The notes below the pieces were generated by a model. That model made no database searches and was not told the origin of the DNA. It saw nothing but the letters and a program-made list of their open reading frames with translations. The translations under genes were made by a program, and so were the position numbers. Shown piece by piece: positions 1-64,000 of a DNA stretch of 64,000 nucleotides. The stretch comes from a virus (taxonomy: Duplodnaviria > Caudoviricetes): IMG/VR virus record IMGVR_UViG_3300028887_000102, positions 16,595 to 80,594 of that record. One strand, given 5' to 3'. How positions within the stretch are numbered: position 1 is the stretch's first letter; each line of letters begins with the position of its first letter.

Positions 1-33
1 ACACAAAGTTCCGTCCATATCAATGGCGAGGAT

Positions 34-612
34 ATGCCCGTAATCGTCACGGATGATTATATCCTTATCGACGATTCCAGTGTAGGTGGCGATGAACCCG
101 AAAAGGCTAGAAAATTGCTTGAGATGTGGGCATCCGATAACCTTTACAATGCCGCCGATGTTGAAAGGGAAAATGATAATGTCACTCCCGATGATGACTA
201 CCCGATGCGAGTGGACATCGCAGATGGCAACACCTATTCGGTCAATAGTTTCTATCCATCTAGGGAACAAATGGCAAATGCCGTTGTTCACATTTGGAGT
301 GGTAGCGGATATGATACCGCAAAGTTCTATGTAAATGTCCGTGGCGGTGCGGAAAACATCTATGATGCCCTTGACACGGCAATCGTGATGGCTGAAAAAG
401 AAGCCCCAGAACTTTTACACGACCCTGCCGAAGTTGAAGCGGAAATGGCTAAAGATGGTCATTATAACCTTGAAACTGGCGAGAGCGACGCAATTTTTGA
501 CGAAACTTGGCTTTATGAAGATGCCACGATGATGGGTGCGAAGCAACCTTATTATATTTATGTTGAAAACTTTGGAGTTCTCCCGGTAAAGGGACCACTC
601 GCAGACAATTAA
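34..612 (+). CDS. Acidic hypothetical protein (possible virion-internal protein)
   Basis: 192-aa Asp/Glu-rich ORF, co-oriented with and 15 nt upstream of the 738-aa modular protein. Confidence 0.75.
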   Translation: MPVIVTDDYILIDDSSVGGDEPEKARKLLEMWASDNLYNAADVERENDNVTPDDDYPMRVDIADGNTYSVNSFYPSREQMANAVVHIWSGSGYDTAKFYVNVRGGAENIYDALDTAIVMAEKEAPELLHDPAEVEAEMAKDGHYNLETGESDAIFDETWLYEDATMMGAKQPYYIYVENFGVLPVKGPLADN

Positions 613-627
613 ACGGAGATATACATT

Positions 628-2844
628 ATGAACATCAAAGTTAAAGAAAATGCCGGTTCTTTTGAACAATCGTTTGCCAAGATGCTTGATAAAATCTATG
701 GCAACAATGGCAATGTCAAGGTGGAAGTAAAGAAGACCCACGATGGAACTCTTTACACGGTATTAAACGATTTCGACCAAGTGGACTTTTTGTTCAAGAC
801 CGATAAGGGAACAAAAGCCCCTACTTGCGATATTACCATTGGTGGTGATACGCTCTTTACGAAAACGGGAGAACCGAAGAAGAAAGTCAAGACATACTAT
901 GGCTTGTTTGATGAAGACCCAACCATTCTCCGTTCGTTCCAGCAAATTTTGCAGAAGTACATCGACGATGTGGACTTGGATTTGCCGTGGCTCCGCTTTG
1001 AAGAATCCAAGAAGAATGAAGAAAACGAAACGGAACTTTCCAAATTGGTTAAGGCTTATTGCCTTGCTACTGGTGGTAAAGATGCCGTTCCAGATAAAGT
1101 TGAAATGGTTGATAAGACCACAATCAACGATGACGGTGATGTTCTTCTTGAATTTAATTTTGAAAACGAAAAAGAAAATGGAACATCTGGTACAACCTAT
1201 GCACTTGTTTGTGGCGATTTGTACAATAATACGGACAAGGACTTGCTCTATTTCTTACACGATTGGCAGAGTGGCGAAAAGGTCACATCGGAAGATGTCT
1301 ATGACCACGATTGGGAATTGGCTAACGACGTGATTAGACCAAGTGAAATTCTCAAAGAATCCAATAAGTCCGAAGCCAAGCGAAACTACTACGGCTACGG
1401 CAAGGATGAACCGATTGACAAAGAAGACAATGACTTTATGTACCAAGTTGCTTTAGACTGGTTCACAAAGAAATTGCGTGGTAAACTCAAGGTGTATGCA
1501 GACCAAGCCGTGAACAAGGTCATCGACAAGGATATGGATTCCTACGAAGAAATTGAAACGATGGATGACTACTATGATTACTTGGAAAAGTATGGGCCGG
1601 ACATCGTTGAAGAAATCAAGAACGACCATGCCGATGAATCCAAGAAGTCCGAAGCGGATTATAGCACATCTCGCGTGAGCAAGTCCATCGCAGATGCATA
1701 CAAGTTGCTTGATGACTATTTCTGCGATAACAACGGTGCATTGAGAAGTGATGCAATCGACAAGATGTACACCACTTTCCGCAACGAAAGTGACTTGACG
1801 GCAAGAAGCAAGTCCAAGGCTACCAAGTCTCATAGTCTTGCTTGGGAAACGCTTATCCGTGAAATCAAGGCAACACTTGAATGGGATGATGAGTTCCCCC
1901 ATGCAACGAGCCTTACATCCGAACAAGTTAAGAACTGGTTCAAGTTGAAGGGCAGGGATTTCAAAGAAGACCTTAAACCGCTTGTGGATGCTATTGATGC
2001 TTACCGCAACAAGAAAGGAGAATCTATGAAGAATGAAGCGAACATTGAAGATTTGAGAAACAAATCTATCTCTCATGGTACGATGCGTTCCGAACACTTG
2101 ATACCGGAGTTCCTTGGAGTTCTCAAGATTTATGCACCGGACAAGTACAATGCTTATGTCAAGGCGAACCCGGAAGTTCTGGATTTGGATGGTCTTGACG
2201 ATGAAACCTTGGGCTACATTGTTGAAGAACTTTTTGATGCTCTCAATGACATCGCACCGGAAGGAACTTATTTTGGCGCACATCCGGGTGATGGTTCGGA
2301 CTACGGATTCTGGGAAGTAGAACCCGATGAATCCAAGAACAAGAATCCCGAATCCAAATGTGGCGATGGCAAGGATGACAAGGGCAAGAAGCCCGAAGAA
2401 TCTGCAAAGCCGGTAAAGAACATTCTTCGCCGCCGTTTTGAAGTTCTCACGAAATCCGTTCTCCATGCTTGCGATAAACTCGTTAAGGATGCATCTCTCG
2501 CAGGGGAATTTGATGATGAAGTCATCTATGCAGAAGATGCCGTGAAGAACGCCGTTGAATCGTTCAATGCTATGGGCGATGCCATCGTTCGTCTCAAGAC
2601 CGTTCTTGAAAGCCATAAGAACGAAGACAATATGGAAATCATCGGCATCTTGTCCGATGCGATTACCAAGATTGTAGCAGACGAGCAGGGCGATGAAACC
2701 GATGCTGCCACGGCTGGGGCAGATAGTGTCATTGACCAAGTTGAAAGGGAATATGGCAACGAACCCGAAAACGAACCGGAAGCGAATGGCGAAGAAAACG
2801 AAGCCCCTAGCCCTGCCGGTGCCGAAGCCCCCGATGAATTTTAA
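628..2844 (+). CDS. Large acidic modular protein with repeated ESxK[NS]E linkers (putative capsid-packaged polyprotein)
   Basis: 738-aa ORF; RBS GGAGA; linkers start at residues 126, 244, 337, 465, 568 and 661. Confidence 0.85.
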   Translation: MNIKVKENAGSFEQSFAKMLDKIYGNNGNVKVEVKKTHDGTLYTVLNDFDQVDFLFKTDKGTKAPTCDITIGGDTLFTKTGEPKKKVKTYYGLFDEDPTILRSFQQILQKYIDDVDLDLPWLRFEESKKNEENETELSKLVKAYCLATGGKDAVPDKVEMVDKTTINDDGDVLLEFNFENEKENGTSGTTYALVCGDLYNNTDKDLLYFLHDWQSGEKVTSEDVYDHDWELANDVIRPSEILKESNKSEAKRNYYGYGKDEPIDKEDNDFMYQVALDWFTKKLRGKLKVYADQAVNKVIDKDMDSYEEIETMDDYYDYLEKYGPDIVEEIKNDHADESKKSEADYSTSRVSKSIADAYKLLDDYFCDNNGALRSDAIDKMYTTFRNESDLTARSKSKATKSHSLAWETLIREIKATLEWDDEFPHATSLTSEQVKNWFKLKGRDFKEDLKPLVDAIDAYRNKKGESMKNEANIEDLRNKSISHGTMRSEHLIPEFLGVLKIYAPDKYNAYVKANPEVLDLDGLDDETLGYIVEELFDALNDIAPEGTYFGAHPGDGSDYGFWEVEPDESKNKNPESKCGDGKDDKGKKPEESAKPVKNILRRRFEVLTKSVLHACDKLVKDASLAGEFDDEVIYAEDAVKNAVESFNAMGDAIVRLKTVLESHKNEDNMEIIGILSDAITKIVADEQGDETDAATAGADSVIDQVEREYGNEPENEPEANGEENEAPSPAGAEAPDEF

Positions 2845-2868
2845 TTCATTTCCTTTGGGTTGAGTGAG

Positions 2869-2902
2869 AATCCCTGCCATATCGGTGACAGGGATTTTTT
2901 TT
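2869..2902 (+). terminator. Intrinsic terminator
   Basis: AATCCCTG...CAGGGATT stem followed by a T-run, after the stop at 2844. Confidence 0.8.
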
Positions 2903-2923
2903 ATAAAATTTTTATGAAAAGTA

Positions 2924-2952
2924 TTGACAAGTATGTGATATTTAGTTATATT
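2924..2952 (+). promoter_or_regulatory. Sigma70-type (early) promoter, copy 1
   Basis: TTGACA-17nt-TATATT with the conserved TGATATTTAGT spacer and an upstream A/T tract. Confidence 0.85.
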
Positions 2953-2999
2953 TAGGTAGGAAAGGTGGGAGAGCCACCACAACGAAAAGGAGTCAAGAT

Positions 3000-3143
3000 A
3001 TGTTCTGCAAGATTGATTTGGTCACGAAGAAAAGATGCTACAACTGCAAGAAAAGAGTCTTTTCCGGTGGATATGCTTGGATTTTCACAAGACTCCATTT
3101 CGTGTGCGAAGAATGTGGCAAACAATATGCAACCAACGACTAA
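3000..3143 (+). CDS. 47-aa zinc-finger microprotein
   Basis: MFCKIDLVTKKRCYNCKK...VCEECGKQY; RBS AAGGAG; not in the ORF track. Confidence 0.6.
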   Translation: MFCKIDLVTKKRCYNCKKRVFSGGYAWIFTRLHFVCEECGKQYATND

Positions 3144-3156
3144 AGGGGATAATCCA

Positions 3157-3435
3157 ATGGCTAACAAGATTACAAAAAGCATCACAAAGAATCTCATTGT
3201 TGAAATTCTTTCCAACATCCAATCGGAGATGACCTCGAAAGATTATGGTGCTAGGAACACTACCGGGTATGTAGCGATTGACGCTCTCCGTATGGCACTC
3301 GTCACCGAAAAGTTCCCCAACTCCATTGAGTATATGAATAAGGCTATCGGTTCGGTTAAGAAAGCCGGTTGTCAAGATAATCTTATGCGTTCTCTTGAGA
3401 CGATGAAATCTATCGTGGATGCCCAACAAAAATGA
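3157..3435 (+). CDS. Hypothetical protein
   Basis: ATG after AAAGGGGA RBS; start reassigned within the 2965..3435 ORF. Confidence 0.65.
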   Translation: MANKITKSITKNLIVEILSNIQSEMTSKDYGARNTTGYVAIDALRMALVTEKFPNSIEYMNKAIGSVKKAGCQDNLMRSLETMKSIVDAQQK

Positions 3436-3469
3436 ACTATGCCGTATGCAACGAATAAGGAAAACCATT

Positions 3470-4090
3470 ATGTCTAATAGCAACCTCAAACTTTTCTTGA
3501 ATATCAAATCGGGATTAGCCCCGATTCTCTATGATTATAAGACGGACAAGATTCTTGGTATGCAAACTAGCCGTCCGTCCGATGATTTCAACCCCGAAAC
3601 GATTACCGTCAATGGCGTCGTGTGGATGGCAGAGAACCTTTCCGTCACGGATAGCAAGGATGGGGCTTACTGGTCCGATAAGACCCACGAATGCTATTAC
3701 ACAAGGGATGGGATGCTCCGCATCGTCAAGAATCTTGAGGGATGGCATATCCCGACACACAAGGAATGGGGCGAACTCATTCTAGCAAAGGGTGCTTATC
3801 CGATTGATGACCCGACACACCAAGGGCAGCAGGGATTCTATACCGGGGGCAGGGCTATTCGCAACGACTTGAAGATTGCCACAATCGGAAGTTGGTACGG
3901 AGAAAAAACCGGTGGTGTCACATATCAAAGCGAGTTCGTCACATTCGCTACTAGAACAAGCATTGACGAGCATTCGTATGAAGCGATGACTTTCTATAAC
4001 GATTGCCACTATATGTCTGGCGATACCATCCGCAGGGAAAAGGAATGCAACTGGGTTGGTGTTGCCGTGAGACTTGTCAAGGATTATTAA
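3470..4090 (+). CDS. Fibrobacter succinogenes major paralogous domain (Fib_succ_major/FISUMP-like) protein
   Basis: TITVNGVVWMAENL ... GWHIPTHKEWGEL ... AVRLVKD motifs match the family pattern. Confidence 0.75.
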   Translation: MSNSNLKLFLNIKSGLAPILYDYKTDKILGMQTSRPSDDFNPETITVNGVVWMAENLSVTDSKDGAYWSDKTHECYYTRDGMLRIVKNLEGWHIPTHKEWGELILAKGAYPIDDPTHQGQQGFYTGGRAIRNDLKIATIGSWYGEKTGGVTYQSEFVTFATRTSIDEHSYEAMTFYNDCHYMSGDTIRREKECNWVGVAVRLVKDY

Positions 4091-4100
4091 AGGAGACCTA

Positions 4101-4475
4101 ATGAAAGTCGATTATCCGTTCTATTCTATTGAAATTACCGGCAGACATTCATCGTATAGCATCGCCCCACGCGATGTATCTGCCGTGTACTCCCATTGTC
4201 ACGCATTCGGCACAACGAGTGTATATAGCAAAAACCAGAAAACCAAGTTATACCATCAATTTGACGAAGACTTGTACAAGGATTTGAAAGATGTTGAAGA
4301 ACACTATCCCCAAGATACTTGGCTCTCTATCACATTCTACGGCAAAGCTCTCAATGAACGAGAGACCTACGAAGCAAGTTGCGAAAACGGCTACTATTGC
4401 CCTGCATTGAGTATGAGCATCATCCGATATGTCTTGGATTTCGTCAAGGACAATCTTTTATTGGAGAAACCATAA
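4101..4475 (+). CDS. Hypothetical protein
   Basis: AAGGAG RBS; tightly packed with neighbours. Confidence 0.7.
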   Translation: MKVDYPFYSIEITGRHSSYSIAPRDVSAVYSHCHAFGTTSVYSKNQKTKLYHQFDEDLYKDLKDVEEHYPQDTWLSITFYGKALNERETYEASCENGYYCPALSMSIIRYVLDFVKDNLLLEKP

Positions 4476-5062
4476 TGTATAATGCTATCTATGCTCTTTA
4501 TGGAACGGGGGGTCGTGTTATCCAGTATTTTGATAATATGGATGCCGCAGAAAAATGGGTTTGGGATAAGGTTAATGAGAAACCCCGTGTTTCCTTGGAT
4601 ATTGACGAATTGAAGTTTTTTGCTAATATCAAGTACACCATCGTATTGGAGCATACACCGGACATCATCACGGATTTCAAGAAGTCCTTGGAATCAATCA
4701 ATCCGCTACTTACATTTCCGGGGTTTGCTTTCAATATCAAGACCGATGGCAATGCTAATTACTACAATGAACTCCGTGAATGCATCGACAAAGCGGCAAG
4801 CAAGATTACCGGGTACACGACATCATCTTATAGTGGTTTCGGATGCCCCGATGGTTCTATGACAAATAGTATTACGGCTGGCGATAAAGTAAGGCATAGC
4901 AGGGTAGATTCTTGGATTGAACCTAAAGATTCGCCATTCCCAATTTTCAAACTAGACAACCCGATTCCCGAAGATAGGCAAGAGTTCCTTTACATCGTGG
5001 CAAAGGTGGCAAACCCAAATTCATTCAAGACCAAGGAATTTGAAAGACGATTCCATATCTAG
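4475..5062 (+). CDS. Hypothetical protein
   Basis: TAATG stop/start overlap; GGAG RBS. Confidence 0.7.
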   Translation: MYNAIYALYGTGGRVIQYFDNMDAAEKWVWDKVNEKPRVSLDIDELKFFANIKYTIVLEHTPDIITDFKKSLESINPLLTFPGFAFNIKTDGNANYYNELRECIDKAASKITGYTTSSYSGFGCPDGSMTNSITAGDKVRHSRVDSWIEPKDSPFPIFKLDNPIPEDRQEFLYIVAKVANPNSFKTKEFERRFHI

Positions 5063-5110
5063 TTGAGTTTGATTAAATTGTTGATAAGTTGCCATAAAAA
5101 AAACAAAAAT

Positions 5111-5145
5111 AGCCCTTGGTCCAGTTGCCAAGGGCTTTTTCTTTT
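5111..5145 (+). terminator. Intrinsic terminator (probably bidirectional)
   Basis: AGCCCTTGG/CCAAGGGCT stem, downstream T-run, upstream A-run. Confidence 0.85.
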
Positions 5146-5278
5146 ACTATGATTGCAGATATAACAAAATATCACAAAGATATTACATAATTATCAACAA
5201 TTTATACCCCGACCGATAAAGCCGGTAAGGTTTTTTATTATATTCACAAATAGATATATCTAAAAGGAGTTAAACTCT

Positions 5279-6394
5279 ATGAATCTTACCGAATCCGCAA
5301 AGACCAAACTTTGGCAGGACATCGCATCCGGGATGAACAAGGCTTTCGGTTGCGACATTGGCGAAGCGTTCCATATTAACCAGTACAAGACCGGTTCGGT
5401 TCGCTTCACGGAATCCTTGGATGCAGGGGCTACTGCATCCGCTATCCAGGTGCTTGAAAGTGCATCTCCCGCAATTACGAAAGTCCGTATGACCCCGATT
5501 GCAAACGGCTATGAATCCGTATATGCTATTGACATTGACTTTAACCCTGCCATTGCAGAATCTTTCTATTCCGATGGCAAGAATACTCTTGCATCCATTG
5601 AAAAGGATGGCAAGAAGTATGTTGTACATAACGATGGCTCTGCCACCGAAGTTCAAGACCCCGACAAGTATGTAGATAACCTTAACAAGTCCACCGGTTC
5701 TAGGTTCAAGAAAGAATCCAAGGACGGACTTGAAGATGTGGTCAAACTCGCAAATGAAGCTCTGCAAGATACTGGGGTTTCCGTTGAACTCAACGAAAAG
5801 AAACTCATTCTTCGTGGTTCGGAAAGTCTTTTGAAACCGACCCAGAAGTATTTGCCGGCTATCGGCTACGATAGAGACACCATTGAGGGTGGCTATAACC
5901 CGGAATCGGGAGACCTTACCGTTGATATTCCCGACTACGCAAGTGACCTTGAAATGGAACTCTTGAGAACTTTCCTTGTTAATGCCGTGAACTATGTCAT
6001 CGACCAAGTTGAAAGCACACCTTGCTCCGAAGATGACGAATGGTGCAATGCCTACGCAGAAGCCGAACCCGATGAATCCTATGTGAGCAAACTGGCATAC
6101 AAGGGCGAATCTTTTGTGGGCAACGACAAGAAGAAAATCGCAACCCTTATCAAATCGGTGTGTGCCGAAGATTTTGAAAAGGGTAAGGAACTCGCAGAAC
6201 GATATATGGGCAAGAAACTTTGCGAACAGTTGCTCATCGCTCCCAAGGGTTCAAAGATTACCGAGAGTAAGAAAACGGCTCCCATCCTTGACGATGAAAT
6301 GACCTTGCTTGACAAGATGCACGAATCGGCAATGGCGGTAGCCCCCGAACATCGAACGGATTTGAAATCCCTCGTTGAAAAAAATGTAATGTAA
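5279..6394 (+). CDS. ES-motif-rich acidic protein (putative prohead core/internal head protein)
   Basis: 371 aa; many x-E-S sites (LTESAK, FTESLD, IAESFY, KKESKD, KGESFV, ITESKK, MHESAM); directly upstream of the sheath gene. Confidence 0.6.
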   Translation: MNLTESAKTKLWQDIASGMNKAFGCDIGEAFHINQYKTGSVRFTESLDAGATASAIQVLESASPAITKVRMTPIANGYESVYAIDIDFNPAIAESFYSDGKNTLASIEKDGKKYVVHNDGSATEVQDPDKYVDNLNKSTGSRFKKESKDGLEDVVKLANEALQDTGVSVELNEKKLILRGSESLLKPTQKYLPAIGYDRDTIEGGYNPESGDLTVDIPDYASDLEMELLRTFLVNAVNYVIDQVESTPCSEDDEWCNAYAEAEPDESYVSKLAYKGESFVGNDKKKIATLIKSVCAEDFEKGKELAERYMGKKLCEQLLIAPKGSKITESKKTAPILDDEMTLLDKMHESAMAVAPEHRTDLKSLVEKNVM

Positions 6395-6409
6395 AAAAGG
6401 AGACCAACA

Positions 6410-8692
6410 ATGCCTATTAACGATTCCGCTGGTGTTGGCGTATATCTTATTGACAAGTCGCAGAGGGCTTCCGTTGCTATCGGCTTCCGTTCCGCAGGAG
6501 CCATAGAAGCCGATAGGGGTCTCTGCAATACTCCCACCTTGATTTCCAGTGAAGCCGACTATGTAAAGATTTTCGGTTCTCCTAGTATGGAACGCCACGG
6601 ACTTGCCGCGATGGAAGCATATATGCTTGCCCAGCGAAAAGTTCCGCAGGTTCTTACAAGAGCAAAGAACCCGATGCTTACCCCGAATGACAATGTATTC
6701 GGCATGGTCAAATTCTTTATTGAAGACGGCAAGTTGAAGATTGACACCACGTCCCCGGCAACGGCTATCGTGGCACCGGTTGAAGAAAACGAATCCTTGC
6801 TCTTTTTCAAGGGCGAGGGTACATACCCGAAGAAACAGCCGGATGAAAGTGAACTTGTTCCGCGCAATTCTTCCAACATCGTTCTTCGTTTTAGCGAACC
6901 CATTACCCAGTCCGCTTATGCTACATCCGGTAGAACTCTCCGTGTGCAAGTCTATGACTTTGATGGTGCGAACCACATTGACAAGGACACCCACGCAGAA
7001 CTTGCATTCAACCCGGATGTAAGTAGCCTTATTGATGCCGATGGCAAGTTCAAGTTGGACGGCTACAAGGTTGGCCCGGAAGATGTTTCGGGTTCGGGTC
7101 TTGACACCCTGCCCGTAAAAATCACGGCTTTCGTCAATGGTCGTTCTTACCAGAAAATCTTTGATTACAATTCCATTGATGCTAATGGCATCTACGAATG
7201 GATTAAGACGGTTGTTTGCCAAGTTGAAGACTCTAGCAACAACCCGATAATCAAAGAAGACTGGATGCAGTATGTGCCGAACGATAGTTCCGCAAACGAT
7301 GGTCTTGGCGAAGGTGGCTACTATCTTCTTGACTCCCGCGAAGAAGACAAGGGATATGCCCAGCAACTCAACTGTTTTGGTCTTTCCGTCACTATCACGA
7401 TTGAAGCGATTCTTCCGATTTCCGAAGAAGACGAACCGGGTCATCGTAAGCTCTCCGCAGGGTTCTACGGCTATCCGTGTGGTAGCGTGAATGTGACCAA
7501 GCAGAACAACCAAGGTTCTATTACCTACTCTGCAAAGTTCAACATTAGTACGAACTTGTATCTCAAGAATCGCACCGACTATATGTATATGGGTCCGCAG
7601 AACTCCTACTGGGCTTCTTACTACCAGACCTATTGCAAGGATGATGCGGTTGTAAGTTTCTCGTATGACGATTACGATGCAAACTACATTACGATGCAGG
7701 CTGATGCCGTTCTCAACGGCTCTAACTATGTTGTACCGAAGTCTAGCGAAACCTTTGGCGATTACAGAATTGACTACGCCACGGATGAAATCACAACGAA
7801 GTTGCACTACTTTGAGGGCGAGATTGAAGAAAATACAATCGCCATCGCCCAGAAGTCCCATGCATACTCCATTGTTCTGCAAAACTTGCTTGCGGACAAC
7901 CTTGTTCGTTGGCGTTGCCTTGCAACTCCGAACCTTGGTGACGTGATGATTCAAGCGGACTTTATTGAAGCCATTACCAAAGCGGAAGAATCCACTCTTG
8001 GTATCTCCAATATCGGTCGCGCCGCATCTACCAATGTCTTCGGTACTGGCAATATGGGTGGCCGTCACGGCAACCGCTTCATCGCAGACTATGCCCAATA
8101 TGCTTATCGCACTCTTGCCGGTAAGAGAACCGCAGTCACGATGGCAAGCCTTGTCACGGACTTGCTCAACACCCACTACAACGAGGGTATTGAAGCCCGC
8201 CCGCCGTTTGGCTACAACTACGGACAAATTACTTGTTTGTCCTTGTCGCAGCAATACTCCGGGGCAGAGCGTAATATTCTTGCTCGTCAGTACAAGATTA
8301 ACCCGGTCATTGAAGATGGTGGCTTCTTTATTTGGGAAGAAAGAACATCTCAAATTACCGACACCTCGCTTTCGGACATCCATAGCATCATTTCGTTTAT
8401 CTGGATGAAGTTTGCTATCTACGATGCAATGAAAGCATTCGTTGCCGAATACAACGATGAAGAAACGGTTAATCGTGGTCTCGCAGTCTTGAACCAGTTG
8501 AACCAAACATTCATTACTCGCAAATACATTGAAGAAGGCATCGTCTCTGCCGATAAGAATGTCATCGGCGATGAAGTTCTCCGCTTTGACTATGCCGTAA
8601 GATTCAAGGGTGTTGCCCGCTTTGTGGATGTTTACATCACCGCTTACAGCCAGACTCAAACTCTTGCCGTAAGCCTTGCAGAGGAGGCTTAA
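6410..8692 (+). CDS. Contractile tail sheath protein
   Basis: 760 aa; N-terminal GVGVYLIDKS; C-terminal YKINPVIEDGGFFIWEERT...AFVAEYNDEET...VRFKGVARFVDVYIT is typical of gp18-like sheaths. Confidence 0.85.
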   Translation: MPINDSAGVGVYLIDKSQRASVAIGFRSAGAIEADRGLCNTPTLISSEADYVKIFGSPSMERHGLAAMEAYMLAQRKVPQVLTRAKNPMLTPNDNVFGMVKFFIEDGKLKIDTTSPATAIVAPVEENESLLFFKGEGTYPKKQPDESELVPRNSSNIVLRFSEPITQSAYATSGRTLRVQVYDFDGANHIDKDTHAELAFNPDVSSLIDADGKFKLDGYKVGPEDVSGSGLDTLPVKITAFVNGRSYQKIFDYNSIDANGIYEWIKTVVCQVEDSSNNPIIKEDWMQYVPNDSSANDGLGEGGYYLLDSREEDKGYAQQLNCFGLSVTITIEAILPISEEDEPGHRKLSAGFYGYPCGSVNVTKQNNQGSITYSAKFNISTNLYLKNRTDYMYMGPQNSYWASYYQTYCKDDAVVSFSYDDYDANYITMQADAVLNGSNYVVPKSSETFGDYRIDYATDEITTKLHYFEGEIEENTIAIAQKSHAYSIVLQNLLADNLVRWRCLATPNLGDVMIQADFIEAITKAEESTLGISNIGRAASTNVFGTGNMGGRHGNRFIADYAQYAYRTLAGKRTAVTMASLVTDLLNTHYNEGIEARPPFGYNYGQITCLSLSQQYSGAERNILARQYKINPVIEDGGFFIWEERTSQITDTSLSDIHSIISFIWMKFAIYDAMKAFVAEYNDEETVNRGLAVLNQLNQTFITRKYIEEGIVSADKNVIGDEVLRFDYAVRFKGVARFVDVYITAYSQTQTLAVSLAEEA

Positions 8693-8695
8693 AAT

Positions 8696-9301
8696 ATGCC
8701 GCAGAATGTCAGACTTTCGGAACTCTTGGGCGAAAACTTTAAAGCCTACAACTATATGGTTTCGTCTAACTGGCGAATCGACTTTAGCAACTGTCGTGAG
8801 TTGGTTGAGTTGATTAAGAATGCCCCACAAGGAGACTCATCCATTGGGGCATCCGTGCCGGAGCAGATGTCTTTTGCTTGCCATTCCAATTTCCAATTTG
8901 AATTGGATGTTGAATATGCGGAAGCCGAAGTCAAGGGTATGCATATCTCTCAAGCCGCTTGGCAAGACCGATTCATTGAATCCCAAGACATTGACATCTA
9001 TGAAAGCATGGACCATAGAATCTTCAAGGCTCTCGTCACGGCAGCCAACAACACGGCCGGCTACTATGAGCATAGGAACATCAATGACAAGAAAGAATAT
9101 ACTTTCTCCGGCATTACCGTTCAAGCTCTTGGCAACTCGTCTGGTGGTGGCGAACCGTCTTCGGAACTTGTCTATACACTCCTTGGTGTGCAGATTAACA
9201 CCGTGCAGTCTCCCGAATACACATCGGATTCCGCAGAAATCGGCTCCGTGAAGTTGAACATCCGCGCACACGGATGGGCAATCGTGGACGGCAAGACCTA
9301 A
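8696..9301 (+). CDS. Tail tube protein (putative)
   Basis: 201 aa, immediately after the sheath; predicted beta-rich; followed by a terminator. Confidence 0.7.
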   Translation: MPQNVRLSELLGENFKAYNYMVSSNWRIDFSNCRELVELIKNAPQGDSSIGASVPEQMSFACHSNFQFELDVEYAEAEVKGMHISQAAWQDRFIESQDIDIYESMDHRIFKALVTAANNTAGYYEHRNINDKKEYTFSGITVQALGNSSGGGEPSSELVYTLLGVQINTVQSPEYTSDSAEIGSVKLNIRAHGWAIVDGKT

Positions 9302-9328
9302 TCGGTGTCCGAGCCTTAAATAAGACTA

Positions 9329-9370
9329 CTCCTTGGCGATGCTCGTTTGCTCACCAAGGAGTTTTTATTT
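9329..9370 (+). terminator. Intrinsic terminator after sheath and tube genes
   Basis: CTCCTTGG...CCAAGGAG stem followed by TTTTTATTT. Confidence 0.7.
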
Positions 9371-9381
9371 ATATTGTAGAT

Positions 9382-9786
9382 ATGGCACTTTCCGTACAAG
9401 AAGCAATAGACACGACCTACTTGGACACGGCACACTACGATACAGTGTGTGAGTTCCCCCGTGGTTTTGAATCCTTGAATAGCATCGTAATCAAGGAAGC
9501 CGGGGGTCTTGTTCCGTTTGTAATCGTGGATGGTTCTTTGAAGACTCAAGAAGCCACTATCACGGCAATCGTGACCGCAGAGCAAGAAAACTTGCTCCGA
9601 CAACTTTACCGATTGACTGTCCATCCGAATTATATTGACCAACGATACCCCATCCTACTTACTTGGGGTCATCCCGACAAGAAAATCCAACTGAATTGCT
9701 ACTTGTCCAATTATAAAGCTCCCGATTCCGTGAACTATGGACAAGCGGAAATTCTTGATGTAGATTTAACTTTAAGAGCAATTTAA
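9382..9786 (+). CDS. Tail/baseplate-associated protein
   Basis: Position in the tail module; start reassigned to ATG 9382. Confidence 0.5.
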   Translation: MALSVQEAIDTTYLDTAHYDTVCEFPRGFESLNSIVIKEAGGLVPFVIVDGSLKTQEATITAIVTAEQENLLRQLYRLTVHPNYIDQRYPILLTWGHPDKKIQLNCYLSNYKAPDSVNYGQAEILDVDLTLRAI

Positions 9787-9806
9787 TTTCAACCGAGGAA
9801 ACCATA

Positions 9807-10514
9807 ATGCTCATACCAGTAAACAAACTCCCGTCCAATTTCAAGCCGTATGATTTCAAGTCGTTTACGATGAAAGCAATCAATGCGGAACAAGCCATCA
9901 ACTTGGGTCCAGAACCGACCCTTATGGACATCCGTAAGCTCATCCAAACTCTTGTGAACGATGAGATTGATGCAAGCAAACTTGTACCTATCGACTTGAA
10001 GTACCTTGTGGCAATGCTTGCATTCCACGCATATCCAAAGCAATCGTGGACTCTCAAATTGACTTGCCCCGAATGTGGACACCATCACACAAAGGTTGTG
10101 GAAATGAAAGACTTTCCCCCAGTGCCGAGCCTTTCGGATGATGACCCCTACCCACTTACTATTGACGATGGTAAACACGTCTATGAACTAGGCTATGCAT
10201 CGGTGGAAGCGATTAGCGGAATTGAAGTAGGCAAGTCCGAAAACATTGATGTCATTGCCGCCCACATCATTTCCATTGACGGCAATACGGATGACATCAA
10301 GAAGAAGTTGCTTGAGATTGAAGATTTCGGTGTTCTTGGTTTGATGTACCAAGCCATCTTGAAATACTTTGAAGTCGAAACCTATGCGGAGTTCAAATGC
10401 CCCAAATGCGAAAAGACTTACAAGGTCGCAATGAGTGCTATTGAGGTCACTCAATACACTCCGTTTCTTGACGAGAAAACGCCTAGCCGATATAAGACTA
10501 ATTTTAGGCTTTGA
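9807..10514 (+). CDS. Baseplate hub/tail assembly chaperone (T4 gp26/gp51-like) with two CxxC motifs
   Basis: LTCPECGHHH and FKCPKCEK; lies before the tape-measure-like gene; ends YKTNFRL. Confidence 0.7.
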   Translation: MLIPVNKLPSNFKPYDFKSFTMKAINAEQAINLGPEPTLMDIRKLIQTLVNDEIDASKLVPIDLKYLVAMLAFHAYPKQSWTLKLTCPECGHHHTKVVEMKDFPPVPSLSDDDPYPLTIDDGKHVYELGYASVEAISGIEVGKSENIDVIAAHIISIDGNTDDIKKKLLEIEDFGVLGLMYQAILKYFEVETYAEFKCPKCEKTYKVAMSAIEVTQYTPFLDEKTPSRYKTNFRL

Positions 10515-10617
10515 TTTCAATATGCAACTTTCCCTAGCCGAGATAGAAGACTATCTCCGTGCTAGAGAAGAAATGCTGGAGAAAGAAAAGCGGAACAACA
10601 ATAAGAAAAAGGTATAG
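10509..10617 (+). other. Predicted +1 frameshift site (CTT TGA) and C-terminal extension DFNMQLSLAEIEDYLRAREEMLEKEKRNNNKKKV
   Basis: The +1 frame is open across the TGA and ends 2 nt before the next ATG. Confidence 0.65.
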
Positions 10618-10619
10618 TT

Positions 10620-12638
10620 ATGGCATTGACGCTTGAACAACTTTTTGAAAATATGCGAAGCACCACGGAGTCCAAAGAAGATGGAAACCCGTTGAAAGAT
10701 ATTTTCAATCGGGCGTTCAAGTCGTTTGATGGTGTGGCTAATAGTCTCAAGAACCTTTCCGAACAAATCAAGGTCCAGAATGCCCAAAACCAAACCGCCC
10801 GATTAACCGGTGCGGCATCGGATGTTCAATCCCAAATCCGTGAATTGCTCCAAGCAAAAATCGCAGAAGACCAGATTGAATCCGAACGAAACAAAAGGAT
10901 GATGGACATTGCCGAAAGGCTCGTTCCCCAAGTGACGGAAGAACAACTCAAGGCATTCCGTATGCAACAGTTGTTGTTTAAGGAACACCAAAAGACACTT
11001 GAGAACACCCTTGACATCGAGAAGAAAAAAGCCGAAGTTCAAAAGCAAGCCGCACAAGATATGGCTAATCGGCAGATAGCCACTATCAAGGACAAGTATG
11101 GTACTTTTGAATCCGCTATCGCAGGTGCCGGTAATATGGCACAAGACTCGCTATCAAAATACTTGATTAGCGGTCTTGGTCGTTTTGTAAAAGAACGAAA
11201 AGAAGACCCCCAGATAGCACGTGCGAACACCATCACCGAAAACAAGAAGAACCTTGCGGACAAGATGCTTGCTACCCGGACGGACAATATCAAAGAAGAT
11301 TTTGCCATCCGTGCCGCAAAGCAACACATCGCAGACCCCGGCTCTGCATCCAAGCTCTATGCCGAAAGGGATTCCGATGTCAAGAGCCTTGCATCGCAGG
11401 GGGCATCCATTGAAAAGGGATTGGCTTCTGGCAAGTACAAGTTCTCATTGCCCAAGGTTGAAAAGGCAATGTCCGATGTTGCCAAGGCTATCAAGGGCGA
11501 AGACACACCCAATATTGCTAAAGCGGACATTGCCGAGATTCAAGAGATTCCGGAAATCACAAAGGATAGCATAAATAAGTTGCTTGACTTTGAGCCACCC
11601 ACCGTTGAAGCAAAGGTGGATGCACCGAACCCCCCGAAGACCGAACCTACGGCAAAGATAGAACCGAACCCCCCGAAAGCCGTACCTACGGAAAAGAAAG
11701 AACCGACACCAAAGAAAGCTCCGAAGAATGCAAAGATGCAGAAAGCCACACGGCAGAGTTCATCCTTGCTTACTCCGGCAACAAAGCGAACACCCCAGAC
11801 CACAAGGATTGCCCCCGCAACTCCTATGAAAGCGGGTGCGACTAAAAATGCCGTCAAGACGGCAAGTGTCGGTGTAAAAGCCACAAAGACCGGGGCATCC
11901 GTTGCTTCGGGAGCAAGGGCGGTTGGAGCATTCGGTAGCAAAGCCGGTGCCATCAATGTGGGTGCAATCGGTTCGGCGCTAGGCTCTATGTCTGCCAAAC
12001 TTGGTACACTCGCTAGTTCATCTCTCAAGTTCCTTGGACCCTGGGGAATGGTGGCTAGTGCCGTAATGTCTTTTGATAGACTTGTTCCTATCATAAGCCA
12101 AGGTGTAGGAGCAATCCTTGACATAACAAAAGTTATTATGCCCCTACTCGTTTCCAGTATCATAGAGGGGTTTGCTCAAGGTGTCGGCGCTTTGAATGGT
12201 CTTATCAACTTGTTAGACCACGCACCACTTTTCGGTAGAAAATGGACGGAATCGGGAGAAGTCACGAAAGCCGTAGCATCCGAAAGGGATAAAGAAGCCG
12301 AACGGCAAACCAGATTGAGTACGGCAAAGAAGCAAGCCGCCTTGGGTGGTGGTACACTTGACACGACATCTGCCGTCAAGGGTGTTAATGCAGGGTTCGC
12401 ACAAGTTGGAAAGCCCCTTGTGACGAGACAAGAAACGACTCTCACGAACCCGGCAGAAGCGGCTAGGGTCTCCGCACCCCCTCCGCAAGAACCCCAGCAG
12501 AACTTTTCTATGGACGATTGGAAACAACAAACAGAGCAAAACCAAGCGATGCGAGAAGCCGTACTCGCGGCATCCAAGAATCCGGGAACTACACCGATTA
12601 TGGTGTCTAGTCCTTATATGGAGCCGTGGCCGGCTTGA
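10620..12638 (+). CDS. Tape-measure/hub-like protein (T4 gp29-like position)
   Basis: 672 aa; coiled-coil N-terminus, Pro/Lys/Thr-rich linker, Ala/Gly-rich hydrophobic segment; follows the chaperone gene. Confidence 0.6.
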   Translation: MALTLEQLFENMRSTTESKEDGNPLKDIFNRAFKSFDGVANSLKNLSEQIKVQNAQNQTARLTGAASDVQSQIRELLQAKIAEDQIESERNKRMMDIAERLVPQVTEEQLKAFRMQQLLFKEHQKTLENTLDIEKKKAEVQKQAAQDMANRQIATIKDKYGTFESAIAGAGNMAQDSLSKYLISGLGRFVKERKEDPQIARANTITENKKNLADKMLATRTDNIKEDFAIRAAKQHIADPGSASKLYAERDSDVKSLASQGASIEKGLASGKYKFSLPKVEKAMSDVAKAIKGEDTPNIAKADIAEIQEIPEITKDSINKLLDFEPPTVEAKVDAPNPPKTEPTAKIEPNPPKAVPTEKKEPTPKKAPKNAKMQKATRQSSSLLTPATKRTPQTTRIAPATPMKAGATKNAVKTASVGVKATKTGASVASGARAVGAFGSKAGAINVGAIGSALGSMSAKLGTLASSSLKFLGPWGMVASAVMSFDRLVPIISQGVGAILDITKVIMPLLVSSIIEGFAQGVGALNGLINLLDHAPLFGRKWTESGEVTKAVASERDKEAERQTRLSTAKKQAALGGGTLDTTSAVKGVNAGFAQVGKPLVTRQETTLTNPAEAARVSAPPPQEPQQNFSMDDWKQQTEQNQAMREAVLAASKNPGTTPIMVSSPYMEPWPA

Positions 12639-12647
12639 GGGTAAACG

Positions 12648-13574
12648 ATGCCTACGATTGAATCTAAAGAATTTCGCTATGCGGCAAGAGCCAACTGTTA
12701 TCGGTATGGTTGTCTCTATGTGTATTCGGACAATCCTATTAGCCTTGATGACCATAATTTCCCATCGTACTCATCCAAAGAGAGTACCGGTGCCGTTGAG
12801 AAGTTCCTATCCTTGATTCAAAGTTTAGGTTCTCAAGCAACCGGCAACGACCCTGCGGACAAGTTGTCCAAGCCCCTGCCGGGTGTTCAATGGAACGATG
12901 GTGGTGGTACATTAAGTCAATCTATCACGCTTGACGGCACAATGTATTTCTTGAGTTATAACGACTATGTGGATTGCAAAAGGTCACTCCGCAAAGAAAT
13001 CGTTAGCCAAGGTTGGGAACAAGTCGTGTCCAGAAATGAAACTCTGGGTATGAGCCTTTCTACCTATCGCCCTGCAAAGCACGGTTCGGATGCCCTTTAC
13101 AACGATGACCCAGTGGATGCGGCAGGGATGGCTATGATGACATCCGCAATGCAACATTCGATGGACCAGACCAAGATGCTTGTCGGCTACATATCTAGCG
13201 ATTCCCAAATGTATGCCGAGGGCAAAGCAAGGTCTGAATCGTCTATGGCCGGCAAGTTGGCTGGTGTTCCGGTGGCAGGGGCTATCGGTGGCATCGGTGC
13301 AAACATCGCGGCTGGTGTTGAAGCGATGGGTTCTAACTTTAATTCGGGTATCGTAGGCAAATGGCGATTCGCTGGTCATCCGGTAGAATTGCTCATAGAG
13401 GGTGGTGTGGCAAGGGCTAGTGTAAGTGCCGTTATGTCCAAGGCTACATTCACGGAACAAGCCTATGTGGTAGATGATACATCTGGTAATCAAGTATATC
13501 CTACCGAGATGAAAGTACGGATTGAACTTGTCAATATGTATGGTTCTTTGTTCACGGCATCATCGGAGAAGTAA
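12648..13574 (+). CDS. Baseplate/tube-initiator-like protein
   Basis: 308 aa; synteny in the tail module; C-terminal VYPTEMKVRIELVNM beta strands. Confidence 0.5.
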   Translation: MPTIESKEFRYAARANCYRYGCLYVYSDNPISLDDHNFPSYSSKESTGAVEKFLSLIQSLGSQATGNDPADKLSKPLPGVQWNDGGGTLSQSITLDGTMYFLSYNDYVDCKRSLRKEIVSQGWEQVVSRNETLGMSLSTYRPAKHGSDALYNDDPVDAAGMAMMTSAMQHSMDQTKMLVGYISSDSQMYAEGKARSESSMAGKLAGVPVAGAIGGIGANIAAGVEAMGSNFNSGIVGKWRFAGHPVELLIEGGVARASVSAVMSKATFTEQAYVVDDTSGNQVYPTEMKVRIELVNMYGSLFTASSEK

Positions 13575-13577
13575 ACT

Positions 13578-13844
13578 ATGGATGAGATAAGAAGCATTGA
13601 GAGATTCCTTGAATCCAATAGTAGTGTCAATCCCCGACCGGCTGCCGGGACGGTTGTACAAGCGGACTTGAAGACCAAGTATCGCCCGGACAAGTTGTTT
13701 GTCCGTGATGGGTTGATGAAGTGGAATATGATATTCAACGGCATCGACACACCACATAGGATGGCAAACCGCAGTATGCAAGTCCGCATAGACCCTACTT
13801 GGCTCAAGACGGAACTTGCAGAAATAAAGGATTTCAAGATTTAA
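13578..13844 (+). CDS. Small baseplate wedge-like protein
   Basis: 88 aa; assigned by synteny only. Confidence 0.4.
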   Translation: MDEIRSIERFLESNSSVNPRPAAGTVVQADLKTKYRPDKLFVRDGLMKWNMIFNGIDTPHRMANRSMQVRIDPTWLKTELAEIKDFKI

Positions 13845-13847
13845 ATT

Positions 13848-14651
13848 ATGGTTGAATGCAGTATCGGACATATTGACGGAGCGATAATCCGCAAGGCTTT
13901 ATCGGGCTACACATTCGCACAAATTACCGTGCCGATGGAGAACTACAACGATTCTCCAAAGTTCACTCTTACGATAGATAAGAAAACTACCGAGTACAAG
14001 ATGGTTGGTAGCGAAGTGTTTATGCAATCTGGGTCAAAAACCGCCGTTAAGATTTCTGCAATCAAAGCCGAACAAGAAAAATGGCTTGAAGTCGTTCCGT
14101 CATCCGTTGAAGAAGCGGACATCAAAGACTTGCTCAAGGGTCTTGAGATTGAAGACGGCCCAAGTCTGCCGGTGTCTAATCTAATCAATATTTTCTTGAC
14201 CAAGGGTCAATATGCATTGATGCTTGCCAATATGACCGCGAAGAATGCTTTCATAGACTTTGACAAGCAAAAAGTTGTCTATTATTCGGAGCTTTATAAG
14301 CAAAAAGCCCAAGTCATCCAAGTTCCGTTCCGTAGAATTTATAGCCGAGTTCCAATGGCTGGTTATTTCGGATGGGAAGAAACGGCAAGTGGTTATTTCC
14401 CGGATGATGCCCAGGCCATCATACCTTTCGGTCAATTCAATAATATGGACAAGAACACCCTTGACAACCTAGTGACCAACTGCAATGACATCGCCAAAAT
14501 GTTTAGCGATTTGCAAGTGTTCACTTGGCCCGAAGAACTTGAATTGGGAACTGCGGTATTGAGTCCATTGACGATGGACAAGAAAATAATCGTAGCCGTT
14601 GAAGAACAATGGGATTCCCAGACCCCACTCAACGCTTTCTACTGCATCTAA
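13848..14651 (+). CDS. Baseplate hub-like protein
   Basis: 267 aa; last gene of the tail module; assigned by synteny only. Confidence 0.4.
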   Translation: MVECSIGHIDGAIIRKALSGYTFAQITVPMENYNDSPKFTLTIDKKTTEYKMVGSEVFMQSGSKTAVKISAIKAEQEKWLEVVPSSVEEADIKDLLKGLEIEDGPSLPVSNLINIFLTKGQYALMLANMTAKNAFIDFDKQKVVYYSELYKQKAQVIQVPFRRIYSRVPMAGYFGWEETASGYFPDDAQAIIPFGQFNNMDKNTLDNLVTNCNDIAKMFSDLQVFTWPEELELGTAVLSPLTMDKKIIVAVEEQWDSQTPLNAFYCI

Positions 14652-14691
14652 TTGTAAGTAAAATGTAAGTAATAATTTTTAAAGAAATCTA

Positions 14692-14720
14692 TTGACAAGT
14701 TTGTGATATTTACTTATATT
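14692..14720 (+). promoter_or_regulatory. Sigma70-type promoter, copy 2
   Basis: TTGACA-agtttgtgatatttact-TATATT. Confidence 0.85.
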
Positions 14721-14749
14721 CATATCGGAAAATCAAAAGGAGTTCCGAT

Positions 14750-15148
14750 ATGGCAGATACTAGGATTCTTGATAGGGATGCGGCTCTTATTGAAGCCCAC
14801 AAGTTCTTTGACAAAAAAGCCAACCATTACCATACTAAATTTGAATCCACCGAAAAGGGTTCTTTTGAAGAACTCAAGGCTTTTGCCGTATATAACGAAC
14901 TCAATGAAATTCGGAACAATCTTTGGTTATGCATAACCTATGGTTCGGGAAATACCAAAGTGTCCATTGATAGAAAGCGGATTTGGACGGCATATACAGT
15001 CTTCCAAGATAGAACAAAGAAATGTCTCAAGGTTTACGAAGCACACCCCTATGGAGATAAGGGCAAACGAGCCTACTTGAACTACAAGAATAGCGAATCC
15101 ATTGAAGATGCTCTCTGGAAGACCTACGATTCTTTAGCCCATAAATAA
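14750..15148 (+). CDS. Hypothetical protein
   Basis: AAGGAG RBS; first gene after the promoter. Confidence 0.75.
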   Translation: MADTRILDRDAALIEAHKFFDKKANHYHTKFESTEKGSFEELKAFAVYNELNEIRNNLWLCITYGSGNTKVSIDRKRIWTAYTVFQDRTKKCLKVYEAHPYGDKGKRAYLNYKNSESIEDALWKTYDSLAHK

Positions 15149-15160
15149 GGAGACCACCGT

Positions 15161-15355
15161 ATGCGAAACACTTGCAAGATTCCCACTCTCAAGGATGCGA
15201 AGTTGCACGGATGGACGGCAACAAAAAAATTCATTGACAAAGAACCCGACAAGAAAGGTAGGATGCAATACTACTATGACTTTACGGATAAAACCGGAAA
15301 GGTAATGGGCTTCTCAAAACTTGTCGTGGTCAAAGTCAAAAAGCCAATTAAATAG
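15161..15355 (+). CDS. Small basic hypothetical protein
   Basis: AAGGAG RBS. Confidence 0.65.
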   Translation: MRNTCKIPTLKDAKLHGWTATKKFIDKEPDKKGRMQYYYDFTDKTGKVMGFSKLVVVKVKKPIK

Positions 15356-15412
15356 GAGAAAACCAATATGAATAAAGAAGAACTTACCACCAACGACTAA
15401 TCGGGAGTCTAT

Positions 15413-15901
15413 ATGTACGAATACATCATTAGTGCAAGCAATTATCCTAGCAAGGGTCCAAAATGGCAAGATGTCACTAAAATCGAGCATACTGGCACTA
15501 ACTATGCGGAAGTAGCAGACACAACCCGAAAACTCGCCAAGACTGTATTCTCAAAGCGAGACATCGTTGAATATAGTGTAATGCAGAGACTCCGTAAAAC
15601 GGATGAGTGCATCGTCATCAAGTATTTCCGATACCATCCCCTGCCGAAGACCATCGCCGATTTGAAGAAAGCACCACGGGATGATTGGAACTCCAAGAAC
15701 AAGGTTAGCATCGGTGACAAAATCAAAATCGTAGGTCTTGTTCCGAATCGTGATGGTAAACTAGACCCAGCGGAAAAGCGATACATCGGAAAGGTCGGTG
15801 TCGTGACCCATATTGATAGCAAGGGTAGCATTGCCGGTACTTGGGGTGGAATCCGCTTGCTCCCCGAAGACCTTTTCAAAATCATAAAAAGAACCAAATA
15901 A
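15413..15901 (+). CDS. Hypothetical protein with a C-terminal SH3-like (DUF4314-like) domain
   Basis: IGDKIKIV...DP...GKVGVVTHIDSKGSI.GTWG.IRLLPEDLF. Confidence 0.5.
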   Translation: MYEYIISASNYPSKGPKWQDVTKIEHTGTNYAEVADTTRKLAKTVFSKRDIVEYSVMQRLRKTDECIVIKYFRYHPLPKTIADLKKAPRDDWNSKNKVSIGDKIKIVGLVPNRDGKLDPAEKRYIGKVGVVTHIDSKGSIAGTWGGIRLLPEDLFKIIKRTK

Positions 15902-15904
15902 AGG

Positions 15905-17476
15905 ATGATTATGATTGATGAAAAATTTAAAGATATTACGGAATCGTTCGACACGGAACTCTCCGAAATCATAAATAAGAAGAACACCCTCATTGAAGAT
16001 GCAAAGCAACTGCAAACAAAGATGCAGGGTGTTCAATCTGCGGAAAACGAATGCCGCAACCGCATATACAACAAGAAACTTGAGTTCGCCAAGGATTACA
16101 TTACCAACAATATCCTTACGATGCCCACACCAAAAAAGTGGGATTTTCATAGAGTTATGGAACTCCGTAAAGCTCTAGCGAATAGCAAGTGTACAACGGC
16201 AGACGAAAGGGCTGAATCATTGAAAGTCCTTCAAGAATTGAAATTGTATGTGACTACATTTCCGATTGTTGAACGAATCGCAGGGTTGCTCAAGACATGG
16301 ACTGCAAGTGCCATCGACATATCGGGCGAAAAACCTAAAGATGGAAGATACCCTTACGAATTGCAACTTACGGTCAATGGTAGCGACCCTATTCTTTTCG
16401 TGAGCAATAGGATTTGGTTTTACCGCGACTGGGAAGACCACGGCTATGAACGCCAATCCATAGCCAATTTTATGTACCGCGATTCCGATGGGTACGCCCG
16501 TTGCGGATATGTTGATTATTGGGAAATCCTATGTGCCGAAACGGTCTTGTCCGCAGAGTACATCGCCGGAGCCATAAACAAGGATAACGATAATAGTTTC
16601 CAATACCATTCGATATTGCACAAGATTGGTAGTAGAAACGGATATTGCCCGATGTCCAATGAAAGATTTTCATACGCTACGGACTACGAACTTGCCGCCA
16701 AACTCATCGCATATAATTACAAGTGGTTCAAGGTTGATGATATTCTCAAGGCACATCCGCAGATTAAAGAAACAATTATTGCGGATAATAGTGGCGTGGC
16801 TGAAAATACCCAGGAAAACGAAGTTATACTTAAACCGTGGATTGATTTGGTCTATCAAATTATAATAAGCCCCAAAGCCAAAGTAAGTGATATTATCCAC
16901 AAGACGATTGATACCAATATGCTTGCACAAGTGGATAAGATTGATTTTGACTACAAGAGCCGTTCCGTAGTATGGACGGAATATTCCGATGGCGAAATGG
17001 TCTTCGACCCGGACACTTGCGAAATGATTCACAAGCACGGAACACCCCATACCGTGAGCCTTGATGGTGTCATCGTTAAAGACATTCCAGAATACTTGAT
17101 TGAAAACATCATAGAACTTTCAAAGTATGGTGTTGCCTATGGTATGCTATATGTGTCCAAGCATACGGGTATTGGGGAATCCAGCGATGAAACCTACAAC
17201 ACGGATTATATGACCCCCAAGAACCGCAGAGTTCTTCTTGACAAGGAACTTTCGGAATATGGTGTCATTTCCCAAGTTAAGCGTGAACGAGATTACTGGG
17301 TGGTTCTCAACTTTACAATAGCCCTCAAAGTTCCCAAAACACAATTTGAAGAAAAATATAAGGACTACATTCACGGCTCAACAAACAATAATGAACCAAA
17401 GTACCGGTTTTACCCGGTGTTTGATGATAACAAGAACATCGTTGGGATTACTGCGAAGAAACCGAAGCGAAGATGA
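15905..17476 (+). CDS. Large hypothetical protein
   Basis: 523-aa ORF with an N-terminal coiled coil. Confidence 0.75.
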   Translation: MIMIDEKFKDITESFDTELSEIINKKNTLIEDAKQLQTKMQGVQSAENECRNRIYNKKLEFAKDYITNNILTMPTPKKWDFHRVMELRKALANSKCTTADERAESLKVLQELKLYVTTFPIVERIAGLLKTWTASAIDISGEKPKDGRYPYELQLTVNGSDPILFVSNRIWFYRDWEDHGYERQSIANFMYRDSDGYARCGYVDYWEILCAETVLSAEYIAGAINKDNDNSFQYHSILHKIGSRNGYCPMSNERFSYATDYELAAKLIAYNYKWFKVDDILKAHPQIKETIIADNSGVAENTQENEVILKPWIDLVYQIIISPKAKVSDIIHKTIDTNMLAQVDKIDFDYKSRSVVWTEYSDGEMVFDPDTCEMIHKHGTPHTVSLDGVIVKDIPEYLIENIIELSKYGVAYGMLYVSKHTGIGESSDETYNTDYMTPKNRRVLLDKELSEYGVISQVKRERDYWVVLNFTIALKVPKTQFEEKYKDYIHGSTNNNEPKYRFYPVFDDNKNIVGITAKKPKRR

Positions 17477-17548
17477 TTTCCCTATGCGTTTATGTGCATA
17501 ATGGAATAGAGTTTAAAGACAAATACATTGGACTCCATATAAACCCAC

Positions 17549-17573
17549 AAAAGAGCCTTTCTAGGCTCTTTTT
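17549..17573. terminator. Bidirectional intrinsic terminator
   Basis: AAAAGAGCCT-ttct-AGGCTCTTTT between convergent genes. Confidence 0.85.
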
Positions 17574-17615
17574 CCGTTTAGGGGTATAAAGGTAGCACCC
17601 CACCATACGAAACGG

Positions 17616-18098
17616 CTACGGAGAGTGGTTTTCTTTAACTGGCGTGGTCAATTCGGAACGAAGATACCAATGACCCTTGATACATTTATGGGTCTTGCAA
17701 TATTTTCGCATAGATAGCCTACTTTTCCGATTACATTTAAGTCTATTGGCAGCCCTATATGCTCGCCAATATTCGACACCATCGGAGACATGGCCATACT
17801 TGGGGAACAATACGGATTTAGAATTAGCCGATTGTTCTTTAGGTGTAGCATACCTTAAATTTTCGGGTCGGTTATCCGAACGATTTCTATTGATATGGTC
17901 AATAGAACACCCTATGGGGCATTCTCCAATAAATGTTTCTGCAACTAGACGATGGACACGAATCTTTTTTCCATTATAGCAGATATACCTATAACCCCTT
18001 GAATTTGAGCCAAACGCCCAATTTTTACCATTATTATGGCTAACAGCACCATCGGAGCGAACTAAAATGTTCAAAGATGGATGATTCTTTACAATCAT
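17616..18098 (-). CDS. Free-standing HNH homing endonuclease
   Basis: KIRVHRLVAETFIGECPIGCSIDHINRNRSDNRPENLRYAT (HNH_3-type motif). Confidence 0.9.
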   Translation of the reverse strand: MIVKNHPSLNILVRSDGAVSHNNGKNWAFGSNSRGYRYICYNGKKIRVHRLVAETFIGECPIGCSIDHINRNRSDNRPENLRYATPKEQSANSKSVLFPKYGHVSDGVEYWRAYRAANRLKCNRKSRLSMRKYCKTHKCIKGHWYLRSELTTPVKENHSP

Positions 18099-18653
18099 AC
18101 GAAAAGCCTACAAATAGAATACCCAGCATCCGCATAAAGTGGTAGTTTACGAATACTGGGCATTCCAAAAATGCAGATTCTATGAGATATGCGAACTACC
18201 ACGAACACATATCAATACACCAAAAATATATAAATTTTTCTAGTAAAGGCAACTCAATCTCAACAACCATAAGGGATTCTTTAAAAAAACAATTTAACTA
18301 ATGGGAGCTGTATGGGGAGGTGCTGGGTGTTATTAGAGTAGGTAGAATACTAGGATAGAAATAAGAGAAAGTATAGGGGGTATGTAGGCGAGATGGCGGT
18401 GTAGATTCCTAGATGCTTAAAAAAGTTTACAATCATTCCTAGCCATTTCGGAAATTTTGTGCTATATTTGTATCAACTTTGAATCCGAATCGCTTTGCGC
18501 AATTTGCGATTTGGTTCTCTTCAAAATTCGACGGGGTGGATTCCCCTAAAAAGGAGTCCACCCCAACCCATTGAATTTTGAATGGCATAAAGTTCACTAG
18601 CGGAGTTATGAAGGGCTAGTGCTAATGATGGGTCGAATTTCGTAGAGGATTCA

Positions 18654-20441
18654 ATGGATTCTTGTAGTTTAACTTTTTGCAAAAAAAAGAAAGGGCGTCC
18701 AAAGGGCATCACAACGACACGAAGCGGATGCAAGGACATAACACCTTATAGCGTACCTTTTAAAGATTCCTGCAACATATCGCAATTACCCCTAAAAGGC
18801 AAACAGAATTTGCCTATTCTCAAGAGACGCTTGCAAGGCAAGTTTAAGGGTCAATTCCGTAATATTCTTGGGCAACTTTGTATGGTGGTGGACTATGCCC
18901 GGTCGGTACATACACGTGTATCTTCCGATGGTGTAGCCCATTCTTTTTTTATTTCTTGTACTAACAAGACCTTGGCGGCTTGGTTCGGTATGGAACTGCA
19001 ATCCGTCTGGGCGGCACAACTCATCAATCGCAGATTGTGGGATTTGATGGAATTGGGAGTGCTTATTGCCGCGGATAACGGAGTGTGGCACTCTCCATTT
19101 GAAGACGAACCGAAAGCCCGGAGTTATTTCCTTGATGATGGGTTCGCCAAGAGCTTGATTTCCTTGGCTAAAAAGGAAGGTGTCTTGCCCGAATGCCGAT
19201 GGGTTTTAACACCGGTCACGGAAGAACAAGGGCGAAAAGCCGTTGTGAAAGCCGAGAAGATGGCGAAGAAGTCAAAGACCTTTGCGGAGTTCTTAAACCG
19301 TCTTCGCAAGAATTGTGTGTCCGGCAAGAATGTGATGGTTTATCGCAGAACTTACGGCAGGGGTATGGGATTGAACACCAAGGAATTTTGGCATCTTGTG
19401 AACGGCTTGTACCGCGAAGCATCCCCTTGGTATAATGACCTTGAGAAAGACATCCGTACCCTTAATTCTTATGATGAGAACCAAGGCGAATGGGCTTATA
19501 GCGGAGATATGAATGTCAAGGTCACGAATAGCAATTTCGTGTCCGGGATGTCGTTCCGTGTGAACACAAGGCTTTGTGGGATGAAAGCCCACAATGGTTC
19601 TAGGGGTAAGAAGAAAGGTTCGGATAGGGATAAGGAACTTGTTAAGGATTTGGGCAGGGATTACCTAACTTACGATTTCCATGCAAGTATCTTGAGCCTT
19701 ACAAGAGCCGTGCATCGTGGCATCTGGACAAAGCCCACAACGGACATCTACGATGAATTGTATATGCAGATGAACGGCTGCCGTATTCCTAACGGATATG
19801 CCCGAAAGAAGTTCAAGAAAGAAATTCTTTCATCATATATGCCGTTGTCACTTGACCAAGCCGTGAACTATGCATATCGCAGAGAAGTGGATGCTCTTAC
19901 GGAATCCTTGGCCGGCTGGGTTTACGGAGACAAGTTATTCGCACCCCATAGCATCAAGGGTAAGGGCAAGTTGATTCAAAAGGCTAAAAGCCGTTTTTGC
20001 GAAGATGGCGAAAGACTCATTATGAGTTATTCCATCGCAAAGAACCTTGAGAATCTTATGGGCAAGGGCAAGGCTGATTTTAATGGGTCTTCAAGAGAGC
20101 GTCTTTCGGGAATCCACGATGCTATTGTGGAAACCGTGGGCGCTCCTTTTGGTTCGGTTATATTTGAGTTTGAGTCTTGCTTGGTCACAAGGCTTTGTCT
20201 TGAACTCCGCAAGGTTCTTGGTTGTAAGGTTCGTAATGTCTTTGATGCCGTGTATATCCCGAATACCGATAAGTGTGGAAACGAGATAGACTTGAAGACT
20301 CTTGTTGAAGATACCTTGATGCCGAAGATTTTTGCAGAGTTCCATAAGAAGTGGAAGAATGCAATTCAAAGAAGAATCGACCTAGCCACCGAACGACTTG
20401 AGAAGTGGCCGGTCATCCATAAGTACCGTATGGCGATGTAG
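18654..20441 (+). CDS. Protein with a winged-helix-like N-terminus and a family A polymerase-like palm
   Basis: YLTYDFHASIL (motif A-like), ARKKFKKEIL (motif B-like), FEFES...VRNVFDAVY (motif C-like); N-terminal KKKGRPKG. Confidence 0.5.
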   Translation: MDSCSLTFCKKKKGRPKGITTTRSGCKDITPYSVPFKDSCNISQLPLKGKQNLPILKRRLQGKFKGQFRNILGQLCMVVDYARSVHTRVSSDGVAHSFFISCTNKTLAAWFGMELQSVWAAQLINRRLWDLMELGVLIAADNGVWHSPFEDEPKARSYFLDDGFAKSLISLAKKEGVLPECRWVLTPVTEEQGRKAVVKAEKMAKKSKTFAEFLNRLRKNCVSGKNVMVYRRTYGRGMGLNTKEFWHLVNGLYREASPWYNDLEKDIRTLNSYDENQGEWAYSGDMNVKVTNSNFVSGMSFRVNTRLCGMKAHNGSRGKKKGSDRDKELVKDLGRDYLTYDFHASILSLTRAVHRGIWTKPTTDIYDELYMQMNGCRIPNGYARKKFKKEILSSYMPLSLDQAVNYAYRREVDALTESLAGWVYGDKLFAPHSIKGKGKLIQKAKSRFCEDGERLIMSYSIAKNLENLMGKGKADFNGSSRERLSGIHDAIVETVGAPFGSVIFEFESCLVTRLCLELRKVLGCKVRNVFDAVYIPNTDKCGNEIDLKTLVEDTLMPKIFAEFHKKWKNAIQRRIDLATERLEKWPVIHKYRMAM

Positions 20442-20485
20442 TCCGTATATTGGATAGGTACAATAAATAAAGGAAACCAACTATT

Positions 20486-20851
20486 ATGGCACACAAGAAA
20501 GCACCTAAAGTGACTCCCGAATCTGCAAAGCTCAACTATGAAGCATTCATAACCGAAAAGGCACAAGAGTTTTCCCCGATGCTCCATGATGCATTTCCTA
20601 CGGAATCTTCATTGCTAATCGCCATCGACAACACGACACGATTTTTGCAGACTGCAAACGATACTATGCCGGGTAAGGTCACGGCAGAATACTTTATCTT
20701 GCACGGCCCATTGTCCAATTACCCGGACCAGACATTCGCATTACTCTTGCTTTTCGTAGCCACCGGTGTTTTCCGAAATACCGATGCCAATGACAAGGCG
20801 TTCAAACTTTCGGATGCCGCCAAGTGGCTTTATTTCCCGAAGAAAGAATAG
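20486..20851 (+). CDS. Hypothetical protein
   Basis: AAAGGA RBS; 121 aa. Confidence 0.7.
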   Translation: MAHKKAPKVTPESAKLNYEAFITEKAQEFSPMLHDAFPTESSLLIAIDNTTRFLQTANDTMPGKVTAEYFILHGPLSNYPDQTFALLLLFVATGVFRNTDANDKAFKLSDAAKWLYFPKKE

Positions 20852-20885
20852 TTAAAAAAATATTTAAAATTTTTACAAAATTCTC

Positions 20886-20914
20886 TTGACATCTCTTTGA
20901 TATTTAGTTATATT
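20886..20914 (+). promoter_or_regulatory. Sigma70-type promoter, copy 3
   Basis: TTGACA-tctctttgatatttagt-TATATT. Confidence 0.85.
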
Positions 20915-20939
20915 GTATAACGACAATCAAGGAGATGTT

Positions 20940-21377
20940 ATGGCAAAAAAATTAAAAGATGCCTTGAAACAACGGGAATCCAAACTTGTTCTTAATGAAA
21001 GATGCCCCAGTTTTTATAAGTCAAATTCGGAATTGAAATCAAAGATTGATTCCCAAGTTAAGTCTGTATTGTCCAAGACCGAAATTCAAGCAAGGGCAGA
21101 AGCCGAAGCGGAACATATTAGCAAGTTCGTGGTTAATGAACTCAAGAAGTTTCTTAAAGATATGGGCGTGTCTCTTGTTCTGAATAAGAACTTTAATAAA
21201 CTCTATGTCTTGCCCAATATGTTTAGTATCGTTAGTGGCTCCGGTAAAGAACCCGATGGTACTGCATTCTTGAAACTTGATAAGCATTTTGAATCCATTG
21301 ACATCTATTCGGAGTATGACCCCGATTACGATAAGGTTGTTAAGTACCCACCGGTTGAAAGGGGGAATCGCGTATGA
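20940..21377 (+). CDS. Hypothetical protein
   Basis: AAGGAG RBS. Confidence 0.7.
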   Translation: MAKKLKDALKQRESKLVLNERCPSFYKSNSELKSKIDSQVKSVLSKTEIQARAEAEAEHISKFVVNELKKFLKDMGVSLVLNKNFNKLYVLPNMFSIVSGSGKEPDGTAFLKLDKHFESIDIYSEYDPDYDKVVKYPPVERGNRV

Positions 21378-21604
21378 TGCCGTATATCTATATTACCACT
21401 TTCTCTAATAAGGAAATCTTCGGAATATTTGTTCAAATTTCTATTGATGACGATGGTAAGAGTTCCATCCAAGTTGGTTCTACCACTATACCCTGCAATG
21501 ACATCAAGTCGTTCGAGACGGAAAATTATAAGAAAGAATGGATTGTTGAAAGGGAAGATGGGTATGACCAGTATAGTGCCATATTGAATGCCTTGAGGTG
21601 CTAA
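21374..21604 (+). CDS. Hypothetical protein
   Basis: ATGA overlap with the upstream gene. Confidence 0.6.
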   Translation: MMPYIYITTFSNKEIFGIFVQISIDDDGKSSIQVGSTTIPCNDIKSFETENYKKEWIVEREDGYDQYSAILNALRC

Positions 21605-22074
21605 TGATTAAACTTGAAGATTATAAGAAGATTTGTGCATCCAAGGGTCTTGTACTTACGGATGTATCGGGGGAATCCGATTGGTTCTATGGTTATGCTA
21701 AAGACCCCTTTAACGATAAACCCGTTGCTATCACATATTATCAAAAGTCACTAGAAGCAAAGTACGCTTCAATCTGCGTGTATATGCCTACTTGGTTATC
21801 AAGGTGGTCTCATTTTGACGATAGGCGATTTAATGATGATATAACCGAAGAAGACTTTGCTACCGCTTTGGATAATGCACTTACTACTCTTGATAAGATT
21901 AAGCAAGTTTTAGATGGTCAAACCATTACATTCAAGCAACTCCATGAATTGTATGTCCAGTATGAAGCATCATCTAGTGATACACCTATCTTTATGGAGA
22001 CATCCGTAAGGTCTTTATTGCAGATTTTGAAAACGAATGCTGGTCGTTATTCATTAAACAAAAACAACCCATAA
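21604..22074 (+). CDS. Hypothetical protein
   Basis: TAATG overlap; GAGG RBS. Confidence 0.65.
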   Translation: MIKLEDYKKICASKGLVLTDVSGESDWFYGYAKDPFNDKPVAITYYQKSLEAKYASICVYMPTWLSRWSHFDDRRFNDDITEEDFATALDNALTTLDKIKQVLDGQTITFKQLHELYVQYEASSSDTPIFMETSVRSLLQILKTNAGRYSLNKNNP

Positions 22075-22094
22075 ACATAAAGGAAAAACAAACA

Positions 22095-22652
22095 ATGAAA
22101 AAAGCAATCATTTATACTGGGGCAATCTTTGTCCTTATTGGTCTCACCGCGCTTGTCTGCGTCTTTGGTGTCCAGAGTTCGCAGAACTCCGCAATCGCAA
22201 AGGAACAACTTGTGGAAAGTTCCTTGTCGGATTTGAACGCGGAATACAACCGCCGTTCGGGTCTTCTTGTGAACTTGGCAGAAGCCGTCAAGTCTTATGA
22301 TGAACACGAATCCGAAGTCATCGTGAAGTTGTCCGAAGCACGCACAACTGCGGATGGTGGCGATGTTAATGCATCCGCATACATAAAAGCGGTTGTGGAA
22401 CGATACCCACAACTCCGTTCGGTTGAGAATTATGATAGGTATATGACGGAGCTTTCGATGACGGAGAATCGCATATCTTCGCATCGTAAGTATTACAATA
22501 CAACGGTTAGGGATTATACCCGATATGTCCGCAGTTTCCCGACACGAATTTTCCTTTCGTTTTTGGGTTATCAAGTTCAAGATTATTCATACCTTGAATT
22601 TAAAAATGCCCCCGTTGATGCTCCCACTGGTCTCTTGAAAAAGGATAAGTAA
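22095..22652 (+). CDS. lemA: LemA family protein
   Basis: N-terminal TM; RRSGLLVNLAEAVKSY.EHE; YPQLRS.ENY; TENRIS..RKYYNTTVRDY....FP. Confidence 0.85.
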   Translation: MKKAIIYTGAIFVLIGLTALVCVFGVQSSQNSAIAKEQLVESSLSDLNAEYNRRSGLLVNLAEAVKSYDEHESEVIVKLSEARTTADGGDVNASAYIKAVVERYPQLRSVENYDRYMTELSMTENRISSHRKYYNTTVRDYTRYVRSFPTRIFLSFLGYQVQDYSYLEFKNAPVDAPTGLLKKDK

Positions 22653-22653
22653 T

Positions 22654-22980
22654 ATGCAAGTCTCTGGGGATAGACAATATTATTTCAAGTGTATCGACCG
22701 CTTGCTAGGTCTTGCAGAGTCTAGCAAGCTCCCGGTAAAGGGCTATGCATTTGTTGAAAAGGTTTCTTCCGATTCTAAAGAATCTCATTGCTTTGCTTAT
22801 GTCCAATTTCAGTTTGGTACGGAAACCGATACTGTTATGGCATTCAAGACTCAAGCCCAGAAATGTTTTCGCAATATGCATCTTACCATTGGAACGACCG
22901 GCAATGATACGGAGCATAAGATGTATAGGTCGATTTTTATGGAATATATTCCCCAAAGACGAAACATTCGTAGGAGATAA
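22654..22980 (+). CDS. Hypothetical protein
   Basis: Tightly packed between lemA and the membrane protein gene. Confidence 0.6.
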   Translation: MQVSGDRQYYFKCIDRLLGLAESSKLPVKGYAFVEKVSSDSKESHCFAYVQFQFGTETDTVMAFKTQAQKCFRNMHLTIGTTGNDTEHKMYRSIFMEYIPQRRNIRRR

Positions 22981-22982
22981 TT

Positions 22983-23753
22983 ATGTACCCATATCGTAGC
23001 ACACCGGATTTTGAAGTCACAAAACGAGAAGTCTATGTGTCCTTTATTGGCTTGTGCATCGCTATCATCATCGGGTTTTGCATAGCCACGGCAATTCAAA
23101 ACCACCAGGATGAATGCAATCGCAAATACCAGCAAGCCGTACAACTTGCGGATAGCACTCAATTCAATTATGCCTTTAAAACAGATGCGGGGCATACCTT
23201 GGCTTATGGCACGGTATCTGCCGTTGGTTCGGTTTCCGATGGTAAGGTGGGTCCATATATGTCGATTCATCGTAGGCTAGAAGAATACACCAAGCATTAT
23301 CGTACAGTTTGTTCTGGCGAGGGTAAGAATCGGCAATGCCATACCGAAAGTTATTGGACTTGGGATTATCGCAGTAGCAAGGATTGGTGTGTTAGTCATC
23401 TGCGATTTCTTGGTAGGACATTTAGGTTTTCGGAGTTCGCATCGCTTCCGGGGGAGATGTATGTATCTACCGATAACTTTGCGTACCACAAGCGATATGT
23501 GTATTTTGCAAGACCCCTGCAATATACCGGCACTCTCTATGGCAATATCGTAGGACACGGATTGTATGACCCAGAGTTCAAGGATAATGTTGGCTTGGAT
23601 TCCGCAGTAGATGCTTTCTCGTCAAAGTATGGTGTGGTTATATTCTGGGTTGTGTTTGTTATCGTGGTTGGTATTGTAATCATTGTATTTGTTGCCGCAG
23701 AAAATAGATGGCTCAATGGTAGCAGACACGATACATCTAGGGATTGGCTATGA
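22983..23753 (+). CDS. Two-TM membrane protein
   Basis: Hydrophobic segments near both termini; TAGGAG RBS. Confidence 0.75.
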   Translation: MYPYRSTPDFEVTKREVYVSFIGLCIAIIIGFCIATAIQNHQDECNRKYQQAVQLADSTQFNYAFKTDAGHTLAYGTVSAVGSVSDGKVGPYMSIHRRLEEYTKHYRTVCSGEGKNRQCHTESYWTWDYRSSKDWCVSHLRFLGRTFRFSEFASLPGEMYVSTDNFAYHKRYVYFARPLQYTGTLYGNIVGHGLYDPEFKDNVGLDSAVDAFSSKYGVVIFWVVFVIVVGIVIIVFVAAENRWLNGSRHDTSRDWL

Positions 23754-23956
23754 AATGGCTTTATGTCTTGTTGCATAAATCGCAATGTTATGATAGCATT
23801 CTAGGTATCTTCGAGACTAGGGATGATGCCAAAGATGCTATCCCAATATGCATAAAGAAATTGCCGTGGAAACGAAAGTCCGATTATATCATTCATAGGA
23901 ACGCATTGGGTACATTGTCTAACTGGATTCTTAAACTAAAAGGAACAAAAAAATGA
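23750..23956 (+). CDS. Hypothetical protein
   Basis: ATGA overlap. Confidence 0.55.
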   Translation: MKWLYVLLHKSQCYDSILGIFETRDDAKDAIPICIKKLPWKRKSDYIIHRNALGTLSNWILKLKGTKK

Positions 23957-24213
23957 ATCACGGATATATCTATTTTATTACCGCTAGTGTCCGTCATCAT
24001 ATTTTCTTTGAAAAGAAATTTATTGGTGCTGGCGAAACTCCTAAACAAGCATACGAAGATTTGAAGCCGAAGATTCCGCAGGGCTTGGAAAAGAAAGCAA
24101 CTTATACGGAATACTTGCATCCGGCAGATGGTGCTTACAATCGTTCCCGGTTGCACAAGCATCGGACATTAAACTATATTGAGATTGAAGAACAATCAAA
24201 GAAGTGGGATTGA
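23953..24213 (+). CDS. Hypothetical protein
   Basis: AAGGA RBS; ATGA overlap. Confidence 0.6.
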   Translation: MNHGYIYFITASVRHHIFFEKKFIGAGETPKQAYEDLKPKIPQGLEKKATYTEYLHPADGAYNRSRLHKHRTLNYIEIEEQSKKWD

Positions 24214-24216
24214 CCT

Positions 24217-24582
24217 ATGGAAAAGAGTTTGATGAATGACATTATGGCCGTTGCCGCCGAAACTTGCCATTGCAATGTAGAAGACCTTTCGGATGGCTTT
24301 CATTCGTTCAAGGATTTGTACAAGCAACGCCTTTATCTTTCGGCTGCACTTGTGAATGCTTATCCCGAAAAGTCTTGGAAGTCTTGGCTTGACGAGAATG
24401 GCGAACCTTGGTTCAATGGCGATGGCTGGTTCTTGGTATGCATTGAAACCCCTGCCGGACCCTATTCATATCATTATGAAGAAAAGGACTGGGATTTGTT
24501 TAAGTGCAAGGAACTTGAACGAGCAAAGCCTTATGATGGGCATACATCCGAAGATGTACCAAGGCTTATGTCTTTGGCATAA
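24217..24582 (+). CDS. Conserved phage protein (SDGFHSF...YDGHT; WDGH-like)
   Basis: LSDGFHSFKDLY..R, GWFLVCIETPAGPYSYHY and PYDGHTSEDV motifs. Confidence 0.7.
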   Translation: MEKSLMNDIMAVAAETCHCNVEDLSDGFHSFKDLYKQRLYLSAALVNAYPEKSWKSWLDENGEPWFNGDGWFLVCIETPAGPYSYHYEEKDWDLFKCKELERAKPYDGHTSEDVPRLMSLA

Positions 24583-24741
24583 TCGGATAATTTACCGGTT
24601 TTAGATGGCGATTTTGTAGAATTTCTGCAAAATTCGCCTTTTTGTTTACATAAATAGTGGTTTTATACGATAATACTTGAGAGTCGCGTTTGTTTTTTCT
24701 TTTGGATATATTACATTTATGCTAAACAAAGGAGTTTCACA

Positions 24742-25971
24742 ATGATTATCGACCTCATCCTTGACCGCTATGATGGCGATGCCTATGACCCTAAAGAATT
24801 TTATGATATGGTCATGGAATACGAAGAAGGCACGGATTATCCAATTTCTACCGCCTTGGATGGTGGCGAAGAAGAAGATATTCGCCGTGAACTTTGTGCC
24901 TACATTGATGACGGCAACTACAACCCGAAGATTAAGGATTTTATCAATTCCGTCAAGTGGCTTGATGGCGATGACGGAAAGGATTATAGCAAAGTGTTAA
25001 ATATCCTTGGGGAATCCAAGAAGCGCTTTGAATGCTCTATGCAGAAAAGAGTGGAATCCTTTAAGAAGAATGAAGCGGCATTCTTGGATGGCTCTATGTC
25101 CAATGCGGAATTTATGAGCAAGATTGTGGATAATGCTCCGAATAGTCTTGTTTTTAACAAGAACAACGATTCTTCAAAGAATACATACACCATTTCTGCA
25201 AATCCCGATTTTGGTAAGAGTTCCAGACACACTCTTATTGGTCTTAATGCCGATGGTGACAAGTATGAAGTGTACACATCCTTGTATAACAATGATGCTA
25301 TGACCAATCCGAGAGCCGGCAAGAGTTTCGTATTTAAGGTCGGCTCTGATTGGAACACCTTTATTACTATGGTAAAGGAACTTTTCGGATTTGTGGGCGA
25401 TTATATCAAGCGTGGTTCTCAAAAGGAATCCAAGAAGTCCGAAAGCTCCGATGAGCAGATTGAACACGGCGATTCTTGCCACATCTTCATTGAAGACGAA
25501 CCGAATTTCCAAGTAAGTTTCCGTGACGAAAACGATAAGGAATACACTTTCTATGTGAATGCCGAAAATGTGGATTCCGCTATTGATAGTGCTTATCACG
25601 AATTTTCGTTGAACCACGGTCTTTCTATTAAGGGCGAAGTTTATCTTGAAGATGACATCCCGGCTGGCGAACGCAATAATTACATCGAAGTCAATACGAA
25701 TTATGCCCCGAAAGTAAATATCGCGGCAGACCCTTACGATGGCTCCGGTATTCGTGTCACGCGAGTTCCCGATTATCTTTTGCCCGCATTTGTTAATGGC
25801 GATACAAGTGGTCTTGAAGACGAAGACCTTAATTCTTTGGAAGAACTTGAAAAGGAACTTGAAGCCGAGGGCATCAATCCATCTCTTACATTCCCGGTGT
25901 GCGGTCCAGATGGCGAATACTGGGATAATGATGAGTTTGGGGATGGCGTTCTTTGCTCTGCAAGAGTCTAA
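24742..25971 (+). CDS. Acidic modular protein with ES linkers (second putative packaged polyprotein)
   Basis: 409 aa; GESKKRFE (91), VESFKKNEA (105), KESKKSES (229). Confidence 0.8.
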   Translation: MIIDLILDRYDGDAYDPKEFYDMVMEYEEGTDYPISTALDGGEEEDIRRELCAYIDDGNYNPKIKDFINSVKWLDGDDGKDYSKVLNILGESKKRFECSMQKRVESFKKNEAAFLDGSMSNAEFMSKIVDNAPNSLVFNKNNDSSKNTYTISANPDFGKSSRHTLIGLNADGDKYEVYTSLYNNDAMTNPRAGKSFVFKVGSDWNTFITMVKELFGFVGDYIKRGSQKESKKSESSDEQIEHGDSCHIFIEDEPNFQVSFRDENDKEYTFYVNAENVDSAIDSAYHEFSLNHGLSIKGEVYLEDDIPAGERNNYIEVNTNYAPKVNIAADPYDGSGIRVTRVPDYLLPAFVNGDTSGLEDEDLNSLEELEKELEAEGINPSLTFPVCGPDGEYWDNDEFGDGVLCSARV

Positions 25972-25986
25972 ATAGGAGACAACGAT

Positions 25987-26382
25987 ATGTCCGAACAAGA
26001 ACTTAAAGATTACATCGTGAATAACGAAGATGCTTTTGGCTCTCTCGTTGAAACCTATGGCGAAGAATATTTGCAGGAAAACCAGCCCGATGACCAAGTG
26101 TTCCCGATGGATGATGAATCCATCCGTATCGCTTGTGGCGATGATTGCCTTAATGCCATTACACGTGCTTTCTTCGGTGGAAGATATAATTTCCCGCAGG
26201 ATTCGTTTAATCCCAATGACGAGTTCTTCCACTTGAACGGATATGCCAATCTTGTGTCGATTCAAGATGAATCGGACAAGAATGACTATGTTCGTGAAGC
26301 CATCAACTCTAAAGAAGACTTTGCTTCTTTCTGCGTTGATAATGGCTACTTTACCGAAGAAGATGTTGAATCCGAAGAATAG
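25987..26382 (+). CDS. Highly acidic protein (possible DNA mimic/antirestriction-like)
   Basis: 131 aa, Asp/Glu-rich; FNPNDEFFHLNGYANLVS motif. Confidence 0.6.
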   Translation: MSEQELKDYIVNNEDAFGSLVETYGEEYLQENQPDDQVFPMDDESIRIACGDDCLNAITRAFFGGRYNFPQDSFNPNDEFFHLNGYANLVSIQDESDKNDYVREAINSKEDFASFCVDNGYFTEEDVESEE

Positions 26383-26401
26383 CGATTTTCCATTGCATAG
26401 T

Positions 26402-26436
26402 AAAACCCCAACTACCTATGGTGGTTGGGGTCTTTT
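26402..26436. terminator. Bidirectional terminator between convergent blocks
   Basis: AAAACCCCAACTACC-tat-GGTGGTTGGGGTCTTTT. Confidence 0.85.
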
Positions 26437-26447
26437 ACTATTTGTGG

Positions 26448-26702
26448 CTAGTTCAACCAATCGGGCTTCGGGAATCTATCGGTGTAGGTAATTTCATCCC
26501 GGTCTTGAGTATCAATGTTGTGGGCATCATCCCAATATTTTAAAAGGTTTTCTTCTGCCGGCAGATAGCAGATGATGATGGCTTTCTTCATATCTCCGGT
26601 GTAGCCCGAAATCCAGTACGGCATCTGGATTGTCTTCAAGTCCACAAGGGGTCTTGGGTCTTCTGCGGAATTTGTATAGAAGCGATAGCGTTTGTATTTC
26701 AT
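26448..26702 (-). CDS. Hypothetical protein
   Basis: ATGA overlap with the upstream minus-strand gene. Confidence 0.7.
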   Translation of the reverse strand: MKYKRYRFYTNSAEDPRPLVDLKTIQMPYWISGYTGDMKKAIIICYLPAEENLLKYWDDAHNIDTQDRDEITYTDRFPKPDWLN

Positions 26703-27130
26703 TTGTTTAATTCCTTTTTGTAGTGAGTTGCTATTTGTGTTAATCGTCTTTCTCTTTTATTGAGTCGCATTACTTTTGTCTGCATCTTCGTGTATGCTTT
26801 TAATGTCTCGCTTGGAACCGGATATGCTTCTCTATAAGAATCCATAAGCGATGGGTACTTTCTACGATAACTAGCACATTTTGAATCTAGTACCAACCAA
26901 GCTCGTTTAGTAATGTCTATTAAGTATAGGCATCTCTTGTACTTGTATCGTAAGAGAATCTTTTTGAGTTGTGCGAAAGCGGCATCCGCATCATTGCGAG
27001 TATAGTAATCGCATTCGTCAAGATGGCGAATATCTACATCCCCTGCAACCCTTTCGACTTGCTCACAAGACCAATAGATTCTTTCGGGTGTGTAGATTTC
27101 AAGTTTATCGCAGAGCATTGGATTTTCCAT
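26699..27130 (-). CDS. Paralog family, class B (YKYKRCL)
   Basis: CDKLE...YYTRNDADAAFAQL...RYKYKRCL. Confidence 0.7.
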   Translation of the reverse strand: MENPMLCDKLEIYTPERIYWSCEQVERVAGDVDIRHLDECDYYTRNDADAAFAQLKKILLRYKYKRCLYLIDITKRAWLVLDSKCASYRRKYPSLMDSYREAYPVPSETLKAYTKMQTKVMRLNKRERRLTQIATHYKKELNK

Positions 27131-27567
27131 TATTCGTAGTTCTTCGCTTTTTCCCTACACTTATGTTCAACGACACGCATCTTCTCTGCAAAGTCATAGC
27201 ATTTCTTTGACATCTCCACATTGCCGTTGTGCAAGTGGGTCATAGATAGATTGTGATATTGATTAGACATATCCCTTGCACGGATTGCTCTTGTTATCCA
27301 GAGTGTGTGTTGCACTACATCTATCTTTTGTCTATAATGGAAAGCAATACCATACGCCATTTTTTCGGATTTATAATATCGCTCAAGTTGCGATACTAAT
27401 GTGTGGTTGTCATCCACAAGTTCCTTGATGGCTTCATCCGCATCTTTCTTTGGATAGAACTCCCCGGTCACAACAACGATATTGTCATTGGATGGCTTAT
27501 CGCTCTTGATTGATTCCGCTGGAACTTGGTATTGTGCCGTGATTGAATGTAATTCTTGGAATTTCAT
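27130..27567 (-). CDS. Paralog family, class A (LW..RA.RA...VE.KC.EKA)
   Basis: FYPKKDADEAIKEL; TLWITRAIRAR; VVEHKCREKAKNY. Confidence 0.7.
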   Translation of the reverse strand: MKFQELHSITAQYQVPAESIKSDKPSNDNIVVVTGEFYPKKDADEAIKELVDDNHTLVSQLERYYKSEKMAYGIAFHYRQKIDVVQHTLWITRAIRARDMSNQYHNLSMTHLHNGNVEMSKKCYDFAEKMRVVEHKCREKAKNYE

Positions 27568-27574
27568 AATGTAC

Positions 27575-27826
27575 CTACTTGTATGTTTCGGCTTTCTTAT
27601 GGCAGATGTCTTCTACCTTGTTGAACTTGTCTGCCCACTTGAAATTATCCTTGTATTCCAAGCGATGCATCCATACCCTAGACCAAGCATCCGCATTGCT
27701 TGCTCTAGTGAGAAACAAGGCGTGGTTCATAGTCTTAATTATTTCATCTACCTTTTCTGCCGGGTAGTAAAGTTTATCGCCATCGGGGGTGCTAATCGTG
27801 ACCGGTTTCAAATCTTCAAAAATCAT
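27575..27826 (-). CDS. Paralog family, class A
   Basis: YYPAEKVDEII; ALFLTRASNA; KVEDICHKKAETY. Confidence 0.7.
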   Translation of the reverse strand: MIFEDLKPVTISTPDGDKLYYPAEKVDEIIKTMNHALFLTRASNADAWSRVWMHRLEYKDNFKWADKFNKVEDICHKKAETYK

Positions 27827-27975
27827 TTAGCCATCCTTTCGTAGCAATCTTTGCAGACCATAACAAGTTTGCCACGCTTTGTTTTAGTTATTATGGAGTT
27901 CTGGCGATATGTAATGCTTTTGCACTTGTAGCATTTGATTTCGTTAGCCTTACGGCATCTTTCTTCAAATGTCAT
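27823..27975 (-). CDS. 50-aa zinc-finger microprotein
   Basis: IKCYKCKS...MVCKDCYER; ATGA overlap. Confidence 0.55.
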   Translation of the reverse strand: MTFEERCRKANEIKCYKCKSITYRQNSIITKTKRGKLVMVCKDCYERMAK

Positions 27976-27983
27976 TATCTGTT

Positions 27984-28358
27984 TCATTTTTGTTCCTCCA
28001 ATTTATTCTCCCAATAGTTTTGTACCTTATCCCAGAACGCACAATGTTTTTCAATATATTCTTGTTTCCAAGTTCTATCCAAAGTATCGTAGTAGTTAAA
28101 CCTCTGCCGGGCATATTCAATTCTCAAAAGACACAAAGCTCTATGGGCATCCGCTAATTTTGATTCTGCATAGTTCCTTTCGGAAAGGAACAGTTTTGCA
28201 TGGTGCTCGTGTAGGAATGCTTGTGATTCGGCAGAATCCAGTTTGACAGTCAATTCCGAAATGGCTTCATCCACATCGCCCTTTCCATACATCTGCAATG
28301 TGATGGCAGCACCTTTTGGAACGATGGTTTCGGCTTTAAGTTTTTTGTACTTGTACAT
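27984..28358 (-). CDS. Paralog family, class A (divergent)
   Basis: MYGKGDVDEAISEL; RALCLLRIEYAR; WDKVQNYW. Confidence 0.65.
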   Translation of the reverse strand: MYKYKKLKAETIVPKGAAITLQMYGKGDVDEAISELTVKLDSAESQAFLHEHHAKLFLSERNYAESKLADAHRALCLLRIEYARQRFNYYDTLDRTWKQEYIEKHCAFWDKVQNYWENKLEEQK

Positions 28359-28359
28359 A

Positions 28360-28770
28360 TTATAAATGCTCCAATTTACATTCACAAACAAATTCTACAT
28401 TATCCCAAATGTCAATCCATTCGTTAATAGTTCTTTTGGTCTTGGATGCATTCGTGTAGATGCTACCATCCGTGATGCCGTTGATGTCATATTTGGTTTT
28501 ACCATCATCTTTGTAGAAAGCATCTCGCGTTGTCCATAACGATGCGGCTATCCTAGCAACTTTTGCTCTTGATTTCCATAGGGCATATTCTTTACTTTGG
28601 CAGATACCGGCTAATTCGTCGATGACTGCATCCGTATCTTCTTTCGGGTACATCTCATAGACACCCCCATTGCATCCCCAATATTCCCCAGCAAACTTTT
28701 CGGATTCCAATTTGCTATGGGCATAGTCCACCAAGGATTGCTTGTCGCATTTGTTTATTCCTTTTTGCAT
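28360..28770 (-). CDS. Paralog family, class A
   Basis: MYPKEDTDAVIDEL; ALWKSRAKVAR; WDNVEFVCECK. Confidence 0.7.
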   Translation of the reverse strand: MQKGINKCDKQSLVDYAHSKLESEKFAGEYWGCNGGVYEMYPKEDTDAVIDELAGICQSKEYALWKSRAKVARIAASLWTTRDAFYKDDGKTKYDINGITDGSIYTNASKTKRTINEWIDIWDNVEFVCECKLEHL

Positions 28771-29102
28771 AAATATGAATCCGCTTTATCCCTGCATAGC
28801 CGTTCAACCTTGTTCCACTTTTGCTTGAGTTCTTCATATTCCTTGGCTTTTTGTAAATCGCCACGGAAGTATCTCCAACCATGTGCAAGAGTTCCGTTAT
28901 AGCAAGACATACTAAAAGCATTTTCGGCACGGACAATCCATATCGTTCGCTTGAGTTGCCGATTTTCGTCTTTCATTTCGGTAATGGCTTCATCTACCTG
29001 GGATTTCGGGTAGAAGTCTTCCACATCTTTGGATGCAAAGTTTTCGTTAATGTATCGGTTCAACCAATACACATCTTTTGCTTCAAGTTTATCGCATTTC
29101 AT
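28755..29102 (-). CDS. Paralog family, class A
   Basis: MKCDKLE; FYPKSQVDEAITEM; IWIVRAENA; WNKVERLCRDKADSY. Confidence 0.7.
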   Translation of the reverse strand: MKCDKLEAKDVYWLNRYINENFASKDVEDFYPKSQVDEAITEMKDENRQLKRTIWIVRAENAFSMSCYNGTLAHGWRYFRGDLQKAKEYEELKQKWNKVERLCRDKADSYLCKKE

Positions 29103-29439
29103 TTTTGAGTTTCCCTGCCATTTTGAGCCATCGTTTGCTTCGTTCATAATACTTATCGGATTTTTCTCTCCATCGTTTTCTTGCCGCTTCTCTATTGCTT
29201 TCCGATTCCATAGCATCTTCTTCATCTCTATCGGAATCATTGCTTACGGCTACCATTTCCATTCCATATTCCGCAGACAAGGAATGACAAATGGTTGCTT
29301 CTCGCATACAGAACTTTATCTTGTATCGTAAAAGTTCTTGTTGCAGTTTAGCCACCGTTTTATCTACGATGTCCGCTGGGTATAAGGGGCCGGCGAAACC
29401 GAGCATCCCACGATGTTCTTTTAATTCATCACCTAACAT
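29089..29439 (-). CDS. Paralog family, class B (divergent)
   Basis: LYPADIVDKTVAKL; LLRYKIKFCM; RSKRWLKM. Confidence 0.6.
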   Translation of the reverse strand: MLGDELKEHRGMLGFAGPLYPADIVDKTVAKLQQELLRYKIKFCMREATICHSLSAEYGMEMVAVSNDSDRDEEDAMESESNREAARKRWREKSDKYYERSKRWLKMAGKLKNEMR

Positions 29440-29455
29440 TTTGAATCCTTTTGAG

Positions 29456-29539
29456 TTATTTGTGTTTCTTTTTGCCGAGATTTATTACTACAAGAATAAC
29501 CAGAACGCAAATAAGCCAAACTACACCATACTTGAGCAT
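29456..29539 (-). CDS. 27-aa membrane peptide
   Basis: MLKYGVVWLICVLVILVVINLGKKKHK; AAGGAG RBS. Confidence 0.55.
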   Translation of the reverse strand: MLKYGVVWLICVLVILVVINLGKKKHK

Positions 29540-29599
29540 ATTAAACTCCTTTAAAAATTTATGTATGTGTTCATCGTGATTATATACAATCGGACTAGG

Positions 29600-30073
29600 T
29601 TATTTTTTTCTGCAATGGTCGCAGAGTTCCGTGTGGTGCTTTCTAGGATATTCATTCGTAGCATCAATTTTTAGGTAGCGCTTGTTGCACATCGGGCATA
29701 TCGGATAGAGTGAACCACCGTGAGTCAATAAATAATTTCCAAAGGGTATCAAGGATGCAGATAAGTTTTTTGAGTAGCCCCCACCGGGCTTGAACCTAAT
29801 CTCTCTCTTGGATGGCTTGTACTCGCATTCAATAGTGGTGTAGTATAACTGTTTGGTTTTTTTGTCTTTCCAACATTCTTGTATATAGGCATTCTGCCAA
29901 TCGTTAGCATTTTTCCTAGCATCCACCCAATGAAACATAGATTCCCAAGTATGTGGGATGCTATCATTCATTTCAAATTCTTTCGCCTTTTCAAGAGCTT
30001 CTTCAACGGAGTTCGCTTTAACCTGAATGACACACCTTGCTTGTGGTGTTATTTCAATATTGTATGTAGGCAT
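29600..30073 (-). CDS. Hypothetical protein with a C-terminal zinc finger
   Basis: ICPMCNKR...LCDHCRKK. Confidence 0.7.
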   Translation of the reverse strand: MPTYNIEITPQARCVIQVKANSVEEALEKAKEFEMNDSIPHTWESMFHWVDARKNANDWQNAYIQECWKDKKTKQLYYTTIECEYKPSKREIRFKPGGGYSKNLSASLIPFGNYLLTHGGSLYPICPMCNKRYLKIDATNEYPRKHHTELCDHCRKK

Positions 30074-30074
30074 A

Positions 30075-30566
30075 TTACTTTCCCCGATTCTTATTGCAGA
30101 TTCTATCCGACCTATCCTTGTAATATGCGGTAATTACGGCATTTAGACTATAATCGCCCTGCATATTCTTGAATGTCTTCGGCTTGTTTGTGAATGTCTG
30201 CAAGTCCGAAATGAACTGTTTAATTCCAGTCCATTCATCGTTTACACGCTTATAGGCTTCTTTGGTTGTTTTGATGGCACATTCTTGAGTGACGAACCAT
30301 TGAATGCTTTCATTGAGTTCCGTCAATTTTCTGCCCTCAAGTTTGAAAGGGTATCTGCCATCTCCCCAAGTTTGGGAGTTGCAACGAATCATACCCTTAC
30401 ACCACGGCAAAAGAATGTCTCCGAACTTTCCACCCGGATAGAAGTATTCAAACGGGATTTTAAGTTTCTTGAGAGCCTTTCCAAGTTCGTGAATCGCGTC
30501 GATGTACTTTGATTTTTCGCATTTGCTTTTGTCGGTGCAACCGAGGATTTCTTTCTTTTTAGCCAT
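30075..30566 (-). CDS. Hypothetical protein
   Basis: GGAG RBS; 163 aa. Confidence 0.7.
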   Translation of the reverse strand: MAKKKEILGCTDKSKCEKSKYIDAIHELGKALKKLKIPFEYFYPGGKFGDILLPWCKGMIRCNSQTWGDGRYPFKLEGRKLTELNESIQWFVTQECAIKTTKEAYKRVNDEWTGIKQFISDLQTFTNKPKTFKNMQGDYSLNAVITAYYKDRSDRICNKNRGK

Positions 30567-30858
30567 TGGTATTTTCTCCGTTTAGAAATTTTTTAAGTTG
30601 TTCGGGTGTTATCTTGGATTTGTCTATGATGAATGTTAATGGTTCTTTAAGTTCTCTTTGTACGATGAGTTCGGACACGGCATTTACTTTTTCTAAAATT
30701 TCGTTGTAGGCGATAGCCTTTTTTTCATCTGGAAGAATATTCCACTTGGCATTCAAAGCATCCCTGCGGGCTTTAATATCCCGGAGCATACTCCCAATGG
30801 GTTCAACATCCTTGTATTTTTCAAAAGGGCTTTCGTTTAAGGGAATCAATTCAATCAT
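30559..30858 (-). CDS. Hypothetical protein
   Basis: AAGGAG RBS before MIELIP. Confidence 0.65.
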   Translation of the reverse strand: MIELIPLNESPFEKYKDVEPIGSMLRDIKARRDALNAKWNILPDEKKAIAYNEILEKVNAVSELIVQRELKEPLTFIIDKSKITPEQLKKFLNGENTNG

Positions 30859-30868
30859 ATAGGTCTCC

Positions 30869-31189
30869 TTACCAGTTGCGAGTAATCCATTTCGGTACAA
30901 GAACGAACTTGACAGTGCAAGGACTACCGTCTTCATTAACATAGTGGTCGTTAATCATAACTTTGCATTTGGATTTCGGGGCATAAACGAAACGATGCTT
31001 CGATATGAAATCGTGTCGTTCGCCCATATCAAATTTCCAAGCTCTCTCCGTTTCGGAATCCACCGGGAACATTCCGCAGTCAATATCCAGATGGTCAAAA
31101 TCGGTTTCCATTCTTTTGATGGCAGACAAGTATTCGCTTACCTTTGTGATGGTGTCAAACACTTTGAGATAGGTGCTTATTTTCTTCAT
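30869..31189 (-). CDS. Hypothetical protein
   Basis: First gene after the minus-strand promoter. Confidence 0.7.
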   Translation of the reverse strand: MKKISTYLKVFDTITKVSEYLSAIKRMETDFDHLDIDCGMFPVDSETERAWKFDMGERHDFISKHRFVYAPKSKCKVMINDHYVNEDGSPCTVKFVLVPKWITRNW

Positions 31190-31219
31190 AGCGGGTGTCC
31201 TTATGATTATCCGCTAACC

Positions 31220-31248
31220 AATATAACTAAATATCACAAAGATGTCAA
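31220..31248 (-). promoter_or_regulatory. Sigma70-type promoter, copy 4 (minus strand)
   Basis: Reverse complement reads TTGACA-tctttgtgatatttagt-TATATT. Confidence 0.85.
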
Positions 31249-31316
31249 GATATTTTTGTAAAAATATTTAATTAGACATTCCCGAAAAAAAAAATCAATT
31301 ATTTTTACGAGACTAC

Positions 31317-31345
31317 TTGACAACCCTTTGATATTTAGTTATATT
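31317..31345 (+). promoter_or_regulatory. Sigma70-type promoter, copy 5
   Basis: TTGACA-accctttgatatttagt-TATATT. Confidence 0.85.
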
Positions 31346-31368
31346 CAACGATACATCATAATCAAACA

Positions 31369-31821
31369 ATGATGGAGAAAAAGATGCGTCCAGATAACTG
31401 CAATGGTAAGAATCGTGAAATTCGCTTGACCCGCGAAGAAATCTTTGATATGCTCAATTCTGAAAGGGATAAGGCATTGGGGGTGGGCGATGCTCGTCTT
31501 GTTGCGATGTATGACAATGTGATTCAAAGTTATGTCACGAAGTTAAAACATATTCGGGATATGAATGGTAGCGGATATAAGTATGTCCGGTTCTGCAATG
31601 TCCAACAACGATGGGTGCCGGCACGTGCCGCCGAAGAACTCTGCAAAGTTCCGATTAAGAAACGAAAGGTGCTTGACACTATTCTTATGGATGGAAAGAT
31701 TACACGAATGATTGCTACGGCTACCGCAAAGGATGGCTCTATCACGACTCTTGACATCAATTATAAGGATGGTACTGTTGTCATCAATGCTAGTAGTAAG
31801 CAATCGGTGGGAGATGCATAA
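31369..31821 (+). CDS. Hypothetical protein
   Basis: First ORF after the promoter. Confidence 0.65.
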   Translation: MMEKKMRPDNCNGKNREIRLTREEIFDMLNSERDKALGVGDARLVAMYDNVIQSYVTKLKHIRDMNGSGYKYVRFCNVQQRWVPARAAEELCKVPIKKRKVLDTILMDGKITRMIATATAKDGSITTLDINYKDGTVVINASSKQSVGDA

Positions 31822-32204
31822 TGCCCGAAGCAACGAAGATTTATAAGCGAAAGAAGCCGTTGAATGATGTGATGGCTACCTATATGTTAGGGGTCAATTT
31901 TGCCGCTATCGTTAAGCAACTTGTTATCGGGTTGGCTTGCAAGAAATGTACTAATGACTATAACAATCCTAAAAGTAATTTCCATCTAACTAAAGACAAG
32001 AAAACGGTTATCGTGGAATTGTGGGATGAACATTTGATGGATATGCCGTCCGAATTAGATAGGTTCAAGCGTAATTTCACGATGTACCCGAAGCCCACGG
32101 CAACCTATACTTTGGAGTTTATTGTTCGTTTGGACGCTCAAGAAGTGTTGAGTTATTTGAACTTGTATATGCCTACCATAGAAAGAATCGAGGAGTTGTT
32201 CTAA
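31821..32204 (+). CDS. Hypothetical protein
   Basis: TAATG overlap. Confidence 0.7.
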   Translation: MPEATKIYKRKKPLNDVMATYMLGVNFAAIVKQLVIGLACKKCTNDYNNPKSNFHLTKDKKTVIVELWDEHLMDMPSELDRFKRNFTMYPKPTATYTLEFIVRLDAQEVLSYLNLYMPTIERIEELF

Positions 32205-32827
32205 TGCAGTATGCTGGTGTAGAACTCATAGACTTTGAATCCGAAAAGCCGCAGATATTCGACCCACCCCGGTTGATGTTTGTATGGAACACGGAGCATT
32301 TTAAAGTTCCATCCGTACAAGAGATTCGGTGCTATGACCCAATGCTTGAAAGACCTTTTATGGAATCGGATTATGTGGGGCGATGGACTCACGGCGCGGT
32401 TATTGATGATAGTTTGATGCCGACCATAAAGAATCTTCTTGTGAATAATAATCCGTATAAGGATGATGATGTCCGTGTACAACGGAACAAGTTGGTGTGC
32501 TGGGATGATAAGGAAAAGAAATGGAATGTTATTCTGGATAACCTTCCGTTTTCGTTTGGCGATGTGTCCGTGAATGTTATCTATATGACCGGTACATTGA
32601 TTGATGGTATGAAACTTGTGTTTACCTTGTTGTTCTATGATTCGGAACATTATATTGATGGCAGGGCACGTGTTTTCCCGGTACTTGTGTTTTTAAAGGA
32701 TGATAATTCCCTTGTGTATGAACGATACCATACATCTACGGAATTGAATGTAAGAGTGGGCGATTGGAATTATCGCCGTATCATTGAATTGTCTAGGATT
32801 AACTGGAATATGAACGAGATTCGTTAA
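32204..32827 (+). CDS. Hypothetical protein (N-terminal paralog of 45409..45867)
   Basis: KPQIFDPPRLMFVWN. Confidence 0.7.
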   Translation: MQYAGVELIDFESEKPQIFDPPRLMFVWNTEHFKVPSVQEIRCYDPMLERPFMESDYVGRWTHGAVIDDSLMPTIKNLLVNNNPYKDDDVRVQRNKLVCWDDKEKKWNVILDNLPFSFGDVSVNVIYMTGTLIDGMKLVFTLLFYDSEHYIDGRARVFPVLVFLKDDNSLVYERYHTSTELNVRVGDWNYRRIIELSRINWNMNEIR

Positions 32828-32837
32828 AGGAGTTATT

Positions 32838-33221
32838 ATGGGCGTAGATTTGAATTGGGCGGGTAGTCTTTCCTACCCTCGCTTCTATGAAGAACTTGAA
32901 GCCGTTGCTACACAAGTTTTTGGGGCTACGGTATCAAAGGAATATATTGAAGCAAAGAATAAACCGGAGAATAATACTATCACTGGGTATTTCTTTGCGA
33001 ATGCTCATACATCTTGTGATAAGTTTGTGTGGCCCGATGGTACACCCGAAGTATTGAAGACTTTCTTTAGGGCACCAACGGAATATTATGACCCAGAGTT
33101 CGTTAAGGACTTGTGGGCGCTTGTTGAACCCCATGCCGAAAAGGTTGAAGCCTTGAGTGACCAATTCTATGAAGAACTCAAGTGTGATGCTATGTATGGC
33201 GAATCTTGGTGTGTCTGTTAA
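32838..33221 (+). CDS. Hypothetical protein
   Basis: AAGGAG RBS. Confidence 0.7.
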   Translation: MGVDLNWAGSLSYPRFYEELEAVATQVFGATVSKEYIEAKNKPENNTITGYFFANAHTSCDKFVWPDGTPEVLKTFFRAPTEYYDPEFVKDLWALVEPHAEKVEALSDQFYEELKCDAMYGESWCVC

Positions 33222-33230
33222 GGAGACTAT

Positions 33231-33512
33231 ATGAAATATACCGTTATTCTACCACAACTCAAGGTATATGACTTGGCTGATTCCACCGACCATCCCGACG
33301 TGGTATATGGAAAAATTGAAGTTGATGCCGTTATCCGTGACTTGATTCTTGAAAAGGAATCGTTTCATCGCAGGGCTTTGGATGCCGAACGGCGATATTA
33401 CCAGACGATTAGCCAGATTGCTTCGGAAGAACTCAAAAAATTGGAAGATGAATCCACAACTATGGAAGCATCTCTTGATACTTTGAGTAATGTCTTGGGG
33501 GGTCGTGTATGA
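33231..33512 (+). CDS. Hypothetical coiled-coil protein
   Basis: AAGGAG RBS. Confidence 0.7.
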   Translation: MKYTVILPQLKVYDLADSTDHPDVVYGKIEVDAVIRDLILEKESFHRRALDAERRYYQTISQIASEELKKLEDESTTMEASLDTLSNVLGGRV

Positions 33513-33901
33513 GTGATGCAGTCTATGACAAGTTGCGAATGGTCATCCAGACAAAAAGGGATATGGACAATCCCCTGCAACCTTATGGCGTGACGGTTCA
33601 ATATAGTATTATCAACCCGGATGATACGGAGTTCCATTCCAGAATGGATGTTTCTGATGTTCGCGTGGTTTGTGATTACGAAATTGCTAAAGCCGTATTG
33701 GATGAATCCGAACGGAAGTCCAAGAAGTTGTTGTGGATGTCTAGGGCTTTAAGGGCTTCACATATTTCTTGTCTTGCTTTTCAAGGTGAGTATATACCGT
33801 TGGATAACTACGGAAATGAACTTGATTGGCGAATTATGTATCAAAAATGGAAAAAGGTAGAAGAATTATGTCTTAAAAAGGCAAGGGAGTATGATATATG
33901 A
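33509..33901 (+). CDS. Paralog family, class A
   Basis: LLWMSRALRAS; WKKVEELCLKKAREY. Confidence 0.7.
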   Translation: MSDAVYDKLRMVIQTKRDMDNPLQPYGVTVQYSIINPDDTEFHSRMDVSDVRVVCDYEIAKAVLDESERKSKKLLWMSRALRASHISCLAFQGEYIPLDNYGNELDWRIMYQKWKKVEELCLKKAREYDI

Positions 33902-34269
33902 TGACATTGGCTCTTGATGAATATAAGGTGGTTAAAGGCAATGAGGGTTATATCATTGCTTGCAATTACGAAATGAAACGAGCTTACGATGCCGATGAAG
34001 CGGATAAGGAAATCGACCGCCTTATTTGTATGGCAGGGAATAATGCTAGGGGTTATCGTATTGCACGCAGGGCTTTGTGGCAATCCAGAGTTCGCAATGC
34101 CGAAATTATGATGAAGCACTTGTCATTCCTTGTTGAATGCTTTAGGGATTCTAACATTACCACAGAAGCCGCCATTTATAATTCCAAGTTAAATAACTGG
34201 AAATGGGTTCACGATGCTTGTTTGAAAAAGTATGAAACTCTTTGTAAGGAAAAAGGCAATGCAGTATAA
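33898..34269 (+). CDS. Paralog family, class A
   Basis: YDADEADKEIDRL; ALWQSRVRNA; WKWVHDACLKK. Confidence 0.7.
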   Translation: MMTLALDEYKVVKGNEGYIIACNYEMKRAYDADEADKEIDRLICMAGNNARGYRIARRALWQSRVRNAEIMMKHLSFLVECFRDSNITTEAAIYNSKLNNWKWVHDACLKKYETLCKEKGNAV

Positions 34270-34516
34270 ATATATGTCTTTTGTGTCATTCTGCCGTTGG
34301 TGTAATGATAGAGCATCCGATGGATTTTGGGGCGCACAATCTGCCCTTACTTGCATACGAATTGCGGATGATGTCAATAAGAAATGGTTTTCTTGGAGAC
34401 GCGAAAGATATTGGCGTAAAAACTGGGAAAAGGGTGTTCGTGAGCAAATTGTGAATCCTACCGAACGGGCTACGGCTCAATATTATAAGGCTATGGGGCT
34501 ATGCGAAGACTACTAG
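34259..34516 (+). CDS. Hypothetical protein
   Basis: MQYKYMSFVSFCRWCNDRASDGFW. Confidence 0.65.
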   Translation: MQYKYMSFVSFCRWCNDRASDGFWGAQSALTCIRIADDVNKKWFSWRRERYWRKNWEKGVREQIVNPTERATAQYYKAMGLCEDY

Positions 34517-34614
34517 CAATTCTCTTTAAACGAAATTGGCAAGAAATCCCACCCATCTTTAGTGTGTGGGATGAATTGTCCGTATTGAAACATATAGACT
34601 TTTAGAGAAAATAC

Positions 34615-34643
34615 TTGTATTTCATTAAAAACTAATCTATATT
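34615..34643 (+). promoter_or_regulatory. Putative tnpB promoter
   Basis: TTGTAT-17nt-TATATT; ATG lies 6 nt after the -10 box (probably leaderless). Confidence 0.5.
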
Positions 34644-34649
34644 ATAGTT

Positions 34650-35849
34650 ATGATGTTGAAGGCATATAAATATCGGATATACCCGACAAAGACTCAAGAA
34701 GTGCTTTTAGTTAAGCATTTCGGTTGCACCAGATACATCTATAATTATGGTCTTGAACGGAAAATAAAGTCTTACGCAGAAACAAAGAAAAGCCTTTCCA
34801 GATTCACGATTCAATCGGATTTGCCGAAGTTGAAGAAAGCCGAAGAAACAAAGTGGCTTGCAGAAGTAAACTCACTTTCGCTACAAGTGGCGTTGCTTAA
34901 TCTCGATATGGCATTCACTAGGTTCTTCAAGGAAAAGAAAGGCTTCCCCAAGTTCAAATCCAAGCACGACCACAACCAATCATTTCAAGTTCCGCAGAAT
35001 ACAACAGTCGATTACGAATGTAAACGGGTGTATATTCCAAAATTCAAGGAAGGAATCAAGTGTAAGTTTGGCAGACAATTTAGCGGAAAGATTAAGACAA
35101 GTACAGTAAGTAGAACCCCAACAGGAAAGTATTACATATCCATTCTGGTAGAAACCAATGATACCATTCCTAGCAAAGCACCGATAGACGAGAACAAAGC
35201 GGTCGGTGTGGACTTGGGCATCAAGACGTTTGCTACCTTGAGCGATGGTACTGAAATACAGAACCCCAAGAACCTAAAGAAATCCTTGAAACGATTAAAA
35301 CGGTTGCAAAGGTCTATTTCCCGAAAAATCAAAGGTAGCAACTCACGGAAGAACACCGTCAAGTTGCTTGCCCGACAATATGAGAAAGTGACCAATCGCA
35401 GAAAGGATTTCTTGCACAAGACAAGCAAGTGGTTGATTGACCACTACGATACTATTTGCCTTGAAACGCTTTCTGCCAAGAATATGATGCGGAATCATAA
35501 ACTTGCACAAGCACTGTCCGATATAAGCATAGGCACGTTCAATGCCTATATGGACTACAAAGCGGAGTGGTATGGTAAGAACATAATCCGCATAGGTCGG
35601 TTCGAGCCATCTAGCAAGATGTGTTCTTGTGGTCACATATACAAGGAACTGACCCTAAAGGATAGGGTATGGACTTGTCCTTGTTGTGGTGCTATCAACA
35701 AAAGGGATTTGTTGGCCGCTAACAACATAAAGAAGTTTGCATTTAAGCAAAACAATACGGCCCGGACGACCGGAATTTACGCCGTGGAAACAATGAACCC
35801 CACTAGGGGAGCAGCCACGGAAACCCACACATCTTTAGTGCGTGGGTAG
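34650..35849 (+). CDS. tnpB: RNA-guided endonuclease TnpB
   Basis: KAYKYRIYPT HTH; GVDLGIK (RuvC-I), ICLETL (RuvC-II), CSCG...CPCCG zinc finger, RDLLAANNI (RuvC-III). Confidence 0.95.
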   Translation: MMLKAYKYRIYPTKTQEVLLVKHFGCTRYIYNYGLERKIKSYAETKKSLSRFTIQSDLPKLKKAEETKWLAEVNSLSLQVALLNLDMAFTRFFKEKKGFPKFKSKHDHNQSFQVPQNTTVDYECKRVYIPKFKEGIKCKFGRQFSGKIKTSTVSRTPTGKYYISILVETNDTIPSKAPIDENKAVGVDLGIKTFATLSDGTEIQNPKNLKKSLKRLKRLQRSISRKIKGSNSRKNTVKLLARQYEKVTNRRKDFLHKTSKWLIDHYDTICLETLSAKNMMRNHKLAQALSDISIGTFNAYMDYKAEWYGKNIIRIGRFEPSSKMCSCGHIYKELTLKDRVWTCPCCGAINKRDLLAANNIKKFAFKQNNTARTTGIYAVETMNPTRGAATETHTSLVRG

Positions 35850-36072
35850 TTCATTATCCATCATCCAAAGGACTTGGAAACCATTGGTTATGATTTTAGG
35901 TTATACCTCAATTTATTGTCGGAACAACATAATAAACTTTATGAACTGCGGAGAGACTTGTCGGCATACCAAGATGTATGCGCTCGTTGGCACATTGGAA
36001 GCCCCGATGAACTTGATACCCGGTTGCGCAATTTGAATGATGCGATATGCAAATATCAAAAGGAGATGAAAT

Positions 36073-36570
36073 ATGAAAATTGATGCATCCGCGTATCTGC
36101 CAGTAGAACTTGTGAAAAAGATTAGTAGTTTCTTCTTTACTTGGAGTGCTTGCAGGGGCATTGACCCTAACACCCCACTTGGAGAAATTGCCAAGCACGC
36201 TCATCTTCATTGGCAGAACTATGAGCATCGTATGTCCGAAATGCGACAAAATGTTCAAACCGTAATGTCCACCAATTCCTACTTGAGAGATGAAGTTAAT
36301 TCGTTGAAGTCGAAGTTAAAGGATAGTGATGTACATTGCCATTATCTTGTGTACCGGCAGAAGTATAAGCGGTGTCTTGTGTACATTGAAAAGCATAGAT
36401 TACAAGTTGAAAATGCTCAAGATGCAGTTCGGTTAATATCGTGTAGTTCTAATGCCTTTACGGAAGAAACATTTAGAAAGACTCTTGCTTATCATCAACG
36501 AAAGCGGGATAGGTACTTGAAACATTATAACAAGTGGCTTGAACTCTCTAGGTTTTTTAAGGAGATGTAA
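36073..36570 (+). CDS. Paralog family, class B
   Basis: YRQKYKRCLVYIEK...YNKWLELSRFFKE. Confidence 0.7.
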   Translation: MKIDASAYLPVELVKKISSFFFTWSACRGIDPNTPLGEIAKHAHLHWQNYEHRMSEMRQNVQTVMSTNSYLRDEVNSLKSKLKDSDVHCHYLVYRQKYKRCLVYIEKHRLQVENAQDAVRLISCSSNAFTEETFRKTLAYHQRKRDRYLKHYNKWLELSRFFKEM

Positions 36571-36571
36571 G

Positions 36572-36784
36572 ATGGACACGGATGTTTGTATGCAAAAGTA
36601 TAAGCGGTGTTTGGCACTTATTGAAGTGTACCGACTCCGTGCCAAGTTGATGGCAGGGCTTGCTAGGGGTACTAGGGGCTTTGAGTATAGCGATGATTGG
36701 CATAATAAATCCAGACGATATATTCGCTACGCTATAAAGTGGCGAGATATATCACATAAAATCAAAGAATCAATGCATAGGTAG
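36572..36784 (+). CDS. Paralog family, class B (minimal)
   Basis: MQKYKRCLALIEV...AIKWRDIS. Confidence 0.65.
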   Translation: MDTDVCMQKYKRCLALIEVYRLRAKLMAGLARGTRGFEYSDDWHNKSRRYIRYAIKWRDISHKIKESMHR

Positions 36785-36791
36785 GCATTAT

Positions 36792-37055
36792 ATGAATATA
36801 AAAGAAGTGAGCTTGAATCTTGCGGAAATTGAAATCATCAAGCATACTCTAGGGTATGACTATTGCAACTATTCGTTCCGTAATCATTTCGTGACGAAAC
36901 CGAGTAGTTCCGATGGTGTTATCTGCGAGGGTCTTGTTAAAAAGGGTCTTATGACCCGGCATAGCGAGAAATTCTTGTTGGATGAGTGCTGTGCTTATAA
37001 TTGTACCGACGATGGGAAACTACTTATTATGCGTATTTGTGGCTATACGAAGTAG
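36792..37055 (+). CDS. Hypothetical protein (possible winged helix)
   Basis: FRNHFVT...CEGLVKKGLM. Confidence 0.6.
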   Translation: MNIKEVSLNLAEIEIIKHTLGYDYCNYSFRNHFVTKPSSSDGVICEGLVKKGLMTRHSEKFLLDECCAYNCTDDGKLLIMRICGYTK

Positions 37056-37063
37056 GCGCGACT

Positions 37064-37204
37064 ATGGGTATCTGCGAATGTTGCAAGAAGCCATCATCCC
37101 ATATTATCAAGGTGGTAGCCCGCATCTATGAACTTGGAACTATTGATGTCCGAAAAGTTAAGGTTTGCCCAGAGTGTTATGTGTTGCATAAAATAAAGAA
37201 GTGA
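37064..37204 (+). CDS. Zinc-finger microprotein
   Basis: GICECCKK...VCPECY. Confidence 0.55.
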   Translation: MGICECCKKPSSHIIKVVARIYELGTIDVRKVKVCPECYVLHKIKK

Positions 37205-37207
37205 CTT

Positions 37208-37738
37208 ATGGAACGACAAGAATTGAAAGTATATGATGCCTATATCATGGAAGTAGATTTCCACCCAGACGATGCCCCCGTCAAGTTGGATGCTATTGTG
37301 TCTAGCAATAGTTCCATAGCGGAAAACGATTGGTCTGGCGAAGCCGCTTGTTTCGCGTGCTATAAGAAAGATGAAGCGGATGCGGAGATTGATTATTGGA
37401 AGCAAGAGAACCGAATATCCAGGAATCTAGCGAATATGGCTTATTCTCTGCAACAACAAGAGAAAGCCGACTTGCAGAAGACTAGGGTAGAACTCCGTGC
37501 AACCAAGATGGCATTGTGGCATTCTAGGGCTAACCGGGCTTTTGAAAAGATTCTATTGTTTACATCCTTGATTCGGGAATACAAAACTTATGTGTATATT
37601 GATGGTCTTGAGAAGAAATTAGGCGATGGCTATTCTAGTCAATTCCGAACACCCCACGAATGGGTTAAGATATTTGAGAGAGTTGAAAAGAAGTGCCGGG
37701 AAAAAGCGGAGATATACGATGACCGAGAAGATGGTTAA
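37208..37738 (+). CDS. Paralog family, class A
   Basis: YKKDEADAEIDYW; ALWHSRANRA; ERVEKKCREKAEIY. Confidence 0.7.
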   Translation: MERQELKVYDAYIMEVDFHPDDAPVKLDAIVSSNSSIAENDWSGEAACFACYKKDEADAEIDYWKQENRISRNLANMAYSLQQQEKADLQKTRVELRATKMALWHSRANRAFEKILLFTSLIREYKTYVYIDGLEKKLGDGYSSQFRTPHEWVKIFERVEKKCREKAEIYDDREDG

Positions 37739-37907
37739 AAGAGCTTTGTGGTTGGCTAGGGCAATCCGTGCTTGTGAGAAATCGGAGATTTTAAATGAAC
37801 GGAGTCTTTTAGCCCTGCCGGAATATCGGCGTTATTGGCGGGATAAGTGTAGGGCTTGGATTCGTGTTGAAGAACTATGCCGTAAGAAAGCGGATTCGTA
37901 CCTATGA
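37719..37907 (+). CDS. Paralog family, class A (minimal core)
   Basis: RALWLARAIRACE; WIRVEELCRKKADSYL. Confidence 0.7.
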   Translation: MTEKMVKRALWLARAIRACEKSEILNERSLLALPEYRRYWRDKCRAWIRVEELCRKKADSYL

Positions 37908-38001
37908 AAATGTGTGGTCCCACCTAAATGCCTATGTCGAGAGTATAATTCCTAGTGGGCTAGATAAAGCATTAGAAAATTTGAATAAGGAATATGATAT
38001 T

Positions 38002-38538
38002 ATGCAGAACGATGAAATCCGGGAAATTCTACCTACCCAGATAACGGAATCAACCGATGTGGCATTCTTACGAACCGTCCGTGAGTATTTGGATGGTCTT
38101 GTCCAAGCGGCAAAGGACAAGGATATTACCGAGCATCTTACGGAATATCGCCCGACGTATGAGGGTAAGTTTATTTTGACCCTTGGAAAGATTTATACCA
38201 AGGCATCATTCGTGAATAACCCGAATGACATCACAATCGCAAAGATTCATAGTGTGGATTATGTTTTGTGTGGGGCATTAAAGTGTCACGCAACCATCTT
38301 CAATATCAAATATAAAGATGATGACAGCCACCGTGCCGCAGGGTTGAACACTACTAATTTTGATAGTGTTTCTATTCGGGCTTATAATCATACCGGGTAT
38401 AGTGTTGAATTGGTAGATAAACCGATATTCTTGACACAAGAACAAGTTCAAACTTATGTGGATGATGCAACGAAACGATGCCGTTTTAATGGCAGATGGT
38501 TTCTTGAAGAAACTGGAATATGGAAGAAGACCGTATGA
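38002..38538 (+). CDS. Hypothetical protein
   Basis: AAGGA RBS before MQNDEIRE. Confidence 0.65.
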   Translation: MQNDEIREILPTQITESTDVAFLRTVREYLDGLVQAAKDKDITEHLTEYRPTYEGKFILTLGKIYTKASFVNNPNDITIAKIHSVDYVLCGALKCHATIFNIKYKDDDSHRAAGLNTTNFDSVSIRAYNHTGYSVELVDKPIFLTQEQVQTYVDDATKRCRFNGRWFLEETGIWKKTV

Positions 38539-38656
38539 AGTGGACTTGGGATGACATAATCATATTTCCGTTGATTGTTCTTGCTGCTATTTTTAATGGT
38601 ATCTGCGATGCTTGGAATCGTATTAGTGGATTCTTTTACCATTTACGGCATCGGAG

Positions 38657-38887
38657 ATGATGATGTGGCACGTGGTAGAAAAAGATGGCTTACCCACGAA
38701 ACCCGGAAACTATGTTGTTGCCTATTGGGATAGTTGTTTTGGTCTCAAGTTCGGTAAACGAGTTTGGAATAACGATAAACAACGATGGTCTATTGAAGTT
38801 CCGCACAAAAAAGTTCTTGCCTACTTTTCGATAGCGGATTTGCAGAGAACTTGTAGAATCGCCTTGAATATGGAGATTGACAAATGA
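38657..38887 (+). CDS. Hypothetical protein
   Basis: MWHVVEKDGLPTKPGNYVV, a typical small phage beta domain. Confidence 0.6.
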   Translation: MMMWHVVEKDGLPTKPGNYVVAYWDSCFGLKFGKRVWNNDKQRWSIEVPHKKVLAYFSIADLQRTCRIALNMEIDK

Positions 38888-39040
38888 TATACAAGATTGA
38901 ATTGAACATTGATTCTAATAAACTTACGGATGCCGAAGTGAATGCTTTGGATGCCATCTTGGATAAGGCTATTCCTGAAATTGAGAAAGTATGCAAGTTG
39001 AAATCCGTTTCCGTAAACTCTATGCTACACTGGAGCAAAG

Positions 39041-39232
39041 ATGAAGATATTACTTGAATTACCCGATGACTTTAAGGAACATTATGACTTTGACAAGTTC
39101 AAGGATTCTCTTGGCAGAGTTTCTTGTGATTTGAAAGAACACGAAGTTCTTATGTCCGGCAATTATGAACAAGAACTTATGGATGCTCTTTACAAGGCAT
39201 TCCCTAATTCAAAGGAGATGAAAGATGGCTGA
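39041..39232 (+). CDS. Hypothetical protein
   Basis: GGAG RBS. Confidence 0.6.
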   Translation: MKILLELPDDFKEHYDFDKFKDSLGRVSCDLKEHEVLMSGNYEQELMDALYKAFPNSKEMKDG

Positions 39233-39395
39233 TTCAATTCCGTTGCCTAAAGATGATTTCGGTAATATCGCAGTTGCTTGTATTACTTGTGGTAATCCTA
39301 TTCGTATTCGTGGTACAAGAGTGTTTCCTATATGCAGAGATTGTATTGCAATGTTGAGAGATATTATTGCCGAAAGGAAAAATAAGACCGAATGA
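39225..39395 (+). CDS. Zinc-finger microprotein
   Basis: VACITCGNP...PICRDCI; overlaps both neighbours. Confidence 0.55.
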   Translation: MADSIPLPKDDFGNIAVACITCGNPIRIRGTRVFPICRDCIAMLRDIIAERKNKTE

Positions 39396-39646
39396 AAAAG
39401 TGTGACTATTGTCAATCGGGTAAATCCTTGTATCATAGTGGTGGTTGGTTTGACTCCGTTGATGTTGATATTAGGGATGGAGACCAGTTGCGATTTTCGT
39501 ACCCGGATGATGAGTGCGAAGATTATTATAGCATCACGATTGATATTAAGTTTTGCCCGATGTGTGGGAGACCACTTAAACCGGAAAACATAAAACATCG
39601 CATACACCTTAAACCATCGGATTACATTGAGCATAGTGGGAGATAG
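39392..39646 (+). CDS. CxxC...FCPMCGR zinc-ribbon protein 1
   Basis: MKKCDYC...IDIKFCPMCGRPL. Confidence 0.7.
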   Translation: MKKCDYCQSGKSLYHSGGWFDSVDVDIRDGDQLRFSYPDDECEDYYSITIDIKFCPMCGRPLKPENIKHRIHLKPSDYIEHSGR

Positions 39647-39647
39647 T

Positions 39648-39857
39648 ATGTGCCAATACTGCGAATTGAATAATCACGGAATGGGTAAGCCCCTAGCAAC
39701 TAATAACAAGGGTAATTTTAAATATCCCCTTGTTGATTTGTGGCGTGACAATGAAACAAGGGATAATAAGATTGTGCTTGTTGTCCATTATGATGAAGAA
39801 GAACCCCTTACTATCGGTATCAAATTTTGTCCGATGTGTGGCAGACCTTTGGAGTAA
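39648..39857 (+). CDS. CxxC...FCPMCGR zinc-ribbon protein 2
   Basis: MCQYC...IGIKFCPMCGRPL. Confidence 0.7.
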   Translation: MCQYCELNNHGMGKPLATNNKGNFKYPLVDLWRDNETRDNKIVLVVHYDEEEPLTIGIKFCPMCGRPLE

Positions 39858-39860
39858 TGT

Positions 39861-40070
39861 ATGTGTTGCTTCTGCGATGGTACAACATCAATGCATTCCG
39901 TCCGGGGCTATGATATTAGTCCTAGAGTAGTTAAGACGGATGCTTGGGCTAGTGCTAGTGGCTGGTGCATCGAGTTTGAGACACCCGATGATTCGGGGTG
40001 GACTACTACCCAAATTGAGATTACTAATTGTCCTATGTGCGGAAGAAAATTAGGAGAGCTCGATGTCTAA
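39861..40070 (+). CDS. CxxC...CPMCGR zinc-ribbon protein 3
   Basis: MCCFC...IEITNCPMCGRKL. Confidence 0.7.
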   Translation: MCCFCDGTTSMHSVRGYDISPRVVKTDAWASASGWCIEFETPDDSGWTTTQIEITNCPMCGRKLGELDV

Positions 40071-40296
40071 TTATTGTATTCGGTTTCAAGACATTTTTGG
40101 GAAAATAAAGAATAGGTGTATCTACAATGCCGTGGATGAAAATGATGCTATCGCAAAGTTTAATGCAGACCCCCGAAAGGATATGGCTTCCATTATCGTG
40201 GTTTCCCCACTTAAACCGATAGACATTGACGAGTGGCATAACGCAGAGATTACGAATAAGACATATATGAAAGGTTTGATTAGGAGACACGAATGA
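40063..40296 (+). CDS. Hypothetical protein
   Basis: GGAG RBS; overlaps neighbours. Confidence 0.6.
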   Translation: MSNYCIRFQDIFGKIKNRCIYNAVDENDAIAKFNADPRKDMASIIVVSPLKPIDIDEWHNAEITNKTYMKGLIRRHE

Positions 40297-40544
40297 GTTC
40301 TTATGATGACATTTTGCATTGGGTTGTAAACTATTTTGTTGATGAAACTATGACTAGCCCCGAATGTCTAGGCAAGAATACTACCTTATCTGAATTAGGT
40401 CGTGATGCGTTTGTGGATAGGGTATTGCTGGTGGTAGCCATAGAAAGTGAGTACGATGTGATTATTAACGATGACGAACGAGATTCGTGGGAAATATTAG
40501 ACGATGTAGCAAAAACAATTTTCAAAAAGGAACATAAGGTATGA
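40293..40544 (+). CDS. Acyl carrier protein-like protein lacking the phosphopantetheine serine
   Basis: TLSELGRDAFVDRVLLVVAIESEYDVIINDDE aligns with ACP [27 protein letters not shown]. Confidence 0.65.
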   Translation: MSSYDDILHWVVNYFVDETMTSPECLGKNTTLSELGRDAFVDRVLLVVAIESEYDVIINDDERDSWEILDDVAKTIFKKEHKV

Positions 40545-41743
40545 TAGAAATTAAAGGTAAATTCAACGTGGCAAAGGTTTTTACCGATAACCTTGAATCC
40601 GAAGCCTATAAGCAAATCTTGAACTTGATGAACCAAAAATTTGCGGAGGGTTCAAAGTTTGCTATTATGCCCGATGCCCATGCAGGGGTTGGGTGTGTTA
40701 TCGGTTTGACGATGAAACTTGTAGATAAGGTTGTTCCAAACCTTGTAGGCGTGGACATTGGATGCGGTATGTTGGTCTTGAAGATTGACAAGTCGTTTAA
40801 AATGGATTTGCCGAAAATGGATAAGATTTGGCATCAAGAAATTCCATCGGGTATGAACCATCGTACCAAGAAGCATCGTTTCGCAGATACCGTGCCACTC
40901 GAAGATTTGGTCACACCGGTTAATGCCGATAAGCTCCGTTTGTCGGTGGGTTCTCTTGGTAGTGGAAACCATTTCGGAGAAGTGGATGTGGATGACGATG
41001 GCAACTATTACATTGTAATCCATTCGGGGTCCAGACATCTTGGTATTGAAGTTTGCAAGTTCCACCAGAACCGAGCGATTGAATACCATCGGGGCAATCG
41101 TGACATTGAAAAGGACATCATCTTGCGATGCAAAGCCGAGGGCAGGGTCAAGGATATTGAAAAGGAACTCCGTGATTTCCACGAAGCGAAGACCCCGATT
41201 CCTAATGAGTTGGCATACCTTGAGGGTTCGTATATGCAAGATTACTTGGCAGATATGCGAATCGCTCAAGATTTCGCCATCAAGAATCGTGAAGCGATGA
41301 TGCAAGTTGTCATTGATTCTATGGGTATTAAGAACCACCATATCCTTGGTAAATTCTGCACTATCCATAACTACATTGACTTGGATGCTATGGTTCTTCG
41401 CAAGGGTTCTATTTCCCTGCAACAAGACCAAATGGCGATTATCCCGATGAATATGCGCGATGGCTCTTTGATTGTCCGTGGAAAGGGAAACCCCGAATGG
41501 AATTTCTCTGGTCCGCATGGAGCAGGGCGTTTGATGTCTCGTTCAAAGGCAAAGGAAACTTTGACGATGGAAGATTTCAAGTCTTCAATGTCCGGCATCT
41601 ACACGACTTGTGTAAGCACCAAGACTCTTGACGAATCCCCAATGGCTTATAAGCCTATGGATGAAATCGTTGAGAACATCCGGGACTCCGCAGACATTGT
41701 ACGGACTATCAAGCCCATCTATAACTTTAAGGCAGAAGAATAA
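40541..41743 (+). CDS. rtcB: RtcB-family RNA ligase
   Basis: MPDAHAG.GCVIG, GVDIGCGM, GSLGSGNHF.E, HSGSR, HNY, PHGAGR, DESPMAYK. Confidence 0.95.
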   Translation: MIEIKGKFNVAKVFTDNLESEAYKQILNLMNQKFAEGSKFAIMPDAHAGVGCVIGLTMKLVDKVVPNLVGVDIGCGMLVLKIDKSFKMDLPKMDKIWHQEIPSGMNHRTKKHRFADTVPLEDLVTPVNADKLRLSVGSLGSGNHFGEVDVDDDGNYYIVIHSGSRHLGIEVCKFHQNRAIEYHRGNRDIEKDIILRCKAEGRVKDIEKELRDFHEAKTPIPNELAYLEGSYMQDYLADMRIAQDFAIKNREAMMQVVIDSMGIKNHHILGKFCTIHNYIDLDAMVLRKGSISLQQDQMAIIPMNMRDGSLIVRGKGNPEWNFSGPHGAGRLMSRSKAKETLTMEDFKSSMSGIYTTCVSTKTLDESPMAYKPMDEIVENIRDSADIVRTIKPIYNFKAEE

Positions 41744-41769
41744 AAATTAAAAATTTTTACAAAATTGTA

Positions 41770-41798
41770 TTGACATCTCCTTGATAATTAGTTATATT
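41770..41798 (+). promoter_or_regulatory. Sigma70-type promoter, copy 6
   Basis: TTGACA-tctccttgataattagt-TATATT. Confidence 0.85.
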
Positions 41799-41834
41799 AC
41801 TAGCGAGTATAACACACAAGGAGATGTTTTTTTT

Positions 41835-41948
41835 ATGTTTTGCTATTATAACGGTATTCCGTGTTCAATTTTTGAAATTGACGAAATCCAGAAGCGGATG
41901 TCGGAAAAGAAGAAAGCCGTTAAGAAGACATCCAAATTTAAAAAGTGA
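41835..41948 (+). CDS. 37-aa basic microprotein (GIPC motif)
   Basis: MFCYYNGIPCSIFEIDEIQKRMSE; AAGGAG RBS. Confidence 0.55.
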   Translation: MFCYYNGIPCSIFEIDEIQKRMSEKKKAVKKTSKFKK

Positions 41949-41955
41949 GTTCCCT

Positions 41956-42105
41956 ATGCATTTTTATTTTCAAGGCATTCCCTGCCCGATTCCAGAGATG
42001 CTGGAACTTATTAGACGGGCTTATTCCGAAGCGAATAAATCCGGCAAGAAAGTGTCCGTACCTAAATTGATGTCGGCGTTCTCTATCGTAAAGGTTAAGA
42101 AATGA
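41956..42105 (+). CDS. 49-aa basic microprotein (GIPC motif)
   Basis: MHFYFQGIPCPIPEMLELIRRAYSE. Confidence 0.55.
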   Translation: MHFYFQGIPCPIPEMLELIRRAYSEANKSGKKVSVPKLMSAFSIVKVKK

Positions 42106-42255
42106 CAATCATCTTGAGTTCCACGGCTCCTTGGGATAAACTAGAAGATTTTAAGGATGCAAAGCTCCCGAATGAAGAAGATGTTCGGGTTGCTTTGGAA
42201 TCATACTTTAATCGTGACCACGAAAATTTTAGTGTAATCAATAACGGAGATTTAT

Positions 42256-42447
42256 ATGTCTAATTCATCAAATTTCTTGGCAGCCACATTAGGTCTTCTT
42301 TCGGGTTCTGGCTACCCGGTGGATGCCATCATTGATTCTTGTTGCAGGGAAACTGCAAAGGATAGGGCAGCGGAACGCCGTATGCATTGGCAAGAAAAAG
42401 AAAGGCTTCGTAAAGAAGAATATAATAAACGATTTGATGGTAGGTAG
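42256..42447 (+). CDS. Hypothetical protein
   Basis: GGAG RBS. Confidence 0.55.
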   Translation: MSNSSNFLAATLGLLSGSGYPVDAIIDSCCRETAKDRAAERRMHWQEKERLRKEEYNKRFDGR

Positions 42448-42551
42448 TATGCTTGGTGTATGCTTGAAAACTAATCCGGCATTTGAAAGGGCTTTGGCTC
42501 GTTTCTTGAAGATGCAAGCGAAAAAGAAATCCAAGAATAACGGATAGACCG

Positions 42552-42779
42552 ATGCCAACGGAATTGAACGATTCGGAAATTCTTGATATGCTTTATCCGC
42601 GTGTGTTGTCAAGGGAAGAATATTATGCCCCTTTTCATCTCACTAGAGACGCTTATCGCAATATGCCATATAGTAGTAAATATTGGTTGCTTTATTGCCC
42701 TGCAACCGAAACTGCGAAACGGCTAGACCCCGAAGACCCTAGAGATGTTCAAATTATGCAAAATTGGAGGCACAAATAA
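42552..42779 (+). CDS. Hypothetical protein
   Basis: Stop overlaps the next start. Confidence 0.6.
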   Translation: MPTELNDSEILDMLYPRVLSREEYYAPFHLTRDAYRNMPYSSKYWLLYCPATETAKRLDPEDPRDVQIMQNWRHK

Positions 42780-43234
42780 TGTCATCGCTTGAAGATGAAA
42801 TCGCAAAAGAAGTAGAATCCGTTATGACGGTTATTCCCAAAGTTGGTGGGGTTTACCACGTGTTCAATGATGGTAAGGTCACTTGGTCACGCCATCATCT
42901 TGAAACTTGTGTGGAAGTGATTCCGTTCAATGATTTCAAGAGCCATAAGATGTATTCCGAATGGCTCGACTGCATCAAGGAATGCGATTGGCTCTATGCC
43001 CAGACAACGGATTATATCGTGGTCTGCAAGGTTATGGATGACCCCGATGACGAATTGGTGTACTACACCCGAACTACGGATGGCGATTGGTTCGGCTTCG
43101 GTACAATGCTTGATGATGGTATTTTGGACACTGATAGAACCCGATGGAAGTATTGGATTGATTATGTGCGAAGTGGTCAAACCGAATATTCTACGGATGA
43201 AATCAAGGAAATGGAAGAAGCCGATAAATATTAG
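42779..43234 (+). CDS. Hypothetical protein
   Basis: TAATG overlap; GGAGG RBS. Confidence 0.7.
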   Translation: MSSLEDEIAKEVESVMTVIPKVGGVYHVFNDGKVTWSRHHLETCVEVIPFNDFKSHKMYSEWLDCIKECDWLYAQTTDYIVVCKVMDDPDDELVYYTRTTDGDWFGFGTMLDDGILDTDRTRWKYWIDYVRSGQTEYSTDEIKEMEEADKY

Positions 43235-43243
43235 GAGATACCT

Positions 43244-43519
43244 ATGGTTGCAAAAACACTTGTTTTGTCTAGTGATTTGGTACAAGCCATCCAGTATGAT
43301 GGCAAAAATAAAGATGAAGTTATCAATTTTTTGGGCGATTTACCTTATGTCCAACATTCCGATGATTCTCTTTGTGTAGTTGATTTGAGTATTTATCAAT
43401 CGCAAACCATTGTATGTGTAGGGGATTACATCATCCGGGATTCTAATGGTAATTATGACTGCATCTCTAAAGAACAAATTGAATCCGATTATGTTGTAGT
43501 GTCCACGGATAATGTATGA
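43244..43519 (+). CDS. Conserved phage protein (AIQYDG.N...GDYIIRD type)
   Basis: VQAIQYDGKNKDEV...VGDYIIRDSNGNY. Confidence 0.65.
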   Translation: MVAKTLVLSSDLVQAIQYDGKNKDEVINFLGDLPYVQHSDDSLCVVDLSIYQSQTIVCVGDYIIRDSNGNYDCISKEQIESDYVVVSTDNV

Positions 43520-43953
43520 AGTACAATATAGAACATCCCGAATATGCAATGAATTTCAAGTTCCTATCCAAGTATCGGAAGGTCAAAGTATCTAATCGGT
43601 TTTATTATTGGAACAAGAATGCATATAAACGAGAATGCCCTTTTTGCCATAAGACACGCAGGGCTGGGTATATCTTCGGATGCCCAGATTGCTACATCTA
43701 TCGTGAGATTGCTTTTCAACTGCGGGGTCTTTCCGAATATATGGCGAAGCAAGGTATTTCGCTTAAATGGGATATGTCGAATAAGAATGTTGCGATTCAA
43801 ACGACGGTGCTTACAACCAACGGACTCCAATACACGGCTACGGACACTTTAACGGTCAAAGAAATAAAGGAACATACACGAACGAAACCACTTGAAGAAT
43901 TGTTCGCAAAGGTAATTGCAAACCAATGTGGTTTCTCATTTAAAGGAGACTAA
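43516..43953 (+). CDS. Hypothetical protein with a zinc finger
   Basis: ECPFCHK...GCPDCY. Confidence 0.65.
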   Translation: MKYNIEHPEYAMNFKFLSKYRKVKVSNRFYYWNKNAYKRECPFCHKTRRAGYIFGCPDCYIYREIAFQLRGLSEYMAKQGISLKWDMSNKNVAIQTTVLTTNGLQYTATDTLTVKEIKEHTRTKPLEELFAKVIANQCGFSFKGD

Positions 43954-43956
43954 TAT

Positions 43957-44277
43957 ATGCCCGATGAAAATAGTAAATGGACTTTTGATGCTCTTGCCAA
44001 TAATTATCCTAATCCTAGTTTTTGGGGGCGTCACAAGTGGTACAATGCAGATGATGTTCAATGCTGGATTTTGCATTTGAAAGAAGTCCATGATAAGGAA
44101 ATGAATGAACTCCGTGAACAAATGCAGAATGAATCTAAAAAGATTCAAATGGATGTTTTTACTGCAATCCAGACAATAGAAGACCAAATCTCGTCTGGGA
44201 TTCAACCGGTCATTAGAAATTTAATTAACACATATCTTAACAATATCAAAGAAGGTATTAACAATGCCGACAAATAA
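43957..44277 (+). CDS. Hypothetical protein
   Basis: AAGGAG RBS. Confidence 0.65.
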   Translation: MPDENSKWTFDALANNYPNPSFWGRHKWYNADDVQCWILHLKEVHDKEMNELREQMQNESKKIQMDVFTAIQTIEDQISSGIQPVIRNLINTYLNNIKEGINNADK

Positions 44278-45166
44278 TAAAGTAGTTGTTCAACTTTTCT
44301 CCGGTGTTCACGGCAACGAACATTGTGCCGTACTTTCGAGCATCCGTGCAAAGGAAATCATCAAGGATGACTCTATGGACATTCGCCTTATGGATGGGGT
44401 TAATGTTCCCGGTTTGCGTGACAATGTTCGTGAAGTAGCCGACCACTCCAAGGATGTAATTACAGACCTTAATCGTAAGTTTACGATTTATAAGGAACCG
44501 GATAAGATTGATGTCATCACAAAACATATTGAAGACACCATTGAACTTGCAGACATCGTTATTGATATTCACAATTCCCCCGCTTGTATGAATTGTGTTC
44601 TTATTTCTAACAACGGATATGCCCCTGCATATATCCAGCATTGCATTAGCCATAATCTTTCGTACCTTTTATGGGAATCCGATACGGACACCATCAAGAA
44701 GTATTCTCAAGATATGAACAAGGTGGGCATTACGATTGAGCTTGGTGGTATGGGTGGCTCCGTGCATCAAAAGCATCTTATTACCGAGCAGACTCAATTC
44801 ATCATTGATGTAATTGAATCTTTCCAGGGTATGTCAAAGGATGTTCTCAAGAAAGTCTTTACACCAACAAAGCCGGGTTCGTTTGAACCTAGTTATCGGT
44901 TCTTTGATTCCAGTTTTTTGTGGCAACCGATTTTCGCACATTCCGAAGGTGTCATTGAATACCTTTATGACGTGGGCGAGTCTATTGATAAGGGTGCGGT
45001 TATTTGCCGTATTCATAGCAAGAAAGATGGTCACGCACCTTATACCGAAGTGGTTTCCCCTTGTACCGGTAAACTCGCAGAAATTTCGGATGCCTTGTAT
45101 GTAAGGGCTGCCGATTGCTTCTGCCATATCCAACCGGATATTCGTTGTAAGGATAAAGAATGTTAG
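44264..45166 (+). CDS. M14 peptidase-fold zinc hydrolase (succinylglutamate desuccinylase/aspartoacylase family)
   Basis: SGVHGNE (HxxE), DLNRKF, IDIHNS, ITIELGG; C-terminal SPCTGKL barrel-sandwich. Confidence 0.8.
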   Translation: MPTNNKVVVQLFSGVHGNEHCAVLSSIRAKEIIKDDSMDIRLMDGVNVPGLRDNVREVADHSKDVITDLNRKFTIYKEPDKIDVITKHIEDTIELADIVIDIHNSPACMNCVLISNNGYAPAYIQHCISHNLSYLLWESDTDTIKKYSQDMNKVGITIELGGMGGSVHQKHLITEQTQFIIDVIESFQGMSKDVLKKVFTPTKPGSFEPSYRFFDSSFLWQPIFAHSEGVIEYLYDVGESIDKGAVICRIHSKKDGHAPYTEVVSPCTGKLAEISDALYVRAADCFCHIQPDIRCKDKEC

Positions 45167-45399
45167 AGCATCCTATCACTGTTGTATATAAGCATCCTTT
45201 TTGTACAATGGATTCATTTGACCATGGAAATAGTGGCAAATACATAATCTTAATGAAAGATTGTTATATCCATGAAGTCACATATCATTGCTACGATGAC
45301 GTGTTCTTCTTAATGGATGGCAAGACAACTATACAACTTAAAGATGTTTATGGCTGGGCTAAAGATAGTTTAGTCATTCAACCTAGAGACTATTTATAG
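45160..45399 (+). CDS. Hypothetical protein
   Basis: Overlaps the upstream stop. Confidence 0.55.
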   Translation: MLEHPITVVYKHPFCTMDSFDHGNSGKYIILMKDCYIHEVTYHCYDDVFFLMDGKTTIQLKDVYGWAKDSLVIQPRDYL

Positions 45400-45408
45400 G
45401 AGATAATT

Positions 45409-45867
45409 ATGTCGTGGACTTGGAAAGTAGATGGCTATGAAGTTGAATGCCGACAAGTGACTAAACCACAAGTATTCGACCCACCGAAGATGATGCTAGT
45501 TAATACTCGCGGTAAACTTGTAATGAAAAAGGTGTATGCTATTCTTGCACCAACCGAACGAGCGAATTTTCCGGTAGTGTGCGATGATGACCATTATGCC
45601 ATTTGTTGTGAAATCCCGAAGCCCCGCAGGGCTACTCATCGTGAACTTTCTGAATGGTGTGCCAAGGGCAATGGTCAATGGAAGCAATCGGGCGATACTT
45701 ATTGGAGCGCCTATAATTATGATGCAAACATCAAAGAAGATGAACCGATTCGTGATGACACGATGATTCGTAAATGGGGAACATCCGAATGGATTGAACC
45801 CGATGCTATTGCGATGGGGCTTCCGAATCCGTATGGTGGGAGGGCTATTCGTGAAAGCGATACCTAA
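45409..45867 (+). CDS. Hypothetical protein (paralog of 32204..32827)
   Basis: KPQVFDPPKMMLVN; TAGGAG RBS. Confidence 0.7.
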   Translation: MSWTWKVDGYEVECRQVTKPQVFDPPKMMLVNTRGKLVMKKVYAILAPTERANFPVVCDDDHYAICCEIPKPRRATHRELSEWCAKGNGQWKQSGDTYWSAYNYDANIKEDEPIRDDTMIRKWGTSEWIEPDAIAMGLPNPYGGRAIRESDT

Positions 45868-46120
45868 AGGAAAGGTGTATGACTGCATTTACTATCGTGG
45901 CGATAACTCTTTAGAAGTTATTCGCTTTTGTGGTGGAAAGGCTCATACCCCAAGTTCGTATAATACTACTTGGCCCCCCATCTATATTACTGCAACCAAT
46001 GGTTGTTGCTATACGGCACCGGTAGGTTCGTATATTGTTAGAGATGGGGATTCTCTTGTGGTGTACGATGAGCAATCCTTTGAACAACAGTTTGACCTTT
46101 ATCAAGGTGGTGCAAATTGA
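45833..46120 (+). CDS. Conserved phage protein, paralog of 43244..43519
   Basis: CIYYRGDNSLEVIRF...VGSYIVRDG...EQSFEQQF; start uncertain. Confidence 0.55.
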   Translation: MVGGLFVKAIPKGKVYDCIYYRGDNSLEVIRFCGGKAHTPSSYNTTWPPIYITATNGCCYTAPVGSYIVRDGDSLVVYDEQSFEQQFDLYQGGAN

Positions 46121-46260
46121 GATGCGATAAATGTAATGCCCCGTTATATTGTGGTAGTTGCAGGGAAGCTCCGGGTGGTTTACCCTTGTTTGTCTGCGAT
46201 ACTTGCTACAATAAGTTAAAAGCCGAACTTGAGAAGAAACCCGAAAAGGAATCTAAATGA
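46117..46260 (+). CDS. Zinc-finger microprotein
   Basis: RCDKCNAPL...FVCDTCYNK; TTG start overlaps the upstream stop. Confidence 0.5.
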   Translation: MRCDKCNAPLYCGSCREAPGGLPLFVCDTCYNKLKAELEKKPEKESK

Positions 46261-46646
46261 TAAAATTACCATTGCCTTGCTTTGAGGCATCCGTTCATAT
46301 AACCATTGATGAACGATGTGGCTGGTTCAATAAAGAAGTGTATCTCAAGGAACACGTGGATGCTACTCTGGATGAACTATTAGCATTGAATGAGTTTTAC
46401 CGAAAGAATATGAGTCGCTTCGGTACATTAGCGGCTAGGCGATTCTTTGCCATCTATACGGCTAATCGTTCCTTGTGGTTCACTAGAATGGAACGAGCCA
46501 AGGCAATGGCAGCCATTGATAATTTTGAATCTTACAAGTGTAAACATCCCTGCGGTGTTTGGAACGGAAAGGATTATGATGATTGGGCGGTGGCTTGGAA
46601 AAATGTTGAAACCTTATGCTTAAAACAAATGGAGAAATGGAAATGA
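46257..46646 (+). CDS. Paralog family, class A
   Basis: YLKEHVDATLDEL; SLWFTRMERAK; WKNVETLCLKQ. Confidence 0.7.
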   Translation: MIKLPLPCFEASVHITIDERCGWFNKEVYLKEHVDATLDELLALNEFYRKNMSRFGTLAARRFFAIYTANRSLWFTRMERAKAMAAIDNFESYKCKHPCGVWNGKDYDDWAVAWKNVETLCLKQMEKWK

Positions 46647-46948
46647 AGCATATTTATGAAAGTTTGAAAGATTATGCCATCCATCACGGAAACGAAACCT
46701 ATTATCCTAAAGATGTAGTTTACGCGGCTATCAATGAACTAATTGCCATCAATCATCGTCAAGGTGGTGTTATTTCTAGTCTCAAGGATTTGTTCTCACG
46801 ATTCACATACAATACAACTCTCCGCAGAATCCAGTATGTGCGGAATCCCCCACATCATAAGATGTTCTCTCCGGATTGTATTCCTTTCTTCAAAAGAGAT
46901 GGCTATAAAATCTTTAAACAACTTGAAGACGATAAGCACGGTAAGTAG
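46643..46948 (+). CDS. Hypothetical protein with the paralog-family N-terminal motif
   Basis: YYPKDVVYAAINEL. Confidence 0.6.
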   Translation: MKHIYESLKDYAIHHGNETYYPKDVVYAAINELIAINHRQGGVISSLKDLFSRFTYNTTLRRIQYVRNPPHHKMFSPDCIPFFKRDGYKIFKQLEDDKHGK

Positions 46949-46949
46949 T

Positions 46950-47189
46950 ATGGATGACGCAGAATTTTGGAAAGAACAATATCATACTTGCCGAAAGATA
47001 ATCGACGAACTTGAATCCGAACGAAAGTATCTAAAGAAAGCGTTGTGGTTATCTAGGGCAGAACGAGCTAGACTAGAGATTCATAGGGCTTACCCCTATG
47101 AATGGTCTATTGAGAGTTGTAAGTGCTGGGAGAAAGCCGTACAACTTTTTACCAAGAAAGCAAGGGATGTTGATAATGGCGAAAGATAG
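46950..47189 (+). CDS. Paralog family, class A
   Basis: KALWLSRAERARL; WEKAVQLFTKKAR. Confidence 0.65.
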   Translation: MDDAEFWKEQYHTCRKIIDELESERKYLKKALWLSRAERARLEIHRAYPYEWSIESCKCWEKAVQLFTKKARDVDNGER

Positions 47190-47448
47190 ACATAGACCCG
47201 GCTACTACAAGGAGTATGCTAAACGAACCGGCAGAAAGGATAGACACCGACCGGGTTATTATCGTGAATATAATTTGAAGCATCCCGAACGAATTGCCCA
47301 CTTTATAGAAATGAAAGAAACCCACGGAAAGCCGTGGAAAGTTAAGCATCCCGATTGGTACGATGAGTATGGCAGACTTATTAAGGATTTCGGAAACGAT
47401 GAAGAATGCCATCCCGATTCTTGCGAGGGCTTGGGTCAATGGTGCTAG
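47176..47448 (+). CDS. Basic protein with a tandem KDRHRPGYY[KR]EY repeat
   Basis: Two copies of the 12-aa repeat at the N-terminus. Confidence 0.6.
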   Translation: MAKDRHRPGYYKEYAKRTGRKDRHRPGYYREYNLKHPERIAHFIEMKETHGKPWKVKHPDWYDEYGRLIKDFGNDEECHPDSCEGLGQWC

Positions 47449-47484
47449 GGGTTGAAAAATAATTAAAAATTTTACGAAAATTAC

Positions 47485-47513
47485 TTGACAACCTTGTGAT
47501 ATTTAGTTATATT
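47485..47513 (+). promoter_or_regulatory. Sigma70-type promoter, copy 7
   Basis: TTGACA-accttgtgatatttagt-TATATT. Confidence 0.85.
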
Positions 47514-47548
47514 CCATTGTGACAACACACAATGGAGTTTTTATTTCT

Positions 47549-48583
47549 ATGTCCAAGAACAAGAAGAATGAGCCGGTTGCCGTGAATCCCATCGTATTCA
47601 ACTGCAATGAACTCACGGAACGCCGTGTAGAAGCAACCATCGGTAATAAAGACCAATTCATCATCAATGGTGTCCATAAGGTTCTCCGTGACGAGAAATC
47701 GCTTTACACGAAACGCAGACTCAAGGTTCTCCCACTTTCCGTGTATGCTTACGAAAAGATTACAAAGGAAAAAGTGGACTTGGATGGTGCTTTGGGTTGC
47801 CCTATCAATTCGTATCTTTGTGATGCCTATATCTATCCTAGCCCGAACTGCAAGATTCGCAAACTCTCTGCAAGGGCTACCCAGTTCTTACTTTCTCTTG
47901 GTGTGCCGTCCGATGAACTGCGTTGCGATTACCGAACCTATCTTTGCGATATGGCATCCAAGAATCCCGAAGAATCCGTAATACCCGGTATCTCTAGTGG
48001 ATTCCACGAAGAACTCTTGGAGTTGCCCATCAATGGGCATACGGAATACATCTATGTGCTTGCTTCTACCGAGATGTGTTATGTCATCCATCGCCGTCAT
48101 CCAAAGCACGGAGAGAATGAATTTTTCAACATTCCTATTCATATTAGCAATCGTAATGGAAAGCCCGTTGGCCCTGCCCAAGAATACAATGCCGATTATA
48201 AGAATAAAGAGACCGGGGCTATCTTCGATGTGGAAGCATTACTTGCTAACTTGTGGATTTCCGAAACTCTGCGGACTTGTGAACCCCTGCCCGAACCAGA
48301 ATGGTCTAAAGTGGAATCGGATAGGCCGGTAATTTTGCACGGCAAGAAGCCGATGAAACATTCCATTGCATATCGCTACATCCATATTACGGATGATAAT
48401 TGGAAGAAGTATGAGAGTGCCTTGACTAGCACTAGAGAGTATAAAAACTTTAATGTTCCTAGTTGGCTCGTTAGAGCTCATTATGCTAGGATGCACGGCA
48501 AAACCGTTCTTATCAAGGCACATTTCGCCTATCGTAGAAAGGGTGCCGTGACCGAAGCATCTACCACGGATTACATTGTATAA
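47549..48583 (+). CDS. Hypothetical protein with a C-terminal WLVRAHYAR..GKTVLIKAH motif
   Basis: 344 aa; first gene after the promoter; GGAG RBS. Confidence 0.75.
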   Translation: MSKNKKNEPVAVNPIVFNCNELTERRVEATIGNKDQFIINGVHKVLRDEKSLYTKRRLKVLPLSVYAYEKITKEKVDLDGALGCPINSYLCDAYIYPSPNCKIRKLSARATQFLLSLGVPSDELRCDYRTYLCDMASKNPEESVIPGISSGFHEELLELPINGHTEYIYVLASTEMCYVIHRRHPKHGENEFFNIPIHISNRNGKPVGPAQEYNADYKNKETGAIFDVEALLANLWISETLRTCEPLPEPEWSKVESDRPVILHGKKPMKHSIAYRYIHITDDNWKKYESALTSTREYKNFNVPSWLVRAHYARMHGKTVLIKAHFAYRRKGAVTEASTTDYIV

Positions 48584-48591
48584 GGAGATAG

Positions 48592-48903
48592 ATGATGCTT
48601 GTATATTATCTTGAAGAAGCCAAGCCTAAAAAGTTTTCTACCGCGGATTCGCCCATCTATTACAATGGTCGAATCTCTTGTGATGCAGAGCCGTGGACTC
48701 ATCATCTGCGGGATGCTTTGTTTTACACGACTGCGGAAGAAGCCACGAAAGATATTCCTATTGCTAACGAATGGTGGCGTCCACACGATTTCCGTGTGAA
48801 GTCCATTGAACTTGAAAAGGTTATCGGTTCTGCGACACAATTCAAATTCAGTTATATCGGAGATTCTTATGAAGAAAGACGAAGCAACCCCCGAATTGGT
48901 TGA
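48592..48903 (+). CDS. Hypothetical protein
   Basis: AAGGAG RBS. Confidence 0.65.
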   Translation: MMLVYYLEEAKPKKFSTADSPIYYNGRISCDAEPWTHHLRDALFYTTAEEATKDIPIANEWWRPHDFRVKSIELEKVIGSATQFKFSYIGDSYEERRSNPRIG

Positions 48904-49411
48904 TGTCATTGCTTACGAAAAGTATAAGGCTTTTTGCAAGGCTAACCCGAATCATATCATTAAGACTCATTATGAGACATATCAATCTGCAAATCTTTCG
49001 GAGTTGCGTGACAAGTTGAATACTTTTAGCGATAGCCATGAAGTAATCCACGTGGACATCAAGCCCCATTCCTTTAGTCAAAAGGGTACGATGCTTTGCG
49101 ATAGAATCAATCCGTATTCCGATACGGCTACCATTTATATTGCTACCGTGGCTTACCTTGCGGATGTCACTCTTGAGCGTACTAATGAAGCTATGGAAAA
49201 ATGGGTTGTAGAAAAGGTCAAGGCTCATTATGGCAATGACTATGATAAGTACCCTAACAACTATTTCAATGACATAGAAACCGGCAGACTACGAAGTACC
49301 CGCGATATAATTGTGGATTTCGTGACTAAACTCCATGACTCTCCGGAGTTTGAAAAGCAACGAAAGTTATTCATTGAAAAGTATAGCATCCCGAAAACTA
49401 AAAAGGAGTAG
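48869..49411 (+). CDS. Hypothetical protein
   Basis: GGAG RBS before ATG 48869. Confidence 0.65.
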   Translation: MKKDEATPELVDVIAYEKYKAFCKANPNHIIKTHYETYQSANLSELRDKLNTFSDSHEVIHVDIKPHSFSQKGTMLCDRINPYSDTATIYIATVAYLADVTLERTNEAMEKWVVEKVKAHYGNDYDKYPNNYFNDIETGRLRSTRDIIVDFVTKLHDSPEFEKQRKLFIEKYSIPKTKKE

Positions 49412-49416
49412 AAAGT

Positions 49417-49605
49417 ATGATTTTATCGTGGTTGTTTGATGCCATCGTGGGACCGGATGGACCAGCCGTCCGTGCTATGCTGGAAGAATGTGATAGGAAA
49501 GAAAAAGAAGAAAAGAAATTTAAACGAAACAAGAATAATCGTTATTGTGGTGTATGCCCAAGGCGTGTCCATTGCAGAGATGACGAAAAATGCAAAATCT
49601 TTTAA
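49417..49605 (+). CDS. Small Cys-containing protein
   Basis: AAGGAG RBS; CGVC...C...C. Confidence 0.55.
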   Translation: MILSWLFDAIVGPDGPAVRAMLEECDRKEKEEKKFKRNKNNRYCGVCPRRVHCRDDEKCKIF

Positions 49606-49615
49606 GGATGACAAT

Positions 49616-49945
49616 ATGGATATAAATGTACATCATATTTCCGAGCAAGATTTTGAAGTGGTCTGCAAAGAGTTTGTATCAAAGCACCCGGAATGCCATT
49701 ATTGCCCTGCCGATTGGGATTGGCACGCATACCCCGATGTAGGCTTTGCTACACTATCAAATGATGCTGGTGTGTATATTACTTGGGGTCATCATAATTA
49801 TAGCTATACACCTATGGGGTCATCTATTACCGAAGATATTATTCGTGTATCGACACCTACTAATGGTATGGGCGATGAAAAAATTATTGATACTAAAGAA
49901 CAATTACTGGAACTCATCAATGCGAGTTTTGGTATTAAGGAGTGA
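49616..49945 (+). CDS. Hypothetical protein
   Basis: AAGGA RBS. Confidence 0.65.
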   Translation: MDINVHHISEQDFEVVCKEFVSKHPECHYCPADWDWHAYPDVGFATLSNDAGVYITWGHHNYSYTPMGSSITEDIIRVSTPTNGMGDEKIIDTKEQLLELINASFGIKE

Positions 49946-50229
49946 TTATGCCACAATCCGAATCGTTTAATGTCACTGGTCTTAACTCTCCGATTCTTTG
50001 GGAGCTTTGTACGGAGACTTGCCCCGAATCTTACAATGCCTATTATGCCGGTAAATTGATAGCGAATATTCGGGAACGGGATAACCACATCACTGTATGC
50101 CCTATCGTTGGCTATAAGACCGATACATCGGTTTATCTTTATGAAGCCGTGGGAAACAACTTGAAGACCCATGCAACCCAAATCAATGCCATCTTGTGCA
50201 AGCACATCAAGGCTAGGAGACATAAATGA
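49942..50229 (+). CDS. Hypothetical protein
   Basis: AAGGAG RBS. Confidence 0.6.
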   Translation: MIMPQSESFNVTGLNSPILWELCTETCPESYNAYYAGKLIANIRERDNHITVCPIVGYKTDTSVYLYEAVGNNLKTHATQINAILCKHIKARRHK

Positions 50230-50486
50230 AAAACAATAAGACGCAGTATCGCATCGTAAAAGAAGAAACCTTGAATCTTCGGGGTGGTCTTAATATCCGA
50301 TATTACCCAGAATACAAGGGATGGTTCGGATGGCATAGGTTCACGGAGTATGATGGCGATGGCTTTAGCAGGGATGCTGTTTTTGAGCAATGGGCAGATG
50401 CCAAGGCATTCATCAACAATCACGCCCGCTTGAATGGTTTCCAGAAATTGTCGGTTGTTGGCGAGTTTTATGGAACAAAGGAGTAG
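50226..50486 (+). CDS. Hypothetical protein
   Basis: ATGA overlap; YYPEYKGWFGWHRF. Confidence 0.65.
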   Translation: MKNNKTQYRIVKEETLNLRGGLNIRYYPEYKGWFGWHRFTEYDGDGFSRDAVFEQWADAKAFINNHARLNGFQKLSVVGEFYGTKE

Positions 50487-50489
50487 CAA

Positions 50490-50867
50490 ATGAAAAGAGA
50501 TACTTTGATTGGGTTGCTTGGTTATTTTGATTTTGGAGACCGTATGTTCTCCAGAAACAAAGCCGTTGTATTTAAGACTGCGGATGGTGCAATGCATCAT
50601 ATCCATAATGCATTGACATACGATAAGAAAAATAATGTGTATGTTCTCGATGAAGAACCATCCGGGGAATCCACGGAACATTGGCTTTATCGCATCCGTA
50701 GTGCCGCAGAAAGGTACGCAGAATCCTTTAAATCCGAAAGTGATGCCAATGGGTCGGGTGCATCCGATGACACGCTCCATGCAGAGTCTAACAAGTTGCT
50801 TGACGAACTTTTGAATGTAGTCAAGTGTGGTAGAATGATTAACCTTGAGGAATCCAATAATGGTTGA
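50490..50867 (+). CDS. Hypothetical protein
   Basis: AAGGAG RBS. Confidence 0.65.
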   Translation: MKRDTLIGLLGYFDFGDRMFSRNKAVVFKTADGAMHHIHNALTYDKKNNVYVLDEEPSGESTEHWLYRIRSAAERYAESFKSESDANGSGASDDTLHAESNKLLDELLNVVKCGRMINLEESNNG

Positions 50868-51264
50868 ATTGAAAGATGAAACATTCGTGAATGAGTTTTG
50901 GGTCACGGAAGTAAAGATTCTGCCGGACACGGCTCTTGTGTGTTTCTTGGGGGAACGCGAGAGTACCCATTATAGCCCGGAAGATGGTAGGATGATTGTT
51001 GATGCTATTAGGCATAATAGTCGGGCTTTGATTGAAGCCTATCGTGAACGCCAGATGTCTTATAAGGCTCTTGATACAAAGAAGATTGATGCCTTGATTG
51101 CAGATGTTCATAAGTTCAAGAAAGAACATCCGGGTAAAGCCTATATGATTGACCCTGCCAAGATGCTTGGAATCCTTAATGATTACAAGCAAGCATCCGT
51201 ATCTATCCAAAAGCGGAGACTTGCCGAGCAATCCCGAATCGCTACTAACTATAAAAATAAATAA
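50860..51264 (+). CDS. Hypothetical protein
   Basis: GAGG RBS. Confidence 0.65.
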   Translation: MVELKDETFVNEFWVTEVKILPDTALVCFLGERESTHYSPEDGRMIVDAIRHNSRALIEAYRERQMSYKALDTKKIDALIADVHKFKKEHPGKAYMIDPAKMLGILNDYKQASVSIQKRRLAEQSRIATNYKNK

Positions 51265-51279
51265 TTTTTATAAAAAGTA

Positions 51280-51308
51280 TTGACAAGATAGTGATATTTA
51301 GTTATATT
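51280..51308 (+). promoter_or_regulatory. Sigma70-type promoter, copy 8
   Basis: TTGACA-agatagtgatatttagt-TATATT. Confidence 0.85.
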
Positions 51309-51345
51309 AAGTGGTATAGAAAACAATTCAACCGAGGTACACCGG

Positions 51346-51801
51346 ATGCTTGCATATTCCACTAAAAACTATTATAACTATTTTTGGTCTTTTTATAAGG
51401 CTTACAAGAAAAGTGATAAGCCCGGTTTCATTCGTGTTTCCGGTGCGGAGAAAACAACTCTTGTTGAGTTTTGGGATTGCCTTAAAAACAAGTGCTTCTT
51501 CTTTACGATGGACTCCCAAGCCGCAAAGAACAAGTTCTTTTCGTTCGTGGTTTCGTTCGTAAAGACACATAGCATCACTGTTTGGACTACGGGTTTGTGT
51601 GTTAATTACAATCCGTGGAAAGATGCGGGTATGTTTCCTACTCACGAATCTGCGGATGCTTATGTTGCAAACGAACAGAAAAACTATATCTTGGCGAATT
51701 ATGAATCCGAACCCCCCACTTATAAGGTGGAAGAAAATAAGGTTGGAACATTCTCCGTTTCCTATAAGTTAAATTTCAAGAAGATAAGTCAAGGGGCATA
51801 G
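51346..51801 (+). CDS. Hypothetical protein
   Basis: GAGG RBS; first gene after the promoter. Confidence 0.7.
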   Translation: MLAYSTKNYYNYFWSFYKAYKKSDKPGFIRVSGAEKTTLVEFWDCLKNKCFFFTMDSQAAKNKFFSFVVSFVKTHSITVWTTGLCVNYNPWKDAGMFPTHESADAYVANEQKNYILANYESEPPTYKVEENKVGTFSVSYKLNFKKISQGA

Positions 51802-51802
51802 T

Positions 51803-52177
51803 ATGAATGAAGAAGAATTTCTCAAGATGGCAGAAACCTATGGCATCCGGGTAGGTAATGTTAAGACCTATCCGGGTTATCCCGAACGTGATTGCAAGGA
51901 ACTTTTTCTTGCCGATATTTATGTTGGTAAGATTTCGTGGCATATTCATTTCGGCTCTCCAGAAAAAGATGGTCTTTATTTTTGTGCCGAGCCGGACCCA
52001 TACAAGATTCGTACGGTAAATGATGAATTGAAGATTTCGGATGCCACCGAAGAAAAGTTTGTTGCCGTTCTTCAACGGCAAGACCTCTTTAGTTCCAAGA
52101 AATTGCTTTCAATGATGGACAAATTCGCCACCTACCTTGATGATGTTATGAATATGAAGCGGAAGTTGGGGGCATAG
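51803..52177 (+). CDS. Hypothetical protein
   Basis: Tightly packed. Confidence 0.65.
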   Translation: MNEEEFLKMAETYGIRVGNVKTYPGYPERDCKELFLADIYVGKISWHIHFGSPEKDGLYFCAEPDPYKIRTVNDELKISDATEEKFVAVLQRQDLFSSKKLLSMMDKFATYLDDVMNMKRKLGA

Positions 52178-52180
52178 TTT

Positions 52181-52435
52181 ATGAATCCATTATACCTACG
52201 AATAACGAAACGGCTCAAACTAGGTAAGGCTACTTATGAGTGGGCCAAGGATTACTTTGGCGTGTGGCATCGTAGTAAAGCCGGCATCCTTGAAGATGCC
52301 ATTGACTCTTATTCCGATTCTATCCCGGCTTGTGTGTTCAACAAGAAACTAGAGTCTTATATCGGTTCGTTCAAGGATATGCGTGACTTGTTATGTTGCG
52401 TGGCAAGCATTGCAGATTCCGAGGGATTCCAGTAA
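52181..52435 (+). CDS. Hypothetical protein
   Basis: Tightly packed. Confidence 0.6.
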   Translation: MNPLYLRITKRLKLGKATYEWAKDYFGVWHRSKAGILEDAIDSYSDSIPACVFNKKLESYIGSFKDMRDLLCCVASIADSEGFQ

Positions 52436-52444
52436 GGAGCGATT

Positions 52445-52711
52445 ATGAAGATTCGACCTGCGGCAAGTATGTTGTCCATTGATGATGCTATGAAGCAAGT
52501 CACGGAAGTACACACTCTTGACGAACTCAAGGCATACATCCGTGACAAGTTTGATGATTATTACGATTTAGATACTTTGAAATCAAAGTTCTATTGCCAC
52601 GATTCCCGAATTGGCTGGACCACATATTTGATTACCGCCGATTTGTCTAATGGTTCGTATAAGCATCAAGCCGTTTTATTCGCAGATACACCGATAAGGG
52701 ATTTAAAATGA
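52445..52711 (+). CDS. Hypothetical protein
   Basis: AAGGAG RBS. Confidence 0.65.
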   Translation: MKIRPAASMLSIDDAMKQVTEVHTLDELKAYIRDKFDDYYDLDTLKSKFYCHDSRIGWTTYLITADLSNGSYKHQAVLFADTPIRDLK

Positions 52712-53367
52712 ATAAGAAACCACCGAAGCCCCAGATGGAACAAATTTCTCCGGAAACTTGGGCTAAACTCCTAGCGATTCAAACTAGGATTGATGAGTAT
52801 AAAGCCAAGATAAAAGAATTGGAGAATGAAGCCGATGACCTTGTGCCGAAGCATACATTCGAGGAATGCAAGGCGATGGAATGTGTACACACCCATCAAA
52901 ATAGGTGGGATTGCCATTGCTATTGTGTCCGCAGAAAAGGATATTCTGGATGCTTCCATGATTACTATTCTCCCAAGAAGAAAGTATTCAAGCCAAAAGT
53001 CACATACCCAGTTCTTGGGTGGAAATCCGTTGCTTGTAAGGGTAGTTTTTGGAAGAATGAATGGCATCCTTATAAGGTAGTCAAGGAAACGGAGAAAACT
53101 TTGGTGCTTGATGATGGTACACAATTATTCAAGAGTACATTGTTTACTATCGAAGATTGTACCTATATTAAATGCCGTTCGGGTTATACTTACTTTTGCG
53201 CGGATGACCCAAGAGTTCTTGATACTTTCAAGATGTTGTTAGATGTCGTGGCTAAAGAACGCTCCGAAAAGTTTAATGCAGAAGTAAGGAAAATGCTCAA
53301 GGAGCCACCCGATTGTACATTGCCGTGGGAGAAATCTGATGAAAAGATATTCAACCCGATTCCCTAA
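52708..53367 (+). CDS. Hypothetical Cys/His-rich protein
   Basis: ATGA overlap; C..H...CHCYC...C cluster. Confidence 0.65.
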   Translation: MNKKPPKPQMEQISPETWAKLLAIQTRIDEYKAKIKELENEADDLVPKHTFEECKAMECVHTHQNRWDCHCYCVRRKGYSGCFHDYYSPKKKVFKPKVTYPVLGWKSVACKGSFWKNEWHPYKVVKETEKTLVLDDGTQLFKSTLFTIEDCTYIKCRSGYTYFCADDPRVLDTFKMLLDVVAKERSEKFNAEVRKMLKEPPDCTLPWEKSDEKIFNPIP

Positions 53368-53514
53368 AGCCTTTATGGATGTCTTGAAAAATATGCCGCC
53401 ACTATCGCCATTAGAGAAAGTGTTGGCTAGTGCTATCGCCAAATCAATGATTTATGGCGAAACGGTTGAAATCGACATTAAGAAAGAAGTTGAAATGATT
53501 ATTAAGGATAATCA

Positions 53515-53778
53515 ATGAAGACCACGAAGAAAAGCAACTATGAACACAAGCTCTATTGCTTCTTGAAAGAACTATACACGGCAGAAGATAGTAAAGCCGT
53601 ATATAGAAAATATGGTTTTACGGAAGATGATTGGCATAAAGCAATTAGACTACACCAGCATACTGGAACACATAATCTGTTTGCCGATGGTATTGGCTAC
53701 AAGAAAAGTGTAAAGATGTTGCGGGATAAGAGCCGTGACAAATCGGAATATAGAGATTTACTAGCAAAAGAATTTTAA
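53515..53778 (+). CDS. Hypothetical protein
   Basis: AAGGA RBS. Confidence 0.6.
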   Translation: MKTTKKSNYEHKLYCFLKELYTAEDSKAVYRKYGFTEDDWHKAIRLHQHTGTHNLFADGIGYKKSVKMLRDKSRDKSEYRDLLAKEF

Positions 53779-53797
53779 CTTATAAGGAGACACTATT

Positions 53798-54154
53798 ATG
53801 GCAACTACGGAGTGCGATAACTTTCTTTACATTACATCGGTAAAGAACAATGCGAACTTACACATCAATCTGGACAATATTAAAGACCATACAATCAATG
53901 CGGATAAGAATGGCAGATTCCTTGAAATCAATTCACTCAATGCCGCATACCCCGATAGGTTCTATGATGAATCTGCAATCTTCTCGATGTATGACAACGA
54001 GACGAACTTGTATGTGTCTTTGTCGTTCAATGAAGTTATGGACATCTTGCTTATGAAGAAAGAATCGCAGTTGGCTTATATCAATGCCAAGGCGAAGACC
54101 GATGTCTTGTATATGGCTGGTAAGGCTATGGAAACCTTGAAAAAGGAGAAATAG
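53798..54154 (+). CDS. Hypothetical protein
   Basis: AAGGAG RBS. Confidence 0.7.
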   Translation: MATTECDNFLYITSVKNNANLHINLDNIKDHTINADKNGRFLEINSLNAAYPDRFYDESAIFSMYDNETNLYVSLSFNEVMDILLMKKESQLAYINAKAKTDVLYMAGKAMETLKKEK

Positions 54155-54159
54155 CCTTT

Positions 54160-54528
54160 ATGTGTATCTATTGCGAAAAGATTAGGGCATTGCCCCCCGA
54201 AGAACAAATGGAGCATCTTATTGATAATCCCACCTTGAGACCCATTGTGAAGTTTAGCGATATTCCCAAGGAAAAGGAACACATCATCGGTATGCCCCTG
54301 CAAATTGTTGTCCGTGGACTTTCGGAATATGCCGATTTCTATTGTCCGCTTTGTGGCGATATGATGACTACCGATTCCGCAGAAGTCCGAAGACTCCGTA
54401 AAGAAAACGAGACGATGAAGATTCGTATGGCTTTTGAAAAGCAATATGCAGAAACTCATCGCCGTGGCAGACCCTTGAAAGGTGCGGAATGGTTAAAGGG
54501 GGAACGGAAGTTATGCACGACCGCCTAG
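54160..54528 (+). CDS. CxxC...YCPLCG zinc-ribbon protein with a C-terminal coiled coil
   Basis: MCIYCEK...DFYCPLCGD; resembles the 39.4-40.1 kb trio. Confidence 0.6.
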   Translation: MCIYCEKIRALPPEEQMEHLIDNPTLRPIVKFSDIPKEKEHIIGMPLQIVVRGLSEYADFYCPLCGDMMTTDSAEVRRLRKENETMKIRMAFEKQYAETHRRGRPLKGAEWLKGERKLCTTA

Positions 54529-54683
54529 AACCCTATCATCGTAAGAACTTGAACGGTCTCTATAAATCCTTGACCGGTAATTCCGTATTGGTTTTGACAC
54601 CCAAGGACAAGCTCTATATCCGTAATGCCCTGCGATGGGCTGGGGATGAGATTAAACATCTAAAAGAAAAGGTACACCAATGA
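54513..54683 (+). CDS. Small hypothetical protein
   Basis: Overlaps neighbours. Confidence 0.5.
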   Translation: MHDRLEPYHRKNLNGLYKSLTGNSVLVLTPKDKLYIRNALRWAGDEIKHLKEKVHQ

Positions 54684-54916
54684 ATTGCCTTGTCCACGGA
54701 GTCAATACCCACATCGTTTACCGCGATGGCAAGCGATGGAATGCTTGTTGTTGGTGGTCACACCTAGATAAGACCGGTCACACGGAATGCCCGAATCCTA
54801 ATTGCCGTAAGGAGATTTTTATTGATACGGATTCTTGCCCACAATGCGGAACGAAACTCATCTTTAGGGCTGGTCATTTCTTTTGGATGTACGGAGACAG
54901 AAACACAATTAAATAA
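54680..54916 (+). CDS. Zinc-ribbon protein
   Basis: ECPNPNCRK...SCPQCGTKL. Confidence 0.6.
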   Translation: MNCLVHGVNTHIVYRDGKRWNACCWWSHLDKTGHTECPNPNCRKEIFIDTDSCPQCGTKLIFRAGHFFWMYGDRNTIK

Positions 54917-54931
54917 TTTTACAAATTTCTC

Positions 54932-54960
54932 TTGACAACCTAGTGATATTTAGTTATATT
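54932..54960 (+). promoter_or_regulatory. Sigma70-type promoter, copy 9
   Basis: TTGACA-acctagtgatatttagt-TATATT. Confidence 0.85.
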
Positions 54961-54994
54961 GTATCAAGGAACAATCAAATAGGAGAAACCGATT

Positions 54995-55384
54995 ATGGAT
55001 TTCAAAATTAGAATCATTACGGGTGTTTGGGAGAAAAGCAATCGCAATGCTAATCTGCCGCTTGAATTTCAAGAAGTCTTGTACCCCACCGACGATTGTA
55101 GCGATAAGGCTTTTTGGGGGGATAAGGTAATCAATTACCTTCAACGAGCCGTAATGTCGTTTGAATTTAAGAATGCCAAGTTGTCCATTCACGGCAAGGC
55201 TATCCCGGCAGAAACTATTCTTCGCAATGAGTTCTTGCCCAGTTGCCATCATAGGTGGGAAACTTTTGTTTCGTTGTTCGCGGGCATTGAATCCGAATTT
55301 TTAAGTGGGCAGCATCATTTTGTTCTTTACATCCCCGATGATAAGGAACACGAAGTCTTCCACATTTATGTTCGTACCTACTAG
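54995..55384 (+). CDS. Hypothetical protein
   Basis: TAGGAG RBS. Confidence 0.7.
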   Translation: MDFKIRIITGVWEKSNRNANLPLEFQEVLYPTDDCSDKAFWGDKVINYLQRAVMSFEFKNAKLSIHGKAIPAETILRNEFLPSCHHRWETFVSLFAGIESEFLSGQHHFVLYIPDDKEHEVFHIYVRTY

Positions 55385-55393
55385 GAGTGTGCT

Positions 55394-55738
55394 ATGTCTT
55401 TTAAACGAACGGTCACACTTACTTGGCATTATTTTTCGGAAGATACACCACGCGAAGAATGGAAAATCTTTGTGAAGCAACGAGACGATGACGATGCATC
55501 AATGTTCCCCGGTTGGGTTCACGATGGTAAGTTGGTATCTCCAGAGTATTCTTTCAATCCGGTAAAGATACAACCCGAATGGTGTTGGTTCTATGCCAGC
55601 GACCTTGATGGGGGCTACCCGAAAAAAACTCCCCAGTTTATAGACTATCCTAGTTTGCTTGTGCCATCATCGGGAAAGTTGCCCGAATGTGATGAAAAGG
55701 TCTGGGATGATTTGAAAAGGATTGCCAATGAAAAATGA
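55394..55738 (+). CDS. Hypothetical protein
   Basis: TAGGAG RBS. Confidence 0.7.
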   Translation: MSFKRTVTLTWHYFSEDTPREEWKIFVKQRDDDDASMFPGWVHDGKLVSPEYSFNPVKIQPEWCWFYASDLDGGYPKKTPQFIDYPSLLVPSSGKLPECDEKVWDDLKRIANEK

Positions 55739-55907
55739 AGAAGTTAAATCCGCTTTTTGGGTTGGGTTTGTTGTGGGGTTCATTGCCTTTGCTATCCTTG
55801 GATTTGTGGTCACACATTTCTGTTTGGATAGGGTAGAAGAATGCAAGACCCTTGATGGTGTCAAAGTATGTAGAACAATTACTTATGGTAATTGGGAAAC
55901 TAAATAG
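55728..55907 (+). CDS. Small single-TM membrane protein
   Basis: AFWVGFVVGFIAFAILGFVVTHF. Confidence 0.6.
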   Translation: MKNEEVKSAFWVGFVVGFIAFAILGFVVTHFCLDRVEECKTLDGVKVCRTITYGNWETK

Positions 55908-55915
55908 GAGAGAAT

Positions 55916-56356
55916 ATGTCTGCATATCCGTTTATTGGAAAAACAAAATGGCGTATGGGTGTTCCGTACAAGATTACAAATAAAGAATGCCTTTACACCG
56001 GAAAGAACATTGAAGTCGATGAAAACACTCTTGACACGGCATCCGATATTCTTGGCGATTATGCCCGTGAGCCGTTCGCCTATATAATCCTTAATGAAGA
56101 ATCCAATAGTGTCTATCACATCGGGTTCTGGTGCAATACCCGGCAATCCGGGATGGATATGATTGTAAGTTCTTTCAATCCATCCAAGGTTGATAAGGAA
56201 AAGGCTTATGCATTGCTCGACAAGATTATGACCAAAGCCGGTGCGGTTATTGACGAGAAAGCGGTATTGAATCGTATTGCCATCTTGAATCACGACATCA
56301 ACACACTTACTTTGGGTGTTCGTGATTTGCTCAAGATTCTTGCAGAGGGAGAGTGA
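55916..56356 (+). CDS. Hypothetical protein
   Basis: TAGGAG RBS. Confidence 0.7.
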   Translation: MSAYPFIGKTKWRMGVPYKITNKECLYTGKNIEVDENTLDTASDILGDYAREPFAYIILNEESNSVYHIGFWCNTRQSGMDMIVSSFNPSKVDKEKAYALLDKIMTKAGAVIDEKAVLNRIAILNHDINTLTLGVRDLLKILAEGE

Positions 56357-56694
56357 TGAATAAATTTGAAGCGAAAGTCATTGCTCACGAAAATGGATGG
56401 GCAGAGGGTTTGGGTCATTCTATGCTGAATCCTAAATATAGAGTGAAAGTACCTACTGGCGAACTTGTCTTGTATTTGAATATCGGGTATGAATTATCAA
56501 CGGACACACCCGAAGATGGTGCTACTCTTGAGTTGCAACATTGGAAGCCCAGTACGGCACATCCATCGGTGGCATCCCGCGATTGTTGTCTTACCTATAT
56601 GACGGAATCTCGTTTCATTGAATGGCTTGAAAATACTGCATCCGAACTAATCGCATTGGGTCTTAAAGAAAGTGAACATGGAACATTACCATAG
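56353..56694 (+). CDS. Hypothetical protein
   Basis: GTGA overlap. Confidence 0.6.
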   Translation: MMNKFEAKVIAHENGWAEGLGHSMLNPKYRVKVPTGELVLYLNIGYELSTDTPEDGATLELQHWKPSTAHPSVASRDCCLTYMTESRFIEWLENTASELIALGLKESEHGTLP

Positions 56695-56868
56695 GGGTAA
56701 TTATGAATAAGGAACATTTTGATATTATCTTCAAGGTAGTCTTGTTATTTTTGTTGTTTGTCATTACGGGTGGCATCTGGTTTAATAACGGCTTAACTAA
56801 AGCCCAGTGTTCGTGGTTGGCATCCATTGATGACCAGTTGTCATCAATAAAGGAACTTGGTTTGAATA

Positions 56869-57135
56869 ATGGCAGATGAAAAACCGATTAGCGAAGCGTT
56901 CATTTTGAGAAACAAGTATGGCGCCATCATCGGTGTGTTTGTGGATGAAGACGCATTGAAAGCCAATATGCCTTATGGCGATGATTTTCACGAACGATGC
57001 GGAAAATCTATTGAGCCGGTAGATTATACTATCCAGCCGATTTCGCTTTTTAAGGATAAGAAGCGGAACTCTGCCATTAGGCAATTTATCCACTCTGCCC
57101 GAAACGAAAGAACATTCACACCGAAGTTTTACTAG
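56869..57135 (+). CDS. Hypothetical protein
   Basis: AAGGA RBS. Confidence 0.6.
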   Translation: MADEKPISEAFILRNKYGAIIGVFVDEDALKANMPYGDDFHERCGKSIEPVDYTIQPISLFKDKKRNSAIRQFIHSARNERTFTPKFY

Positions 57136-57207
57136 GACTCGTTATGCGGAACATTCCGCTATAAACAAAAACCACAACTTATCAACAAAATAAAAGGAAA
57201 TATCATT

Positions 57208-57549
57208 GTGAATCAAGATTGCCTACTCCCAGTTATTGTCTGCATCGTCATTTTGTTTTGTGTTATAATTTGGGGTGTCATCGTTATATTCCGTTCCAAG
57301 TCCAAAGCCTTGCCTAGTTTCTATGGAATCCTCCCACCACCAAAGCCGGGAGATTTCCGAATCGTTGAACTCGAAGATGGCAGATTTTCGGTACAACAAT
57401 ATGCGAATGGTTCTTGGGAAATCCCCGATTTGACTGGACCTATTGCTTATGAAAAGTATGATGATGCCGTTTCGTGGATGCACCGTTGCTATCAATGCAC
57501 ACATAAGAGATTGCCCATCAAGAGAGTTATAACTATATGCCCCAAGTAG
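57208..57549 (+). CDS. Single-TM membrane protein
   Basis: N-terminal hydrophobic helix. Confidence 0.65.
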   Translation: MNQDCLLPVIVCIVILFCVIIWGVIVIFRSKSKALPSFYGILPPPKPGDFRIVELEDGRFSVQQYANGSWEIPDLTGPIAYEKYDDAVSWMHRCYQCTHKRLPIKRVITICPK

Positions 57550-57561
57550 GAGAACAATACA

Positions 57562-57951
57562 ATGGCTACACTTACTTATGACAAGCTCCCCGAAGACTGC
57601 GATGTATATGACCTTGCCGATAAAGCGGACTATTCCCTTGATTATTTGGGAAAGTGTGTATGGCAAGCCATCTCGCAGGGAATCCGTGATACTTGCACAT
57701 TCCCACCTTTTGAAGTCACGATGCATCGTGATAGGTCGTTTGTTGTCCGTGGCTCCGTTGTGGATTTTCGCAAGTTCCCGGATATTCGCCTTGAGTACGA
57801 AGCCTATATTCGCTCTGGCAAAGACCACTACAAGATTGATTTATACTATGAGAATTATTACCTTGCCCATCGGGAATGCCCCCTAGATACTATTGCGGTA
57901 GTATCTGCAACAATGGAACTTATGGGTATTGCCGCATCCAAGTATGCCTAG
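57562..57951 (+). CDS. Hypothetical protein
   Basis: TAGGAG RBS. Confidence 0.7.
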   Translation: MATLTYDKLPEDCDVYDLADKADYSLDYLGKCVWQAISQGIRDTCTFPPFEVTMHRDRSFVVRGSVVDFRKFPDIRLEYEAYIRSGKDHYKIDLYYENYYLAHRECPLDTIAVVSATMELMGIAASKYA

Positions 57952-57991
57952 TTAGTTCATTGAAGCCACTTATAATTTTTATAAAATTGTC

Positions 57992-58020
57992 TTGACATCC
58001 TTGTGATATTTAGTTATATT
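57992..58020 (+). promoter_or_regulatory. Sigma70-type promoter, copy 10
   Basis: TTGACA-tccttgtgatatttagt-TATATT. Confidence 0.85.
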
Positions 58021-58066
58021 TGGGATAGTAAGTCGGCATAGTTAAACTTATTAAGGAGATTCCATT

Positions 58067-58231
58067 ATGCGATACAAGCCGAACACACCCCCACCCGAAT
58101 GTGGCTATCCGCTAGTGGGTAAGACAAGCCTGGTAATGGCTGACCTGCTCGCCCGTTGCTACGGATGGGAGAAACCCGAATTTAAACTGGAACCGGTATC
58201 TATCGCTGAATTAAATCATAATAAGGACTAA
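58067..58231 (+). CDS. 54-aa microprotein
   Basis: AAGGAG RBS; MRYKPNTPPPECGYPLVGK...; TAATG overlap. Confidence 0.55.
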   Translation: MRYKPNTPPPECGYPLVGKTSLVMADLLARCYGWEKPEFKLEPVSIAELNHNKD

Positions 58232-58704
58232 TGCCTATGTTCAATAAAACTTGGACGGACAATGAAATAAACTTGCTCAAGATTGGCGAGATGCCATCCC
58301 GCAGAACTATTAGTGGTGCTAGATGTAAAGCACACGAACTGGGAATACCTTTCCATCCAATAAAGAAAGATTTAGAACCCATCCAAAAAGAAGTTGCCCC
58401 CGCGAAGATAGATAACACTTGGAGCAAATATGAAATCGCTATGCTCCATAAGAAGAAAATTCCACCCGGACGGACTAGACAAGCCGCATACGAAAAGGCA
58501 CATTTTCTTGGTATTCCATTCAACCCGATTCGTAAACAAAAGGTGTCTCAAAAGGAACGCATCGCCCAGTTGCGAGAGCCGATTATTAACGAACTTGTAG
58601 CCACACATAAGATTAGGGCTACCGCTCGAAAGTTTAATGTACACTATACCGCAGTTCGGAACATTGCTTTGGAACTGGGTATTCTTATCAACAAAGGAAA
58701 ATGA
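58231..58704 (+). CDS. Putative DNA-binding protein with two Myb/SANT-like repeats and a C-terminal HTH
   Basis: TWTDNEINLL...RRT....R.KAHELGIPF and TWSKYEIAML...GRT.QA.YEKAHFLGIPF; IRATARKFNVHYTAVRNI. Confidence 0.55.
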   Translation: MPMFNKTWTDNEINLLKIGEMPSRRTISGARCKAHELGIPFHPIKKDLEPIQKEVAPAKIDNTWSKYEIAMLHKKKIPPGRTRQAAYEKAHFLGIPFNPIRKQKVSQKERIAQLREPIINELVATHKIRATARKFNVHYTAVRNIALELGILINKGK

Positions 58705-58931
58705 AAACAATGATTGATTTTATTAAAGACGCTTGGCTTCCGATTACACAATGCTACATCTGCGAAGCCTTTGGTATCTATTTTGCTTATTGCTTTTTTA
58801 AGGATAGGCTCAAGGCGAAGAATAAGGAAATTGAATCTCTCCGCTTGGAAAATGCGAAACTTAAAGAAGCCAAGGGTAATCTTTGCCGAAAGCTCTTGGA
58901 CATCGTTAATGCCCCTGCATCAAAGGACTAG
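58701..58931 (+). CDS. Small TM/coiled-coil protein
   Basis: ATGA overlap. Confidence 0.55.
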   Translation: MKTMIDFIKDAWLPITQCYICEAFGIYFAYCFFKDRLKAKNKEIESLRLENAKLKEAKGNLCRKLLDIVNAPASKD

Positions 58932-58934
58932 ATA

Positions 58935-59231
58935 TTGGCTACGAAATATCCGTACAAGGTTCATTTACTTTTGAACACGAAAGGTGCCGTCACGGAGCAT
59001 TTATGTGATTCCGATTATGATACCTTGAAAGATGCTCAAGCCTATATCAATGAACAAATAAAAGAGACAATGGATAATCTGGATAATAGTGGGGAATCCT
59101 ACACGGTATCTTGTATTGCACATAAGGATGCTTATGATATACCCAGAGCCTATCAATCTACGATGACCCCATTGTTCTGCAAGATTATAAAAACCGAAGC
59201 GTTCGTTATGGAAATGACCGCTGTAAGGTAA
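58935..59231 (+). CDS. Hypothetical protein
   Basis: AAGGA RBS. Confidence 0.6.
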   Translation: MATKYPYKVHLLLNTKGAVTEHLCDSDYDTLKDAQAYINEQIKETMDNLDNSGESYTVSCIAHKDAYDIPRAYQSTMTPLFCKIIKTEAFVMEMTAVR

Positions 59232-59247
59232 AGGAAATTCAAGACTT

Positions 59248-59973
59248 ATGGACAACTATGATTCCAGAATCGTTAAGATTTTCTTTAAAGTTTGTGTGAG
59301 TGATTCAACGGATATTGATGACATCGCCAAGCATCGTTTTATTTACCCGGACATCATTGACCGATACATCTATACCTTTAATGCTAACAATGCTCCATTG
59401 GATAATGAATATCTGCCCGATGGTGTTGAGAATGCGATGCATACTATCGTGTTCGATAAGGACAAGGGTATCTTGTTATGTTGCAGTTATCGTGTGAAGA
59501 ATGAATTATTCTATGATACGGATAAGTTCAAGGCCATCTTGAATAAAATTGTTGATGATATGGATGGTGCTATGTGCGATGGCTGGGGAGAATCCGGTAT
59601 GCAATTCCAAAGCCACGGCAATGTAATTTATCTGCATTTTGGCAACGATGTTGAAATGGTTTCTATGGACATACCCAATACCGGTTGGTTGCATATTAAA
59701 TGGGAATCCATTGATGCCATCCAGCACCTTGATTGGATTATGAATGGTATTCTTGTGTATAATTCTTTATATAAGCCAGAGTATATCACGGGTACTGTGG
59801 CTTATAAGAAGAAGTTGAGCGAAAGCCTTATGAAAGATTTGAAGAAATCCAAACTTGATGAAAAGACAAAAGCACAAATTCAAGCCGAACTTGATGATGC
59901 ATTCCCTTACAACAAGGACTTGGAAGCATACAAGTATATTACAGAAAATAAGAGCTTGTTTTTTACTGCATAA
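59248..59973 (+). CDS. Hypothetical protein
   Basis: 241 aa; AAGGA RBS. Confidence 0.7.
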   Translation: MDNYDSRIVKIFFKVCVSDSTDIDDIAKHRFIYPDIIDRYIYTFNANNAPLDNEYLPDGVENAMHTIVFDKDKGILLCCSYRVKNELFYDTDKFKAILNKIVDDMDGAMCDGWGESGMQFQSHGNVIYLHFGNDVEMVSMDIPNTGWLHIKWESIDAIQHLDWIMNGILVYNSLYKPEYITGTVAYKKKLSESLMKDLKKSKLDEKTKAQIQAELDDAFPYNKDLEAYKYITENKSLFFTA

Positions 59974-59983
59974 GGAGTTGTGT

Positions 59984-60226
59984 ATGCCACGATACAATGT
60001 ATTTGATTTGTATAAAAAACTTGAAGCCCGATACCCTAATCATTTCGTAATAGAAAAGCCCCGTGATATGGCTATATTGTATCGCCTTGCTAATGGACAA
60101 AAGGTAAAGATTGCCGATGAGACCGGCATCTTTATTGATTGGCAATCCGTGGATTGCTATACCCTGCAAAGTATTGTAGATAATAATGCCCATGTTGTAG
60201 CATCTTATTTGAGTGGATTGCTTTAG
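59984..60226 (+). CDS. Hypothetical protein
   Basis: AAGGAG RBS. Confidence 0.65.
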   Translation: MPRYNVFDLYKKLEARYPNHFVIEKPRDMAILYRLANGQKVKIADETGIFIDWQSVDCYTLQSIVDNNAHVVASYLSGLL

Positions 60227-60250
60227 GAGTTTTTAAAAAGGAATTGTAAT

Positions 60251-60673
60251 ATGAAAAAGATTGTAGCCGCTTGTGTAGCATACTATGAAGATTTGAAGCA
60301 TCCTTTTGATGTGGCAACTAATCACGGTGTTGCCTTGATGAACCTTGCCCGGTTAAATTACGATTGGAAATTTAATAGCAAGTACCCCCCAAATTGGCAG
60401 GGATTTATCGTCAAGGTTGATGACGATACTTACCAATATGCGAACCGCGAAGAAAGTTATGAGATTGCGAAAGCCGCTAATCAATTAAAGCCCGATACAC
60501 AAAAATTGCCGTATGGTCTGGATTCCTACCAGATAGTGTCCTATGACCCTGCGGAGATTGAAAAACTCCATACCATCGCTATCAATGTTGCCAAGGCATT
60601 TACCGATAGGTTTATGCATAATCAAACACCGAAACGAATTACCCACGAATCTTTAAAGGAGAATAAGGTATGA
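60251..60673 (+). CDS. Hypothetical protein
   Basis: AAGGA RBS. Confidence 0.7.
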   Translation: MKKIVAACVAYYEDLKHPFDVATNHGVALMNLARLNYDWKFNSKYPPNWQGFIVKVDDDTYQYANREESYEIAKAANQLKPDTQKLPYGLDSYQIVSYDPAEIEKLHTIAINVAKAFTDRFMHNQTPKRITHESLKENKV

Positions 60674-60930
60674 TGACACCAACTGAAAAGAAACTTGAAG
60701 AATATCTTGATGCCCATAAAAATGAATTTGGTGTATCAACGGTTAATGCCCTTGTTGATTTGTCTATTGATTGTTTTAAACTTGTTAAAGAACGTGGTGA
60801 CAAGTTGAAAGTTTGTGACATTAGCAATTACATACTTACTACATGGGATGTTGCCGTAAGACGAACAGAGAAAGCATACCTAGATATGTTATACAAGAAC
60901 AATAACAAGAGCAAGAAGAAGACAAAATGA
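60670..60930 (+). CDS. Hypothetical protein
   Basis: ATGA overlap. Confidence 0.6.
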   Translation: MMTPTEKKLEEYLDAHKNEFGVSTVNALVDLSIDCFKLVKERGDKLKVCDISNYILTTWDVAVRRTEKAYLDMLYKNNNKSKKKTK

Positions 60931-61145
60931 ATTTCGTTATTAAGAAGATTGTTGAACGAATTAAACGAAAGTTTTGTGACCATAATAACTTTAATGTTCT
61001 TGGAAAGTTTGGCCCGACATCCGGCAGACACAAGACTTGGATTTCTTGCAGATGCAGGGATTGCGGTCAATACTTTGTGTATGAAGAACACGACGGCAAG
61101 AAGTTTCTCAAGGATGGTCCCGGCTTCGGTTTTCATAAGATTTAA
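60927..61145 (+). CDS. Small zinc-binding protein
   Basis: FCDH...SCRCRDCG. Confidence 0.6.
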   Translation: MNFVIKKIVERIKRKFCDHNNFNVLGKFGPTSGRHKTWISCRCRDCGQYFVYEEHDGKKFLKDGPGFGFHKI

Positions 61146-61162
61146 CAAGAGGATTTTGTTTA

Positions 61163-62005
61163 ATGACAAAGCATCTTTATGTAATTGGACACCCTATTTC
61201 TCATAGTAAGTCCGCTATACTCCATAATGCACTTTTCAAGTATTTGGGCATTGATGCGGATTACACACCCCTTGACACAACTAATCTGCCCGATACCATC
61301 TCTATGCTCAAGGAACAAGGATTCCATGGTGCTAATGTCACGATGCCGTGGAAGAAAACAGTTTCCAAGTGTGTAGATTCTTTATCTCCAATGAGTTTTA
61401 TGTCCGAAAGTGTAAACACTCTTTATTGGGAAGACAATGAACTATGTGGCACTACAACGGATGCCGTTGGTTTTATGCGAGGGCTTGGGCCGTTCTTTAC
61501 GGCTGGCGATAAGAACATTACTATTATCGGTTCTGGTGGTGTGGCTAGGTGCTTGGCATTCGCTATGGCTCAATGCGGAAATGTTTTGATTACTAGCCGA
61601 AATGAATTTTCGTGTATGACCCTTGCGGCAGAAGTAAACGAGGTTTATAAATTCCGTAAGCCTGCAACATACATTGCTCTTGATAAGTTCACTTATGAAG
61701 CATCCGAAAAGCAAGACATCATCATCAATGCTACTCCGTGTGGAATGGAGCTTCCGGGTTATAATTACTTGCCTATTCCCGAAGATGCTATTCATCCGCA
61801 TCAAGTCATTTGCGATTGCGTTTATAATCCGATTGAAACTAAATTGGTGTCCTATGCCAAATCTATTGGTTGCAAAGTCGTGTATGGCTATGAGATGTTT
61901 ATTCATCAAGCCCTAGAAAGTTTGAAGATTTGGTTTCCCGATGTTGTTAAAGATGCAGAGTATGAAAAGCTCTATAAATTATCAAGGTCTATCTTGAATG
62001 TATAA
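61163..62005 (+). CDS. aroE: Shikimate dehydrogenase
   Basis: VIGHPISHSKS, GANVTMPWK, SVNTL, TTDAVGF, IIGSGGVAR, INATPCGM, DCVYNP.ET.L, G.EMFIHQA. Confidence 0.9.
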   Translation: MTKHLYVIGHPISHSKSAILHNALFKYLGIDADYTPLDTTNLPDTISMLKEQGFHGANVTMPWKKTVSKCVDSLSPMSFMSESVNTLYWEDNELCGTTTDAVGFMRGLGPFFTAGDKNITIIGSGGVARCLAFAMAQCGNVLITSRNEFSCMTLAAEVNEVYKFRKPATYIALDKFTYEASEKQDIIINATPCGMELPGYNYLPIPEDAIHPHQVICDCVYNPIETKLVSYAKSIGCKVVYGYEMFIHQALESLKIWFPDVVKDAEYEKLYKLSRSILNV

Positions 62006-62026
62006 TGATTAAAGGAGAACAAGACT

Positions 62027-62233
62027 ATGCCACAATACCATGTCGGTTGCGGAATTTCCGCTATCTATGCAGGTGTACTTACAAGACACGGAATTTGGAA
62101 AACAAAATCCCCGGTCACTGATGAGGCTATCGGTGCTTCGGCACAATGGTTGTTAGACAATAAACAAGATTTTTGTTTTACGAAAGGTGGTAAGCGCTAT
62201 CGTATGCAAGTAGTCGAGGAATCTAATGATTAG
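62027..62233 (+). CDS. Hypothetical protein
   Basis: AAGGAG RBS; YHVGCGISAIYAG. Confidence 0.65.
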   Translation: MPQYHVGCGISAIYAGVLTRHGIWKTKSPVTDEAIGASAQWLLDNKQDFCFTKGGKRYRMQVVEESND

Positions 62234-62414
62234 CATATCCGAAAAATCCGAATACACCGGTATGGTGGGAGTTCAACACATTTGCGATAGATGTCAAAGT
62301 ATCATTTGCTTTGCAGATACTCTTACACCACCGAAAGCGAACTATGTTGAAATCTGCCAGAAGTGCGCTATCGAGTTATACAATAAGGAACTTGAAGCCA
62401 ATGCGAGTCATTAG
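62226..62414 (+). CDS. Zinc-finger microprotein
   Basis: HICDRCQ...EICQKCA. Confidence 0.55.
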   Translation: MISISEKSEYTGMVGVQHICDRCQSIICFADTLTPPKANYVEICQKCAIELYNKELEANASH

Positions 62415-62631
62415 AAAACATTGCATCTATAAGCATTTCAAGGGCAAGTTATATATCGTAGAAGATTTTGCCACACATTCGGAAACCGGAGAGAAGATGG
62501 TCGTGTATCGCCAACTCTATGGAGACCTTGAATTATATGTTCGCCCCTACGATATGTTCAATTCTCTTGTGGATAAGGAAAAGTACCCCGATGCTACACA
62601 ACAATATCGTTTCCAGGAGTTTTACGGATGA
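62401..62631 (+). CDS. DUF1653-family protein
   Basis: YKHFKGKLY.V...ATHSETGEKMVVYRQLYG....YVRPYDMF.S.VD.EKYP...Q.YRF. Confidence 0.85.
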   Translation: MRVIRKHCIYKHFKGKLYIVEDFATHSETGEKMVVYRQLYGDLELYVRPYDMFNSLVDKEKYPDATQQYRFQEFYG

Positions 62632-62795
62632 AATTTGAATGTGACATCTGCGGAGATGTAAAGAAGACCACACGGCTTCGGCTCTGCCATATCATGGATA
62701 TAACCGATTATAATTTCATTTGCGATGATTGCTTGCCCATCCAAGAAAAAGTGGGTAAGGTTGAAGATGCTAAAGGGAATATCGGAGATATTTGA
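62628..62795 (+). CDS. Zinc-finger microprotein
   Basis: FECDICGD...FICDDCL. Confidence 0.5.
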   Translation: MKFECDICGDVKKTTRLRLCHIMDITDYNFICDDCLPIQEKVGKVEDAKGNIGDI

Positions 62796-62797
62796 TT

Positions 62798-63169
62798 ATG
62801 CCAATAGTTGATATTAAGCACCCCGGATTCACGATTAAGGGTTATGTTGAAGAAACACATAAGCACGTCTTGTGTACATACATCCAACAAAACGATGTAT
62901 TGTCTGCCGTTCTTGTATCTCCGTTTCGGTCTATAAGTGAACTCAATCGGTGTGCCTTTCGCAATCATCTTAAATCGGAAAAGGGTTTGTTCCGTGCCGT
63001 TGCGATTGACACGGATGACACACCCCCCGAAGTGGATAGGTGGCTTCGTGGATATGATGATGTGCCTAAACCCGAAAACTCTTTTGATGTCTTGGAATCC
63101 GTAAAATATACTGTATTGCACCCGAATGGTTCGGATGGCTTAACTATGGTTTTAGAACCAAAGGAATGA
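62798..63169 (+). CDS. Hypothetical protein
   Basis: GGAG RBS. Confidence 0.65.
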   Translation: MPIVDIKHPGFTIKGYVEETHKHVLCTYIQQNDVLSAVLVSPFRSISELNRCAFRNHLKSEKGLFRAVAIDTDDTPPEVDRWLRGYDDVPKPENSFDVLESVKYTVLHPNGSDGLTMVLEPKE

Positions 63170-63358
63170 ATTATGGAAGATTGGGAAACTTGTGACCTTT
63201 ATGATTTCGTAGGTTCTTGGGAATGTACGATGTCCGAAAGGGAAAAGAAACTTTATCGCATCGAGAACCTTTGCCCCGAACACGAACGAGAGCGTGAAAT
63301 GGAAAAGTTCAATGAAGAATTTGGCACGGATGACCTTTCAACATTTGATTAGTTTAAT

Positions 63359-63547
63359 ATGATTATACGAATTGAAGATGATAATGTCCGCAATGATATA
63401 TCTATCTATGTTTCCGTTTCTGGTGTAGATAAGGATAAACTTGAAATAACTATCGACCAGCAAGTTCCACCCTGCGGAGATATGAAGCAAGTTTCGTACC
63501 ATATTCTTGACTTGCCCCCGGAAACAAATCCAAAGGATTTCTTGTAA
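63359..63547 (+). CDS. Hypothetical protein
   Basis: 62 aa; abuts the next gene. Confidence 0.5.
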   Translation: MIIRIEDDNVRNDISIYVSVSGVDKDKLEITIDQQVPPCGDMKQVSYHILDLPPETNPKDFL

Positions 63548-63850
63548 ATGCGTAAAGTCTCTAAATTAAAACCGGTAGTTTATTATAATCGCCTTGTGTA
63601 TGATAGGGCTATGGCGAATGCTTATATTCGGTATCAAAAGTACAAGCGATGCCAGAATATGTGGATGTATTGTAGTGCTATGTGGCATCGGTATATGGAT
63701 GCCGAAATAAAAGAAAGGCTACGAACCGGCTACTGCGATAGTAAGGATTCCAATTTCTATTCCCGATGGCGTGACAAATGGGAACAACTTATGATGCATT
63801 TCAAGGAACTTAATAATGAATCCGTTAAAACCAATCGAACTAGAACTTAA
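63548..63850 (+). CDS. Paralog family, class B
   Basis: IRYQKYKRCQNMW...WRDKWEQLMMHFKEL. Confidence 0.65.
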   Translation: MRKVSKLKPVVYYNRLVYDRAMANAYIRYQKYKRCQNMWMYCSAMWHRYMDAEIKERLRTGYCDSKDSNFYSRWRDKWEQLMMHFKELNNESVKTNRTRT

Positions 63851-64000
63851 ATGCAGTAAGGACACCCCCGAAAAAGAATATAGGGAAAAATATCTTGGTT
63901 ATGATAAAGATGAAGCCGATTCCTATATAGACACCTTGCAGAATGAAATAGACATATACAAGGAAAAGTATAAGCAAGAGTATGATATTGCAGTTGCCAA
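63816..64000 (+). CDS. Paralog-family member, truncated by the window end
   Basis: MNPLKPIELEL...GYDKDEADSYIDTL. Confidence 0.5.
   Translation, partial: MNPLKPIELELKCSKDTPEKEYREKYLGYDKDEADSYIDTLQNEIDIYKEKYKQEYDIAVA

Follow-up and report, generated by a model that had tools for sequence, protein, structure and literature searches.

An acidic 83-residue protein encoded at positions 40293-40544 of the window, the 64,000-nucleotide stretch of phage DNA analysed here, is a true but divergent homologue of acyl carrier protein (ACP) in which the attachment serine has been lost, and its gene is under purifying selection. We propose, tentatively and with slightly less than even confidence, that the protein is a former phage ACP that no longer depends on a cofactor and acts by docking through helix II, the likeliest partner being a host protein that recognizes ACP.

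The source record is an 80.6-kb contig from an uncultured virus that CheckV estimates to be ~37% complete. Since the contig encodes a tail sheath, the source virus is probably a large myovirus. The acidic, ACP-like ORF that an earlier note had picked out from the DNA sequence is present as described, with a computed pI of 4.28 and 19 Asp and Glu residues against 8 Lys and Arg. ATGA overlaps occur at both ends of the gene, with the stop codon of a 77-aa ORF upstream and, as the earlier note had also reported, with the start codon of rtcB downstream. The features of this region are collected in Table 1.

Table 1. Features in and around the serine-less ACP-like gene, in window coordinates.
Feature	Position	Strand	Description and basis
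Serine-less ACP-fold gene	40293..40544	+	83 aa, stop codon within coordinates; ORF, homology, fold, dN/dS 0.11
Shine-Dalgarno AGGAG	40282..40286	+	7 nt before the ATG of the ACP-like gene; read from sequence
Codons Ala39-Phe40	40407..40412	+	Either may correspond to the lost phosphopantetheine serine; N-terminal end of helix II
Helix II, residues 40-54	40410..40454	+	Equivalent of the ACP recognition helix; model and clade alignment
77-aa ORF	40063..40296	+	No assigned function; ATGA overlap with the start of the ACP-like gene
rtcB	40541..41743	+	400 aa; ATGA-overlapped downstream neighbour, context only; Pfam RtcB 3.6e-61, phrog_1075 8e-132
Promoter-like repeat TTGACA-17-TATATT	41770..41798	+	Directly 3' of rtcB

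Homology and fold

Searches with the single sequence gave sub-threshold matches to ACP families. In Pfam these were PP-binding_2 (PF14573; E 0.019, 15.7 bits against a cut-off of 32) and PP-binding (PF00550; E 0.099, 13.4 bits against 20.8); in PHROGs the match was phrog_5934, 'acyl carrier protein', at 3e-4, which we counted as sub-threshold; and in NCBIfam six ACP models scored ~21 bits against cut-offs of 66-106 (TIGR00517, 20.9 against 70.45). The comparison with PP-binding that the earlier note had recommended was extended by a profile of six close homologues, which reached ACPs in the PDB with 2lol as the best match (E 1e-6). The 60 PDB matches listed for this profile were ACPs or carrier proteins only, with the exception of one chain named 'alpha/beta hydrolase fold protein'. 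A phmmer search of 1.8 billion representatives returned two clade members followed by the serine-bearing PF00550 proteins P0008 (1.8e-5) and P0009 (9.8e-4), and hhalign matched the serine-less clade to serine-bearing ACPs with 97.7% probability and an E value of 1.7e-12.

The AlphaFold2 model of the protein (pLDDT 92.8, pTM 0.82) contains the four ACP helices, at residues 4-19, 40-54, 60-64 and 69-82, including the short helix III. The structural comparison suggested in the earlier note likewise returned an ACP-like fold: all Foldseek matches listed from the PDB were ACPs, carrier domains or complexes of an ACP or carrier, at TM values of 0.70-0.85, with ACP structures at 0.73-0.85. A structure search of BFVD returned many phage ACPs. 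The profile search, phmmer, hhalign, the AlphaFold2 model and Foldseek all concur, and the homology to ACP is therefore secure.

Loss of the attachment serine

The clade to which the protein belongs comprises 7 sequences in 5.8 billion clusters, 6 of them full length (82-85 aa), with 52-94% identity; a search of IMG/VR with the clade alignment yielded no relatives beyond the window's own record. The attachment-site serine is found in none of the six full-length members in either candidate column (39 or 40), and around the N-terminal end of helix II the clade alignment shows no other conserved serine. The nearest outgroups, P0008, P0009, P0013 and the ACP of Brevundimonas phage Bajun, keep DS[LI]D. 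In place of the motif G-x-D-S-L-D the clade has G-R-[DS]-x-[FY]-V-D, longer by one residue.

The earlier note described this change as replacement of the serine by alanine. The loss of the serine stands; the alanine depends on the alignment, because the one-residue insertion can be placed differently. HMMER aligns Ala39 opposite the serine of a PDB ACP, whereas MAFFT and hhalign place Phe40 there, with the insertion before it. Ser36 of E. coli ACP is the first residue of helix II, and DSSP assigns the start of helix II in the model to residue 40. Column 39 varies across the six full-length members (A/E/Q/D/D/D) and column 40 is always aromatic (F/F/Y/Y/Y/Y). On these grounds of alignment and model we prefer to describe the change as 'Ser to Phe/Tyr plus loop insertion'. 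Conservation among phage homologues, which the earlier note had proposed to check, accordingly divides: loss of the serine is common to all close homologues, and the alanine itself gives way to Glu, Gln or Asp. Judged from the six full-length sequences, the canonical site cannot be modified by phosphopantetheine under either alignment, in agreement with what had been claimed.

The helix II docking surface

Within helix II, V41, D42, L45, L46, A49, I50, E51 and S52 are invariant in the clade, and the equivalents of Asp38, Ala45, Glu47, Glu49 and Asp51 of ACP helix II are retained. The equivalent of Glu41 is Leu45 and that of Glu48 is Ser52, both invariant across the clade; the serine-bearing sequences in the alignment have Glu at the Glu41 position in all but P0015, which has Asp. 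Because of these two replacements the protein, as far as its aligned sequence tells, is not a faithful copy of the ACP surface, and for the same reason the canonical enzymes of fatty acid synthesis (FAS) or AcpS may not be its target. Together, Phe/Tyr40 and Leu45 suggest, in sequence and model, a docking face more hydrophobic than that of canonical ACP.

Proposed function

The reading that we favour begins with a derivative of a phage ACP that would have stopped being a carrier when the serine was lost and one residue was gained just before helix II. The four-helix fold and most of the acidic residues of the docking helix are retained, with Phe/Tyr40 and Leu45 standing where ACPs have Ser36 and Glu41. 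With the serine lost, and hence no lipid carriage, the role would be one of protein binding, and the action would most likely be purely protein-protein docking through helix II, in which the aromatic residue could stand in for the missing phosphopantetheine arm. The most probable class of target would be a host protein that normally recognizes ACP and that is blocked or hijacked by a permanent, non-acylatable look-alike. From its sequence the protein is plausible as a decoy that titrates ACP-binding proteins, as the earlier note had put forward, and a host ACP client is our leading guess for the target over a phage protein.

Two precedents for such docking have been described. The part of PMC4736557 that cites Keating et al. 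1995 states that an obligate apo-ACP (Ser-to-Ala) suppresses growth and that apo-ACP inhibits glycerol-3-phosphate acyltransferase. In the mitochondrial ACP (mACP) of Plasmodium, Phe replaces Ser; the protein has no cofactor and serves as a binding subunit of Isd11-Nfs1, and the Phe is needed for Isd11 binding and for growth (doi 10.1101/2021.04.13.439690). The same source reports that serine-less ACPs are almost confined to apicomplexan mitochondria. Our searches of the literature on phage ACP-like proteins, on ACP together with RtcB in phage and on ACPs without the conserved serine found no description of the present protein; one preprint goes only as far as predicting that a phage ACP binds host FabZ.

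The Plasmodium case raises an alternative that we consider rather unlikely, namely that the protein is not a host inhibitor and instead serves as an adaptor or stabilizing subunit for a phage protein other than RtcB, as the cofactor-free mACP does on Isd11-Nfs1. In its favour, the clade has a conserved aromatic residue at the position of the serine, as Plasmodium has Phe113, and its docking helix departs from the face of canonical ACP. Furthermore, the 77-aa ORF keeps its place beside the ACP-like gene in three sequence-divergent contexts, the window, L002 and L004, although in L004 the neighbour is the C-terminus of the ORF; L062, L063 and L067 show the same adjacency. Against it, L004 and the window share a single recombination tract of 83% identity (40215-40376) that contains the adjacency, which may then reflect linkage and not function; the sequences flanking the gene in L061 are unrelated on either side, and no candidate partner family was recognized. 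The 77-aa protein has two homologue clusters only, both from close relatives, and so provides no co-occurrence signal.

The shared tract was also of interest in itself. Positions 1-162 of L004 match the window with 83% DNA identity. The match covers the end of the 77-aa ORF together with codons 1-28 of the ACP-like gene, and beyond it the similarity drops. This edge looks like a recombination breakpoint inside the ACP-like gene, a sign of mosaic cassette exchange.

Selection on the ACP-like gene

Comparison of the ACP-like gene with the 73%-identical copy in L002 gave a dN/dS of 0.11 at a dS of 1.65; in the same comparison the upstream 77-aa ORF gave 0.15 and rtcB 0.06. Against the 52%-identical copy in L004 the value was 0.31-0.37, synonymous sites being close to saturated. 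We conclude that purifying selection acts on the gene. The earlier note had allowed that homologues might keep the serine and that this copy might simply be decaying; we reject a decaying copy on the dN/dS of 0.11, and the serine is missing throughout the close homologues. We consider it highly improbable that the gene is the relic of a phage ACP gene that no longer has a function and is on its way to being lost. The family is rare and a deletion variant, L065, is missing the first 25 codons, but synonymous change is near saturation at this low dN/dS, the seven copies contain no frameshifts or stops, the fold is predicted with confidence and the Shine-Dalgarno sequence is strong.

The variant is a metagenomic contig whose positions 1-1101 are 97-99% identical to window 38473-38916 and 40367-41024, with a deletion of 1,450 bp (window 38917-40366) between the two. 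As a result, the beginning of ORF 38884 reads in frame into the ACP-like gene at approximately codon 26, giving a 70-aa chimera (P0006), and helix I and seven small genes are lost. L065 may represent a viable phage with this deletion, or the deletion may have arisen as an artefact of assembly; if the phage is viable, the ACP-like gene would be dispensable.

Relationship to rtcB

The ACP-like gene lies within a dense plus-strand array of small genes, without assigned functions, in which nearly all junctions are overlaps of 4, 8, 17 or 20 nt. The last gene of the array is rtcB, immediately before the promoter-like repeat. We read this repeat as the start of the next transcription unit, in which case the ACP-like gene and rtcB would end the long small-gene array. 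The layout looks like that of an early or host-takeover region, putatively assigned. Conserved RtcB columns are present (Cys75 and His144/161/276/326), and from its sequence the enzyme looks catalytically intact.

The order of 77-aa ORF, ACP-like gene and rtcB is kept only in close relatives that are fully syntenic (L002, L003, L062, L063, L064 and L067-L069). The ACP-like gene of L004 (52% identical) has unrelated small ORFs downstream and not rtcB, and that of L061 (79% identical) is likewise not followed by rtcB. From the other direction, an ACP-like ORF occurs within 2.5 kb of rtcB in 0 of 53 other viral RtcB loci from IMG/VR, whose RtcB identities range from 36 to 95%; the HMM used on these loci detected every positive control, the canonical Bajun ACP among them. 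No ACP-like gene occurs anywhere in the five records whose RtcBs are closest (69-95% identity), of which three are at least 90% complete and one is 85% complete.

The earlier note had taken the ATGA overlap as a hint that the ACP-like gene and rtcB form a counter-defence pair, a suggestion that these counts do not bear out. The overlap is not specific because such overlaps are routine throughout the array. In relatives RtcB evidently functions in the absence of the ACP-like protein, and a dedicated pairing is unlikely. A dedicated partner of RtcB, acting as an archease-like cofactor or as half of a tRNA-repair counter-defence pair, would agree with the overlap and with the gene order that the relatives keep; since those relatives are all syntenic over the whole region, since L004 and L061 have the ACP-like gene without a neighbouring rtcB, and in view of the 53 loci and five records above, we consider it marginally less probable even than a relic. 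The 53 viral contigs with RtcB homologues (L008-L060), many of them 150-425 kb, have highly variable neighbours upstream of rtcB, and RtcB seems to be common cargo of large uncultured phages.

Carrier function

The neighbours of the homologues are proteins of no recognized function, an HNH endonuclease, an exonuclease-like protein, a helicase and an adenylyltransferase-like protein; no acyl-handling enzyme was found beside any homologue. The 80.6-kb contig contains neither a phosphopantetheinyl transferase (PPTase, PF01648) nor a second PP-binding gene, and at its estimated completeness a phage PPTase or a partner may lie outside it. Least probable of the readings considered is that the protein is still a carrier through a non-canonical residue or non-canonical chemistry: Ser22 and Ser52 are invariant in the clade, P0004 and P0005 have Ser two residues before the aromatic position, and a transferase could be encoded elsewhere in an incomplete genome, but conserved serines are absent from the start of helix II and its immediate surroundings, the contig yielded no PPTase, and enzymes for adenylation, acyl transfer or condensation were not found near any homologue.

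One lead was dropped. At a distance of 1.3 kb from the L004 homologue is a CTP_transf_like gene, whose family, PF01467, has phosphopantetheine adenylyltransferase among its members. The gene is missing from the window's contig, and its weaker second PHROG match is to phrog_3462 (2.9e-6), nicotinamide-nucleotide adenylyltransferase.

Comparison with known systems

The phage protein resembles bacterial AcpP (PF00550, TIGR00517), and especially its apo form, in its four-helix fold, size, acidity and detectable homology and in the helix II equivalents that it retains. It differs from AcpP in the absent attachment serine, in the one-residue insertion before helix II, in having Leu for Glu41 and Ser for Glu48, in scoring far below the curated Pfam and TIGR00517 cut-offs and in being encoded by a phage gene away from fatty-acid genes. 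The nearest relatives are serine-bearing phage ACPs at 29-36% identity (P0008, P0009, P0013, Bajun BAJUN_00790 and phrog_5934). P0008, P0009 and P0013 share with the window protein the Trp66 column and a D-D-x(4)-W motif after helix II; Bajun has Ala at the Trp66 column. Unlike the window clade, the serine-bearing phage ACPs still have DS[LI]D and pass the PF00550 threshold.

Two serine-less ACP homologues offer further parallels. Plasmodium falciparum mACP is, like the phage protein, an ACP homologue without the serine that is retained under selection (doi 10.1101/2021.04.13.439690), and by hhalign and MAFFT, with HMMER in disagreement, the phage clade matches its Phe113 with an aromatic residue at the serine position. 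The two are unrelated in lineage and in setting, a eukaryotic organelle in one case and a phage in the other, and no LYR-type partner was recognized for the phage protein. The 3M_097 protein of the Ackermannviridae Serratia phage vB_SmaA_3M, annotated as 'putative acyl carrier protein', is likewise a small ACP homologue that a phage encodes as a separate protein and that lacks the serine. In contrast to the window protein, to which it is 20% identical, it reads DELD, with Glu in place of the serine, has no insertion and retains the Glu41 equivalent, and it is missing from the tblastn results of the window protein at E values up to 1. Because of these differences, the sequences are most simply explained by independent loss of the serine in the window clade and in Ackermannviridae.

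The separate serine-less phage lineages suggest a wider reuse of the ACP fold as a cofactor-free binding module. A broader claim, which is possible though we would not yet lean on it, is that phages have repeatedly and independently made ACPs into cofactor-free docking proteins, and that in the present case an aromatic residue replaces the arm and a constitutive mimic blocks or commandeers an ACP-dependent process of the host. If true, this would define a new class of host-takeover protein, and candidate processes would be lipid synthesis, the stringent response, and an ACP-dependent defence or chromosome-maintenance factor. ACP is among the most connected of bacterial proteins, and a phage ACP that can never be loaded and is nevertheless under selection would be a probe of which ACP interaction the phage targets. 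For annotation, such genes should not be named 'acyl carrier protein' or tallied as auxiliary genes of lipid metabolism.

Other features of the window

A 6-kb megablast query against the phage collection gave zero matches. The promoter-like element after rtcB belongs to an intergenic repeat of ~50 nt containing TTGACA-17-TATATT, which occurs at window 41745-41800, at about 20866-20914, at 31220-31273 (minus strand) and at 57974-58020, with partial copies near 2936, 31328, 47497, 51292 and 54944. The repeat is probably the phage's own (early?) promoter, marking the starts of transcription units.

Upstream of the 77-aa ORF, three tandem small ORFs (39392-39646, 39627-39857 and 39861-40070) each end in a zinc-ribbon-like C-P-M-C-G-R-[PK]-L. 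They appear to be paralogues, and their family matches are weak and to zinc ribbons only. Farther upstream, the small-gene region carries an inserted gene for a 399-aa IS200/IS605-type TnpB-like transposase (34650-35849; phrog_506, E 3e-121). Downstream of rtcB, positions 44264-45166 encode a 300-aa protein with a succinylglutamate desuccinylase/aspartoacylase catalytic domain (PF24827, E 2.9e-11), an enzyme unusual for a phage that is kept in L002 and L067.
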